A stretch of 46,072 bases of DNA, from the NCBI GenBank assembly GCA_963693555.1, contig CAVOAA010000001.1, positions 1-46,072 on the forward strand, read 5' to 3'. Shown here in pieces: positions 1 through 46,072 of this stretch (its first letter is position 1; each line of letters starts with the position of its first letter). Position numbers and translations under genes: made by a program. Under the pieces are notes generated by a model. That model was not told where the DNA came from. It searched no databases and saw nothing but the letters and a program-made list of their open reading frames with translations. Source of the stretch: Dehalococcoidia bacterium. GTDB lineage: Bacteria > Chloroflexota > Dehalococcoidia > Lucifugimonadales > UBA3495.

Positions 1-476
1 TCGGCGCCCGTAACATGCAGAACTACAACCTCTTGGACGAGGTTGGTACGATCGGCAAACCGGTCATGGTCAAGCGCGGACTATCCGCCTCCTACGAGGA
101 ATGGCTATTGGCCGCCGAGTACGTGATGGCCGGTGGCAATCAAGAGGTGATCCTCTGCGAAAGAGGCGTCCGAGGGTTCGAGACCTTCACCCGGTTCACG
201 CTGGACGTGGCCGCGGTGCCAGTGATCAAACGTCTCAGCCACCTGCCCATCGTATGCGATCCGAGCCACAGCACCGGTAAATGGTACCTGGTTACCCCCG
301 TCGCCCTGGCGTCGGTGGCTGCCGGAGCCCACGGACTGCTGATCGAGGTACATCCCAACCCGGATGTGGCCAAATGTGACGGCCCCCAGTCTCTCACGTT
401 CGAGAACTTCGATATATTGATGGAACAGGTGAACGCGATCTCCGCGGTTAGGAAACAGCCGGTCACTTCCAACTAA
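1..476 (+). CDS. 3-deoxy-7-phosphoheptulonate (DAHP) synthase, type I-beta, C-terminal part (5' end lies outside the window)
   Basis: The frame is open from nt 3, giving GARNMQN. Motifs KPVMVKRG, LCERGVRGFE..TRFTLD, DPSHSTG and EVHPNPD..DGPQSL match the DAHPS/KDO8PS TIM-barrel family in its DAHPS I-beta form. TAA stop at 474-476. Confidence 0.85.
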   Translation, partial: GARNMQNYNLLDEVGTIGKPVMVKRGLSASYEEWLLAAEYVMAGGNQEVILCERGVRGFETFTRFTLDVAAVPVIKRLSHLPIVCDPSHSTGKWYLVTPVALASVAAGAHGLLIEVHPNPDVAKCDGPQSLTFENFDILMEQVNAISAVRKQPVTSN

Positions 477-510
477 ATAGTTTCTCAACCGATTTCTTGG
501 CTAACAGATA

Positions 511-537
511 GGGAGGGCATAAGCCCTCCCTTTTTTA
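511..537 (+). terminator. Rho-independent terminator after the DAHP synthase gene
   Basis: Perfect hairpin GGGAGGGC-ATAA-GCCCTCCC (511-530) followed by TTTTTT (531-536). Confidence 0.8.
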
Positions 538-671
538 TTGCCCCCAAATAATGTGAAATGAACGAAAGTGACCATTGGCACCCTTAATCAGGGCCGAAAC
601 GCACTATGGTATGTACAGCTTGCGCAAGTAGCATCAATGGAACGAATAGTAATAATGTAGATATAACAGTA

Positions 672-700
672 TTGACATTCTGGATACACTTTCGTATTCT
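672..700 (+). promoter_or_regulatory. Sigma-70-like promoter upstream of the hemerythrin-like gene pair
   Basis: TTGACA (672-677), 17-nt spacer, TATTCT (695-700). It lies in an AT-rich island and predicts a leader of roughly 165 nt before the ATG at 872. Confidence 0.5.
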
Positions 701-871
701 TTATCATTATCGGGTCTGCTACCGATAGGCTAAGGCTATAAGTCCGAGAGGAAATTGGCTTCTTGTTCCACGGCTGAAGCCCCCTATACTTCCAGGCAGA
801 CTCTTTAAATGGTTATCGACATCTAGTATCGGCGAAGCGAATACATAGGCGACTATCTTGGGAGGATTTGC

Positions 872-1516
872 ATGACAGCGGAGATCACCAACCTAGACCA
901 GCCCATCGACGCGATGTACCTGATCCACAAAGCACTGCGCGGCGAGGCCGACCGTACGGTTGAGCTTGCCCGGTGTTTAGAAGACGGATGTAGTCTTCAA
1001 CCATTCAAGTTGGCGTTCACGGCCTGGGCCACTTCCATCATGTACCACGCGGAAAAAGAAGTCGGGACCGAGATGACCAAGTCGATCGACGAGACCCGCA
1101 AAGCCGCCGCCCATGACCCCATCGAGCGGGTCAAATGGGCCATCCTTGAAAAAGAGGATGACGAATACTCCAGGCTACTTGAAGGCGTCATGGACGTAAT
1201 GACCGTGTTGGAAGAAGACATCGGCGCCACCAGCGTAATCTCCCGCACCAAGCAACACCTCTATGGACAAGTGATTGCCCTCCGCGTAGCCCAGGAAGAC
1301 CACCTGGAAACCGAAGAGGCGATGGTCCTCCCCCTCCTCAGAGAAAACCTCTCCCCACAGTGTCAGCTGGAAGTCGTAGGCGGCCTCCTGATCGACCGTG
1401 ACGCCGATGACCAACGCTGGGTCCTCGATTGGATATCTCAAGACCTGACGGCCGGTGAAAACGAACTGCTGCTCGCATTGGCTACTCGTATCGAGCAACT
1501 CCTACCGGTAGCCTGA
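872..1516 (+). CDS. Hemerythrin-like (HHE cation-binding) domain protein, paralogue 1
   Basis: IDAMYLIHKALRGE, MYHAEKE and DHLETEEAMVLPLL fit the H..HxxxE / H..ExEE pattern of hemerythrin-like domains. SD GGGAGG lies 7 nt upstream of the ATG. TGA stop. Confidence 0.75.
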   Translation: MTAEITNLDQPIDAMYLIHKALRGEADRTVELARCLEDGCSLQPFKLAFTAWATSIMYHAEKEVGTEMTKSIDETRKAAAHDPIERVKWAILEKEDDEYSRLLEGVMDVMTVLEEDIGATSVISRTKQHLYGQVIALRVAQEDHLETEEAMVLPLLRENLSPQCQLEVVGGLLIDRDADDQRWVLDWISQDLTAGENELLLALATRIEQLLPVA

Positions 1517-1564
1517 CCAGTACTAGATTTCACTAAATCTACAGATCGCTTAATGGGTGAAGGC

Positions 1565-2296
1565 ATGACTGCTGACAACAATCACAGGATAGAAGACCCC
1601 ATAGACGTTATGCCGCTGATACACAAGGCTTTCAGGGCGGTATCGGACCGCACCGAAGCCATGTCCGCCAGCGCGTCCACCTTCGAGGACATCAGCAAAC
1701 TTAATGAATCGTTCGGGTTTTGGATCAAACAGATCGTGTATCACGCCGCCGTCGAAGACGAAGTGATGACCGGGCCGTTGAAGAACGTCCAACCGGTTCG
1801 AGTGCCTGTCCAAGACAACGAGGACGAGCACGCCGCCCTGGCTGGTAAAGCTGTCGAGTTGGCGGAATTCATCGCCCAGGGGAAAGGGGCAGGCCTGGCC
1901 GAGAGTGTCCGCGACGCTGCATTCACCCTGGAAGACGAGCAGCACAAAGAGCTTGAAGACCGGTTCCATGAGGTAGAAGCAGCTCTCGCCGAGGTCCTGG
2001 GTGAAAAGAAAATAACCGCCCGTACTATCCGCCACATCCAAAGCCGGGTGATGGGCGTCCGTATCTTGGAGTTGGACCACTTCGAGAACGAAGAAGCCTT
2101 TGTCATCTCTCTTGTGCGCGATGAAATCGACGAGGCCGGCCAGCTCTACATGGTGCGCCAGCTACTGATAGACGAGTCCGCCGACGACCCGCGCTGGGTC
2201 ATCGACTGGGTGTACTCGGAGCTGAACGAAGCTGATCAGGCGCTGTTGAAAGACCTGGAGACCCGGTTCCAGGGTGCGGTGGCCCTACCCGTTTAA
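1565..2296 (+). CDS. Hemerythrin-like (HHE cation-binding) domain protein, paralogue 2
   Basis: IDVMPLIHKAFRAV, VYHAAVEDE and DHFENEEAFVISLV. I prefer the start at ATG 1565 (MTADNNHRIEDPIDVM) because it parallels paralogue 1 (MTAEITNLDQPIDAM) and follows GAAGG. The ORF track starts at 1553. Confidence 0.75.
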   Translation: MTADNNHRIEDPIDVMPLIHKAFRAVSDRTEAMSASASTFEDISKLNESFGFWIKQIVYHAAVEDEVMTGPLKNVQPVRVPVQDNEDEHAALAGKAVELAEFIAQGKGAGLAESVRDAAFTLEDEQHKELEDRFHEVEAALAEVLGEKKITARTIRHIQSRVMGVRILELDHFENEEAFVISLVRDEIDEAGQLYMVRQLLIDESADDPRWVIDWVYSELNEADQALLKDLETRFQGAVALPV

Positions 2297-2330
2297 CGCC
2301 AACCGACAAGTCCGGCAGCCCATAGAAGAA

Positions 2331-2361
2331 AAAAGGCCGCGAGTTAGACGCGGCCTTTTTT
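2331..2361. terminator. Bidirectional terminator between convergent genes
   Basis: AAAAA-GGCCGCG-loop-CGCGGCC-TTTTTT. The A-tract and T-tract flank a 7-bp GC stem (2335-2341 / 2349-2355). Confidence 0.8.
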
Positions 2362-2392
2362 GTTGGCGATTTTTATGGGCTGGCCCGGTGGC

Positions 2393-3472
2393 TTAGACCA
2401 ATACCGGCTCGGTATTTTTGCGGTAGATCTGGAATCGGTGGCGCGTGGTGTCCGCAATGATCACCCGGTTGTTCTGCCCTATCCTGACCGCACAGGGCGC
2501 CCATAGGACCCGCTCCGGGGTGAAGTTTTGAATGCCGTTGCGCTGCCGGATCATGTCCGGGTTGGACCTGAGTTTGGCGATGCCCATATTTGAGAGGTGC
2601 CCATCACCGGTGAACTCGGTGATGAACCGGCCTTCCGGAGTCAACACCTGTACACGGTTGTTCAGCCAGTCGGCTATATAGATGTCGCCGTCCTCGTCCA
2701 CGCAGACGCCAGTGGGGCGGTTGAACTGGCCAACCGGGGCCTCAGAGTAGGTGATGCCGCCATTGACCTTGGCGTTGTAGCAGTTGCCGCCCGTGCCCAC
2801 CGCTCCGTCCGCGCCGGGTGACCCGAAGGTGGCCAGCCATTTGCCGTCTGCGGTGAAGGACTGGACCCGGTCGTTGCGCCAATCAGCCACAAAGACATTG
2901 CCCTCTCCGTCCAGACACATCCCCCAGGGTAGATTGAACTGCCCATTGTCGGTGCCGGCAGAGCCGAACTTGCCGAGGAATTTCCCGTCCAGACTGAACA
3001 TCTGCACCCGGTTGTTGCGGCTGTCCACGATATATAGGGTCTCGTCCTGACTGACTGCGATGCCGCAGGGGCGGTCGATCTCTCCGTCTCCCGAGCCATG
3101 AGTGCCCCAATGAGACACATATTCGCCGTCGCTGGCGTACTTGGTAATCCTGTTCAACCACTCGTCGGTGATGTAGACGTTGGTGTCCTTGTCCAATGCG
3201 ATGCCGGTCGGCCAGATGAATTGGCCGGGGCCCTCGCCGTAGGAGCCGAAGGTCGAGATGTATTCCTCGCCCTCTTCGCCAAGTTTCATGATGACCAAGC
3301 GGGTGCCGTCGGGACGGTCCTCGCGGCCTTTGTTCACGATGTAGGCTGTGTCGTCGGATGTCAGCGCAAAGTCAACGGGGTAGCGGACACCGGCGCCCAC
3401 ATGCTCGGCGCGTGCAGCAGTGGATTCGTATGTGAAAGTGCGGTCGTTTATTCCAAGAAAGACGCTTGCCAT
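2393..3472 (-). CDS. NHL-repeat six-bladed beta-propeller protein (no signal peptide)
   Basis: Repeated blocks of about 45 aa: GxGxGQFxxPxGIAxDxxxNVYITDxxNxRIxxF (for example GQFIWPTGIALDKDTNVYITDEWLNRITKY and GEIDRPCGIAVSQDETLYIVDSRNNRVQMF). Confidence 0.85.
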   Translation of the reverse strand: MASVFLGINDRTFTYESTAARAEHVGAGVRYPVDFALTSDDTAYIVNKGREDRPDGTRLVIMKLGEEGEEYISTFGSYGEGPGQFIWPTGIALDKDTNVYITDEWLNRITKYASDGEYVSHWGTHGSGDGEIDRPCGIAVSQDETLYIVDSRNNRVQMFSLDGKFLGKFGSAGTDNGQFNLPWGMCLDGEGNVFVADWRNDRVQSFTADGKWLATFGSPGADGAVGTGGNCYNAKVNGGITYSEAPVGQFNRPTGVCVDEDGDIYIADWLNNRVQVLTPEGRFITEFTGDGHLSNMGIAKLRSNPDMIRQRNGIQNFTPERVLWAPCAVRIGQNNRVIIADTTRHRFQIYRKNTEPVLV

Positions 3473-3550
3473 GTATTCACCTTAACTCTGGACTCAGGAT
3501 TCAAGAGATTGAAGCCATTCTCGTGTCTGACCGACACGGTGTCAACTAAA

Positions 3551-4333
3551 TTACAGGCCCGCTGCTCCCGCTGCTTTACGCATGGATTCCAGGTAGGCGT
3601 TGCTGGAGGTCTGGAGCAGGGTCTGGACGGTGCCGTGAAAGTACTGAACGCCCAGGTCAAGGTACTTGGGAACCAGGTTGTCCGGGCAGCTAACCCCGGC
3701 GACCTTGCCTGCCCCACGGATGATCTCGACGCCGCGCTCCATGACCTCTTGGACCTCGGGGTGGGTTTGTTGGCCCACGAAACCCATGGACTGGGAAAGG
3801 TCACCGGAGCCGATGAAGAACACGTCCACGCCTTCGACTTCTACCATGGCTTCCAGGTTCTCGATGGCTTCGACCTCTTCCAACATCAAGCAGACCAGGG
3901 TATTTCTGTTGGCATCTTCCGCGTAATCTGCCGTGGAACCGGAAAAGCCGAACCCGGCGGGGCGGCTGCGGCTGAATATGCCTCTGGTGCCCAGGGGGTA
4001 ATACTTGACGGCCTCCACCGCGTTCTGAGCCTCTTCTGCCGTGTTTACGTGGGGGACTTGGACGCCCCAGGCGCCGCGGTCGAGGAATGGGCAGATAAAC
4101 TCCAACTCGTTGCCGATGGGACGCACGATGGGGGCCATGCCGGTCAACTCAGCGGCCCGAATCATGTCTTCCGAGTTGTCCACCGTTATTGAGCCGTGCT
4201 CATTATCAATCAATATCCAGTCGTAGCCCAGGCACCCGAGCATCTCGACTACCGTTGCTGAAGGAAAGGTGATCATCGTACCGAAAACCGCCTTCCCGTC
4301 GTTCAACTTCTGTTTTAGGGTATTCTCCCGCAT
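3551..4333 (-). CDS. HpcH/HpaI-family class II (2-keto-3-deoxy-acid) aldolase
   Basis: N-terminus LKQKLNDGKAVFGTMITFPS..VEMLGCLGYDWILIDNEHG, IVRP, GVQVPHVNTAEEA and YYPLGTRG are typical of HpaI/GarL/RhmA-type aldolases. Confidence 0.85.
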   Translation of the reverse strand: MRENTLKQKLNDGKAVFGTMITFPSATVVEMLGCLGYDWILIDNEHGSITVDNSEDMIRAAELTGMAPIVRPIGNELEFICPFLDRGAWGVQVPHVNTAEEAQNAVEAVKYYPLGTRGIFSRSRPAGFGFSGSTADYAEDANRNTLVCLMLEEVEAIENLEAMVEVEGVDVFFIGSGDLSQSMGFVGQQTHPEVQEVMERGVEIIRGAGKVAGVSCPDNLVPKYLDLGVQYFHGTVQTLLQTSSNAYLESMRKAAGAAGL

Positions 4334-4599
4334 CTAAACTCTCCCTCAGAGAAATGCTCCTGAACGTCAAAAATCGATTGCATCCGGGAGTTACAGGAGT
4401 ATACTACGCGGCACATTGTGGCGTGACCAGTCAGGCTCCGGATAATACTTAGAGGAAATAGACCCGGATGGTAGACATAAATTGCGCCTGCGACCATCCA
4501 CATATATAATGATGATTATCCTAAACGATGATAGTATAGGGTAGCCCAGACATACCATCGCGGAAGCTCGAATCAGCTCATCAAGATTTGGGGGTCAAT

Positions 4600-5181
4600 A
4601 TGTTCCCAGAGGTCACACTGACAACGCCCACTCGTGAAGATATCCAGCGGATGGCTGAATGGCTCAATGACCCCGATGTCAACGCCGTTTGGTACGGTGT
4701 TGGGGATGACGGTAAGCCCTTGCACACCAGTTATATACCGGAGGCTGTATTAGCTGGCGGTTCGGATGAATGGGACCAGGTCTTCGACGACGACAATCGC
4801 ACTATATTTTCTGTCTACAGCTCCGAGAGAGAACACATCGGTGAAGGTCAATTGGCGGTCGAATGGCCGCTGTTGGAAGCTCGGATCGACCTTCTGATCG
4901 GTCGCAAGGACCTGTGGCACCATCATTTCGGCACCAGCGCGCTCATTGGTCTGCTGGACCATGCTTTTGGCCCCCTGGGTCTGCACCGCGTCTGGGTTGA
5001 TGTCCCTGAATATAATGAGCCGGGCATGCAGATGGCCCAGCACGTAGGATTCGTAATGGAAGGTCGTTTGCGCAAGACCCACCGCAAGAACGACGAATGG
5101 TTCGATTCAACCGTGTTAGGGCTCCTGGCTGACGAATATCCGAGACGCCGAGCCAGGCTGATGGAGACCGCCGTCACCTAG
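4600..5181 (+). CDS. GNAT-family N-acetyltransferase (RimJ/RimL-like)
   Basis: WLNDPDVN.., GEGQLAVEW.., GTSALIGLLDHAFGPLGLHRVWVDVPEYNEPGMQMAQHVGFVMEGRLR. ATG at 4600 is preferred over the TTG at 4588. Confidence 0.75.
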   Translation: MFPEVTLTTPTREDIQRMAEWLNDPDVNAVWYGVGDDGKPLHTSYIPEAVLAGGSDEWDQVFDDDNRTIFSVYSSEREHIGEGQLAVEWPLLEARIDLLIGRKDLWHHHFGTSALIGLLDHAFGPLGLHRVWVDVPEYNEPGMQMAQHVGFVMEGRLRKTHRKNDEWFDSTVLGLLADEYPRRRARLMETAVT

Positions 5182-5264
5182 GCGGAAACAACAACTTCGA
5201 ACCACGCCACGAACCACGAACCGGGCAAGCCACAGATCGATATCAAAATTCGGAGGGACCTGTA

Positions 5265-5966
5265 ATGCCGGTTATTACCATTAACGGCCCCATTGGATGC
5301 GGGGCAGTGACCATTGGCCAGATGGTAGCTGAACAGATGAAACTGAACTTCGTCGATCGCCTGTTCTTCACCGAGGCGGCACGCATCGTCGGAACCCCCG
5401 TGGGCACTCTCATCGCCAAGGAACAACGAGTGGACCGCTTCCGCGACCGGTTGGGCCGGTTCGTTCAGACCATGCTGGAGCGCTCGGCCATGTCGGGCGT
5501 CAGCGGCGAGCCGTACTTCGGCCGGGGTATCGAGAACCTTCCTCCCGAGACCTATATGGACCTCACCGGAGAGGGCAGCGGCGTGGCCCAGAAGCTGGAT
5601 GACAAGACATTTATTGAAGCGATGAAAAAGGTGGCCAACGACCTCCACCAACAGGGCAACGCCGTGATCATCGGCCGGGGAGCCAACCAGATTCTGGCTG
5701 ACGCCTCACACACCCTGCACGTAGGTCTGCTGGCTCCCATGGAAGTCCGTGTACAGACGTTGATGGACCGGGAGCACTTCGAACGTGAAGAGGCCGAGAT
5801 TCATGTGGAAGAGTTGGAACGGGCCAGAGAAGACTTCATCTACAAATTCTGGAAGGTCCGTCCCAATGAGGCTTGGCATTATCACATGATGTTGAACATG
5901 GGAAAGATGAATCCCAAGATTGCCGCGGAGGTTATCTGCCACGCAGCGGGCGATCTGACATCTTGA
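5265..5966 (+). CDS. Cytidylate kinase-like family (P-loop NTPase-like) protein
   Basis: The N-terminus MPVITINGPIGCGAVTIGQMVAEQMKLNFVDR and the later VIIGRGANQIL resemble the cytidylate-kinase-like family of uncharacterised proteins. Confidence 0.65.
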   Translation: MPVITINGPIGCGAVTIGQMVAEQMKLNFVDRLFFTEAARIVGTPVGTLIAKEQRVDRFRDRLGRFVQTMLERSAMSGVSGEPYFGRGIENLPPETYMDLTGEGSGVAQKLDDKTFIEAMKKVANDLHQQGNAVIIGRGANQILADASHTLHVGLLAPMEVRVQTLMDREHFEREEAEIHVEELERAREDFIYKFWKVRPNEAWHYHMMLNMGKMNPKIAAEVICHAAGDLTS

Positions 5967-5994
5967 TTCCCGGCGAGCAATATCAGGGTTCTGT

Positions 5995-6030
5995 AAATAG
6001 GGGAACGGGCGCAACCCGTTCCCCTATTTG
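5995..6030 (+). terminator. Rho-independent terminator
   Basis: Perfect 15-bp stem AAATAGGGGAACGGG (5995-6009), loop CGCAA, CCCGTTCCCCTATTT (6015-6029). Confidence 0.75.
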
Positions 6031-6049
6031 TGTGATTGGTAGCAAGTAG

Positions 6050-6853
6050 ATGTTTCCTTATTCAGACGCCAGCGTCCAGCACCGTACTTTTCCATACGTA
6101 AACGCTGGACTCCTAGCGATCAGCGTGCTGGTCTTTCTCTATGAAATTGTCCTGGGTGGTACTGGCACCGTAACCGGATCGGGCGGGCTAGACCTGGACA
6201 TTTTCTTCTTCAAATGGGGGTTCATTGCCCAGGAGTTAACGTCAGGGCAGCCGTTTGACTCGCTGAACTCCGGTTTTTCCGTGGTGAATATCGAAACCCC
6301 GGTCCACACGGTTTTCACGATCTTCAGCTCGATGTTCATCCATGGCGGGTTCATGCATCTGGCTGGCAACATGATGTTCCTGTGGGTGTTTGGCGACAAC
6401 ATCGAAGACCGGTTCGGGCATGTTAAATACCTGGTCTTCTACCTGGTAGCAGGTGTCGCCGCGACCCTGAGCCAGTGGGTGATCGACACCGATTCCCAGG
6501 TGCCTCTCATCGGGGCCAGTGGCGCTATTTCCGGCGTGTTGGGCGCATATCTGATGATCTACCCCAGCAACAAGATCAAAGCACTGATCGTCTTCTACCT
6601 GATTACAGTGGTGGAGATGAGGGCCATGTGGCTGTTGGGGGCCTGGTTCGTCTGGCAGTTGATCCAAGGCAGCATTTCGATGGGGATGGCGAGTTCGGTT
6701 AACGTGGCGTTCTTCGCTCACATCGGCGGGTTCGTGGCCGGCATGGTGCTGGCTGGCGGCTACAAATTGGTCTTGAGAGAGCCCCTCATGCCAGGAAGGT
6801 CCAAGGCACAGCCTTGGGACCATTGGTACCAAGCCGGAAGAGGCAGAGACTGA
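6050..6853 (+). CDS. Rhomboid-family intramembrane serine protease
   Basis: FIHGGFMHLAGNMMFLWVFGDNIE, catalytic GASGAISGVLGAY and the downstream HIGGFVAG, with multiple hydrophobic TM segments. Confidence 0.9.
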   Translation: MFPYSDASVQHRTFPYVNAGLLAISVLVFLYEIVLGGTGTVTGSGGLDLDIFFFKWGFIAQELTSGQPFDSLNSGFSVVNIETPVHTVFTIFSSMFIHGGFMHLAGNMMFLWVFGDNIEDRFGHVKYLVFYLVAGVAATLSQWVIDTDSQVPLIGASGAISGVLGAYLMIYPSNKIKALIVFYLITVVEMRAMWLLGAWFVWQLIQGSISMGMASSVNVAFFAHIGGFVAGMVLAGGYKLVLREPLMPGRSKAQPWDHWYQAGRGRD

Positions 6854-6883
6854 CACAACCCAGACTACCCATGCACCGATACC

Positions 6884-6964
6884 GCTCATCCTGAGCTTGT
6901 CGAAGGACTCTTAGGGGAGACCATGGTTGATGCCCAAGAGTGGTTCAACAAGCTCACTATGAGC
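6884..6964. repeat. REP/MITE-like hairpin element: imperfect inverted repeat of the 'ttcgacaagctcaggatgagc' module
   Basis: 6884-6907 (gctcatcctgagcttgtcgaagga) is the reverse complement of 6941-6964 (tggttcaacaagctcactatgagc) at 19 of 24 positions. A third copy of the module lies at 43727-43750. Confidence 0.7.
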
Positions 6965-7035
6965 GAACCAAGGGCAACCTAGATGGCGAAAACTATACCG
7001 AAGCCATATTTAACCCACGGGGCTTGGTTTGCCTG

Positions 7036-7105
7036 GATTCCTGCGAAGGCAGGAATGACGGAATCAATCCCCTCTCCCATGCGTGGGAGAGGGTTAGGGT
7101 GAGGG
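7036..7105. repeat. REP-like hairpin modules (gattcctgc-gaag-gcaggaatgac; ccctctccca-tgcg-tgggagaggg)
   Basis: 8-bp hairpin attcctgc/gcaggaat (7037-7056) and perfect 10-bp hairpin 7070-7079 / 7084-7093, followed by ttagggtgagggc. The first is related to the gattcttcgg...gaatgac module at 19748 and 25117. Confidence 0.65.
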
Positions 7106-7154
7106 CAACGGCCTAGCCCGAGTCATACTTTCCAGGCAACCCAGGATGGGGCGT

Positions 7155-8498
7155 CTACTCTTCGCTGGTCTCGGAGGGGTAGCCCCGTTCGATCCAGGCT
7201 GGTGTGCCGGCTTCGTCGACTACCTGAACGTTGTCCCGCCCATCCCGCTGCAGGATGCTGGTGGCAGTGGTGGCCCGCATCCCGGCGGCGCAAACGGTGA
7301 CCACAGGCAATTCTCTGGGTAGCCCGTCCAAGTGCTCTTGCAACTCACCCAACTCGATGTTTAGCGCGCCTGAGATGTGGCCCGTGTCATATTCGTTACG
7401 CTGCCGGACGTCGATCACCAATGGTGCGGTGGGCAGGTCTTGGGCCAGCTTAAGCTCGTCTAAGGCCAATCTCTTGGACTCTTCCACGGGAAGACCAGCC
7501 GATTTCCAAGCGTCCATGCCGCCGGACAAGAACCCGTGGACGCGGTCGAACCCGATACGGATCAGCTGCCGCATCATGTCGTCATGCTGACCGGCGTCGG
7601 CGGACAGGAGCACCAGAGGAGCTCCCCAGGGCACCACCCTGCCGATCCAGGTGGCCATGGCGTTGCCATGAGGCACAGCGTAGGCGCCAGGGATGTGGCC
7701 GTCATTGAAACTACGCTCGGGACGGGCGTCGATAAGGACAGCTTCATTGTCCAGGTGGTTCCGGACGGACAGGGCTGTTAGAGAAGACAGGCGAGGGACG
7801 CCCCCCAGTATATCTGGCCCTCTGCGGTTGATGTCGGCCATGTATTTGTAGTAGCTCGGGTACGATCCGAGACCAGTAAGTGCGTATTTAACGAAGCTGG
7901 TCTCTTCCGCCTCTGCGGCGAAGGGGTTGGCCAGCCGTTCGCGGGCGATGGTCGTAGGAATCTCGCCGCCGGAGTGGGCCGTAGCCGAGCAGAACGAACC
8001 GCCGCCGTGGGTCGGGTAGACCTTGACGTCGTCCGGAAGTTTCAACAATTTTTCGTGGATGGTGTTATGCAGCCACCGGGCCAGGAAAGGGGCTATCTTT
8101 GAGCCTAGCAGGTCGACGCGGGCTGCGCCGCCCAGCATGAGTGCACCGCCGGTGAATATCGTGGTGGGCTGGCCCTGTTCTTCGATCAAGAAGGAAACGC
8201 TCTCCGGCGTGTGGCCCGGAGTGTGGACGATCTTGACCTTGAAATCGCCTAGGTCGAATTCATCCTCTTCCTGAAGCCGGACTGAAGGGAAAAGTAGGCC
8301 TCCCGACGCGCTGGCCGCCACTTGGCAGCCGGTCTGATCGGCCAGTTCACGAGCGCCAGAGACGAAGTCGTTGTGGACGTGGGTCTCAAAGGCGTAGACG
8401 ATGCGCGTGCCGTGATTGGCCGCGATCTGGACGTATTGGTCGACGTCCCGGGCGGGGTCGATGACGATGCACCGGCCAGATTGTTCAGAGCCGACCAC
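7155..8498 (-). CDS. MBL-fold metallo-hydrolase fused to two rhodanese domains (CstB/persulfide-dioxygenase-like). The true gene appears to start at ATG 8546 and is interrupted by an in-frame TAA at 8499-8501.
   Basis: ETHVHNDFVSG and HTPGHTPES are MBL motifs. There are two C-terminal rhodanese domains; the last has the active-site loop CAAGMR, and the first lacks Cys. Upstream and in frame: ATG(8546) FVETVRIESLANNS-TAA-VVGSEQSGRCIVIDPARD, with GAGG 9 nt before that ATG. Confidence 0.8.
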   Translation of the reverse strand: MVGSEQSGRCIVIDPARDVDQYVQIAANHGTRIVYAFETHVHNDFVSGARELADQTGCQVAASASGGLLFPSVRLQEEDEFDLGDFKVKIVHTPGHTPESVSFLIEEQGQPTTIFTGGALMLGGAARVDLLGSKIAPFLARWLHNTIHEKLLKLPDDVKVYPTHGGGSFCSATAHSGGEIPTTIARERLANPFAAEAEETSFVKYALTGLGSYPSYYKYMADINRRGPDILGGVPRLSSLTALSVRNHLDNEAVLIDARPERSFNDGHIPGAYAVPHGNAMATWIGRVVPWGAPLVLLSADAGQHDDMMRQLIRIGFDRVHGFLSGGMDAWKSAGLPVEESKRLALDELKLAQDLPTAPLVIDVRQRNEYDTGHISGALNIELGELQEHLDGLPRELPVVTVCAAGMRATTATSILQRDGRDNVQVVDEAGTPAWIERGYPSETSEE

Positions 8499-8620
8499 TT
8501 AGCTGTTGTTGGCCAGGCTCTCGATCCTCACTGTTTCAACGAACATGATGAATGACCTCAGTTGCAGGAATAGTGTCCCCTCTGAAATGGGGGACTGTTT
8601 CGTGGATGTGAATATTGTAA

Positions 8621-8649
8621 ACCGCCGGAGACTGGAAGTCTTCGGCGGT
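8621..8649 (-). terminator. Hairpin (possible terminator or attenuator) between the sulfite-oxidase-family gene and the MBL-rhodanese gene
   Basis: accgccggagac-tggaa-gtcttcggcggt gives a 12-bp stem with one mismatch. On the minus strand it is followed by a T-containing stretch (tttacaatatt). Confidence 0.45.
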
Positions 8650-8662
8650 AAATGCTTGTCTG

Positions 8663-9733
8663 TTACTGGGGTTTTCTGACCGTGATGGGGACGGAGTGGA
8701 TGGAATTGACCTCGTAACCGCGGAAGTTCCAGGTGGCCAACATAGGCTGCACGTTGCCCGCGCTATCCGTTGCCCGGGAACGCAGGAGCGAGTGCCCCAG
8801 ATTGGTGGCGTCCCAGTCGATCTCCCAATGCTGCCAGGAGTATTTCCCGGACGGCTTATCCAACTTGGCGTCCCGCCAGGTACGGTCGTCGTCGGTACTG
8901 ACCTCTACTCTGGTGATATCGCCGTCGCCCGACCAGGCCACGCCCTTGATGGTATGTTTGCCTGGTTCAAGGATGTTTCCTTTGACCGGGGTGCTGATCA
9001 GCGACTTTATCTTCAGAGACGACACTCGCGTCACATCAGAGTCCACCTTGCCGTCGGTGGCGGGGTAAAAGCGGTAATCCAATTCATGAAATCCACCGTT
9101 GGGATGGTCCATAACGGTGATTTTGGTCAACCATTTGACTGAGGCCATGCCGTACCATCCTGGCACTAGCAACCGGATGGGAAAACCGTGGTCTTTGGGG
9201 ATTGGCTCGCCGTTCATTTCATAAGCGAGAAGAGTATCGGCGTCCAGTAATTTTGCCAGCGGCACGCTCATCTCGTAGGGCATTGACTTGCCAGCGGCCG
9301 GCACATCGCCGGAGTCCAATCCCACAAATAAGACATCGGTAGCAGATGCCTTGAGGCCAGCCTGTTCCAACACGGTTTTGATCGACACGCCTTTCCAACT
9401 GGAGACGCTGACTGCTCCGTTGTCCCATTGGACTCCCTCGGCGGGTGGCTGCATGGTTGAGCGGCTGTTGCCGGCGCATTCCATGAGATTGATGACCTCG
9501 TGGCTAGGCATCTTGAGCAGGTCATCGTAGGAGAGATCGAGGGGGTTGTTCACGTCGCCGGTGATTGGCAATGACCAATCGGCGGTGTTGATCTGAGGGG
9601 CGGGAAAGTGGCTGCGGATGAAGTGGCCTTCATTGGGGAGGACGGGGACGTCTAGGTTCTTTAGAAAGACGGCCGCACAAAGGGGGTCTTCAGATAGAAC
9701 ATTCAGGTCGCCAGCGGAGTCTGTGTCTGGCAT
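8663..9733 (-). CDS. Sulfite-oxidase-family molybdopterin oxidoreductase (Mo-binding plus dimerisation domains), no signal peptide
   Basis: NLMECAGNSR (Mo-ligand Cys region), HGFPIRLLVPGWYGMASVKWLTKITV and the C-terminal Ig-like dimerisation region (GVAWSGDGDITRVEVSTDDDRTW). SD GGAG lies 6 nt before the ATG. Confidence 0.85.
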   Translation of the reverse strand: MPDTDSAGDLNVLSEDPLCAAVFLKNLDVPVLPNEGHFIRSHFPAPQINTADWSLPITGDVNNPLDLSYDDLLKMPSHEVINLMECAGNSRSTMQPPAEGVQWDNGAVSVSSWKGVSIKTVLEQAGLKASATDVLFVGLDSGDVPAAGKSMPYEMSVPLAKLLDADTLLAYEMNGEPIPKDHGFPIRLLVPGWYGMASVKWLTKITVMDHPNGGFHELDYRFYPATDGKVDSDVTRVSSLKIKSLISTPVKGNILEPGKHTIKGVAWSGDGDITRVEVSTDDDRTWRDAKLDKPSGKYSWQHWEIDWDATNLGHSLLRSRATDSAGNVQPMLATWNFRGYEVNSIHSVPITVRKPQ

Positions 9734-9794
9734 GGTTGTCTCCTTTCTAAATTTATTTGTTTTGGGCGTGTTACATACGAGTCCGTTGGCCGGG

Positions 9795-9905
9795 CTAGGA
9801 GCCGCTGACCGTGCAACCGTGGCTGGCCGTGGTGGCCATCACGATGATGCCGATTAAGAGGAGCACAATGAATGCCCGTTGGGGGCGTAGGTTGGGAAAG
9901 CGCAT
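9795..9905 (-). CDS. Speculative small ORF (36 aa) encoding a signal-peptide-like or single-TM peptide
   Basis: MRFPNLRPQRAFIVLLLIGIIVMATTASHGCTVSGS: basic N-region, 14-residue hydrophobic core, then SHGC. It lies 61 nt upstream of and co-directional with the sulfite-oxidase-family gene. There is no homology evidence. Confidence 0.2.
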   Translation of the reverse strand: MRFPNLRPQRAFIVLLLIGIIVMATTASHGCTVSGS

Positions 9906-10226
9906 CCTTAATATCCACTCCATTTCGGGATTGCAAACGGGAGCCTGCCGGTCATTCCCGAAGCGCGTTGGAAGTATATCGCAAGTGGAGCGGGGCAGTA
10001 CAGTACCCAATCCAGTGGGTAATTTACACTTGTCATAACCACCTATAAGCGGTCTATTCCAGGTGCCTATTTCGTGGGTGATTCAGGCGTGGGACTGAGA
10101 CCGGGATTGTGATAATATACGCCTTGGCTTATCTAGAAAATCTATCGAACATAGGCATCGCGTTTTTTTACGCCCGAATTGTGCCTGAATATATCTCCCA
10201 AATAAACACTAACTAGGAGCGAGAGA

Positions 10227-12548
10227 ATGCTTGAGTACAAGCCCAACATGGTGCTCTCCAATGAAGAATTTGACTCGATAGGTTCTTCACCGATCCGCCA
10301 TGACGGAGCTGACAAGGTAACCGGGCGCGCCAGGTACGGCGCCGACAACAACATGCCCGGCATGCTCTACGGGAAGATCCTGCGCAGCCCACACGCTCAC
10401 GCCGTGATCAAATCGGTGGATGCCAGCGCCGCTGAAGCCCTGACCGGCGTCCATGCGGTGGTCACCTCCGCAGACTGGCCGGAGACTTCCATGAAGCTTA
10501 CCGACCTGGCGGAAGGCTCGATCCACAATCTGGGATTCTTGAGCATGAACGTTCTGGCTAGGGGCAAAGTTTTGTACAAGGGCCATCCTGTCGCCGCGGT
10601 GGCTGCAGTAAACGGTCACGTGGCTGAAGCAGCCCTGGCATTGATCAAGGTGGAGTATGAAGTGCTGAAGCCGGTGCTGTCCGCCGCCGAAGCCATGAAA
10701 CCCGACGCTCCGATCCTGCACGAGCGGTTGGCCGCCGTAGCCAGCCCCGCCCTCAGGCCCGGCGGAATATTGGAAGACGACGCCGAAAGCATGCGCACTA
10801 ATATCTCCAACCAGTTTGAATTCAGCCTCGGCGACCTCGAACAGGGCTTCAAAGACGCCGATATCATCGTTGAGAAAGCGACCACCACCCAGCCGGTCCA
10901 CCAAGGCTACATCGAGCCGCAGGCCGGTGTTGCCCACTGGCAGGCAGATGGCAAGGTGACGGTCTGGTCCAGCAGCCAGGGCCAGTTCACGGTCCGTGAC
11001 CAGACTGCCCGGTTCTTGGGCATCCCCGTTGGCCAGGTCAAAGCCATCCCCATGGAGATCGGTGGAGGCTTCGGCGCCAAGGGCATCACCTACGTGGAGC
11101 CTGTGGCGGCCCTCCTGTCCCGCAAGTCCGGCCGTCCGGTGAAGATTCAATTGACTCGGACAGAGGTCTTTGAAGCGACCGGCCCAACCTCAGGTACCCA
11201 GATCAAAGTTAAATTAGGCGCTACCAAAGACGGCAAACTCGTCGCTGCCGAGGCTGAACTGATCTTCGAAGCCGGCGCTTTCCCCGGATCTCCCGTCGGT
11301 GCCGCCGTCCAATGCATGATGGGTCAATACGACATCCCCAACGCTCATCTAAAAGCCATAGACGTGGTGATCAACCTGCCCAAGGCGGCAGCCTACCGGG
11401 CCCCGGGCGCTCCGGCCGCCGCGTTCTGCATGGAAACGGCGATGGATGAACTGGCTGAGAAGCTGGAGATCGATCCCCTGGAGTTCCGCTTGATGAACAG
11501 CGGCAAAGAGGGTTCCCGCCGGGTTACCGGTCCTGTGAACCCCTTGGTTGGCTACATCGAGACCCTGCAGGCAGCGAAAGACCATCAGCACTACAACACC
11601 GAACTGAGCGGTAAGCTGCGAGGGCGCGGCGTGGCCTCCGGGTTCTGGGGCAACAACTCCGGACCCGCCTCGGCTGTGATCGTGGTCAACTCCGACGGCA
11701 CGGTCAGCTTGACCGAGGGTTCACCCGACATCGGCGGCAGCCGTGTGGCCATGGCCATGCACGTTGCCGAGGTCCTGAACCTCTCCGTAGAAGACATCAA
11801 ACCACAGGTTGGCGACACCGACTCCATCGGCTTCACCTCCAATACCGGCGGCAGCAGCGTCACCTTCAAGACCGGTTGGGCCTGCTACACCGCTGCCCAG
11901 AGCGTGAAAGAGCAGATGATCCTGCGGGCCGCCAAGATCTGGGAGATCCCTGAATCAGACGTGGAGTACTCAGAAGCCGTCCTCCAGCACAAGTCGGACC
12001 CGGAACTAAAGCTGACGTTCAAGCAGATCGCCGCCCGGATGATTCCCACCGGAGGCCCCATCGTCGGTTCTGCCGGCGTGAACCCGCCCGGCCCCGGCCC
12101 GTCCATCGGCGTCCATGTGGTTGATGTGGAAGTAGACCCTGAGACTGGCAAAGTGGACATCCTCCGCTACACTGCCGTTCAGGACGCTGGTAAAGCCATC
12201 CACCCGGCCTACGTTGAAGGTCAGATTCAAGGCGGCGCGGTGCAGGGCATCGGCTGGGCGCTGAATGAAGAGTATGTCTACAACGAGAACGGCGCCATGC
12301 TCAACAGCAGCTTCCTGGACTACCGGATGCCCACCTCGCTGGACCTCCCGATGATCGACACGGTCATCGTAGAGGTAGCGAACCCCAACCACCCGTACGG
12401 TGTCAGGGGCGTTGGTGAGGTGCCTATAGTCCCTCCGATGGCCGCTATATCCAACGCCATCTACGACGCCATCGGCGTACGGATGAGCCACCTGCCCATG
12501 TCTCCGGACAAGGTACTAGAGGCCCTCTGGGCCAAAGAGGGCAAGTAA
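10227..12548 (+). CDS. Xanthine dehydrogenase / aldehyde oxidase-family molybdopterin-binding large subunit
   Basis: IRHDGADKVTGRARYGADNNMPGMLYGKILRSPHAHA (a/b hammerhead) and AAYRAPGAPAAAFCMETAMDELA; the 773-aa length is typical. SD AGGAG precedes the ATG. Confidence 0.9.
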   Translation: MLEYKPNMVLSNEEFDSIGSSPIRHDGADKVTGRARYGADNNMPGMLYGKILRSPHAHAVIKSVDASAAEALTGVHAVVTSADWPETSMKLTDLAEGSIHNLGFLSMNVLARGKVLYKGHPVAAVAAVNGHVAEAALALIKVEYEVLKPVLSAAEAMKPDAPILHERLAAVASPALRPGGILEDDAESMRTNISNQFEFSLGDLEQGFKDADIIVEKATTTQPVHQGYIEPQAGVAHWQADGKVTVWSSSQGQFTVRDQTARFLGIPVGQVKAIPMEIGGGFGAKGITYVEPVAALLSRKSGRPVKIQLTRTEVFEATGPTSGTQIKVKLGATKDGKLVAAEAELIFEAGAFPGSPVGAAVQCMMGQYDIPNAHLKAIDVVINLPKAAAYRAPGAPAAAFCMETAMDELAEKLEIDPLEFRLMNSGKEGSRRVTGPVNPLVGYIETLQAAKDHQHYNTELSGKLRGRGVASGFWGNNSGPASAVIVVNSDGTVSLTEGSPDIGGSRVAMAMHVAEVLNLSVEDIKPQVGDTDSIGFTSNTGGSSVTFKTGWACYTAAQSVKEQMILRAAKIWEIPESDVEYSEAVLQHKSDPELKLTFKQIAARMIPTGGPIVGSAGVNPPGPGPSIGVHVVDVEVDPETGKVDILRYTAVQDAGKAIHPAYVEGQIQGGAVQGIGWALNEEYVYNENGAMLNSSFLDYRMPTSLDLPMIDTVIVEVANPNHPYGVRGVGEVPIVPPMAAISNAIYDAIGVRMSHLPMSPDKVLEALWAKEGK

Positions 12549-12554
12549 CCGGAG

Positions 12555-12824
12555 ATGGCGGAAGTTTGGATCCCGCCCAAGTTGCAGCAGTTGACCGGCG
12601 GTAATCAGCAGGTCCAGGTGGAAGGCACCACCGTTCGCCGGTTGATCAACAACCTGGAAGCGAAGTATCCGGGAATAAAGGAATTCCTTGTCGACGAAGT
12701 AGAGGAAGACCTGGTCCCCGGTCTAGCCGTGATAATCGACGGCGAGGTCAGCCTACTAGGTATGCTGGATAAGGTCCTGGAGAACAGCGAGGTCCACTTT
12801 CTTCCTGCTATCGGCGGCGGCTGA
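12555..12824 (+). CDS. CysO/MoaD/ThiS-family beta-grasp sulfur-carrier protein ending in GGG
   Basis: 89 aa. IPPKLQQLTGGNQQVQVEGTTVRRLINNLEAKYPGIKEFL...SEVHFLPAIGGG resembles the CysO-type pattern (IP..L....GG...V...G.T......LEA.Y.GI...L). It starts 6 nt after the XDH stop, with GGAG inside the upstream gene's end. Confidence 0.75.
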   Translation: MAEVWIPPKLQQLTGGNQQVQVEGTTVRRLINNLEAKYPGIKEFLVDEVEEDLVPGLAVIIDGEVSLLGMLDKVLENSEVHFLPAIGGG

Positions 12825-12858
12825 CAGGGTCTTCGAGCACCTAGACACGGAAATATGT

Positions 12859-12898
12859 GGCGGGGCCGGCGGAAACGCTGGTCCCGCCGCTTGATTTT
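12859..12898 (+). terminator. Terminator after the CysO-like gene
   Basis: Stem GGCGGGGCC (12859-12867) / GGTCCCGCC (12880-12888, one G-U pair), followed by TTGATTTT. Confidence 0.6.
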
Positions 12899-12924
12899 GA
12901 TCGCATGATCAGCAAACCAGAGGT

Positions 12925-13377
12925 ATGAGCATGGCAGAGCATGGACCGATCAGGATACGCCCCAAGTTTAGCCCCCAGGCGCAGCGTGAAGTGCGCCGCA
13001 ATACCCCCTTGCGTCAGGCGCGAACCTGCTACGGACACCTGGCCGGAGTAGCCGGCGTGGCGCTGATGGACGAGCTGCTCAGCCTGGAATGGGTCGCAGA
13101 AAACGAGGAACCTATCTCCGGCAACCGCGTCGGCTATTCTTTGACTGCGACAGGACGCCAGGCGATGGACGAGATGGGCGTTGACCTGGCTGAGGCCGGC
13201 AGGTCCACCGGCAATTTCGCCTTTGGTTGTCTGGACTGGACCGAGAGTGGACACCATCTGGGCGGGTCTTTGGGCCGGGCGTTCACGGCCTGCCTGACCG
13301 AACGCGGCCTTGTGGGAAGAGAACCAGGCACCAGGGAAGTCCAATTACAGGGCGTTCCGGGTTCTTGGCTGAGATAA
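12925..13377 (+). CDS. Stand-alone homologue of the C-terminal domain found in long ArsR-type regulators (no N-terminal HTH present)
   Basis: ARTCYGHLAGVAGVALMDELL...YSLTATGRQAMDEMGVDL...FGCLDWTESGHHLGGSLGRAF matches the ARTCYDHLAG...CLDWSER.PHLAG module. Only about 30 residues precede it. Confidence 0.55.
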   Translation: MSMAEHGPIRIRPKFSPQAQREVRRNTPLRQARTCYGHLAGVAGVALMDELLSLEWVAENEEPISGNRVGYSLTATGRQAMDEMGVDLAEAGRSTGNFAFGCLDWTESGHHLGGSLGRAFTACLTERGLVGREPGTREVQLQGVPGSWLR

Positions 13378-13511
13378 CCCGGTCCAGTTAGACCGGGGGT
13401 TGGACGGCGGTGCCTCCCGCCGTTAGAATACGCGTGCCTTTGACCCGTGACCAACATGATTGCCTTGTATGGTTGCGTTGGGGAACCTGATTTTATCTGG
13501 AGTGAACACCC

Positions 13512-14717
13512 ATGCCGGACCAACTCACCGATTCTCAGCGCAAATGGTATGACCTGGCAGCCACCCACGCCGACGATTTTGCCACCCGCGCGGCCCAGCA
13601 CGACGAAGAAAACAGCTATCCCTATGAGAACATGGCGGCCCTCAGGGAGTCTGGCTATACCGCCATGCCCATTCCAGCTGACATGGGCGGCGGCGGAGCG
13701 TCCCTGCTGGAGGTCTGCATCGCCCAGAACCGGCTGGCACAGGGCGATGGCGCAACTGCCCTGGCAGTGAACATGCACTTTGGACTGCCTTACGTCATGT
13801 GTGACCTGATCAAGGCGGGTGACGACCACCCCCGGCCTCTTCTTGAGAAGATCGCCGCTGAGAAGCTGATGGTATTCGCTGCGGTAACAGACCCGCAGGT
13901 GGATTCACTCAAGGGCGTCACCGGCTTGGGTTACACGACAGTTAAGGCCACCAAGACCGACGGCGGCTTCCTGATAAATGGCCGCAAGGGCTTTGCCACC
14001 AACAGCCCCGGCGGCGACCTATTCGCCAGCACGGCCATCTACGACGACCCGGATGAGGGCGAGGTTGGCCTGATCTATATGATTCCCCCGGACACCGAAG
14101 GCCTGACTTGCCTGAATGACTGGAACACCATGGGCATGCGGGCCAGTCAGAGCCATAGCTGGACGCTGGAAAACGTATTCGTAGCTGAAGAGGGTGTGAT
14201 CAGGCATAAGCCCTGGGTCTGGGACGAGTTCGCCAGGGGCCTGTGGGCCTGGCACGGCGGGAGCTTTGCCAGCATCTACCTGGGTATAGCAAAGGCAGCC
14301 AGAGACTTCGCCATCCAACAGACCATTGGCCGCTCCCGGATTCCTTTCAAGCATCCTGAAAGTTACTATCCCGGCCATCAGTTCCTCGCCGCAGAGATGG
14401 ACATCACTTTGAATGCGGCCTGGACGTTCCAAAAGAGTATCGCAGAGCGTCTGGACGGAGAGAACGCACGGGATGACGCCACTCTGATGGAAGCCATAGG
14501 TATGCAGTATTTCTGCATGAAAGCAGCCCAGGATGTGGTCAACAAGGCAGTGGACATGGTCGGCGGCGCGGCTCTGGCCAAAGGACGGCCGCTGGAGCGT
14601 TATTACCGCGACGTCCGGGCGGGCACCATGCACCCTGTCGGCGGGTTTGACGCCCTCGAGCTTATCGGTAAACACGCCTTCGGAATACCGTTCGATGTGG
14701 AGCCCCGGTACGTTTAG
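13512..14717 (+). CDS. Acyl-CoA dehydrogenase family protein
   Basis: Size (401 aa) and motifs: ENSYPYENMAALRESGYTAMPIPADMGGGG, GRKGFATNSPGGDLF and ERYYRDVRAGTMHP. Confidence 0.8.
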   Translation: MPDQLTDSQRKWYDLAATHADDFATRAAQHDEENSYPYENMAALRESGYTAMPIPADMGGGGASLLEVCIAQNRLAQGDGATALAVNMHFGLPYVMCDLIKAGDDHPRPLLEKIAAEKLMVFAAVTDPQVDSLKGVTGLGYTTVKATKTDGGFLINGRKGFATNSPGGDLFASTAIYDDPDEGEVGLIYMIPPDTEGLTCLNDWNTMGMRASQSHSWTLENVFVAEEGVIRHKPWVWDEFARGLWAWHGGSFASIYLGIAKAARDFAIQQTIGRSRIPFKHPESYYPGHQFLAAEMDITLNAAWTFQKSIAERLDGENARDDATLMEAIGMQYFCMKAAQDVVNKAVDMVGGAALAKGRPLERYYRDVRAGTMHPVGGFDALELIGKHAFGIPFDVEPRYV

Positions 14718-14798
14718 CCCTAGTACGTTTACCGGTACTTTTAACGTATAGGTCTATCAGCTTAAATCCAAAGAAATAAAAACGGGGAGTAGCTCGCT

Positions 14799-17700
14799 GT
14801 GTACGTGATTGGAATCGACGTCGGTGGCACGTTCACCGACTTTGTAGTCGCTCAGGAAGGCCAACCTCCCCGCTATTTCAAGACTGCCTCCACGCCCAAC
14901 GACCCGTCCGAGGGTCTGATGACCGGGCTAGGTGATGCCGCCGCCGCCCACGACTTGTCGTTGGAGGACTTTCTGGCTGCGGCCGACATGATCATCCACG
15001 GCAGCACCGTGGCCACCAACACCCTGGTGGAGCGCAAAGGCGCCAAGGTCGGGCTGATCACCACCGACGGCTTTCGGGACCTGCTGGAGATGCGTGAGGG
15101 GCTGAAAGAAGACCGCTACAACCTGCGCATGACCCCAGTGGTGCCGCTGGTGCCCAGGTATCTGCGTTCCGAGGTTCCAGAGCGAGTCAGGTCTGACGGT
15201 AGCACCAAAGTCGCCCTGGATGAAGATGCCCTGAACGCGGCCCTCGACGGCTTGAAAGACGAGGGTGTCGAAGCCCTGGCCGTCTGCTTCCTGTTCTCCT
15301 ACCTGAACTCCGCTCACGAGGACCGGGTCGGCGAGATCATCCAGGCCAAGTTCCCCGGTATGTACACCTCGCTGTCATCTCAGGTCATCCCCCAGATAAA
15401 AGAGTTTGACCGTCTCAGCACCACCGTGATCAACTCCTACGTGGGCCCCGTCCTAGGACGATATCTGGAGAACCTGCAAGAGCGGTTAACCCAGATCAAC
15501 ACTTCCGGCCAACACTCCGCCGACTTCCTGATCATGCAGTCCAACGGCGGCGTTGCGCCCATCGAGGACTCACGCCGCTTGGCGGTGCGTTCCATTCTGT
15601 CCGGCCCTGCCGGCGGTGTCAGTGGCGCGGCAGCCTACGGACGGCTGTCCGGGTCGAACGATATCATCGCCTTCGATATGGGCGGCACCAGCACCGATAT
15701 TTCACTGATAGAGAACGGCGAACCCCATCTGAGCACCGAAAAATTCGAGGCTGGCTGGAAGATATCGGTGCCGATGATCGATATCCATACTATGGGTGCA
15801 GGCGGGGGCAGCATCGCCTCCGTTGGCCCCGGCGGCATCATGCAGGTGGGTCCGGAGAGCGCCGGCGCCATGCCCGGCCCGGCTGCCTACGGCAAGGGCG
15901 GCGAAAAACCCACGGTCACCGACGCCAACCTGGCCCTGGGCTACCTGGATGCAGGTAACTTCCTGGGTGGCAGCACAGTGCTCGATAAATCGCTGTCTGA
16001 GGAAGCAATCGCCGGACACGTAGCACAGCCCACCGGCCTTTCAATGGTCGAGGCGGCCGAGGGTATCTCCGAAGTGGTATCAACGTCCATCGCCGAGGGA
16101 ATTCGGCTGATGTCTGTGCAACGCGGCGTCGACCCACGCCGGTTCACCATGATGGCCTTTGGCGGCGCAGCCGGGCTCCAGGCCGGAAAAGTGGCCAGGC
16201 AGCTCCAGGTGGAGAAGGTGATCATTCCAGCCGCGGCCGCTGTTCTATCGGCCCACGGGATGCTGTCCACCGACCTCAAATACGACTATTCCCGGTCCCA
16301 CCCGTCCGCGCTCCTGAGCATGGACCTAGATGCTGTCAAGAACCTGGTAGCCGGGATGGAAGACGAAGGCCGTCAAAAGTTGCTGGGTCAGGGTGTGCCG
16401 GAGGAGAAGATCGAGGTCACGATTTCCGCCGACATGCGCTACCTAGACCAGATATATGAAGTCAACGTTCCGATTCCCAACCTGACCCAGGGCGCTGAAA
16501 CGCTGCTGAACCAGTGGGCAGAGAACTTCCATCAGCGTTACCGGGAGCTGTATTCCTACAGTCAGTCTGAACAGGAGATACGGCTGGTGACGGTACGAGT
16601 GAGCGTGGTGGGACGCCTGCCCAAGCTGGACCCGCCGCCGCTGGAAACTGGAAGCGGCCAGCCTGCCAAGCCGAAGGGAAGCAGACAGATCTACTTGGGC
16701 GGTTGGACGGACGCTCCGATCTACGAGATATCAGAGCTATCACCCGGCAGTTCGGTGGACGGCCCGGCCGTGTTGGAGTCGGACTTCACCACCGTGCTGG
16801 TTGAGACCGGTGATAAGGCGACCATCGACCCCTATGGCGGAATTGAATTGCAGGTGTCTTTAGAATCTACTGGCACGGCTGCTGCTGCGACGGACCGGCC
16901 AGATCCCGTGACTCTGGCGGTGGTGGAGCACCGTTTGGAGTCCATCGCCCGGGAGATGACCGAGGTGATGCTGCGGACGGCCATGTCCCAGATACTGAAC
17001 TCCAGCCGCGATTTCTCCACCGCAATTTTGGACGCCGAATGCCAGTTGGTGGCCCAGGGCGAAGGAATCCCGGTACACGTGAGCGCCCTGCCGGTGGCTG
17101 GTGCGGCGGTGCGGGACTACTTTGGCGATAGCATCTCTGAAGGCGACTTGTTCATCTTGAACGACCCCTATTTCGGCGGCAGCCACTTGCCCGACATCAC
17201 CATCATCAAGCCCGTCTTTCATGAAGGAAAGCTGCTGTTCTACGGCGTGAACCGTGCTCACCACAGCGATGTCGGCGGCGGCACCCACGGCGGCTACAAC
17301 CCCCGCGCCACCGAGATTTTCCAGGAGGGCATCCGCATCCCGCCGCTGAAGCTGTACGACAAGGGCGTTCCCAGAGAAGATGTTCTGCAGATGCTCTCGG
17401 CCAATGTGCGCCAGCCGGAGAATTTCCTGGGTGATTTGAACGCCCAGATTGGTTCAACGATGATTGCCGCCCAGCGCATCGCCGAGCTGTTGGAGAGCTA
17501 CGGGTCGGAAAGGCTGTTGGCGTCGGTTGAGGAGATACTCTCCGCCACCGAGCGTCAGGTGCGGCAGTTCATCACGGAGTGGCCTGATGGCGTCTACTAC
17601 GGCGAGTCCCTGGTGGACGACGATGGCTTCGATAACAAACTGATCCCGATCCGGGCCAAGGTGACAATCGCCGGAGACTCCATGGCCATCGACCTGGGTG

Positions 17701-18530
17701 AGTCCAGCAAGCAGGTCACCGGGTTCATCAACAGCGCCTACGCCAACACCCGCTCGCTGGCCCACGCCGCCATCATGTATGTGGCACCGTCCAACGTGGC
17801 CAAGAACGAAGGGTCGATGCGGCCGGTTGACATAATCGCGCCCAAAGGCCTGATAGTAAACGCCAACCCACCCGCGCCGGTGTGCATGAGCACCAACCAC
17901 TGCGCCGAAGAAATCGTCGAGGCTATCTTCAAGGCCTTGGCTCAAGCCGTGCCCAAGGAAGTGAACGCTGGGTTCTCGAGGCGTCTGCGTTACGCAATCA
18001 CCGGCATGGACCCACGCACCGGCCGTCAGTTCATCTGGCACTTCTTCCTGGCCAGAGGCGGTGGCGGCGCAACCTATGGGTATGACGGTTGGCCTGGTGT
18101 CGGCGAGATTAACGTGGCCGGTGGTATACGCAGTCCCAGCATAGAAGTCACCGAAGAGCGGTTCCCATTCTTCATCCGCAGGCACGAGATACGCCCCAAC
18201 TCGGGCGGGCAGGGAGAGTGGCGCGGCGGAGTGGGCGGAATCTGCGACCTGGTCTACGAGGGGGAAGGCCCGGCCCTGCTGAACACGGCCGGCGACGGCA
18301 TCGTCGTGCCGCCCTTTGGCCTATTTGACGGCCAAGACGGCCTCCCGCACGACTACAAGCTCATCTGCAACGGCGTCGACCGGCCCCTTGGCTCCAAGGA
18401 GACCGAGGTCGTCGTCAACCCGGGAGACCACGTCTACTGCCTGTCATCGGGCGGCGGTGGCTACGGCAACCCATCCGACCGCAGCAAGGAAGCAGACGCG
18501 TGGGACAAGCTGAACGGGTACGTGGAATAG
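14799..18530 (+). CDS. Fused hydantoinase A / hydantoinase B (HyuA-HyuB; 5-oxoprolinase / N-methylhydantoinase-type ATP-dependent amidohydrolase)
   Basis: The N-terminus VIGIDVGGTFTDFV and FDMGGTSTD mark the HyuA ASKHA fold. From about residue 700, DPVTLAVVEHRLESIAREM...LNDPYFGGSHLPD marks HyuB. GTG start with GGGGAG upstream. Confidence 0.85.
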   Translation: MYVIGIDVGGTFTDFVVAQEGQPPRYFKTASTPNDPSEGLMTGLGDAAAAHDLSLEDFLAAADMIIHGSTVATNTLVERKGAKVGLITTDGFRDLLEMREGLKEDRYNLRMTPVVPLVPRYLRSEVPERVRSDGSTKVALDEDALNAALDGLKDEGVEALAVCFLFSYLNSAHEDRVGEIIQAKFPGMYTSLSSQVIPQIKEFDRLSTTVINSYVGPVLGRYLENLQERLTQINTSGQHSADFLIMQSNGGVAPIEDSRRLAVRSILSGPAGGVSGAAAYGRLSGSNDIIAFDMGGTSTDISLIENGEPHLSTEKFEAGWKISVPMIDIHTMGAGGGSIASVGPGGIMQVGPESAGAMPGPAAYGKGGEKPTVTDANLALGYLDAGNFLGGSTVLDKSLSEEAIAGHVAQPTGLSMVEAAEGISEVVSTSIAEGIRLMSVQRGVDPRRFTMMAFGGAAGLQAGKVARQLQVEKVIIPAAAAVLSAHGMLSTDLKYDYSRSHPSALLSMDLDAVKNLVAGMEDEGRQKLLGQGVPEEKIEVTISADMRYLDQIYEVNVPIPNLTQGAETLLNQWAENFHQRYRELYSYSQSEQEIRLVTVRVSVVGRLPKLDPPPLETGSGQPAKPKGSRQIYLGGWTDAPIYEISELSPGSSVDGPAVLESDFTTVLVETGDKATIDPYGGIELQVSLESTGTAAAATDRPDPVTLAVVEHRLESIAREMTEVMLRTAMSQILNSSRDFSTAILDAECQLVAQGEGIPVHVSALPVAGAAVRDYFGDSISEGDLFILNDPYFGGSHLPDITIIKPVFHEGKLLFYGVNRAHHSDVGGGTHGGYNPRATEIFQEGIRIPPLKLYDKGVPREDVLQMLSANVRQPENFLGDLNAQIGSTMIAAQRIAELLESYGSERLLASVEEILSATERQVRQFITEWPDGVYYGESLVDDDGFDNKLIPIRAKVTIAGDSMAIDLGESSKQVTGFINSAYANTRSLAHAAIMYVAPSNVAKNEGSMRPVDIIAPKGLIVNANPPAPVCMSTNHCAEEIVEAIFKALAQAVPKEVNAGFSRRLRYAITGMDPRTGRQFIWHFFLARGGGGATYGYDGWPGVGEINVAGGIRSPSIEVTEERFPFFIRRHEIRPNSGGQGEWRGGVGGICDLVYEGEGPALLNTAGDGIVVPPFGLFDGQDGLPHDYKLICNGVDRPLGSKETEVVVNPGDHVYCLSSGGGGYGNPSDRSKEADAWDKLNGYVE

Positions 18531-18538
18531 CTGGTCGT

Positions 18539-19108
18539 TCAGACTGCCTGAACCGCGCCCTTGAACCGGTCCCTTATCTCCTCAGGCGTGTGGGAAACCC
18601 GGGGGATGCCCTCAAGGGGGGCGATTCCGGCTTTCACTAAGATCAGGCTTAGCTGGCCGCCGTTCGTTGCTTCGGTCAGGGCTGCTTCCAGTTCCTCTAG
18701 GTCTTCGACACGGCGTGTCCACGGGTAGCCGGTCGTGTTGGCCGTCTGAGCCAGGTCGAAGTTGGAGCTGATGCTTGGTTGCCCGCCGGTGGACTCGTAG
18801 GCCTCGTTGTCCAGGATGATGTGGACAAGGTTGGCCGGCTGCTCTGAGGCGATCAGTGGTAGTGTCCCCAGGCTCATCATTGCGCTGCCGTCGCCTTCCA
18901 GCACGAACACCCGCTTGTTGGGGGCCTGTAGGGCGAGACCCAGCCCCATGGCCGAAGCCAGCCCCATGGACCCAATCATGTAGAAGTTGCCGGGACGGTC
19001 TTTTAGGGTGAATAACTCCCGGGAAATCATGCCAGTGGTGCTAATCACCAGGTCGCCGCTTCCGACGTGAGCCAGGATACTTTCTATAGCCTGGTAGCGT
19101 GCGATCAA
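18539..19108 (-). CDS. comE: TPP-dependent sulfopyruvate/phosphonopyruvate decarboxylase, beta subunit (ComE-like)
   Basis: TPP-binding motif GDGSAMMSLGTLPLIA...NLVHIILDNEAYESTGGQ. The TTG start overlaps the alpha-subunit stop (TTGA). Confidence 0.7.
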   Translation of the reverse strand: MIARYQAIESILAHVGSGDLVISTTGMISRELFTLKDRPGNFYMIGSMGLASAMGLGLALQAPNKRVFVLEGDGSAMMSLGTLPLIASEQPANLVHIILDNEAYESTGGQPSISSNFDLAQTANTTGYPWTRRVEDLEELEAALTEATNGGQLSLILVKAGIAPLEGIPRVSHTPEEIRDRFKGAVQAV

Positions 19109-19599
19109 GATATTACCCCGGACCGGACCAGCAGCGCCCCTGGAATCGAACGCTCTTTGATGGTCTCCAACAGCAGGTCCAAGACCGCGTCCAGGTTATC
19201 GGGCTCTAATATCTCGTAGGGGACTTCCAGCAAGTTAAAGAACTCCGGTGTTTTGGCGCCCATTATCCAGTGCTCGAGAGCGTCGTTGGGCGGTCCGCCG
19301 TAGCCGCGCCAGCCCACGATCAGCAGTGCCGGTATCTTGTACATCAGGTTGAACGAAGTCAGCGGGTTGACCAGGTTGCCTACCCCGGAATTCTGCAGGA
19401 TCACCCCGCCGAGACCACCGGTAAAAAAAGTGGCGCTGGCGATGCCCAGGGCAACGTCTTCCCGCACCGCCGGTACGTAGCGAATGTCCGGGTCGTTGAC
19501 CATCACGTTGTAGGCGTCATGGAAGGTGGAATCCGGGACTCCGGAGAAGAAATTCAGTCCCCGACCCTTCAGCGCGGCCCAGAAATCATGGGCGTCCAT
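19105..19599 (-). CDS. comD: TPP-dependent sulfopyruvate/phosphonopyruvate decarboxylase, alpha subunit (ComD-like)
   Basis: FWAALKGRGLNFFSGVPDSTF...NSGVGNLVNPLTS is typical of the pyrimidine-binding half of ComD/Ppd enzymes. Confidence 0.7.
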   Translation of the reverse strand: MDAHDFWAALKGRGLNFFSGVPDSTFHDAYNVMVNDPDIRYVPAVREDVALGIASATFFTGGLGGVILQNSGVGNLVNPLTSFNLMYKIPALLIVGWRGYGGPPNDALEHWIMGAKTPEFFNLLEVPYEILEPDNLDAVLDLLLETIKERSIPGALLVRSGVIS

Positions 19600-19676
19600 G
19601 TTAGCTCCTCACACATTTGTTGGGCTTGGCTAATAGCATAATAGCCCGCAGCTATGATCGACCCACGCCTCTCTTT

Positions 19677-19777
19677 GTCACCCTGATCCTTCCAGGGAAG
19701 GAGAAGGGTCTCTTTGCTCTCGACCAACACCGTTAATCTGGCAATGGGATTCTTCGGCTGGCGCCTCAGAATGACAA
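19677..19777 (+). repeat. Composite REP/MITE-like intergenic element, copy 1 (caccctga...gaagggtc module, then gattcttcggctggcgcctcagaatgacaa module)
   Basis: The 30-nt 3' module (19748-19777) matches 25117-25146 at 29 of 30 positions. The 5' module and the overall architecture are shared with 25056-25146. Confidence 0.75.
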
Positions 19778-19833
19778 ATTCACAGCAACGCCAGCGCTGG
19801 ATTGGGTCAGCCTAACATATATGCATACGTTGT

Positions 19834-19862
19834 TTGACCGGCCTGTTTGAGGGGAGTAGAAT
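19834..19862 (+). promoter_or_regulatory. Sigma-70 promoter of the csoR-copA operon
   Basis: TTGACC (19834-19839), exactly 17 nt of spacer, TAGAAT (19857-19862). Confidence 0.7.
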
Positions 19863-19871
19863 TGGAAGTGT

Positions 19872-19897
19872 AAACCCACCCCCAGGGGGTATGGGTT
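19872..19897 (+). promoter_or_regulatory. Putative CsoR operator
   Basis: 13-nt perfect palindrome ACCCCCAGGGGGT (19878-19890), flanked by AACCCA and TGGGTT. It lies just downstream of the -10 box and resembles known GC-rich CsoR operators (CCCC..GGGG pseudo-palindromes). Confidence 0.65.
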
Positions 19898-19910
19898 GGG
19901 AGGGACCGAG

Positions 19911-20177
19911 ATGTTTCCCAATGTCAAAGAAGACGCGCTCAAACGGATGAGCTATATCGAAGGGCACCTGGCCGGCATCCGGAAGATGCTGGACGAGGAC
20001 AAATATTGTGTCGACGTGCTCAAGCAGACTTATGCCGTCCGCCGGGCCATCGAGAAGATGGAGAGCCTGCTGCTGGAAGGGCATCTGAAGTCGTGCGTGG
20101 TGGAGGGCATCAAGTCCGGCCGCGCCGAAGAGATCGTCGACGAACTCAAAGACCTGTACATCCTGTCCAACAAGTAG
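19911..20177 (+). CDS. csoR: CsoR-family copper-sensing transcriptional repressor
   Basis: YIEGHLAGIRKMLDEDKYCVDVLKQTYAVRRAIEKMESLLLEGHLKSCV carries the C-H-C Cu(I) ligand signature (C...HxxxC). ATG 19911 is preceded by GGGAGGG at 7 nt. Confidence 0.9.
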   Translation: MFPNVKEDALKRMSYIEGHLAGIRKMLDEDKYCVDVLKQTYAVRRAIEKMESLLLEGHLKSCVVEGIKSGRAEEIVDELKDLYILSNK

Positions 20178-20195
20178 CGATTTAAGGGGAGAGAA

Positions 20196-20801
20196 ATGTC
20201 TGCATACGTGATTGGCGACATCACTGTCACCGACCCTGATACCTTTGCCAAGTACGCTGGCCGGGTGCCCGCCAGCAGCGGAGCCTATGGCGGCAAGTAC
20301 CTGGTCCGTGGTCCGGATAAGTGTGAACCCGCCGAAGGCGATTGGAATCCGAAACGCTTTGTGCTGGCTGAGTACAAAGACGTGGAGACCATCAAGGCCT
20401 GGTACTACTCAGATGAGTATAAAGAGCTAACCAAGCTACGCCAGAGCGCGTCCACTGGGTCATTGCTCATCGCCGAGGGTATAGATCCCGTTGACCAGGG
20501 CAGCGACAGTGGGAAACCGGGTTACTTGGTCGCTGACATTGAAGTTACAGACCCTGCCCTCTTCGACGAATACCGAGCCGGAGTACCAGCGACCATCGCG
20601 GCGTTCGGTGGAAAATATCTGGTGAGGGGAGCTACAGGCGAGGTGCTCGAAGGACCGTGGACTCCCAAACGCTTGGTGGTATTGGAGTTCGAGAGCCTCG
20701 CTCGGGCCAAAGAGTGGTACAACTCGACGGACTACGCCGACCTGAAGAAAATGCGCCACAATGCCTCAAATTCGAAAGCAATATTCGCCGAGGGCGGATA
20801 A
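20196..20801 (+). CDS. Protein made of two tandem DUF1330 domains
   Basis: MSAYVIGDITVTDPDTFAKYAGRVPASSGAYGGKYLVRG...WNPKRFVLAEY...AWYYSDEY..L..LR is repeated as GYLVADIEVTDPALFDEYRAGVPATIAAFGGKYLVRG...WTPKRLVVLEF...EWYNSTDY. Confidence 0.85.
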   Translation: MSAYVIGDITVTDPDTFAKYAGRVPASSGAYGGKYLVRGPDKCEPAEGDWNPKRFVLAEYKDVETIKAWYYSDEYKELTKLRQSASTGSLLIAEGIDPVDQGSDSGKPGYLVADIEVTDPALFDEYRAGVPATIAAFGGKYLVRGATGEVLEGPWTPKRLVVLEFESLARAKEWYNSTDYADLKKMRHNASNSKAIFAEGG

Positions 20802-20871
20802 CCTCCGGCAGCACATCCCCTTCAGCTGAACCGCATCAAAGGATTGGGCAGCCGTTAATCGGAAGAGCATC

Positions 20872-23394
20872 ATGGCCACAACAGATAACATCATAAAATT
20901 GAACCTGCCGGTAGAAGGCATGACCTGTGCGGCCTGTGTGGGCCACGTTGAGAACGCTCTAAAAGACGTTCCCGGAGTGCTCGATGCCTCCGTTAATCTT
21001 GGCACGGAGAAGGCTTCGGTGGAGTTTGATCCTGCCGAGGTCTCGTTCCAGGTGATCGAGGATGCCGTGTCCGGAGCTGGCTACAAGCTTGGTCGGCAAT
21101 CCGCGTCGTTGAACATCGGCGGCATGACCTGCGCTGCCTGCGTGGGCCACGTCGAGAACGCCCTTTTAAGCGTGCCTGGGGTCGCCCAAGCCAACGTGAA
21201 CCTGGGCGTGGAACGGGCGTCTGTTGAGTTCATACCGGGCATGGTTGAGATCGCCGACCTCCTGAAGGCAGTGGAGGATTCCGGCTACCGGGTCGAGGGT
21301 TTGAACGACTCCGGCGACCAGGAACGGGAGCTGGAACGCCTCTCCAAGGTCAAAGAGATACGAGAGCTGCGCAACCGCCTGGTACTGGCCGGCAGCGGCG
21401 CAATCTTGCTGTTCCTGGGCACATTTGACGTCTTCCCGTGGGTCTCCAACTTGATGGGACGGGCCTACTATCCCTTCTTGCTGTGGGCCCTGGCGACGCC
21501 GGTGCAGTTCTGGGCCGGCTCCAACTTCTACAGTTCCGGATTGGGAGCACTCAGGCACCGCACGTCCAACATGCACACGCTGATCGCACTGGGGACCACC
21601 GTGGCCTACGGCTACAGCGTGGCCGTGGTGTTGCTTGATGTCTTTAATCCGGGATTACTGGCTGACAACGGGATCGACGCCAAGGTCTACTTTGATACGG
21701 CAGCCATCATAGTCGCCCTGATCCTGCTGGGCCGGTTCTTGGAGGCGGGAGCACGCGGGCGGACATCCGAAGCCATCCGGCGGCTTATCGGGCTCCGGCC
21801 CACGACAGCACGGGTGGTGCGCAACGGCGAAGAGATAGACATCCCCGTGGACCAGGTGGTCATCGGCGACACGGTACTGGTACGTCCCGGAGAGAAGATT
21901 CCGGTGGACGGCATTGTGACCGACGGCTATTCGGCGGTGGACGAATCCATGCTCACCGGTGAAAGCATGCCGGTGGAAAAGACCCCCGGCCAGAAGTTAT
22001 TTGGCGCCACGATCAACGCAAACGGCGCACTGTATTTCGAGGCCACCCAGGTCGGCGGCGAAACGGTCCTGGCCCAGATCATAAAGTTGGTGGAAGATGC
22101 CCAGGGTTCAAAAGCCCCCATTCAACGTCTGGCCGACCAAGTTGCCTCGTACTTCGTTCCGGCGGTGATAATCGCATCTATCGCGGCCTTTGCGTTCTGG
22201 ATGTTCTTGGGCCCGGCCCCGGTTCTGACCTTCTCCACCTTGGTGCTGGTATCGGTGCTGATCATCGCCTGTCCCTGCGCCCTGGGGCTGGCCACCCCCA
22301 CGGCCATCATCGTGGGTACCGGCAAGGGAGCGGAGCATGGGGTACTGATCAAGCAGGCACAGGCCCTGGAGATCGCTCACAAGGTCGATACAGTGGTCTT
22401 GGACAAGACTGGCACACTCACCACCGGAAAGCCGGTTGTAACCGACCTGATCGTCTCTGACGACACCGGTTCGTCGGAATCTGCGCTCCTCTTCCTGGCC
22501 GCATCTGCCGAGCGGGGTTCCGAGCACCCGCTGGGCGAGGCAATCGTCATGGAGGCCCAGAGCCGGGGGCTGGAATTGGAATCGGCGTCTGATTTCCGGG
22601 CCATTCCCGGACGGGGCATCTCGGCCCAGGTCAGCGGACATACGGTCTTGTTCGGCAATCAGGCTTTGATGGAAGACTCAGGCGTGTCGCTGAACGGGTT
22701 GGTCGAGCAGGCGTCAGCTCTGGCGGCCCAGGGTAAGACGCCTATGTATCTGGCCAGCGACGACCGGGCCATAGGCCTGATCGCCGTGGCTGACACGGTG
22801 AAACCGGAGGCTGCTGAAGGTCTCGCCAAGCTCCGTAACATGGGCCTGGAAGTTGTGATGCTAACCGGCGACAATGTCCAGACCGCCCACGCAATAGCAA
22901 GTCAGTTGGGTGTGGACCGGGTCGAGGCGGAAGTATTGCCTCAAGACAAGGCCGCCGTGATTAAGAGACTGCAGGCGGAAGGTCGCGTGGTGGCGATGGT
23001 CGGCGACGGCATCAACGACGCCCCGGCGTTGGCCCAGTCGGACGTAGGGATGGCCATGGCCAGCGGTACCGACGTGGCCATGGAATCGGCGGATATCACC
23101 CTGATGCGGAGCGACGTTGACGGCGTGGCCATCGCACTGGACTTGAGCCGGCAGACCATCCGCACGATCAAGCAGAACCTTTTCTGGGCCTTCTTCTATA
23201 ACGTGATGCTGATTCCCGTGGCGGCCGGGGTGTTGTACCCCGTCTTCCAGGGAGTGGGCGGCGTGCCGGTTGGCCTGGAATTCTTCTTTGGAGAACAGGG
23301 TTTCTTGAACCCTGCCCTGGCCGCACTGGCCATGGCGTTCAGCTCGGTGACGGTTGTCACCAATTCCCTGAGACTGAGGCAGGCGAGATTCTAA
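20872..23394 (+). CDS. copA: Copper-translocating P1B-type ATPase with two N-terminal HMA domains
   Basis: Two [12 protein letters not shown] motifs, TGES, CPC ([13 protein letters not shown]), DKTGTLT, HP and GDGINDAP. Confidence 0.95.
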
Positions 23395-23442
23395 TCGCCG
23401 TTTAGGCAATTCAAACCAGAATAAAGACCGGAGGAAACGATA

Positions 23443-23874
23443 ATGGCGACAGCTATAGACCCGATATGCCAGATGGATGTGGATACCGACAACCCACCCG
23501 GAGGGCAGAGCGAATACCAGGGCACGACCTACTATTTCTGCGCTCCCGGCTGCAAGGTGGCCTTCGACAAAGAGCCGGATAAGTACCTGTCCGAAGCCCA
23601 TGACCATGACCATGACGATCATGAAGGACATGATCACGGCAGCCATGATAAGCACGAGGGGCACGATCACGGCAGTCATGACGACCACGAAGCTCACGAA
23701 GAAGAGGCTGAAGAGAGCCATGATGACCACGGTGACCATGGTGACGAAGGGCACAGTCATGGTCCGGGCGGCCACAGCCACGGCGGGCATCACATGCCTG
23801 AAAGCGCGTCAGAGGCTGCTGCGCCGACTGGCAAGAAGCCTGGCTTCTTCTCCCGGTTGTTCGGCAAGAAATAG
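23443..23874 (+). CDS. YHS-domain protein with a His/Asp-rich metal-binding tail
   Basis: DPICQMDV....YQGTTYYFCAPGCKVAFDKEPDKYL is the YHS domain. It is followed by HDHDHDDHEGHDHGSHDKHEGHDHGSHDDHEAHEE..HDDHGDHGDEGHSHGPGGHSHGGHH. Confidence 0.85.
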   Translation: MATAIDPICQMDVDTDNPPGGQSEYQGTTYYFCAPGCKVAFDKEPDKYLSEAHDHDHDDHEGHDHGSHDKHEGHDHGSHDDHEAHEEEAEESHDDHGDHGDEGHSHGPGGHSHGGHHMPESASEAAAPTGKKPGFFSRLFGKK

Positions 23875-23928
23875 GGGTTAGAGACCTTGATCTGAGGCTA
23901 GGGGCAGGTAGGCAAGGTTCGATATTTT

Positions 23929-24903
23929 CTAACTGTCGTGCGGGCTCTCGGAAAAAACTGCAACCCCTCTATCCATAAATTCCATCATAACCCTCGGCAG
24001 TTCCGTCAGCTGATTGCCGTTCAGGTACAGCTCCTTCAGGTTGGTCAGGTTGCCTATCTCGGGAGGCAGTTCCGTGAGCTGGTTGCCGTTCAGCTCAAGC
24101 CGGTACAGGTTGGTCAGGTTGCCGACCTCGGGAGGCAGCGCCGTGAGCTGGTTGCCGTTCAGCACTAGCGAGCGCAGGTTGGTCAGGTTGCCGATCTCGG
24201 GAGGCAGCGCCGTGAGCTGGTTGCCGTACAGTTCCAGACCGATCAGGCTATTCAAGTTGCCGATCTCCGGAGGCAATGCCGTCAGCCGGTTGTTCCCCAA
24301 GTACAGCCCGGTCAGGTTGGTCAGGTTGCCGATCTCGGGGGGCAGGGCCGTGAGCTGGTTGCCGTACAACCCTAGCCAGTCGAGGTTGGACAGGTTACCT
24401 ATCTCGGGGGGCAGGGCCGCCAGCTGGTTGTCATACAGGTGCAGCTCATTCAGGTTGCTCAGGTAGCCAATCTCGGGAGGCAGGTCCGTCAGCTGGTTGC
24501 CGTACAACCCTATCCAGTCTAGGTTGGACAGGTTACCTATCTCTGGGGGCAGCGCCTTCAGCTGGTTGTCGTTCAGGTGCAGTTCCTTCAGGTTATTCAG
24601 GTCTCCTATCTCGGGAGGCAGCTCTGTCAGCTGGTTCTCACCCAACACTAGCCGGTACAGGTTGATCAGGTTGCCTATCTCGGGCGGCAGCTTCGTCAGT
24701 TGGTTGCGGCCCAGCCCTAGCCGGCGTAAGTTTCTGAGGTTGCTGATTTCGAAGGGCAGAGCTGTCAGCCGGTTCTCGCCTAGGAGCAGCGCATTCAGCC
24801 AGCTGCGATCGCCTATCTCAGGAGGCAGCTCGGCCAGCCCGGCTGCCGTAAGATTCAGAACTCCAGAACGGTCATTTAAAGAGTGAACATGCATACTCTG
24901 CAT
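23929..24903 (-). CDS. Leucine-rich repeat protein, about 13 tandem 23-aa LRRs, no signal peptide
   Basis: Repeats of LxNLxxLxLxxNQLTxLPPEIGN with 69-nt DNA periodicity. I prefer the start at ATG 24903 (MQSMHVH); the ORF-track TTG at 24930 lies inside the upstream terminator palindrome. Confidence 0.85.
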
Positions 24904-24928
24904 GCTACATCGCAATTTCCTGACGGAC

Positions 24929-24960
24929 AACCAAAAGGCCGCTTAAGCGGCCTTTTGGTT
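24929..24960. terminator. 32-nt perfect palindrome, bidirectional terminator-like (downstream of secA)
   Basis: AACCAAAAGGCCGCTT|AAGCGGCCTTTTGGTT, a GC stem flanked by A and T runs. Confidence 0.75.
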
Positions 24961-25055
24961 ATCCGGGGCATTTGGTGACGGGTCTGGTAAATCAGCCTAT
25001 GTTCCGCTCTTCGCCCACCATCTGGGGTAGGAGACCGCGGATGTTGGTGGCGATT

Positions 25056-25146
25056 GCTCACCCTGAGTGAAGCGAAGGGTCGCTTGGTCTCAGCCAAAAA
25101 GGCGCATGGGCAACGAGATTCTTCGGCTGGCGCCTCGGAATGACAA
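25056..25146 (+). repeat. Composite REP/MITE-like intergenic element, copy 2
   Basis: gctcaccctgagtgaagcgaagggtcgc ... gattcttcggctggcgcctcggaatgacaa. Same module order and orientation as 19677-19777. Confidence 0.75.
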
Positions 25147-25162
25147 CGGTCCAGAGAGATAT

Positions 25163-27793
25163 CTAGGCGGTGGCTCCGTGACAGCGTTTGTACTTCTTGC
25201 CGCTGCCGCAGGGGCATGAGGCACTCCGGCTTACCTTGCCTCCGGTTGCCACTGGAGATGACACACGGCTGGCGTCGTTAACTGCCTTCATGGGGCTCTC
25301 TTTGGGAGTGGCAGCAGCCGACTGACGGTGCCCGGTCCCTGGGGCAGGCGTCTGGTTGAGCGTGGCGTGGAACACGGTGTGAATCACCTCATTCTCGATC
25401 GCCACCTGCAGTGTGCCGAACATCTTATTGCCCTCAGACCGGTACACAACCAGCGGGTCCCTTTGGCCGTAAGCCTGTAGTCCGACCCCGGTGCGCAGGT
25501 TCTCCATGGCAGTCAGGTGCTGCACCCAATGAGTGTCGATGGCCCGCAAGAGCAACAACCGTTCGATGGTCCGCGCCTGTTCTTCTCCAACGTCCTGTTC
25601 CCGGGCGTTATAGACCGTCGCGGCGAAGTCGTCCAGAATCTCCATGATCTGGTCGCGGTCCCACTCGAATATCTGATCGTCAGTGGCGAGTTCCGGGGGC
25701 AGAGGGCATATCTGACTCAGTTCGTCGATGAGACCGGCTGGGTTCCAATCGTCGATGTGTTTTCCGAGTAGGTGATGATTGGCCGACTCCGTGAACGTCC
25801 GCCGGAGCATATTCACGAATTTTTCCTTGAGCGACTCTCCGCTCAGGGCTTCAAAGCGGTCTTCGTAGATGACCTGACGCTGCTTGTTCAGCACGTCGTC
25901 ATAGTCCAGCAGGTGCTTACGCATGTCGAAGTGGTAGCCTTCCACCTTGACCTGGGCGCCGCCGATGGACTTGGTGATGATCTTGTTCTCAACTGGAGTA
26001 TCTTCGTCCAGACCGGCCCAGCCCATGATGGACTTGATCCGTTCTCCGCCGAAGCGCTGCATCAGTTCATCTTCCAGGGAAACGTAGAACTGGGAGCTGC
26101 CCGGGTCGCCCTGGCGTCCGGCGCGGCCCCTTAGCTGGTTGTCGATGCGTCGTGCGTCGTGGTGCTCGGTTCCCAGAACGTGAAGGCCGCCCAATTCGAT
26201 GACCTTGTCGTGTTCTTCCTTCCAGCCATCACGGCCGGTGTCAGCGCCGCCCAGGACGATGTCAGTGCCACGGCCGGCCATGTTGGTTGACACGGTTACA
26301 GCGTCGAGCCGGCCTGCCTGAGTGACGATCGTCGCTTCGTGCTCGTGGTTCTTGGCGTTCAATACCTGGTGCGGGACGCCGCGTTTCTTGAGCCGTTCAC
26401 TCAGATATTCAGAGTCTTCCACTGATGTGGTGCCGATCAGAACAGGCTGGTGAGTCTCGTGTAGGGTGGCGATGTCTTCAGTGACGACATTCCACTTGCC
26501 GTCTTCGGTCTGGAACACCAGGTCAGAGTTGTCTTTCCGGACCAAGGGCATGTTGGTGGGGATTGCCACGACTTCTAGCCCATAGATCTTGTAGAACTCG
26601 TCTTGCTCGGTGAGAGCAGTACCGGTCATGCCGGACAGCTTCTGGTACAGGCGGAAGTAGTTCTGGAGAGTGATGGTGGCGTAGGTGATACTCTCTCGTT
26701 GGATCTTGAGGTTCTCTTTGGCCTCCACAGCCTGATGGAGACCGTCGGACCAACGGCGGCCCGGTTGGAGGCGCCCCGTGAAATCATCGACGATGATCAC
26801 CTCGCCGTCCTGTACCACGTAGTCTTTGTCGCGGATCTTGGAGATCTCAGCCGACAGGGCGTTCTCCATGTAGTGGACCTGGTGGTAGTTTTCCGGGTCA
26901 TAGAGGTTGGAGGTATTGGTCCAATTCTCCATCTTGGCGATGCCTTCAACCGTCAGGGCTATTGACTGGGTGCGTTCGTCAATAGTGAAATCGGTCTCTT
27001 CTTCCAGGCGTGTCACCAGCTTGGCGAAGCTCTGGTAGAGCTGGACCGGCTCTTCCGCCGGGCCGCTGATGATAAGAGGGGTCCGCGCCTCGTCGATGAG
27101 GATGTTGTCGACCTCGTCCACGATGGCGTAGTTCAACTCTCTCTGTACCCGGTTGGCCTGGTCCAGGGCCATATTGTCTCTGAGGTAGTCGAAACCGAAC
27201 TCGTTGTTGGTACCGTAGGTGATATCTGCCCGATAGGCCTCGGCACGAGTGACTGCACGCAGCTGTTCCATGCCGACTGGGGCGTTGGCGACCTCCGGGT
27301 CGTACATGTAACTGACCTCGTGCTGCAGGCAACCGACGGTCAGGCCCAAAGAATGGTAGATCTGACCCATCCAGACCGGGTCACGGCGTGCCAGGTAGTC
27401 GTTGACGGTGACTACGTGGACGCCATGTCTTTCCAGGGCGTTGATGTAGACGGCCAGAGTGGCTACCAGGGTCTTGCCCTCTCCGGTCTTCATCTCCGCG
27501 ATCTGGCCCATGTGCAAGACCAGGCCGCCGATGAGTTGTACGTCGTAATGGCGTTGTTTCAGGGTACGCCGGGCGGCTTCTCTCACCGTGGCGAAGGCCT
27601 CAGGCACCAGGTCTTCCAGGCTTTCACCCTCGGCCAGACGGGAACGGAACTCCTCGGTCATGCCCCGAAGTTCCTCGTCGGTCATTTTCTGGAAATCTTC
27701 TTCCAGGTCGTTTATGTCTTTGACGAAAGGGGTCAGTTTCTTTAGTGCTTTTTCATTTGGATCGCCAAGCACTCTTTGAAGAACGGAAACCAT
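25163..27793 (-). CDS. secA: Preprotein translocase ATPase SecA
   Basis: MVSVLQRVLGDPNEKALKKL, the DEAD-like motor (MKTGEGKT, DEVDNILIDEARTPLIISG, TNMAGRGTDI) and the C-terminal zinc finger CPCGSGKKYKRCHG. Confidence 0.97.
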   Translation of the reverse strand: MVSVLQRVLGDPNEKALKKLTPFVKDINDLEEDFQKMTDEELRGMTEEFRSRLAEGESLEDLVPEAFATVREAARRTLKQRHYDVQLIGGLVLHMGQIAEMKTGEGKTLVATLAVYINALERHGVHVVTVNDYLARRDPVWMGQIYHSLGLTVGCLQHEVSYMYDPEVANAPVGMEQLRAVTRAEAYRADITYGTNNEFGFDYLRDNMALDQANRVQRELNYAIVDEVDNILIDEARTPLIISGPAEEPVQLYQSFAKLVTRLEEETDFTIDERTQSIALTVEGIAKMENWTNTSNLYDPENYHQVHYMENALSAEISKIRDKDYVVQDGEVIIVDDFTGRLQPGRRWSDGLHQAVEAKENLKIQRESITYATITLQNYFRLYQKLSGMTGTALTEQDEFYKIYGLEVVAIPTNMPLVRKDNSDLVFQTEDGKWNVVTEDIATLHETHQPVLIGTTSVEDSEYLSERLKKRGVPHQVLNAKNHEHEATIVTQAGRLDAVTVSTNMAGRGTDIVLGGADTGRDGWKEEHDKVIELGGLHVLGTEHHDARRIDNQLRGRAGRQGDPGSSQFYVSLEDELMQRFGGERIKSIMGWAGLDEDTPVENKIITKSIGGAQVKVEGYHFDMRKHLLDYDDVLNKQRQVIYEDRFEALSGESLKEKFVNMLRRTFTESANHHLLGKHIDDWNPAGLIDELSQICPLPPELATDDQIFEWDRDQIMEILDDFAATVYNAREQDVGEEQARTIERLLLLRAIDTHWVQHLTAMENLRTGVGLQAYGQRDPLVVYRSEGNKMFGTLQVAIENEVIHTVFHATLNQTPAPGTGHRQSAAATPKESPMKAVNDASRVSSPVATGGKVSRSASCPCGSGKKYKRCHGATA

Positions 27794-27987
27794 GGATATT
27801 CAGACCTCGCAGAATGGCACCGTGTCCGGGCCGGTGTTTTGGGTGTGCGGGTTATGCCACCCAGACGTCTTCTGTGACCGGCTGAGATGGCGTAATACCA
27901 ATTATATTGTATCCAAAGCCTACTGGGGATGCACGCCCAGTCATTTCCGATTAGAGGGCCTAGAGGCGTGGGCTGTCAGTTGACCAG

Positions 27988-28965
27988 TTAAGTCAGGTTA
28001 TGGAGGTTGGACGTTCCAGACTGCCGCATCCAGTCTTGAAGCTCTGCCAAGATACGCCAGGGCGCGGACAACCCAACCAGGTTGGCGCTACCTATCTGTA
28101 CGGCTGACGCACCGGCAAGGATGTATTCCGCGGCGTGTTCACCCGAGAATATTCCCCCGACGCCTATGATTGGCACGTCCACTTCTTTGGCTACCTGGTA
28201 GACCAGGGCTAATGAAATGGGGCGCAGTCCGGGACCGGAAAGCCCGCCGGTGATATTACCCAATACCGGCTGACGGGTCTGGGTATCGATTCGCATGGCC
28301 GGCATGGTGTTGCAGATGGTCAGGGCATCGGCGCCAGAGTCGACGGCCGCGCGGGCGATCGCAGTGATGCTTGGTACGTTGGGGGCCAGTTTGGCAATTA
28401 CGGGTAGGTCGGTATTGGCCCGGACCGCCGCCACTGCCTGGGCGGTGAGACTGGGGCTGTGGCCGAACATGGACCCATCTTCCACATTGGGGCAACTGAG
28501 GTTGAGTTCGATGCCCTGGAAACCGGTCCCGGAGTTGGCCATGGCAGCCATCTCGCCGAACTGTTCAACGGAATCTGATGAAAAGCTGAGGATGCAGGTG
28601 GCGTTCCACTGGCTCCAGTCGGGGGTGACGTCACGTATCGCGGCTTCGATACCGGGGTTGGTGAGACCGATGGCGTTGAGGAATAGATGGTCGCCGGCGT
28701 CCCAGGCTTCACGGTAGGACGGAGGGTACCACCGTGGTTCAGGGTTGCCTTCCCGTGGCAGGCGAGTGAAAGTCTTGGGGACCACCGCGCCCAGTTGGCC
28801 CAGGTCCATATCTTTGGTGATGCCTCTGCCATAACCGTCGTATCCGAAGGTCCCAGAGGCAATCATCACTGGATTGGCCAACCTAAGATGATGGTGGTTG
28901 TTGGGGGCCAGATCTACGGATAGATCTAGCCCTTGAACAGACTCCGGTTTACTCGTCTCCCTCAT
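27988..28965 (-). CDS. pyrD: Dihydroorotate dehydrogenase, class 1 (catalytic subunit)
   Basis: [32 protein letters not shown] (Cys base), KLAPNV, GGLSGP and IIGVGGI. I prefer the start at ATG 28965 (MRETSKP). It overlaps the rpoC 3' end by 17 nt. Confidence 0.85.
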
Positions 28966-31900
28966 CTTCTTCTGAGGCGACGCTTGGTTCGTCGCTCCCC
29001 TCCGCATCCGCTTCTCCAGTGTCGGGACTTGAGCCGTTAGTGCTGGTCTCGACTGCGTCTTCGTCCCCGTCCTCTTTCTCTTCCGCTTCTTCTTCAGCGT
29101 CGAGCTCGTCTTCCGGGGCGTCTTCCGGCTGTTCGTCCTCTACCTCTTCTTCGACAGCCACTTCGGACGCCGGTTCTGAGTTATCAGATTCGGCATTATC
29201 GGTGAAGATATTGGGTTCGGCCGGTTCGTCGTCGCTGGGCTCTTGGTTGAAGGCGCTGTTGGCAGAGTCATCAATAGAGTCCGTTGCGCCCAACCATCCG
29301 GGAGGAGACACTGCGGCGATCTCCGGCACCGGTTGGGGTTTCAGCAGCTCTTCCATGCCGGGAATCTCAACCCTGGCTGGGATGAGCCGGCCGATGATGA
29401 CGTTTTCCTTCAGTCCCTGCAGCCAGTCTTGCTGTCCGCTTACTGCGGCCTGAGTCAGCACCCTGGTGGTCTCCTGGAAGGAGGCCGCGGACAGGAAGCT
29501 GTCGGTTAGCAGTGATGCCCGGGTTATGCCGAGCAGGATGGGCTTGGCGGTGGTCGGTTCCCCGCCCTCAGCCAGGACCTTGGCGTTCTGGTTTTGGAAC
29601 TGGTATTTGTCGACCATCTGTCCCGGTATGAAATCCGAGTCTCCGGTGGACTCCACCTGAACGCGGCGGAGCATCTGCCGGAGGATGATCTCGATGTGTT
29701 TGTCGTGGATGGCCACACCCTGAGACTGATAGACCTGCTGAACCTGGTCTACCAGGTAGCTCTGCAGGTCATCTTTACCACGGATGTGGAGGATGTCATG
29801 CGGGTTCAAGGGGCCGTTGATCAGCGGGTCACCGGCCAGGACGTTTTCGCCGTCTTTGACCAGCAGGCGGGAAGAGGCGTTGATCAAGTGTTCGCGGACT
29901 TCTACATCGTCCCAGACGATCGATATGACACCTGAGTCGATCTCTACGCGGCCTCCAATGTTGGCGACGACCTGTTCCACGGCTTCGCCTTCACCGGACT
30001 GGGCTGCTTCAATGGCGTCTACAGCGGCCTTCTTGATGGCTGCCTTGGACTTCCGGCCTTTGAGTGCGGGCATGGATGTGGCCAGCACTGTTCCAGGCTC
30101 CACACTTTCGCCCTCGTCGACCAGGATAAGGCCGTCTTCGGGGGCCGTATAGTCTTCACGGAACTCTTCTCGGCTCATGATACGTAGCCGGCGACCTTCG
30201 TCATCCGTGAAGAGTTCGATCACGCCGTCAATGTCGGCCAGAATCGCTGCACCTTTCGGCACGCGGGCCTCGAAGAGCTCTTCTACTCTGGGCAGACCGC
30301 TGGTGATGTCCAACCCGGCGATACCGCCGGTGTGGAACGTACGCATGGTCAGCTGTGTGCCGGGCTCGCCGATGCTCTGGGCGGCGATGATGCCCACGGC
30401 CTGGCCCATGTACACCGTATATCCGGTGGCAGGCAAGACGCCGTAGCAGGATTGGCAAACGCCGCGGCGGCATTCGCAAACCAATGGCGAGCGGACTGGT
30501 ACTTCTCTGATGCCGGCGTCAGCGATGGCCTGGCCGATCTCCAGGGTGATCGGTTGATTGCGCTCGATGAGAATCTCTCCTGTCTCGGGATGCGCAACCG
30601 GCGCGGCGGCCAGTCTGCCATTGACCCGTTCGGCCAGGGTCTTGGCGGTCGGGTCTTCGGGACGCGGAGTGACCCAAAATGAGTCGAGGGTCCCGCAGTC
30701 CTCTTCTAGGATGATCACTTCTTGGGCGATGTCGATCAACCGCCGGGTCAGGTAGCCGCTGTCGGCAGTCCTGAGAGCGGTGTCAGCCAGGCCTTTCCGT
30801 GCTCCGTGCGTGGAAATGAAGTATTCCAGGGCGGTCAGGCCCTCCCGGAAACTCGAGGTGATGGGCAAGTCGATGATCCGTCCCTTCGGGTTGCTCATCA
30901 AGCCGCGCATACCGGCCATCTGTTTGATCTGGGAGATATTACCCTTGGCGCCGGACACGGCCATCACGGCGATGCCGCCGTAATTTGGCAGTTCTTCTTC
31001 AACGAATTCCGTGGTCCTGTCGGACGCTTTGGTCCAGGCGTCAATCGTCTTCTCGTAGCGCTCCTCTTCAGAGATGAGGCCGGAGAGGTACTGTTCTTCG
31101 AACCCGCTTACTTGCAACGCAGTCTCTCTCAAGACCTCGGGCTTCTTGGCGGAAACTTGAATGTCATTGATGGCTATGGTAATGCCGGACGTGGTGGCGT
31201 AATGGAATCCCAGGTCCTTGACGCCGTCCAAGACCTCAGCGGTCTCTTCATTGGTGAGAGTCCGGTAAAGCTGTGCGGTAAGGTCCTTCAGGGCTCCCCG
31301 GTTCATCAAGATGTTCTGGAAGCCGATCTTCTGCGGAAGAATCTCGTTGAAGATCATCCGGCCCAGAGTCGTTTCGACCCATTCGCCTTCGTAATGGCGC
31401 ACTTCCCGGACATGGATGGGAGCGTGCAGGTCAATCAGGTCCGACGCGTGAGCGATACGGGCCTCGTCAAAGTCATTGAATCTGCTGCCGGCGCCGTCGC
31501 TGCGTTCCCGAATCTCCGTCAGGTAGTAGCAGCCCATGACCATGTCTAGCGTCGGGGCAACCAGAGGTTCTCCGGAGGCCGGCGACAGCATGTTGTGGGT
31601 GCTCAGCATTATTTCTTTGGCTTCCAGCACCGCCATCCGGGACAGTGGTACGTGGACGGCCATCTGGTCGCCGTCGAAGTCCGCGTTGAAGGCGGAACAG
31701 ACCAACGGGTGAATCTGAATAGCGTTGCCTTCGATGAGCACAGGCATGAATGCCTGGATGCCCAACCGGTGCAATGTGGGCGCACGGTTGATCAACACGG
31801 GGCGGTCTTTGATGACATCTTCCAGGATGTCCCAGACCTCGCCACGGGCGCGCTCGACCATGCGTTTGGCGTTCTTGATGTTGGGCGCTATGCCCAGAAT

Positions 31901-33433
31901 CACCAGCCGGTGCATGACGAAAGGCTTGAACAGTTCTAGGGCCATGCGTTTCGGCAGGCCGCACTGGTCCATCTTGAGCTCGGGGCCCACGACGATGACC
32001 GAACGTCCACTGTAGTCCACCCGTTTGCCCAGCAGGTTCTGGCGGAAGCGGCCTTGCTTGCCGCGCAGCAGGTCGGACAGAGACTTTAGCTTGTGGTTGT
32101 GGCTGCCCTGGATGGGGCGGCCTCGGCGGCCGTTGTCGATCAGGGCGTCCACGGCCTCCTGCAGCATCCGCTTTTCGTTGCGGATGATGATCTCCGGCGC
32201 TCCTAGAGACATGAGTCTCTTCAACCGGTTATTGCGGTTGATGACGCGGCGGTAGAGGTCGTTCAGGTCGCTGGTGGCGAACCGTCCTCCGTCCAACTGG
32301 ACCATTGGGCGCAGCTCGGGAGGCAGGACCGGCAGCACGGAGAGAATCATGTCCTCGACGCGGTTGCCGCTGTTCCGGAAGGACTCAACAACGCGCAGGC
32401 GTTTGATGGCCTTCTTCCGGCGTTGGCCGGACGTGGAGTGCATCTCGTTGACCAGTTCGTCTCGGAGAGCCTCCAGGTTGGTGGTTTTCAGAATGGCCAA
32501 GATGGCCTCGGCGCCCATGTTCGCTACGAACACGTCACCATAGGCCTCTTTCAGTTGCCGGTAGCGGGTCTCGGCGATGAGCGTGTGGACCCGCAGGTCA
32601 TCCAGCTCGTCGAGGGCAGTTTTCAGCTGCTCATCCAATTGGCCTTCTTCGATGGTTAATTGCTCGGCAACTGCGTCGATCTCTGCCCCAATCGCAACCG
32701 GGTCCATCTCGACTTCCGGCTCTTCAAGCAAGGCCGGAGCGCCGTCATCTATGTTCCCGTCTTCATCCACGGCAATTTCGGCGACAGCCTCTTCGGCTAC
32801 AACTTCTTCGGCAGCCTCAGCGGACTCGTCCTCAGAAGAATCCTCGGCGGGTTCATCAGTCGTGCTTTCAATGCCTTCCAGGCGTGCTTTCAGGTCTTCG
32901 GTGCGGGCTTCGGCTTGCCGGCGCGCTTTTCGCAGTTCCAAGTCGAACTTGGCCTGTTCCAGCTCGATGGCTTCCAGGCGCACGTCTTCGTCCACAGACA
33001 CAATGATGTGCTGGGCGAAGTAGAGCACCCGCTCCAGGTTTCTGGGAGACAGGTCTAGGAGCAGACCCAGGCGGCTGGGTGTGGTCTTGCTGAACCAGAT
33101 GTGGGCTACGGGCGCGGCCAAGCGAATGTGGCCCATGCGCTCACGCCGGACCTTGGAACGCGTGACTTCAACGCCACAACGGTCGCAGATGACACCGCGA
33201 TAGCGAATGCGCTTGTACTTGCCGCAGAAGCACTCCCAGTCCTTGGTGGGTCCGAACAGCCTTTCACAGAAGAGGCCGTCCTTCTCCGGACGTAGTGTGC
33301 GGTAGTTGATGGTCTCGGGCTTGGTTACTTCGCCGTGAGACCAGTTGAGTATCTGTTCAGGGGACGCAATGGAGATGCGGATCGCGTTGAAGTTCGTCCC
33401 TTGAGAGTCCGCCCTATCTACCATCCTGACCAT
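28949..33433 (-). CDS. rpoC: DNA-directed RNA polymerase subunit beta-prime, with a lineage-specific insertion and a long acidic C-terminal tail
   Basis: Zn-binding CxCGKYK..Cxx[20 protein letters not shown], and trigger-loop and bridge-helix regions. 1494 aa. Confidence 0.97.
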
Positions 33434-36400
33434 TAAATCGTCTCCATCGCCTGGAATAGATCGGTTTCGTCCGCGAGTCCCTGGACCAGTGGCGGGCGCC
33501 TTTCTTCGTTCAACAGCTCCACCGCCAAACCCAAACTCTGGAGTTCTTTGAGCAGGACGTTGAACGATTCCGGCACACCCGGTTGACCGATGGGTTCACC
33601 CTTGACGATCGCTTCGTAGGTTTTAACGCGTCCGGCAACGTCATCAGACTTCACCGTCAGCACTTCTTGCAGGTTATATGCCGCGCTGTAGGCTTCGAGA
33701 GCCCACACTTCCATCTCACCGAACCGTTGTCCGCCGAACTGGGCCTTTCCGCCCAGGGGCTGTTGGGTAATCATGGAGTAAGGACCTGTTGACCGCGCGT
33801 GAATCTTGTCTTCCACCAAATGTATGAGCTTCAAGATATAGATGTCGCCCACAGTGACCAATTGGTCAAAGTTTTCTCCGGTCCGTCCGTCGCTGAGCTC
33901 GAACTTTCCGAAAGTGGGCGGAGCGATGCGCATTTCGCGGTGCACATCGATCGCGGCGCGTCGCATCTCTTCCAGGGTCATTTCCTTGGCATCGACATTG
34001 GCTTTGTCAACCAGCCACATCCGGAGACAGGCTGTTTGGGCGGCGCCGAATTTCGTCTCGTCAAAGATTTCCCTGGGATTGTAGCCTTTAGATTCCAACC
34101 AGCGGTCAACCTGAGGGTAATCTACCTCAGGCGAACCATTATCGGAATTGCTGATGCTGGTGGCGCCTGCTTGTTCCGTGAACCAAACACGGGCCAGGGC
34201 ATCTTCGATGGCTGGGTCACCGGCGCCGTCGAAAACCGGGGTTTGGGCTCTGAAATTCAGGCCGCGGGCGGCCCAACCCAAGTGGGTTTCCAGTACCTGT
34301 CCCAGGTTCATCCGTGAGGGCACGCCGATGGGGTTCAAGATGATGTCTACAGGGGTGCCGTCGGCCATGTAGGGCATGTCCTCTTCCGGCAGGATCCTGG
34401 CGACCACACCCTTGTTACCGTGTCGGCCGGCCATCTTGTCTCCAACGGATATCTTGCGGGTTTGGGCGATCCAGACCCTGACGGCCTCGTTCACGCCCGG
34501 CGAAAGATCGTCTTTGTTTTCGCGGGTCAGGACTTTGACTTCGATGACCTTGCCGCGTTCCCCATGGGGCACGCGGAGAGAGGTGTCTTTTACGTCGCGG
34601 GACTTCTCGCCGAATATGGCGCGCAGGAGTTTTTCCTCGGCGGTCAGTTCGGTCTCACCCTTGGGAGTGACCTTGCCGACGAGGATATCGCCTGGGCCGA
34701 CGTCGGCTCCGACGCGGATGATGCCGCGTTCGTCCAGGTCACGCAGGCTAGTCTCCCCTACGTTGGGGATGTCCCGAGTGATTTCCTCGGGGCCCAGCTT
34801 GGTCTCCCGGGCTTCCATCTCATGTTTCTCTATGTGTATAGAGGTGAAGTAATCGTCGCGATAGAGTCGCTCGCTGACGATGATAGCGTCTTCGTAGTTG
34901 TAACCCTCCCAGGACATGAAGGCCACCAGGACGTTCTGGCCCAAAGCCAATTCGCCGTGGTCGGTTGAAGAACTGTCAGCCAATACGCTGCCTACTTCCA
35001 CGACGTCGCCCTTGTTGGCGATGGGCCGTTGGTCGAAGCAGGTGCCCTGGTTAGTACGGGAGAACTTGATGACCGAGTGAGAGTGTTCCTCGCCTTCTTC
35101 GTCGGTCACGATAATCTCGCGACCAGTGACTGAGGTTACAACGCCGTTGGACTCGGACAGGACCATTTGGCCGCTGTCACGCGCCACGCGGCTTTCTATA
35201 CCGGTACCGACCACCGGGGCCTGAGGCCGCAGTAGAGGCACAGCCTGACGCTGCATGTTGGACCCCATCAGGGCCCGGTTGGCGTCGTCATGCTCTAGGA
35301 ACGGTATGAGCGCGGCGGACACACTCATGATCTGCATGGGCGAAACGTCCATGTAGTCAATCAGGTCTGCCGACTCCTGGGTGTATTCCTCACCTACCCG
35401 GAGTTCAACGCGGTCTTGGACAAACTGATTCAGGTGGTCCAGTTCTGCGTTGGCCTGGGCTACGTGGAAATCTTCTTCTTGGTCAGCCGACAGGTAGAGG
35501 ACCTGGTCATCGCCCGAGGCGACGAACGGCTGCACGTGAATCACGGTGTCTTTAGGCAGTTGCTTCAGGGCGTTCATCTTGTTGGCCCCGATCGCCCGGC
35601 CCTTGCCCACGATGGTCTTGCCATCCTTGTCCAATACCGACTCGGTGACCGTCCGGCCTTTAAGGTCGTCGGAATCGTTGAGAAGGGTCTTGAACACTTT
35701 CCTATAAGGAGACTCGATAAATCCGTATGGATTGATTCTGGCGAATGACGCCAGAGTGCTGAGCAGGCCGATGTTGGGGCCTTCAGGAGTCTCGATGGGG
35801 CAGATCCGACCGTAGTGAGAGAAGTGAACGTCCCGCACGTCGAATCCGGCCCGTTCTCTGGACAAGCCACCAGGGCCTAGTGCCGAGAGACGCCGTTTGT
35901 GGGTCAACTCAGCCAGAGGGTTGGTCTGGTCCATGAACTGGGACAACTGAGACCCGCCGAAGAACTCCCTGACCGCCGCAACCACGGGGCGGATGTTGAC
36001 CAGCCCTTGAGGTGCAGCAGCTTCGGGGTCCACCAGCGTCATTTTCTCTTTGACCATGCGCTCCATGCGGAGCAGGCCAACGCGGACCTGGTTCTGGACC
36101 AGTTCGCCCACCGCTCTGACGCGGCGGTTGCCCAGATGGTCGATGTCGTCCGGGCGGCCTTCGCCCTGGTTGATACGGATCATGGTACGGATGACCGAGA
36201 TCACGTCTTCCAGGCTCAGTGTCATCAGGTCGTTATTCGTGCCCTGTCCGAGGCGGCGGTTCAGCTTGTAACGGCCAACACGGCCCAGGTCGTACCGGCG
36301 GGGTCCGAAGAACAGGTTCCGGATCAGGGTCCGGGAGTTCTCCAGGCTGGGCGGTTCACCCGGTCGTAGACGGCGGTAAAACTCGATCTGCGCGGCAGCT

Positions 36401-37212
36401 ATGCGGCGTGCCGCTTCATCGTCAAATTCCTTGTCTTCGTGGAGCCAGTCCCACAGCGAGTGCAGGTCGTCTTCTTTGAAGTTCAGGTCCTTGGGCTCAA
36501 GAACAGGGTCCTTGTCCAAGGTCGTGCGCATGTAGTTGTGGACTTCGTCGGTGTCGATATCCGAGAACAGGGCCATCATCTCTTCGTCGTCCGCCACACC
36601 CAGGGCGCGGAGGAAAGTGGAGGCTGAGACCTTGCGCTTGCGGTCGACCTTGACGGAGATTATGTCCTTGGAGCTGGTCTCAAACTCGAGCCAGGCCCCG
36701 CGGGATGGGATCAGCTTGGCCGAGCACAGGCTGCGGTTGCTGATAGCGTTTCGTTCTAGTACAAAGTAGATACCGGGAGAGCGCACAAGCTGGCTCACCA
36801 CCACGCGTTCTGCGCCGTTGATGATGAAGGTGCCGTTGTTGGTCATCATGGGGATATCGCCCATGAAAATCTCTTGTTCTTTGATCTCGCCGGTCTCTTT
36901 CATAACCAGGCGAGTCTTCACATAGAGAGGCTGGGAGTAAGTGATCTCCCGCTCCTTGCTCTGTTGCGGCGAGTACTTGGCGTCACGGAAGTAATGCTCC
37001 AAGAAATGCAGCTCGTACTTATTGCCGGTGTAATCGGCAATTGGAGAGATCTCTTGATATACTTCGGTCAACCCCTCAGCCTTGATCCATTCCCAAGACT
37101 GAATCTGACTTTGGATCAAATTGGGGACTTCAATGATTTGCGGAATCTTAGAATAAGACTTGACGTCGGGCAGTTGCATAGATTGCCCTTTGAGAACAGG
37201 AGACAGAGCCAT
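33433..37212 (-). CDS. rpoB: DNA-directed RNA polymerase subunit beta
   Basis: Conserved beta blocks ([54 protein letters not shown]-like [13 protein letters not shown]). The TAA stop shares one nt with the rpoC ATG (ATAATG context). Confidence 0.97.
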
Positions 37213-37374
37213 TTACCATACTCCTTAGCGTGTGTGGACGAGCCTGAATGAGACTGGCCGGGCGGCCGAATGCCTGAGGCGTGAGTGTATGCGGCTATAG
37301 TTGATGCTGGGGAAGGTCAATTACAGGTGTGGTGAACGAATTCGTCACATGTGGCATAGCACTAGTAAACCTCA

Positions 37375-37402
37375 ATTATACAAGTATTCGTTACAATGTC
37401 AA
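37375..37402 (-). promoter_or_regulatory. Near-consensus sigma-70 promoter for rpoBC
   Basis: On the minus strand: TTGACA (37402-37397), 16-nt spacer, TATAAT (37380-37375). This predicts a leader of roughly 155 nt before the rpoB ATG. Confidence 0.65.
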
Positions 37403-37666
37403 CGTAACTTCCCTAGGATTTCGACTGGTTCTGCCGAAAGTGCCCAGGGCATGTTTTTGCCTCACCGTTCCCTATCAATTTGATTGGCTGATGGGATATC
37501 ATCATCAGAAGACATAATCGTCGCGCGTCAGTATCGAACCCAAGCCATGCAACGCGCATTTATATGGCTACGCTCAGCATGTTAATAGTGAATTTAGAGT
37601 GATACACGCCCGGCCCCGCCGGCAAAGCTGGCTTGGACGCGGTCAGAATTCGTAACCTAGGACCGA

Positions 37667-39019
37667 ATGGCAAACTTCAGCCTCAAACCTTCAAACTTGG
37701 TGGTTGGCGGACGCGATGTCCATTACGCTTGGGTGATCGTGGGCGTTGGCGCCATCATGCGTTTGTTCAGCTCCTCCTTCCGTTCCTCCTCCAGCATTCT
37801 CATTCCCCGATTGGTGGATTCTTTCGGCTGGAGCTATGGGCAGGTAGGCTTGGGATTCGCCATTCAGTGGATAGTGTCGGGCATGTTCGGGCCCTCTGCG
37901 GGCTGGCTGGGCGACAGGTACGGAGTCCGCATGACCATGAGGTTGGGCGCCGTCTTGTTCATCGCAGGCATGGTGCTCACAGGGTTCATGCACAACCTTT
38001 GGCAGTTCTACCTGTTCTTTGGTGTGATATTGAGCGCCGCGATGGGTATCTTCCAGGTACCGTTGACGGCAGCCGTCACTCTCTGGTTCCGAAAGCACCT
38101 GGGTATCGGCATGGGATTGCTCCAGTCCTCGCAGGGTATCGGCCCCTTGGTCGCGGTGCCAATCATGCTGTTGATCATCCACTACTTTGGTGGTGGGATC
38201 GACGGTCTGCGGGCGGCGTTCTGGATTCCCGGAGTGATCGGTGGCGTCATCATCTTGATTATGGTCCAGTTCTTCTATAACGAGCCCGCCTCTATTGGAC
38301 TGCGGCCCCTTGGAGCACCGGAAGATGAGCCGATCAAGGTAGTTCAGACTGGTGAAATAGCCCGTATACGCACCAAGGTGTTCCTTAAGCAAGCACAGCG
38401 GACAAGCGCTTTCTGGAACCTGATCGGGATCCATTTCTGGGGTTGTGCGGGTCACTCGATCATCCTGATCTATCTGGCGGCCATGGCGGAATTCGAGGGT
38501 ATCTCAACTGGAGTTGCCGCCACTATCTTCGTGACTCTATCGGTGACCAGCACGGTCACCCGGTTCGCGGTGCCGATAATCGCGGACAGAGCAGGGAGCA
38601 AACCGGCAATGGCCGGCTGTTTCTTCCTACAGGTTGCGCCGATATTGCTGTTGTTTATCGCCCATGACCCTTGGCAGTTCTACCTGTTTGCCGTGCTCTT
38701 TGGCATCGGCTTCGGCGGCGAAATGAGCGCCTTCCCAATCATCAACCGGCAGTATTACGGCAGCGGGCCCATCGGCACCACCTACGGTTACCAGATGATG
38801 GGAGCGGGTGTTGGCATGGCCACCGGGGCCTTGGTCGGCGGATACCTCAGGGACATCACCGGTGATTTCAATGCCACCATGGCTCTTTCATTGGGCCTCA
38901 GCCTTACCGGCGTGATCAGCATCCTGATACTGCCCACGACCAAGAAAGAGCTGCTGCCTGACTGGGAAGACGGGTTGCCCGGCGCTTCACACGCCGCCCA
39001 CAGCCACGCTGGCGATTAA
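37667..39019 (+). CDS. MFS transporter (oxalate/formate antiporter-like subfamily)
   Basis: 12 predicted hydrophobic segments. GWLGDRYGVRMTM is the MFS loop 2-3 motif. 450 aa. Confidence 0.85.
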   Translation: MANFSLKPSNLVVGGRDVHYAWVIVGVGAIMRLFSSSFRSSSSILIPRLVDSFGWSYGQVGLGFAIQWIVSGMFGPSAGWLGDRYGVRMTMRLGAVLFIAGMVLTGFMHNLWQFYLFFGVILSAAMGIFQVPLTAAVTLWFRKHLGIGMGLLQSSQGIGPLVAVPIMLLIIHYFGGGIDGLRAAFWIPGVIGGVIILIMVQFFYNEPASIGLRPLGAPEDEPIKVVQTGEIARIRTKVFLKQAQRTSAFWNLIGIHFWGCAGHSIILIYLAAMAEFEGISTGVAATIFVTLSVTSTVTRFAVPIIADRAGSKPAMAGCFFLQVAPILLLFIAHDPWQFYLFAVLFGIGFGGEMSAFPIINRQYYGSGPIGTTYGYQMMGAGVGMATGALVGGYLRDITGDFNATMALSLGLSLTGVISILILPTTKKELLPDWEDGLPGASHAAHSHAGD

Positions 39020-39160
39020 CCAACCCGCCTCCGGGCTGCCTTTCCCCGGCTGATCATCCCCCACTGTCTCCGCGACTGGTGCCGTGCCTCCGGCTATGTG
39101 CTAAACTCCGTTATCGAGTCTGGGTATGCTCGAATATGCGGATTTTTGGAGGGCGCGCTA

Positions 39161-40585
39161 ATGTTGGACTTGGTCATAAAGGGTGGACAAGTTGTAACCC
39201 CCATGGGAGTTGGCGAGTGGGACGTTGCGATTCAAGGTGAAAAGATAGTGGCGGTGGCCGCCCCGGGTGCTCTGCCCGAAGAAGCCGGCCGTGTGATCGA
39301 CGCGAAGGGGATGATTGTGGTGCCCGGCGGCATCGAGCCTCACGCCCACATATCCGCGCCTATCATGGGCCACGGCGACCTGCTAACCGCCCCTCCCGAA
39401 GAGGTCAGCCGCGCCGCCCTGATCGGCGGCACCACCATGCTGATGGACTTTGCCATCCAATACCCAGGCGTCGACATTCCCCAGGCCATCAAGGAGCGGA
39501 CCGACGTCTGGCAGGGTAACTCCTACGCCGATTACGCCCACCACCTGATGCTCCTGGGTTCCATTCCTCCCGAGATTTTGGGCTCATTGCATGAAGCGGT
39601 GGAAGACGGGTTCCCCAGCTTCAAGATCTTCACGACCAACATCCGGCCGCCGGCCACCACCGGAGAGCCGCGCATGGTCGGCACGGGCCACCTCCACGAC
39701 CTGATGGAGGAGATTCAGCGCATGAACGCCATGCTGCTGGTCCACTCTGAAGACGACGACATGGTGCAGCATATGTACCAGAAGTTGGCCCGGGAAGAGA
39801 ATACCGAGTGGTACAACATGCACCTGGTCCACAGCGCCGAGTCCGAAGACGTTTCTTTCCGTCGGGTGCTCCGGGTCGCCGAATGGACCGGCGCACCGGT
39901 CTACTTCGTCCACGTGAGTGCCACCCAGGGACTCCAGGCTATCTTGGAGGCACGCTCCAACGGCCGCCCCGTCTACGGCGAGACTCTGCACAACTACTGC
40001 TGCTTCAGCTCCGACGACTATAAAGAAGAGAATGGCATGAAGTATCACACCTATCCTTCTTTGAAATCGGAAGCCGACCGGCAGTCGCTCTGGGACGGAA
40101 TCGTGAACAACGGCCTCAGCACCATGGCCACCGACGAGTACTGCACATCCTGGGAAACCAAAATATCCGGCCGTTCTGTCTCGGACGTGACCGGAGGCCA
40201 CAACGGCGCCGAGGCCCGCATGGGTGTGACCTACAGCGAGGGAGTCTCCCGCCGCGGCATGTCCCTGCAACGGTTCGTCGACGTTTCTTCGGCCAACGCG
40301 GCCAAGATCATGGGCCTATACCCCCGCAAGGGTGTGCTGGCTCCGGGCAGCGACGCCGACGTCACGCTGATCGACACCAATTTCAAGCGCAAACTGACTA
40401 TTAACGACTTCCACATCTCCGACTACAGCATCTGGGAAGGGTTTGAGGCCGACGGCTGGCCCGTGACCACCATTCTCAGAGGTAATGTGGTGGTGGAAAA
40501 CCGGGAGTTCAAGGCCGCCCCCGGCAGCGGCAAGTTCATCCCAAGAAAGGTAGACACAGCCGTAACCAACCGCCCCGTAGCCTAG
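39161..40585 (+). CDS. Dihydropyrimidinase / D-hydantoinase-type cyclic amidohydrolase
   Basis: DLVIKGGQVV..., VVPGGIEPHAH (HxH metal site), SFKIF (carbamylated Lys region), and GSDADVTLID in the C-terminal region. ATG 39161 is preceded by GGAGGG at 7 nt; the ORF track starts at 39098. Confidence 0.85.
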   Translation: MLDLVIKGGQVVTPMGVGEWDVAIQGEKIVAVAAPGALPEEAGRVIDAKGMIVVPGGIEPHAHISAPIMGHGDLLTAPPEEVSRAALIGGTTMLMDFAIQYPGVDIPQAIKERTDVWQGNSYADYAHHLMLLGSIPPEILGSLHEAVEDGFPSFKIFTTNIRPPATTGEPRMVGTGHLHDLMEEIQRMNAMLLVHSEDDDMVQHMYQKLAREENTEWYNMHLVHSAESEDVSFRRVLRVAEWTGAPVYFVHVSATQGLQAILEARSNGRPVYGETLHNYCCFSSDDYKEENGMKYHTYPSLKSEADRQSLWDGIVNNGLSTMATDEYCTSWETKISGRSVSDVTGGHNGAEARMGVTYSEGVSRRGMSLQRFVDVSSANAAKIMGLYPRKGVLAPGSDADVTLIDTNFKRKLTINDFHISDYSIWEGFEADGWPVTTILRGNVVVENREFKAAPGSGKFIPRKVDTAVTNRPVA

Positions 40586-40692
40586 CCCACATAGTGGGGG
40601 TTTCATGGGGCGGCGTATTTGCGTATTAACGTGTAGGCACGCGGCATAGATGGTTTAAATGTGGCGGAAGCAGGTTTCGGTAGGAGTAGAAG

Positions 40693-41253
40693 ATGGCTCG
40701 GATCAGGTTGGTGCCTACGGAGGAATTGACTCCGGGGCTTCGTAAGATCGCCAAGGGTGCGGAGGCGCACAAGCTGAACCCGGCCATCTTTCAGGCGGCT
40801 GGGAACTTGCCCGGCGCCTACGAGGCCTTCTGGGATTTTTACGGGCCTCTCAAGCTGGAGGGGCTACTGGAACAGAGGCTTAAGGAGCTGGTCCGGCTTA
40901 AGATCGCTGACCTGAACCAATGCGCCACTTGAAAACTCGGCAGGGCTGTACCGGCGGTGCAGCAGGGAATGACTGAGGAGATGATCGCCAGCCTCACTGA
41001 CGTTGAGAGCGCGGAGATCACTGAGCGTGAGAGACTGGCGGTCCGCTTCGCTCAGCGTATGGCCACCGACCACCACAGCATGGATGACGACTTCTTCGAC
41101 GAACTCCGTGATGAGTTTACTGACCCTGAGATATTCGAACTGGGCATGATCACGGGGCAGTTCATCGGCTATGGCAGGCTGATATCGATCTTGGACCTGG
41201 AAAACCCCGACCAACCCGAAGTCAGGAGGCACGAACATGACCTCGTCAAATAG
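40693..41253 (+). CDS. Carboxymuconolactone decarboxylase (CMD)/AhpD-like protein with an in-frame TGA at 40930-40932 (candidate selenocysteine in a CxxU motif; otherwise a pseudogene)
   Basis: ORFs 40693-40932 and 40957-41253 share one frame. The joined sequence LKIADLNQCAT[TGA]KLGRAVPAVQQGMTEEMIASL...ERERLAVRFAQRMATD...FELGMITGQF is one CMD fold. The TGA aligns with the second Cys of the family's CxxC motif. Confidence 0.6.
40945..40963 (+). promoter_or_regulatory. Putative bacterial SECIS-like hairpin
   Basis: GCUGUACC-GGC-GGUGCAGC: an 8-bp stem with one G-U pair and a G-containing apical loop. It starts 12 nt after the UGA. Confidence 0.45.
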
Positions 41254-41695
41254 CAACACAGACGCCATGCGGGAGCGGCTCCGGAGCTTGATTCCGGCGG
41301 GCGGCAAAGACGGCCCCACCCAAGGGGTGAACCACATAGCTGTGTTCGCCAAAGACCTGGAAGCAACGGCAAAGTTCTATGAAGAGATCATGGATATGCC
41401 GGTTGTCAGCGTTGCGCCAAACCGGGACGCGGACGAGTCGACCCACATGAATGTTGCGATCGGAAACGGCATGCGGCTTTCATTCTTCGACTTCCCACAC
41501 GTGCCGCGCCTGCAGAAGAAGGCGCCCGAGGGCGTGGGCAACGTCATGCACATAGCCCTGCCCATTGACCGGAAGATATTTTTAGAGATCAAAGGCCGGT
41601 GCGACCAGAACAAGATCAAGTACCAGGAAGGTGGCGGGGCAATCTACGTGAAAGACCCCAACGGTCTGGCAATAGAGTTGATGCCTTACGACTAG
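41237..41695 (+). CDS. VOC-family (glyoxalase/bleomycin-resistance/dioxygenase) protein
   Basis: VNHIAVFAKDLEATAKFYEEIMDMPVV..., HIALPI, GGGAIYVKDPNGLAIEL. SD GGAGG lies 7 nt upstream. It overlaps the CMD gene by 17 nt. Confidence 0.8.
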   Translation: MTSSNSNTDAMRERLRSLIPAGGKDGPTQGVNHIAVFAKDLEATAKFYEEIMDMPVVSVAPNRDADESTHMNVAIGNGMRLSFFDFPHVPRLQKKAPEGVGNVMHIALPIDRKIFLEIKGRCDQNKIKYQEGGGAIYVKDPNGLAIELMPYD

Positions 41696-41727
41696 ATCAA
41701 CTCATCAGGCGCCTGGTAAAAAGATCA

Positions 41728-41756
41728 AAAGGGCGGTCATCAGGCCGCCTTTTTTG
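41728..41756. terminator. Terminator between the convergent VOC and AraC genes
   Basis: AAAAGGGCGG-tcatcagg-CCGCCTTTTTT. Confidence 0.65.
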
Positions 41757-41784
41757 TTGGGTTTCCGGTTTCGATGGCCTGCGA

Positions 41785-42705
41785 TTACCAGACCTGCCCG
41801 GCGGATTGGCCCTTTTGGAATGCGGCCGGTGAGACGCCGAATTGGCTCTTGAACGCACTCGAGAAATGGGTCCGGCTATTGAAGCCTACTTGGCGGGCTA
41901 CTTGTTCGACTGATGGTCCTCTACTCTGGCGCAGAAGTTCCGCCGCTTTTCGTATACGAATATTGTGAACGAAATTTATGGGCGTGGCGCCGAAGGCTTC
42001 CCGGAACCGCTCGGCGAAAACCGACCGGCTCATCGACGCCCTGTCGGCCAGCGAGTCGACTGTGTGGGCGTCCTCGGGGTGTTCGAAGATGAAGTCTACG
42101 GCCTGCGATAGATTGGGGTCTTCCAGACCGGGGAGCCAAGGCAATCGCCCGTCCGATTGCTCGGAAAGGTAACGTAGTAGATAGACGATACATTGAGTCA
42201 TGAGCGCCCTTGTGAGCGCCGCACTCCCCTCGGTCGCGCCGCCCTGCTCAGCAAGTATTCCCTCGAATGCGCTTCTGACCAAGGGATACGCCGATAGGTC
42301 GGCCACGATCGCCTCTTCCAATCGCTGGAACAATCCCAAAGAGTCCCCGTAGGTAACGTTCACCATTCCGCAGGCAACTCGGAATTCTGCCGTGGCGGGC
42401 GCCCCAGCAATCAAGCGAACGACGCCGTCGCCAGATGGCGGGGACTCGATCGTCCTCTCCGATTGCACGTCAGTGCCGCATTCAAGAGTGTGCTTGGCGT
42501 CATGAGGAACCACGGCCAGGGAGAATCTTTCCATGGGATAGGTTCTGCCGTCCGGCAAGCTGAGCAGGCCGGTTCCCTGCATCACAAAATGGAACATGAC
42601 GTTCGGCGGACCGGGCAGGTTCAATTTCCAGCCGGAGCTAACAAGACAAGTGGCGAAGGGTTCAGAGTGGACGACCACGTAATCAAGGAGCTTGTCTAGG
42701 AGCAT
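41785..42705 (-). CDS. AraC-family transcriptional regulator (cupin-like N-domain plus C-terminal HTH)
   Basis: The C-terminus ASMSRSVFAERFREAFGATPINFVHNIRIRKAAELL...VGFNSRTHFSSAFKSQFGVSPAAF is a canonical AraC HTH. Confidence 0.9.
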   Translation of the reverse strand: MLLDKLLDYVVVHSEPFATCLVSSGWKLNLPGPPNVMFHFVMQGTGLLSLPDGRTYPMERFSLAVVPHDAKHTLECGTDVQSERTIESPPSGDGVVRLIAGAPATAEFRVACGMVNVTYGDSLGLFQRLEEAIVADLSAYPLVRSAFEGILAEQGGATEGSAALTRALMTQCIVYLLRYLSEQSDGRLPWLPGLEDPNLSQAVDFIFEHPEDAHTVDSLADRASMSRSVFAERFREAFGATPINFVHNIRIRKAAELLRQSRGPSVEQVARQVGFNSRTHFSSAFKSQFGVSPAAFQKGQSAGQVW

Positions 42706-42862
42706 TGGGCGGTCCTAAGGTGGATTTTCGGTTCCCGGAGATTCAAGACGCCAGCAGATATTTTCCAGACCACAACGGACGTGGGCCAGCCTATTATAAC
42801 TGCATACAGCGGGAGACAAGAGTTCTTCCAACAATAACATGAGGCCAAAGAGAGGAGAGATT

Positions 42863-43507
42863 ATGGATTTCAACAAACAGGACACCGCAGTGGTTATCAC
42901 GGACCCGCAAAATGACTTTCTCAGCCCGGATGGCGTGGTCTGGGGACTGGTGGGGGCCAGTGTCGAGGAGAACGGGACTGTTGGGCATATCGAAGACCTG
43001 TTCCGCAGCGCCAAAGACAAGGGCTACAACGTTTTCATCTCGCCCCATTACTACTACCCCACGGACCACGGTTGGCAGTTCGGCGGAACGGTTGAAAAGA
43101 TGATGCACGAGGTCGGGATGTTCGACCGGACCGGAGCTCTGAACACCGAAGGTTTCTCGGGGTCGGGCGCCGACTGGTTGGAGCAATACAAACAGTTCAT
43201 AGATGACGGAAAAACGATCATCACCAGCCCTCACAAGGTTTACGGGCCGGAAACCAACGACCTGACACTCCAGCTTCGTAAGCGGGGAATCTCCAAGATC
43301 ATCTTGGCCGGTATGTCGGCCAACCTTTGCACCGAGGCCCACATGCGTGAATTGCTGGAACAGGGCTTTGAGGTTGCCGTTGTGGCGGACGCAACCGCTG
43401 CCGCCATCCACCCCGAGCTGGGCGACGGCTATCAGACCGCTCTGACCAATTTCCGGTTCATGGCAAATGCTCTAATGAGCACGGAGGAAGCCGTTTCAGC
43501 GATGTAA
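42863..43507 (+). CDS. Isochorismatase-family cysteine hydrolase
   Basis: TAVVITDPQNDFL and IILAGMSANLCTEAHMRE (catalytic Cys). ATG 42863 follows GAGGAGAG; the ORF track starts at 42839. Confidence 0.85.
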   Translation: MDFNKQDTAVVITDPQNDFLSPDGVVWGLVGASVEENGTVGHIEDLFRSAKDKGYNVFISPHYYYPTDHGWQFGGTVEKMMHEVGMFDRTGALNTEGFSGSGADWLEQYKQFIDDGKTIITSPHKVYGPETNDLTLQLRKRGISKIILAGMSANLCTEAHMRELLEQGFEVAVVADATAAAIHPELGDGYQTALTNFRFMANALMSTEEAVSAM

Positions 43508-43536
43508 CGAACGCCGGTCCGAAACTAACAGCTTGC

Positions 43537-43578
43537 CAGAAAGGGCGTCCCGGTTCACTGGGATGCCCTTTCTGTTTG
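43537..43578 (+). terminator. Rho-independent terminator
   Basis: CAGAAAGGGC (43537-43546) pairs with GCCCTTTCTG (43565-43574). The stem extends inward (gtccc/gggat) and is followed by TTTG. Confidence 0.75.
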
Positions 43579-43726
43579 CTACATTGAATCAGGTCCTGAA
43601 CCAGGCCCTCCTGCGCCGCTCGTCCCGAGTTACGACTGAAAGTCGAGAGTCTCGATGAAATCGGACCTGTCGAAGTGCCGCACCAACCATGCTTATATCC
43701 GTGAAAACGGCTTATCCAGTAACGGT

Positions 43727-43750
43727 GGTTCGACAGGCTCACCATGAGCG
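43727..43750 (+). repeat. Third copy of the 'ggttcgacaggctcaccatgagcg' REP-like module
   Basis: 21 of 24 positions identical to 6941-6964 (tggttcaacaagctcactatgagc plus g). Confidence 0.6.
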
Positions 43751-43812
43751 AGATCAAGGGAATGCTCATGGAGAGCGGACATGATGGAGAGCGGACATGA
43801 TGGGGGCCTCCC

Positions 43813-45006
43813 CTATCCGGGAAAAACCTTTTTTCGGTCCAGGATCCTGGCGAACTCCGCGATCCCCTCATGAATCGTCTCCACGGACGGGTGGCCGAAG
43901 CAGAGACGGACGTAGTTGGCGCCTTCGCCGGTCGGTGAGAACTGGGAGCCGTTGTAGTAGCTGACACCCTCGTCGAAGATCTCTTCTTGCACTGCGGCCA
44001 GGTCGGTGCCCTCGGGGAATTTGACCCAGCAATACAGCCCACCCTGCGGGACGCTCCACGTCACTGAGCTGCCGAAATTCTCTCCCAAGGCCGCTACCAT
44101 GGCGTCTCGTTTGGCCGCCAATGCCCGGTTCTGCTCTTCGATGTGCTTCTCCAAGCCGCCTTTCATCATTTCTGCAATCGTCAGGGCGGTGAATTGGCTG
44201 ACAGCCCCGCCTGACTTGAAACTCCAGGCCCGGGCGATGACTGGCTTGGGGGCCACCAGGTACCCCATGCGCATGCCGGGGGCGATGATCTTGGAGAATG
44301 AGCCGGCGTAGATCACTCTGCCGGTGTCGTCCAGAGAGTGGAAGGAAGTGACGTCCTCTCCCTCGAAGCGGAGATCGGCGTAACAGTCGTCCTCGAAGAT
44401 GGGTATGCCGTGCTTGCCGGTGACTTCCAGCACCCGTTTGCGGCGCTCTAGGCTCATGGTCCAGCCCAAGGGGTTCTGGAAGGCCGGAATGGTGTAGAGG
44501 TATTTGACCGTTTTGCCCTTGGCGAGCTGGTCGGTTATCACCGTCTCCAAGTCTTCGGGAATGATCCCGTCATCGTCGCACTTGACCCCGACCACGTCGG
44601 CGCCATAGCGACGCATCTGGTTCAGCGTCCCCAGGTAGACGAACTCCTCAACCAGAACCACATCTCCGGGGTCGGTGAGGGCTTGGATCAAGATGCCGAT
44701 GGCCTCGCCGGAACCGGAGGTCAGCACCATATCGTCGGCAGTCACCTTCATGTTGCGCTCGCGAGACAGCTTCTCGGCCACCAGCTTGCGCAGCTCAGGG
44801 TCGCCGGCGGCGGTGGAGTAGTAGGCCAGGTACTTGCCCTCGCGCTCAAACCCCTTTCTGACGGATTCGATCAGTTCTTCCAACGGCAGGTTTTCCGGAT
44901 CCGGATAGGCGACGGCAAAGTCGTACTTCGAATGCCGGACACTGCCCGGAGGCGCGTCCCGGGAATCCGCGGAGAATAGATTGTCGTAATTGAACTGTTC
45001 GGCCAT
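43813..45006 (-). CDS. PLP-dependent aminotransferase, class I/II (aspartate/2-aminoadipate/kynurenine aminotransferase-like)
   Basis: YYSTAAGDPELRKLVAEKL, TSGSGEAI, the FQNPLG-type region, and SFSKIIAPGMRMGYLVAP (PLP Lys). Confidence 0.85.
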   Translation of the reverse strand: MAEQFNYDNLFSADSRDAPPGSVRHSKYDFAVAYPDPENLPLEELIESVRKGFEREGKYLAYYSTAAGDPELRKLVAEKLSRERNMKVTADDMVLTSGSGEAIGILIQALTDPGDVVLVEEFVYLGTLNQMRRYGADVVGVKCDDDGIIPEDLETVITDQLAKGKTVKYLYTIPAFQNPLGWTMSLERRKRVLEVTGKHGIPIFEDDCYADLRFEGEDVTSFHSLDDTGRVIYAGSFSKIIAPGMRMGYLVAPKPVIARAWSFKSGGAVSQFTALTIAEMMKGGLEKHIEEQNRALAAKRDAMVAALGENFGSSVTWSVPQGGLYCWVKFPEGTDLAAVQEEIFDEGVSYYNGSQFSPTGEGANYVRLCFGHPSVETIHEGIAEFARILDRKKVFPG

Positions 45007-45045
45007 GGTTTACTCCTGGTTTTGTGAGGCTTGGTTGGCAGGAGG

Positions 45046-45086
45046 CGAAATCCCCCTTTACGAAAGGGGGACCGAGGGGGATTTTA
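45046..45086. repeat. REP-like G5/C5 hairpin element (possible terminator of the upstream minus-strand gene)
   Basis: CCCCCTTT-acg-AAAGGGGG (45052-45070). Alternatively AAATCCCCC (45048-45056) pairs with GGGGGATTT (45076-45084). Confidence 0.55.
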
Positions 45087-45110
45087 GCGCACTACGCAAT
45101 ATGGCTTCTA

Positions 45111-45446
45111 TTAATAAAGACCCTCATCGCTAAAAAATGGTTTGTCGTCGTCCGGGTTGGTTTGGCCCAGCATGCGGTCGGTGTTGAGCAGGCCGGCACG
45201 ATTCCAGAGGACCAGGATAGCGCGGTCCATGAGGTTCTGCGGCAGGCCGATCCTGCGGCCGTGCTTGAAGGCCAGCCAACTGGCGTGCCCCGCGGCGAAG
45301 TATTCTTCCATGAATGGAGTGGGTTCAGCCTCGGCAGACGCTGCTTCCAGAATCTCGATGGGGGTTTCGACGCAGGTCATCTCCGGATTATCCGCAGCCA
45401 TCTTGAGGAAATCTTGCTGGGTTTCTCGGCTCATTGGTTCAGGCAT
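45111..45446 (-). CDS. Hypothetical protein (111 aa), no family recognised
   Basis: The ORF has normal composition and sits between two co-directional genes. The overlapping plus-strand ORFs look like antisense artefacts. Confidence 0.5.
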   Translation of the reverse strand: MPEPMSRETQQDFLKMAADNPEMTCVETPIEILEAASAEAEPTPFMEEYFAAGHASWLAFKHGRRIGLPQNLMDRAILVLWNRAGLLNTDRMLGQTNPDDDKPFFSDEGLY

Positions 45447-45586
45447 ATATCTGTACTGCCATCGGTAGTAAATCTATTGCGGGAAATCGTTCGGTCTGAG
45501 ACTAAAAACAACCTTGGCGGAGACCGTTACGGCTCCGCCAAGGTTTGATAGCTACTGATTGGGCTAATACCCGTGGGTATCCAGGA

Positions 45587-46072
45587 TCAGAGGTTGAGCT
45601 GCGGCACCAAGTAGCCAGACTTCTTCTTGTAGATCTGAAGGCGGCTGCGTTGGGTGTCCGCTACCATAAGGCGGTTGTTGGCCGAGTCCCATTCCACCGC
45701 GGTGGGCTGGGCGAACGTCCATTCCGGCTCGGTGGTCCGGACTTCCCGGCGGCGCTTGGCGTAGTCGTCGTTGGCGTCGACAGTCATCTGGGCCCACTGG
45801 GAAAGCTGTTGTGCGTCACCGACCAAAGAGGTCAAGAACTTGCCCTCGGAGGTGTAGATGTGCACCCGGCCGCGGTCCCAGCGATTGGCGCTCCAGTCGC
45901 AAACATAGATGTCGCCTTCTGGGTCGACAGCCACGTCAGTCGGGTCGTTCAGGTCGCCGCGTTTTTTACCCGGGCGGCCGATCTGAAGTTCAAACGTGCC
46001 GTCGGCCGAGAACTTCTGGACCCGATGGTTGTTGAAATCCGCAACGTAGACCTTGCCGTCGTTGTCTACGGT
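45587..46072 (-). CDS. NHL-repeat beta-propeller protein, C-terminal part (5' end lies outside the window)
   Basis: The frame is open to the window edge (..TVDNDGKVYVADFNNHRVQKFSADGTF...DPTDVAVDPEGDIYVCDW...). The C-terminus ADTQRSRLQIYKK parallels ADTTRHRFQIYRK of the 2393-3472 protein. Confidence 0.8.
   Translation of the reverse strand, partial: TVDNDGKVYVADFNNHRVQKFSADGTFELQIGRPGKKRGDLNDPTDVAVDPEGDIYVCDWSANRWDRGRVHIYTSEGKFLTSLVGDAQQLSQWAQMTVDANDDYAKRRREVRTTEPEWTFAQPTAVEWDSANNRLMVADTQRSRLQIYKKKSGYLVPQLNL

What the first reader, a model, noticed from the sequence alone, without database searches (positions are those of the whole stretch)
40693..41253. CMD/AhpD-like gene split by an in-frame TGA at the second redox-Cys position, with a SECIS-like hairpin 12 nt downstream: candidate CxxU selenoprotein
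Seen in the sequence: ORFs 40693-40932 and 40957-41253 are in the same frame, and the 24 nt between them contain no other stop. Read through, they give one 186-codon product: ...LVRLKIADLNQ-C-A-T-[TGA]-KLGRAVPAVQQGMTEEMIASLTDVESAEITERERLAVRFAQRMATD.... The two pieces are the N- and C-halves of a single carboxymuconolactone-decarboxylase/AhpD fold, so neither is a plausible stand-alone protein. The TGA (40930-40932) aligns with position +3 after the conserved Cys, which is the second Cys of the CxxC motif in redox-active family members. Twelve nt after the TGA sits an 8-bp hairpin (40945-40963, GCUGUACC-GGC-GGUGCAGC) with a G-containing apical loop. Its spacing and size are comparable to the E. 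coli fdhF minimal SECIS. Established knowledge: AhpD-like/CMD selenoproteins have been reported from marine metagenome surveys. TGA is an ordinary stop elsewhere in this window (for example 1514-1516), so this is not a code reassignment. Caveat: the His usually found four residues after the second Cys (CxxCxxxH) is Arg here, which keeps a simple nonsense mutation possible.
Basis: partly seen in the sequence, partly recalled or inferred. Interest (0 to 1): 0.75.

Follow-up and report, generated by a model that had tools for sequence, protein, structure and literature searches.

The report
AhpD-like selenocysteine (CxxU) gene with SECIS
The apparent "split" gene is one intact gene for a small redox protein, whose internal TGA almost certainly encodes selenocysteine with help from an RNA hairpin just downstream; this is a correct catch, but the selenoprotein family has been known from ocean metagenomes since 2005-2008.

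Summary
ORFs 40693-40932 and 40957-41253 are one 186-codon CMD/AhpD-fold gene, interrupted only by TGA 40930-40932, with an 8-bp/GGC-loop hairpin at 40945-40963.

- All 100 homologous loci I recovered (SAR202/Dehalococcoidia, Binatia, soil and sediment contigs; 44-95 % identity) also have TGA at this column.
- dN/dS is equally low on both sides of the TGA (about 0.05).
- The Arg four codons after the TGA is invariant yet uses all six Arg codons, so ribosomes read through.
- The hairpin persists in six clades with different stem sequences (7 of 8 pairs covary) and meets all published bacterial SECIS criteria.
- More distant full-length relatives carry Cys at the column (CxxCxxxR in 36 of 41).
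- The column aligns to the second catalytic Cys of P. aeruginosa PA0269.

It is not new. A 49 %-identical orthologue is listed with U under "AhpD-like 1" in the 2008 GOS selenoproteome. Dehalococcoidia MAGs are documented as selenoprotein-rich.

The biochemical substrate is unknown.

Verdict: a genuine new member of a known kind, of low to moderate interest.

The parts
40682..40686 (+). Shine-Dalgarno-like AGGAG, 6 nt upstream of the ATG
   Evidence: Read. An SD-like motif precedes the true start in 84 of 87 homologous loci.
40693..41253 (+). Complete selenoprotein gene: 186 residues including Sec80, CMD/AhpD-like fold, stop TAG 41251-41253
   Evidence: PDB profile hit to PA0269 (2o4d) at E = 1.4e-17 over profile positions 31-168. 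100 homologous loci have the same architecture.
40885..40887 (+). Glu65 codon; aligns to the proton-relay Glu36 of PA0269
   Evidence: Invariant in alignment A1. Aligned to the E of 'LIELVYL' in 2o4d. Residue role taken from PMC3141380.
40921..40923 (+). Cys77 codon (TGC), the first residue of the CxxU redox motif
   Evidence: Cys in 101 of 101 loci, encoded by TGC 89 and TGT 12. Aligns to Cys48 of PA0269.
40930..40932 (+). In-frame TGA read as selenocysteine (Sec80)
   Evidence: TGA in 101 of 101 loci. Cys at this column in 36 of 41 full-length distant homologues. Aligns to Cys51 of PA0269.
40942..40944 (+). Arg84 codon (AGG), replacing the His of the AhpD CxxCxxxH motif
   Evidence: Arg in 101 of 101 loci, encoded by all six Arg codons. 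Also Arg in the Cys-form homologues.
40945..40963 (+). bSECIS hairpin: 5' arm 40945-40952, apical loop GGC 40953-40955, 3' arm 40956-40963
   Evidence: Folds. bSECIS criteria met. Covariation: 91.9 % of cells paired, 7 of 8 pairs changed on both sides, slid controls 16-56 %. RNAalifold finds the same helix de novo.
40957..40959 (+). GTG (Val89) inside the 3' arm; this is what ORF finders take as the start of the 'second ORF', and it is not a real start
   Evidence: No SD-like motif upstream in 98 of 101 loci. The codons between the TGA and this GTG are under protein-level selection.
41237..41695 (+). Context: glyoxalase/VOC-family gene overlapping the 3' end of the selenoprotein gene by 17 nt (probably co-transcribed)
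   Evidence: Pfam PF00903. Adjacency is conserved only in the marine SAR202 clade.
39098..40585 (+). Context: amidohydrolase gene upstream, same strand
   Evidence: Pfam PF01979. Conserved upstream neighbour in the SAR202 clade.

Best explanation
Window 40693-41253 is a single functional gene for an AhpD-like (COG2128/YciW-type, CMD-fold) selenoprotein in a marine SAR202-type Dehalococcoidia genome.

During translation, the hairpin at 40945-40963 (8 bp, GGC apical loop, loop 20 nt after the UGA) acts as a bacterial SECIS. It recruits SelB-GTP-Sec-tRNA(Sec), so UGA 40930-40932 is decoded as selenocysteine instead of terminating.

The product carries a Cys77-Ala-Thr-Sec80 redox centre, with Glu65 and Arg84 nearby. 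Sec occupies the position of the second catalytic Cys of AhpD-like proteins. The protein most likely cycles between a selenol/thiol state and a selenenylsulfide state, acting as a peroxide- or disulfide-reducing oxidoreductase.

Shown here: gene continuity, conservation of the UGA, translation through the UGA, the conserved and covarying hairpin, the Cys/Sec pairing, and the fold and active-site alignment.

Inferred: SelB dependence, actual Se incorporation, the redox chemistry, and the substrate or partner.
For: - **UGA conservation.** TGA at the identical column in 101 of 101 loci spanning 44-95 % identity, from 17 species-representative genomes (SAR202/Dehalococcoidia, Binatia) and 83 metagenome contigs.
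- **Purifying selection on both sides.** dN/dS is 0.047 upstream and 0.056-0.065 downstream.
- **Translation through the UGA.** Arg at U+4 is invariant and uses all six Arg codons; Gly at U+12 uses all four codons.
- **No internal start.** An SD-like motif precedes the true start in 84 of 87 loci, but the internal GTG in only 3 of 101.
- **Hairpin conservation.** Six clades have different stems at the same place: GCUGURCC-GGC-GGURCAGC, GCCGCRCC-GGC-GGUGCGGC, CUGCACA-GGC-UGUGCAG, CUGCAC-AGGCC-GUGCAG, UUUCCAUC-GGC-GAUGGAAA and CCAUCGC-GGA-GCGAUGG.
- **Covariation.** 91.9 % of cells are paired against 16-56 % in slid controls; 7 of 8 pairs change on both sides; the covariation score is 0.338 against 0.192 for shuffles (0 of 500 reach it). 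RNAalifold finds the helix de novo.
- **RNA-level constraint.** dS is depressed over the hairpin codons, and Pro at U+7 uses CCG in 75 of 77 cases, its third base being the first loop G.
- **bSECIS criteria all met.** Loop 3 nt, stem 8 bp, G in the first two loop positions, spacing 20 nt, -11.2 kcal/mol (against the model quoted in PMC13188914).
- **Cys/Sec pairing.** Cys at the column in 36 of 41 full-length homologues. The closest, P0017, is 41 % identical, with CNTC aligned to CAT-U.
- **Active-site alignment.** PA0269 aligns Glu36/Cys48/Cys51 to E65/C77/U80. PA0269 reduces H2O2 weakly in a thiol-dependent way (PMC3141380).
- **Prior annotation.** A 49 %-identical GOS read is annotated with U under 'AhpD-like 1'.
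- **Lineage.** Dehalococcoidia MAGs with 46-49 selenoproteins are listed in BSepDB (PMC13326102).
- **Genetic code.** TGA ends 5 of 30 ordinary genes in the window.
Against: - No selA, selB, selD or tRNA-Sec lies in the 46-kb window or in the about 0.35 Mb of homologous loci. This is uninformative for a 3-5 Mb genome, but it leaves the machinery unverified for this organism.
- No Rfam SECIS family matches.
- In a few orthologues the stem is weakened: a C-A mismatch in L003, and weakened stems in L044 and L078.
- The hairpin lies in coding sequence, so part of its conservation (for example loop bases G34 and C35 of alignment A2, which belong to an invariant Ala codon) also reflects protein constraint.
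- The canonical AhpD proton-relay His is absent, being Arg here. No AhpC/Prx partner gene is nearby, so the peroxidase-type chemistry is only an analogy.
Confidence: 0.93

Rival explanations
1. Pseudogene, nonsense mutation or assembly error: the TGA is a defect in an otherwise CxxC-type CMD gene.
For: Public gene callers split the gene into fragments (P0001-P0005; P0010-P0016).
Against: - TGA is present in 101 of 101 independent loci from several phyla and habitats.
- dN/dS downstream of the TGA is as low as upstream.
- Arg is invariant in both the Sec forms and the Cys forms.
Confidence: 0.01
2. Genuinely split gene: two polypeptides (79 aa and about 98 aa) are made separately, with the second re-initiating at the conserved GTG/ATG nine codons after the TGA, and they then assemble into one fold.
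For: A potential start codon sits at U+9 in 95 of 101 loci: GTG in 88 and ATG in 7. A hairpin between the stop and a restart codon could in principle modulate coupling.
Against: - The eight codons between the TGA and that GTG are under protein-level selection: Arg at U+4 is invariant while using six synonymous codons.
- An SD-like motif is found upstream of the internal codon in only 3 of 101 loci, against 84 of 87 at the true start.
- Six loci have GTA, which is not a start codon.
- The split would delete exactly the second catalytic residue that Cys-form homologues keep.
Confidence: 0.03
3. Read-through of the UGA by something other than Sec: near-cognate Trp, Cys or Arg insertion, or a reassigned genetic code.
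For: The Sec machinery was not observed in the sequence available.
Against: - TGA terminates 5 of 30 ordinary genes in the window.
- The same UGA is kept in unrelated phyla.
- Homologues have Cys precisely at this column.
- The hairpin has the geometry and G-rich loop of a bSECIS.
- The family was previously classified as a selenoprotein.
- The class is known to be selenoprotein-rich.
Confidence: 0.03

Closest known systems
AhpD-like 1 selenoprotein family (COG2128, CxxU) of the Sargasso Sea and GOS selenoproteomes (PMC1088965, PMC2398784)
   Same: CMD/AhpD fold, CxxU motif with Sec at the second redox position, a bSECIS just downstream, and a marine origin. One listed member (JCVI_READ_1050337...KELVRLKIARLNDCFTULNARFPSAMENGLTE...) is 49 % identical over 170 residues and clearly belongs to the same subfamily.
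   Different: The numerically dominant AhpD-like 1 type (…NECEYUIRAHLYDL…, CxxUxxxH, about 130 aa) is only 18 % identical to this protein. The present subfamily has CxxUxxxR and an extra N-terminal segment of about 40 residues. TIGR01926, the model the 2026 review gives for 'AhpD-like protein', is matched only below its cut-off (47.3 against 81.8 bits).
PA0269 of Pseudomonas aeruginosa (PDB 2o4d/2ijc/7xw1), an AhpD-like protein
   Same: Best solved relative (E = 1.4e-17). Glu36/Cys48/Cys51 align with E65/C77/U80. It shows thiol-dependent weak H2O2 reduction (PMC3141380).
   Different: PA0269 has Cys, not Sec. It has His55 where this protein has Arg84, and Tyr50 where this one has Thr79. It also lacks the N-terminal extension.
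Mycobacterium tuberculosis AhpD (CxxCxxxH; partner of AhpC)
   Same: The same helix-turn-helix active-site motif and the same Glu...CxxC arrangement (described in PMC3141380).
   Different: There is no AhpC or Prx gene in the neighbourhood. His137 corresponds to Arg here. The chain topology differs (the motif is C-terminal in Mtb AhpD). The assignment of the second Cys (Cys133) as the nucleophile rests on my own recollection of Koshkin et al. 2003 and was not verified here.
E. coli fdhF SECIS and the bacterial SECIS consensus model
   Same: A stem-loop starting about 11-12 nt after the UGA, a small apical loop with G in the first positions, and a loop 16-37 nt from the UGA (criteria quoted in PMC13188914; met).
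   Different: The loop is a 3-nt GGC/GGA without the GU plus bulged-U signature of fdhF (from my own knowledge). No Rfam SECIS model matches.
NF053654 'GroundWater_YciW, YciW-related (seleno)protein' (NCBIfam)
   Same: Top NCBIfam hit; the same superfamily, and a family known to include Sec forms.
   Different: Score 58.6 bits against a cut-off of 310, so this protein is not a member. No NCBIfam model captures this subfamily, so automatic annotation is likely to split it, as the fragmentary database proteins suggest.

Membership tests
Bacterial selenoprotein gene (Sec-UGA plus bSECIS) | In-frame UGA conserved among orthologues, with coding sequence under purifying selection on both sides | tested here: met
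   TGA in 101 of 101 loci. dN/dS is 0.047 upstream and 0.056-0.065 downstream. Arg at U+4 is invariant through six codons.
Bacterial selenoprotein gene (Sec-UGA plus bSECIS) | Homologues with Cys at the aligned position | tested here: met
   36 of 41 full-length homologues have CxxCxxxR. P0017 aligns CNTC to CAT-U. PA0269 Cys51 aligns to the column.
Bacterial selenoprotein gene (Sec-UGA plus bSECIS) | bSECIS model: 3-9 nt loop, 4-16 bp stem, G in the first two loop positions, 16-37 nt from UGA to loop, MFE <= -7.5 kcal/mol | tested here: met
   Loop GGC (3 nt), 8-bp stem, 20-nt spacing, -11.2 kcal/mol. Criteria taken from PMC13188914.
Bacterial selenoprotein gene (Sec-UGA plus bSECIS) | Hairpin maintained by compensatory change across relatives | tested here: met
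   7 of 8 pairs change on both sides; 91.9 % of cells paired against 16-56 % in slid controls. De novo RNAalifold finds the same helix.
Bacterial selenoprotein gene (Sec-UGA plus bSECIS) | selA, selB, selD and tRNA-Sec present in the same genome | not testable with these tools
Indirect support: BSepDB lists Dehalococcoidia MAGs with 46-49 selenoproteins.
Bacterial selenoprotein gene (Sec-UGA plus bSECIS) | Selenium demonstrated in the protein | not testable with these tools
   Experimental question (75Se labelling or mass spectrometry).
AhpD-like selenoprotein family (GOS 'AhpD-like 1', COG2128, CxxU) | CxxU motif in an AhpD/CMD-fold protein, homologous to listed members | tested here: met
   C77-A-T-U80. 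49 % identity (E = 1e-55) to the listed member JCVI_READ_1050337.
TIGR01926 peroxidase-related enzyme (model cited for 'AhpD-like protein' in PMC13188914) | Score above the curated cut-off of 81.8 bits | tested here: not met
   47.3 bits, E = 2e-12. It is a related protein but not a formal member.
NF053654 GroundWater_YciW (seleno)protein | Score above the curated cut-off of 310 bits | tested here: not met
   58.6 bits.
Pfam CMD (PF02627) | Score above the gathering threshold of 23 bits | tested here: met
   28.3 bits over residues 40-121, spanning the Sec position.
Canonical AhpD (M. tuberculosis/PA0269 type) | Proton relay Glu ... Cys-x-x-Cys-x-x-x-His | tested here: not met
   Glu65 and Cys77 are present. 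The second Cys is Sec. His is replaced by an invariant Arg84.
Canonical AhpD (M. tuberculosis/PA0269 type) | Genomic association with ahpC or a peroxiredoxin | tested here: not met
   No Prx or AhpC among the window genes or in the neighbours of other clades (those were read by eye, not Pfam-tested).

The most novel reading that the evidence does not exclude
The CxxUxxxR clade may be a distinct enzyme class that strictly requires Sec. No Cys orthologue was found among the 100 closest loci, which span Chloroflexota, Binatota and soil lineages. Its Arg-for-His active site, and its recurrent placement beside catabolic amidohydrolase, hydantoinase/oxoprolinase, TauD-like, P450 and luciferase-like genes, could reflect a chemistry other than peroxide reduction. 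One example would be selenol-driven reductive dehalogenation or heteroatom reduction, akin to the distantly related CMD-fold debrominase Bmp8 (PDB 6ohi, E = 3.8e-6). That would tie selenium use to SAR202-style degradation of recalcitrant organic matter.
Probability: 0.1. Interest if true: 0.5.

Novelty: new member of a known kind. Interest (0 to 1): 0.2.

Why it matters
In practice this is an annotation correction. Standard gene callers split the gene into a 79-aa fragment and a fragment of about 98 aa, as the many truncated database entries show. No curated NCBIfam model reaches its cut-off for this subfamily. Selenoproteomes of SAR202, Binatia and soil bacteria will therefore be under-counted unless such genes are joined.

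Biologically, it adds a well-supported example, with unusually clean SECIS covariation, of a subfamily in which none of the 100 recovered orthologues has reverted to Cys. The subfamily is shared between deep-ocean Chloroflexota and soil lineages, and Arg replaces the AhpD proton-relay His. It does not change the understanding of Sec decoding or of the AhpD-like family.

Tried and rejected
- **Rfam.** Scans at gathering threshold and permissive threshold gave no SECIS or other meaningful hit. The three weak hits (TCL6_1, adapt33_3, sR1) are noise.
- **tRNA-Sec.** ARAGORN found none in the window or in 19 loci.
- **Sec machinery.** Pfam annotation of 30 window ORFs found no selA, selB or selD.
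- **Other Sec candidates in the window.**
  - Of 36 TGA-joined ORF pairs, only the CMD gene had a redox-motif (C-x-x-TGA) context; the rest looked like overlapping or antisense ORFs.
  - Of 362 open TGA contexts, four combined a nearby Cys with a bSECIS-grade hairpin.
  - The three others (1365-, 21581+, 30351-) are antisense or out of frame inside intact genes, so only the CMD gene survives.
I used the C-terminal half instead.
  - No structure prediction was run, because the PDB profile match already places the fold and the motif.
  - The listing of cluster members rejects the letter U.
- **BSepDB.** No supplementary files are held for it, so I could not check whether the genomes carrying orthologues are listed there.
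- **Function from synteny.** The amidohydrolase/glyoxalase neighbourhood is confined to the SAR202 clade, and other clades have unrelated neighbours. No conserved partner emerged.
- **Caveat on "no Cys orthologue".** Only the best 80 of 245 metagenome relatives were kept. Cys forms at around 40 % identity do exist.

Full report
**1. Observation**

- An ATG at 40693, preceded by AGGAG at 40682-40686, opens a frame that meets TGA at 40930-40932.
- The frame continues without any other stop to TAG at 41251-41253.
- Read through, it gives 186 residues with the local sequence ...KELVRLKIADLNQ-C-A-T-[TGA]-K-L-G-R-A-V-P-A-V-Q-Q-G-M-T-E-E....
- Pfam CMD (PF02627) matches residues 40-121, across the TGA, above its gathering score (28.3 against 23 bits).
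- The top NCBIfam hits fall below their cut-offs: NF053654 'YciW-related (seleno)protein' at 58.6 against 310 bits, and TIGR01926 'peroxidase-related enzyme' at 47.3 against 81.8 bits.
- The hairpin GCUGUACC-GGC-GGUGCAGC occupies 40945-40963 and is the core of the predicted fold (z = -2.89).

By itself the hairpin is weak evidence. In this GC-rich window about 2 % of all positions are followed by a hairpin that meets the bSECIS criteria at <= -10 kcal/mol.

**2. Comparative evidence for a conserved, translated UGA**

The word-indexed protein search returned fragments that end exactly at ...CAT or begin just after it. It also returned one full-length relative with CQRC.

I then fetched DNA for 100 homologous loci:
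- three by exact protein look-up;
- 17 from species-representative genomes: marine SAR202/Dehalococcoidia/Chloroflexota MAGs at 75-91 % identity and Binatia at 44-48 %;
- 80 metagenome contigs at 45-95 % identity.

Every one of them has TGA at the same column as the window, three codons after an invariant Cys. That makes 101 of 101 including the window.

Several results show that ribosomes translate through the UGA.
- dN/dS is the same on both sides. In the marine clade it is 0.047 for the 40 codons before the TGA, 0.065 for the 22 codons after it, and 0.056 for 50 codons further downstream.
- The Arg four codons after the TGA is invariant yet is encoded by AGG, CGG, CGC, CGA, AGA and CGT. The Gly at +12 uses all four codons.
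- The putative start of the 'second ORF' (GTG/ATG at +9, and GTA in six loci) has an SD-like motif upstream in only 3 of 101 loci. The true start has one in 84 of 87.

These results exclude a pseudogene, an assembly error and a split two-polypeptide gene. TGA ends 5 of 30 ordinary genes in the window, which excludes a reassigned code.

**3. The hairpin is a conserved RNA structure**

Six clades carry different stem sequences at the same place:
- GCUGURCC-GGC-GGURCAGC (SAR202)
- GCCGCRCC-GGC-GGUGCGGC (a soil clade)
- CUGCACA-GGC-UGUGCAG
- CUGCAC-AGGCC-GUGCAG
- UUUCCAUC-GGC-GAUGGAAA
- CCAUCGC-GGA-GCGAUGG (Binatia, shifted 2 nt towards the UGA)

I tested this on an ungapped alignment of 68 distinct sequences (A2).
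- 91.9 % of cells form pairs, against 16-56 % when the partner column is slid.
- 7 of 8 pairs show changes on both sides.
- The covariation score is 0.338 against 0.192 for shuffles, and 0 of 500 shuffles reach it.
- The three Binatia rows are out of register in this alignment and count as breaks, so the figures are conservative.
- RNAalifold predicts the same helix de novo, with compensatory change at 6 of 7 pairs.

Synonymous-site behaviour also points to an RNA constraint. dS is depressed over the 22 codons that hold the hairpin (0.84 against 1.24-1.44 in the marine clade; 0.31 against 0.50 in the soil clade). Pro at +7 uses CCG in 75 of 77 cases, and its third base is the first loop G.

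The window hairpin meets all four criteria of the published bacterial SECIS model, as quoted in PMC13188914. Its values are a 3-nt loop, an 8-bp stem, GG at the start of the loop, 20 nt from UGA to loop, and -11.2 kcal/mol.

Rfam has no model that matches it. To my knowledge, Rfam's bacterial SECIS models cover specific clades only.

**4. Sec occupies a catalytic Cys position**

An exhaustive HMMER search with the C-terminal half found 658 representatives. These were a mixture of two kinds. Fragments of about 90-110 residues start just after the TGA position; these are truncated Sec forms. The others are full-length proteins of 150-220 residues.

Of 41 full-length relatives examined:
- 36 have C-x-x-C-x-x-x-R at the aligned site;
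- three lack the second Cys;
- two are chimeric.

The closest full-length Cys form, P0017, is 41 % identical and aligns CNTC-KNAR to CAT[U]-KLGR.

A profile search of the PDB gives P. aeruginosa PA0269 (2o4d/2ijc) at E = 1.4e-17. It aligns Glu36, Cys48 and Cys51 to E65, C77 and U80, and His55 to R84. PA0269's proton relay (Glu36, Cys48, Tyr50, Cys51, His55) and its weak, thiol-dependent H2O2 reduction are described in PMC3141380.

Arg in place of His is a fixed trait of this whole subfamily, Cys forms included, and not a sign of decay.

**5. Mechanism**

Shown here:
- a continuous gene;
- a conserved UGA that is translated through;
- a covarying hairpin of SECIS geometry;
- a Cys/Sec pair at a catalytic position of an AhpD-like fold.

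Inferred from established knowledge of bacterial Sec decoding:
- the hairpin binds SelB-GTP-Sec-tRNA(Sec) and so directs Sec insertion at UGA 40930-40932;
- the C77-x-x-U80 centre cycles between a selenol/thiol state and a selenenylsulfide state, as a peroxide- or disulfide-reducing oxidoreductase.

The partner or substrate is unknown.
- In SAR202 the gene sits between an amidohydrolase and a glyoxalase/VOC gene, which overlaps its end by 17 nt.
- That synteny does not extend to other clades. Their neighbours are hydantoinase/oxoprolinase, ABC-transporter/TauD-like, P450, CoA-transferase and luciferase-like genes (read by eye).
- No AhpC or Prx gene is nearby.

**6. What could not be tested**

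No tRNA-Sec, selA, selB or selD occurs in the window or in the fetched loci.

There is indirect support from BSepDB (PMC13326102). It lists Chloroflexota/Dehalococcoidia MAGs with 46-49 selenoproteins among the largest bacterial selenoproteomes.

**7. Comparison with what is known, and novelty**

AhpD-like proteins with CxxU were reported as a new selenoprotein family in the Sargasso Sea (27 sequences; PMC1088965). They ranked fourth in abundance in GOS ('AhpD-like 1', COG2128, 299 sequences; PMC2398784).

The GOS supplement lists read JCVI_READ_1050337 under AhpD-like 1 (...KELVRLKIARLNDCFTULNARFPSAMENGLTE...). It is 49 % identical to the window protein over 170 residues and clearly belongs to the same subfamily. 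The dominant AhpD-like 1 type (CEYUxxxH) is only 18 % identical.

The gene is therefore a new member (a SAR202 orthologue) of a known selenoprotein family, not a new kind of system.

The modestly new points are descriptive:
- the CxxUxxxR signature;
- TGA retained in all 100 orthologous loci recovered, across several phyla and habitats;
- a clean case of SECIS covariation;
- no curated NCBIfam model reaching its cut-off for this subfamily, which would explain why public gene calls split the gene.

**8. Verdict**

My confidence that this is a genuine Sec-encoding gene is about 0.93. The novelty class is 'new member of a known kind', and the interest score is 0.2.

Noticed in passing
L003:10101-10255: In one SAR202-like orthologue (ERZ25766727, a 665-kb contig) the C-terminal half of the selenoprotein gene carries an in-frame insertion of about 155 nt. 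It is bounded by 19-nt inverted repeats (10101-10119 and 10237-10255, 89 % complementary) and looks like a MITE. It adds about 50 residues without a stop codon. The same locus also has a C-A mismatch in the SECIS stem.
   Followed up: partly
window 872-2296 (+): ORF 872-1516 (214 aa, no Pfam hit) ends in TGA 1514-1516. It is followed 36 nt later, in the same frame and with no intervening stop, by ORF 1553-2296 (hemerythrin domain). There is no Cys near the TGA and no qualifying hairpin, so these look like two ordinary adjacent genes.
   Followed up: partly
window 18539-19599 (-): The TPP_enzyme_N (19105-19599) and TPP_enzyme_C (18539-19108) domains are encoded as two separate ORFs overlapping by 4 nt. 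This is the layout of two-subunit sulfopyruvate/phosphonopyruvate-type decarboxylases rather than a broken gene.
   Followed up: no
window 40957-40959 and the homologous codon in all loci: The codon nine positions after the Sec codon is GTG (88), ATG (7) or GTA (6), and it lies in the 3' arm of the SECIS. It is the artefactual 'start' that ORF finders and public gene calls use for the C-terminal fragment.
   Followed up: yes
window 12549-13511: A stretch of about 960 nt between the molybdopterin-dehydrogenase gene and the acyl-CoA-dehydrogenase-like gene. It holds only two overlapping opposite-strand ORFs (12925-13377 + and 12841-13344 -), neither with a Pfam hit, so its coding status is unclear.
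   Followed up: no
L053:2573-3298 (-): A soil contig carrying the Sec gene also encodes, about 0.5 kb downstream on the opposite strand, a second CMD-family paralogue with a classical CEYCTRAH (CxxCxxxH) motif.
   Followed up: no
L017 and L020 (Binatia); window 14799-18530: In Binatia the Sec gene is flanked by hydantoinase A/B (oxoprolinase-type) genes. The SAR202 window also has a fused hydantoinase A-B gene 22 kb away and a cyclic-amidohydrolase gene immediately upstream. This may be a recurrent link to cyclic-amide catabolism. The Binatia neighbours were identified by eye only.
   Followed up: partly
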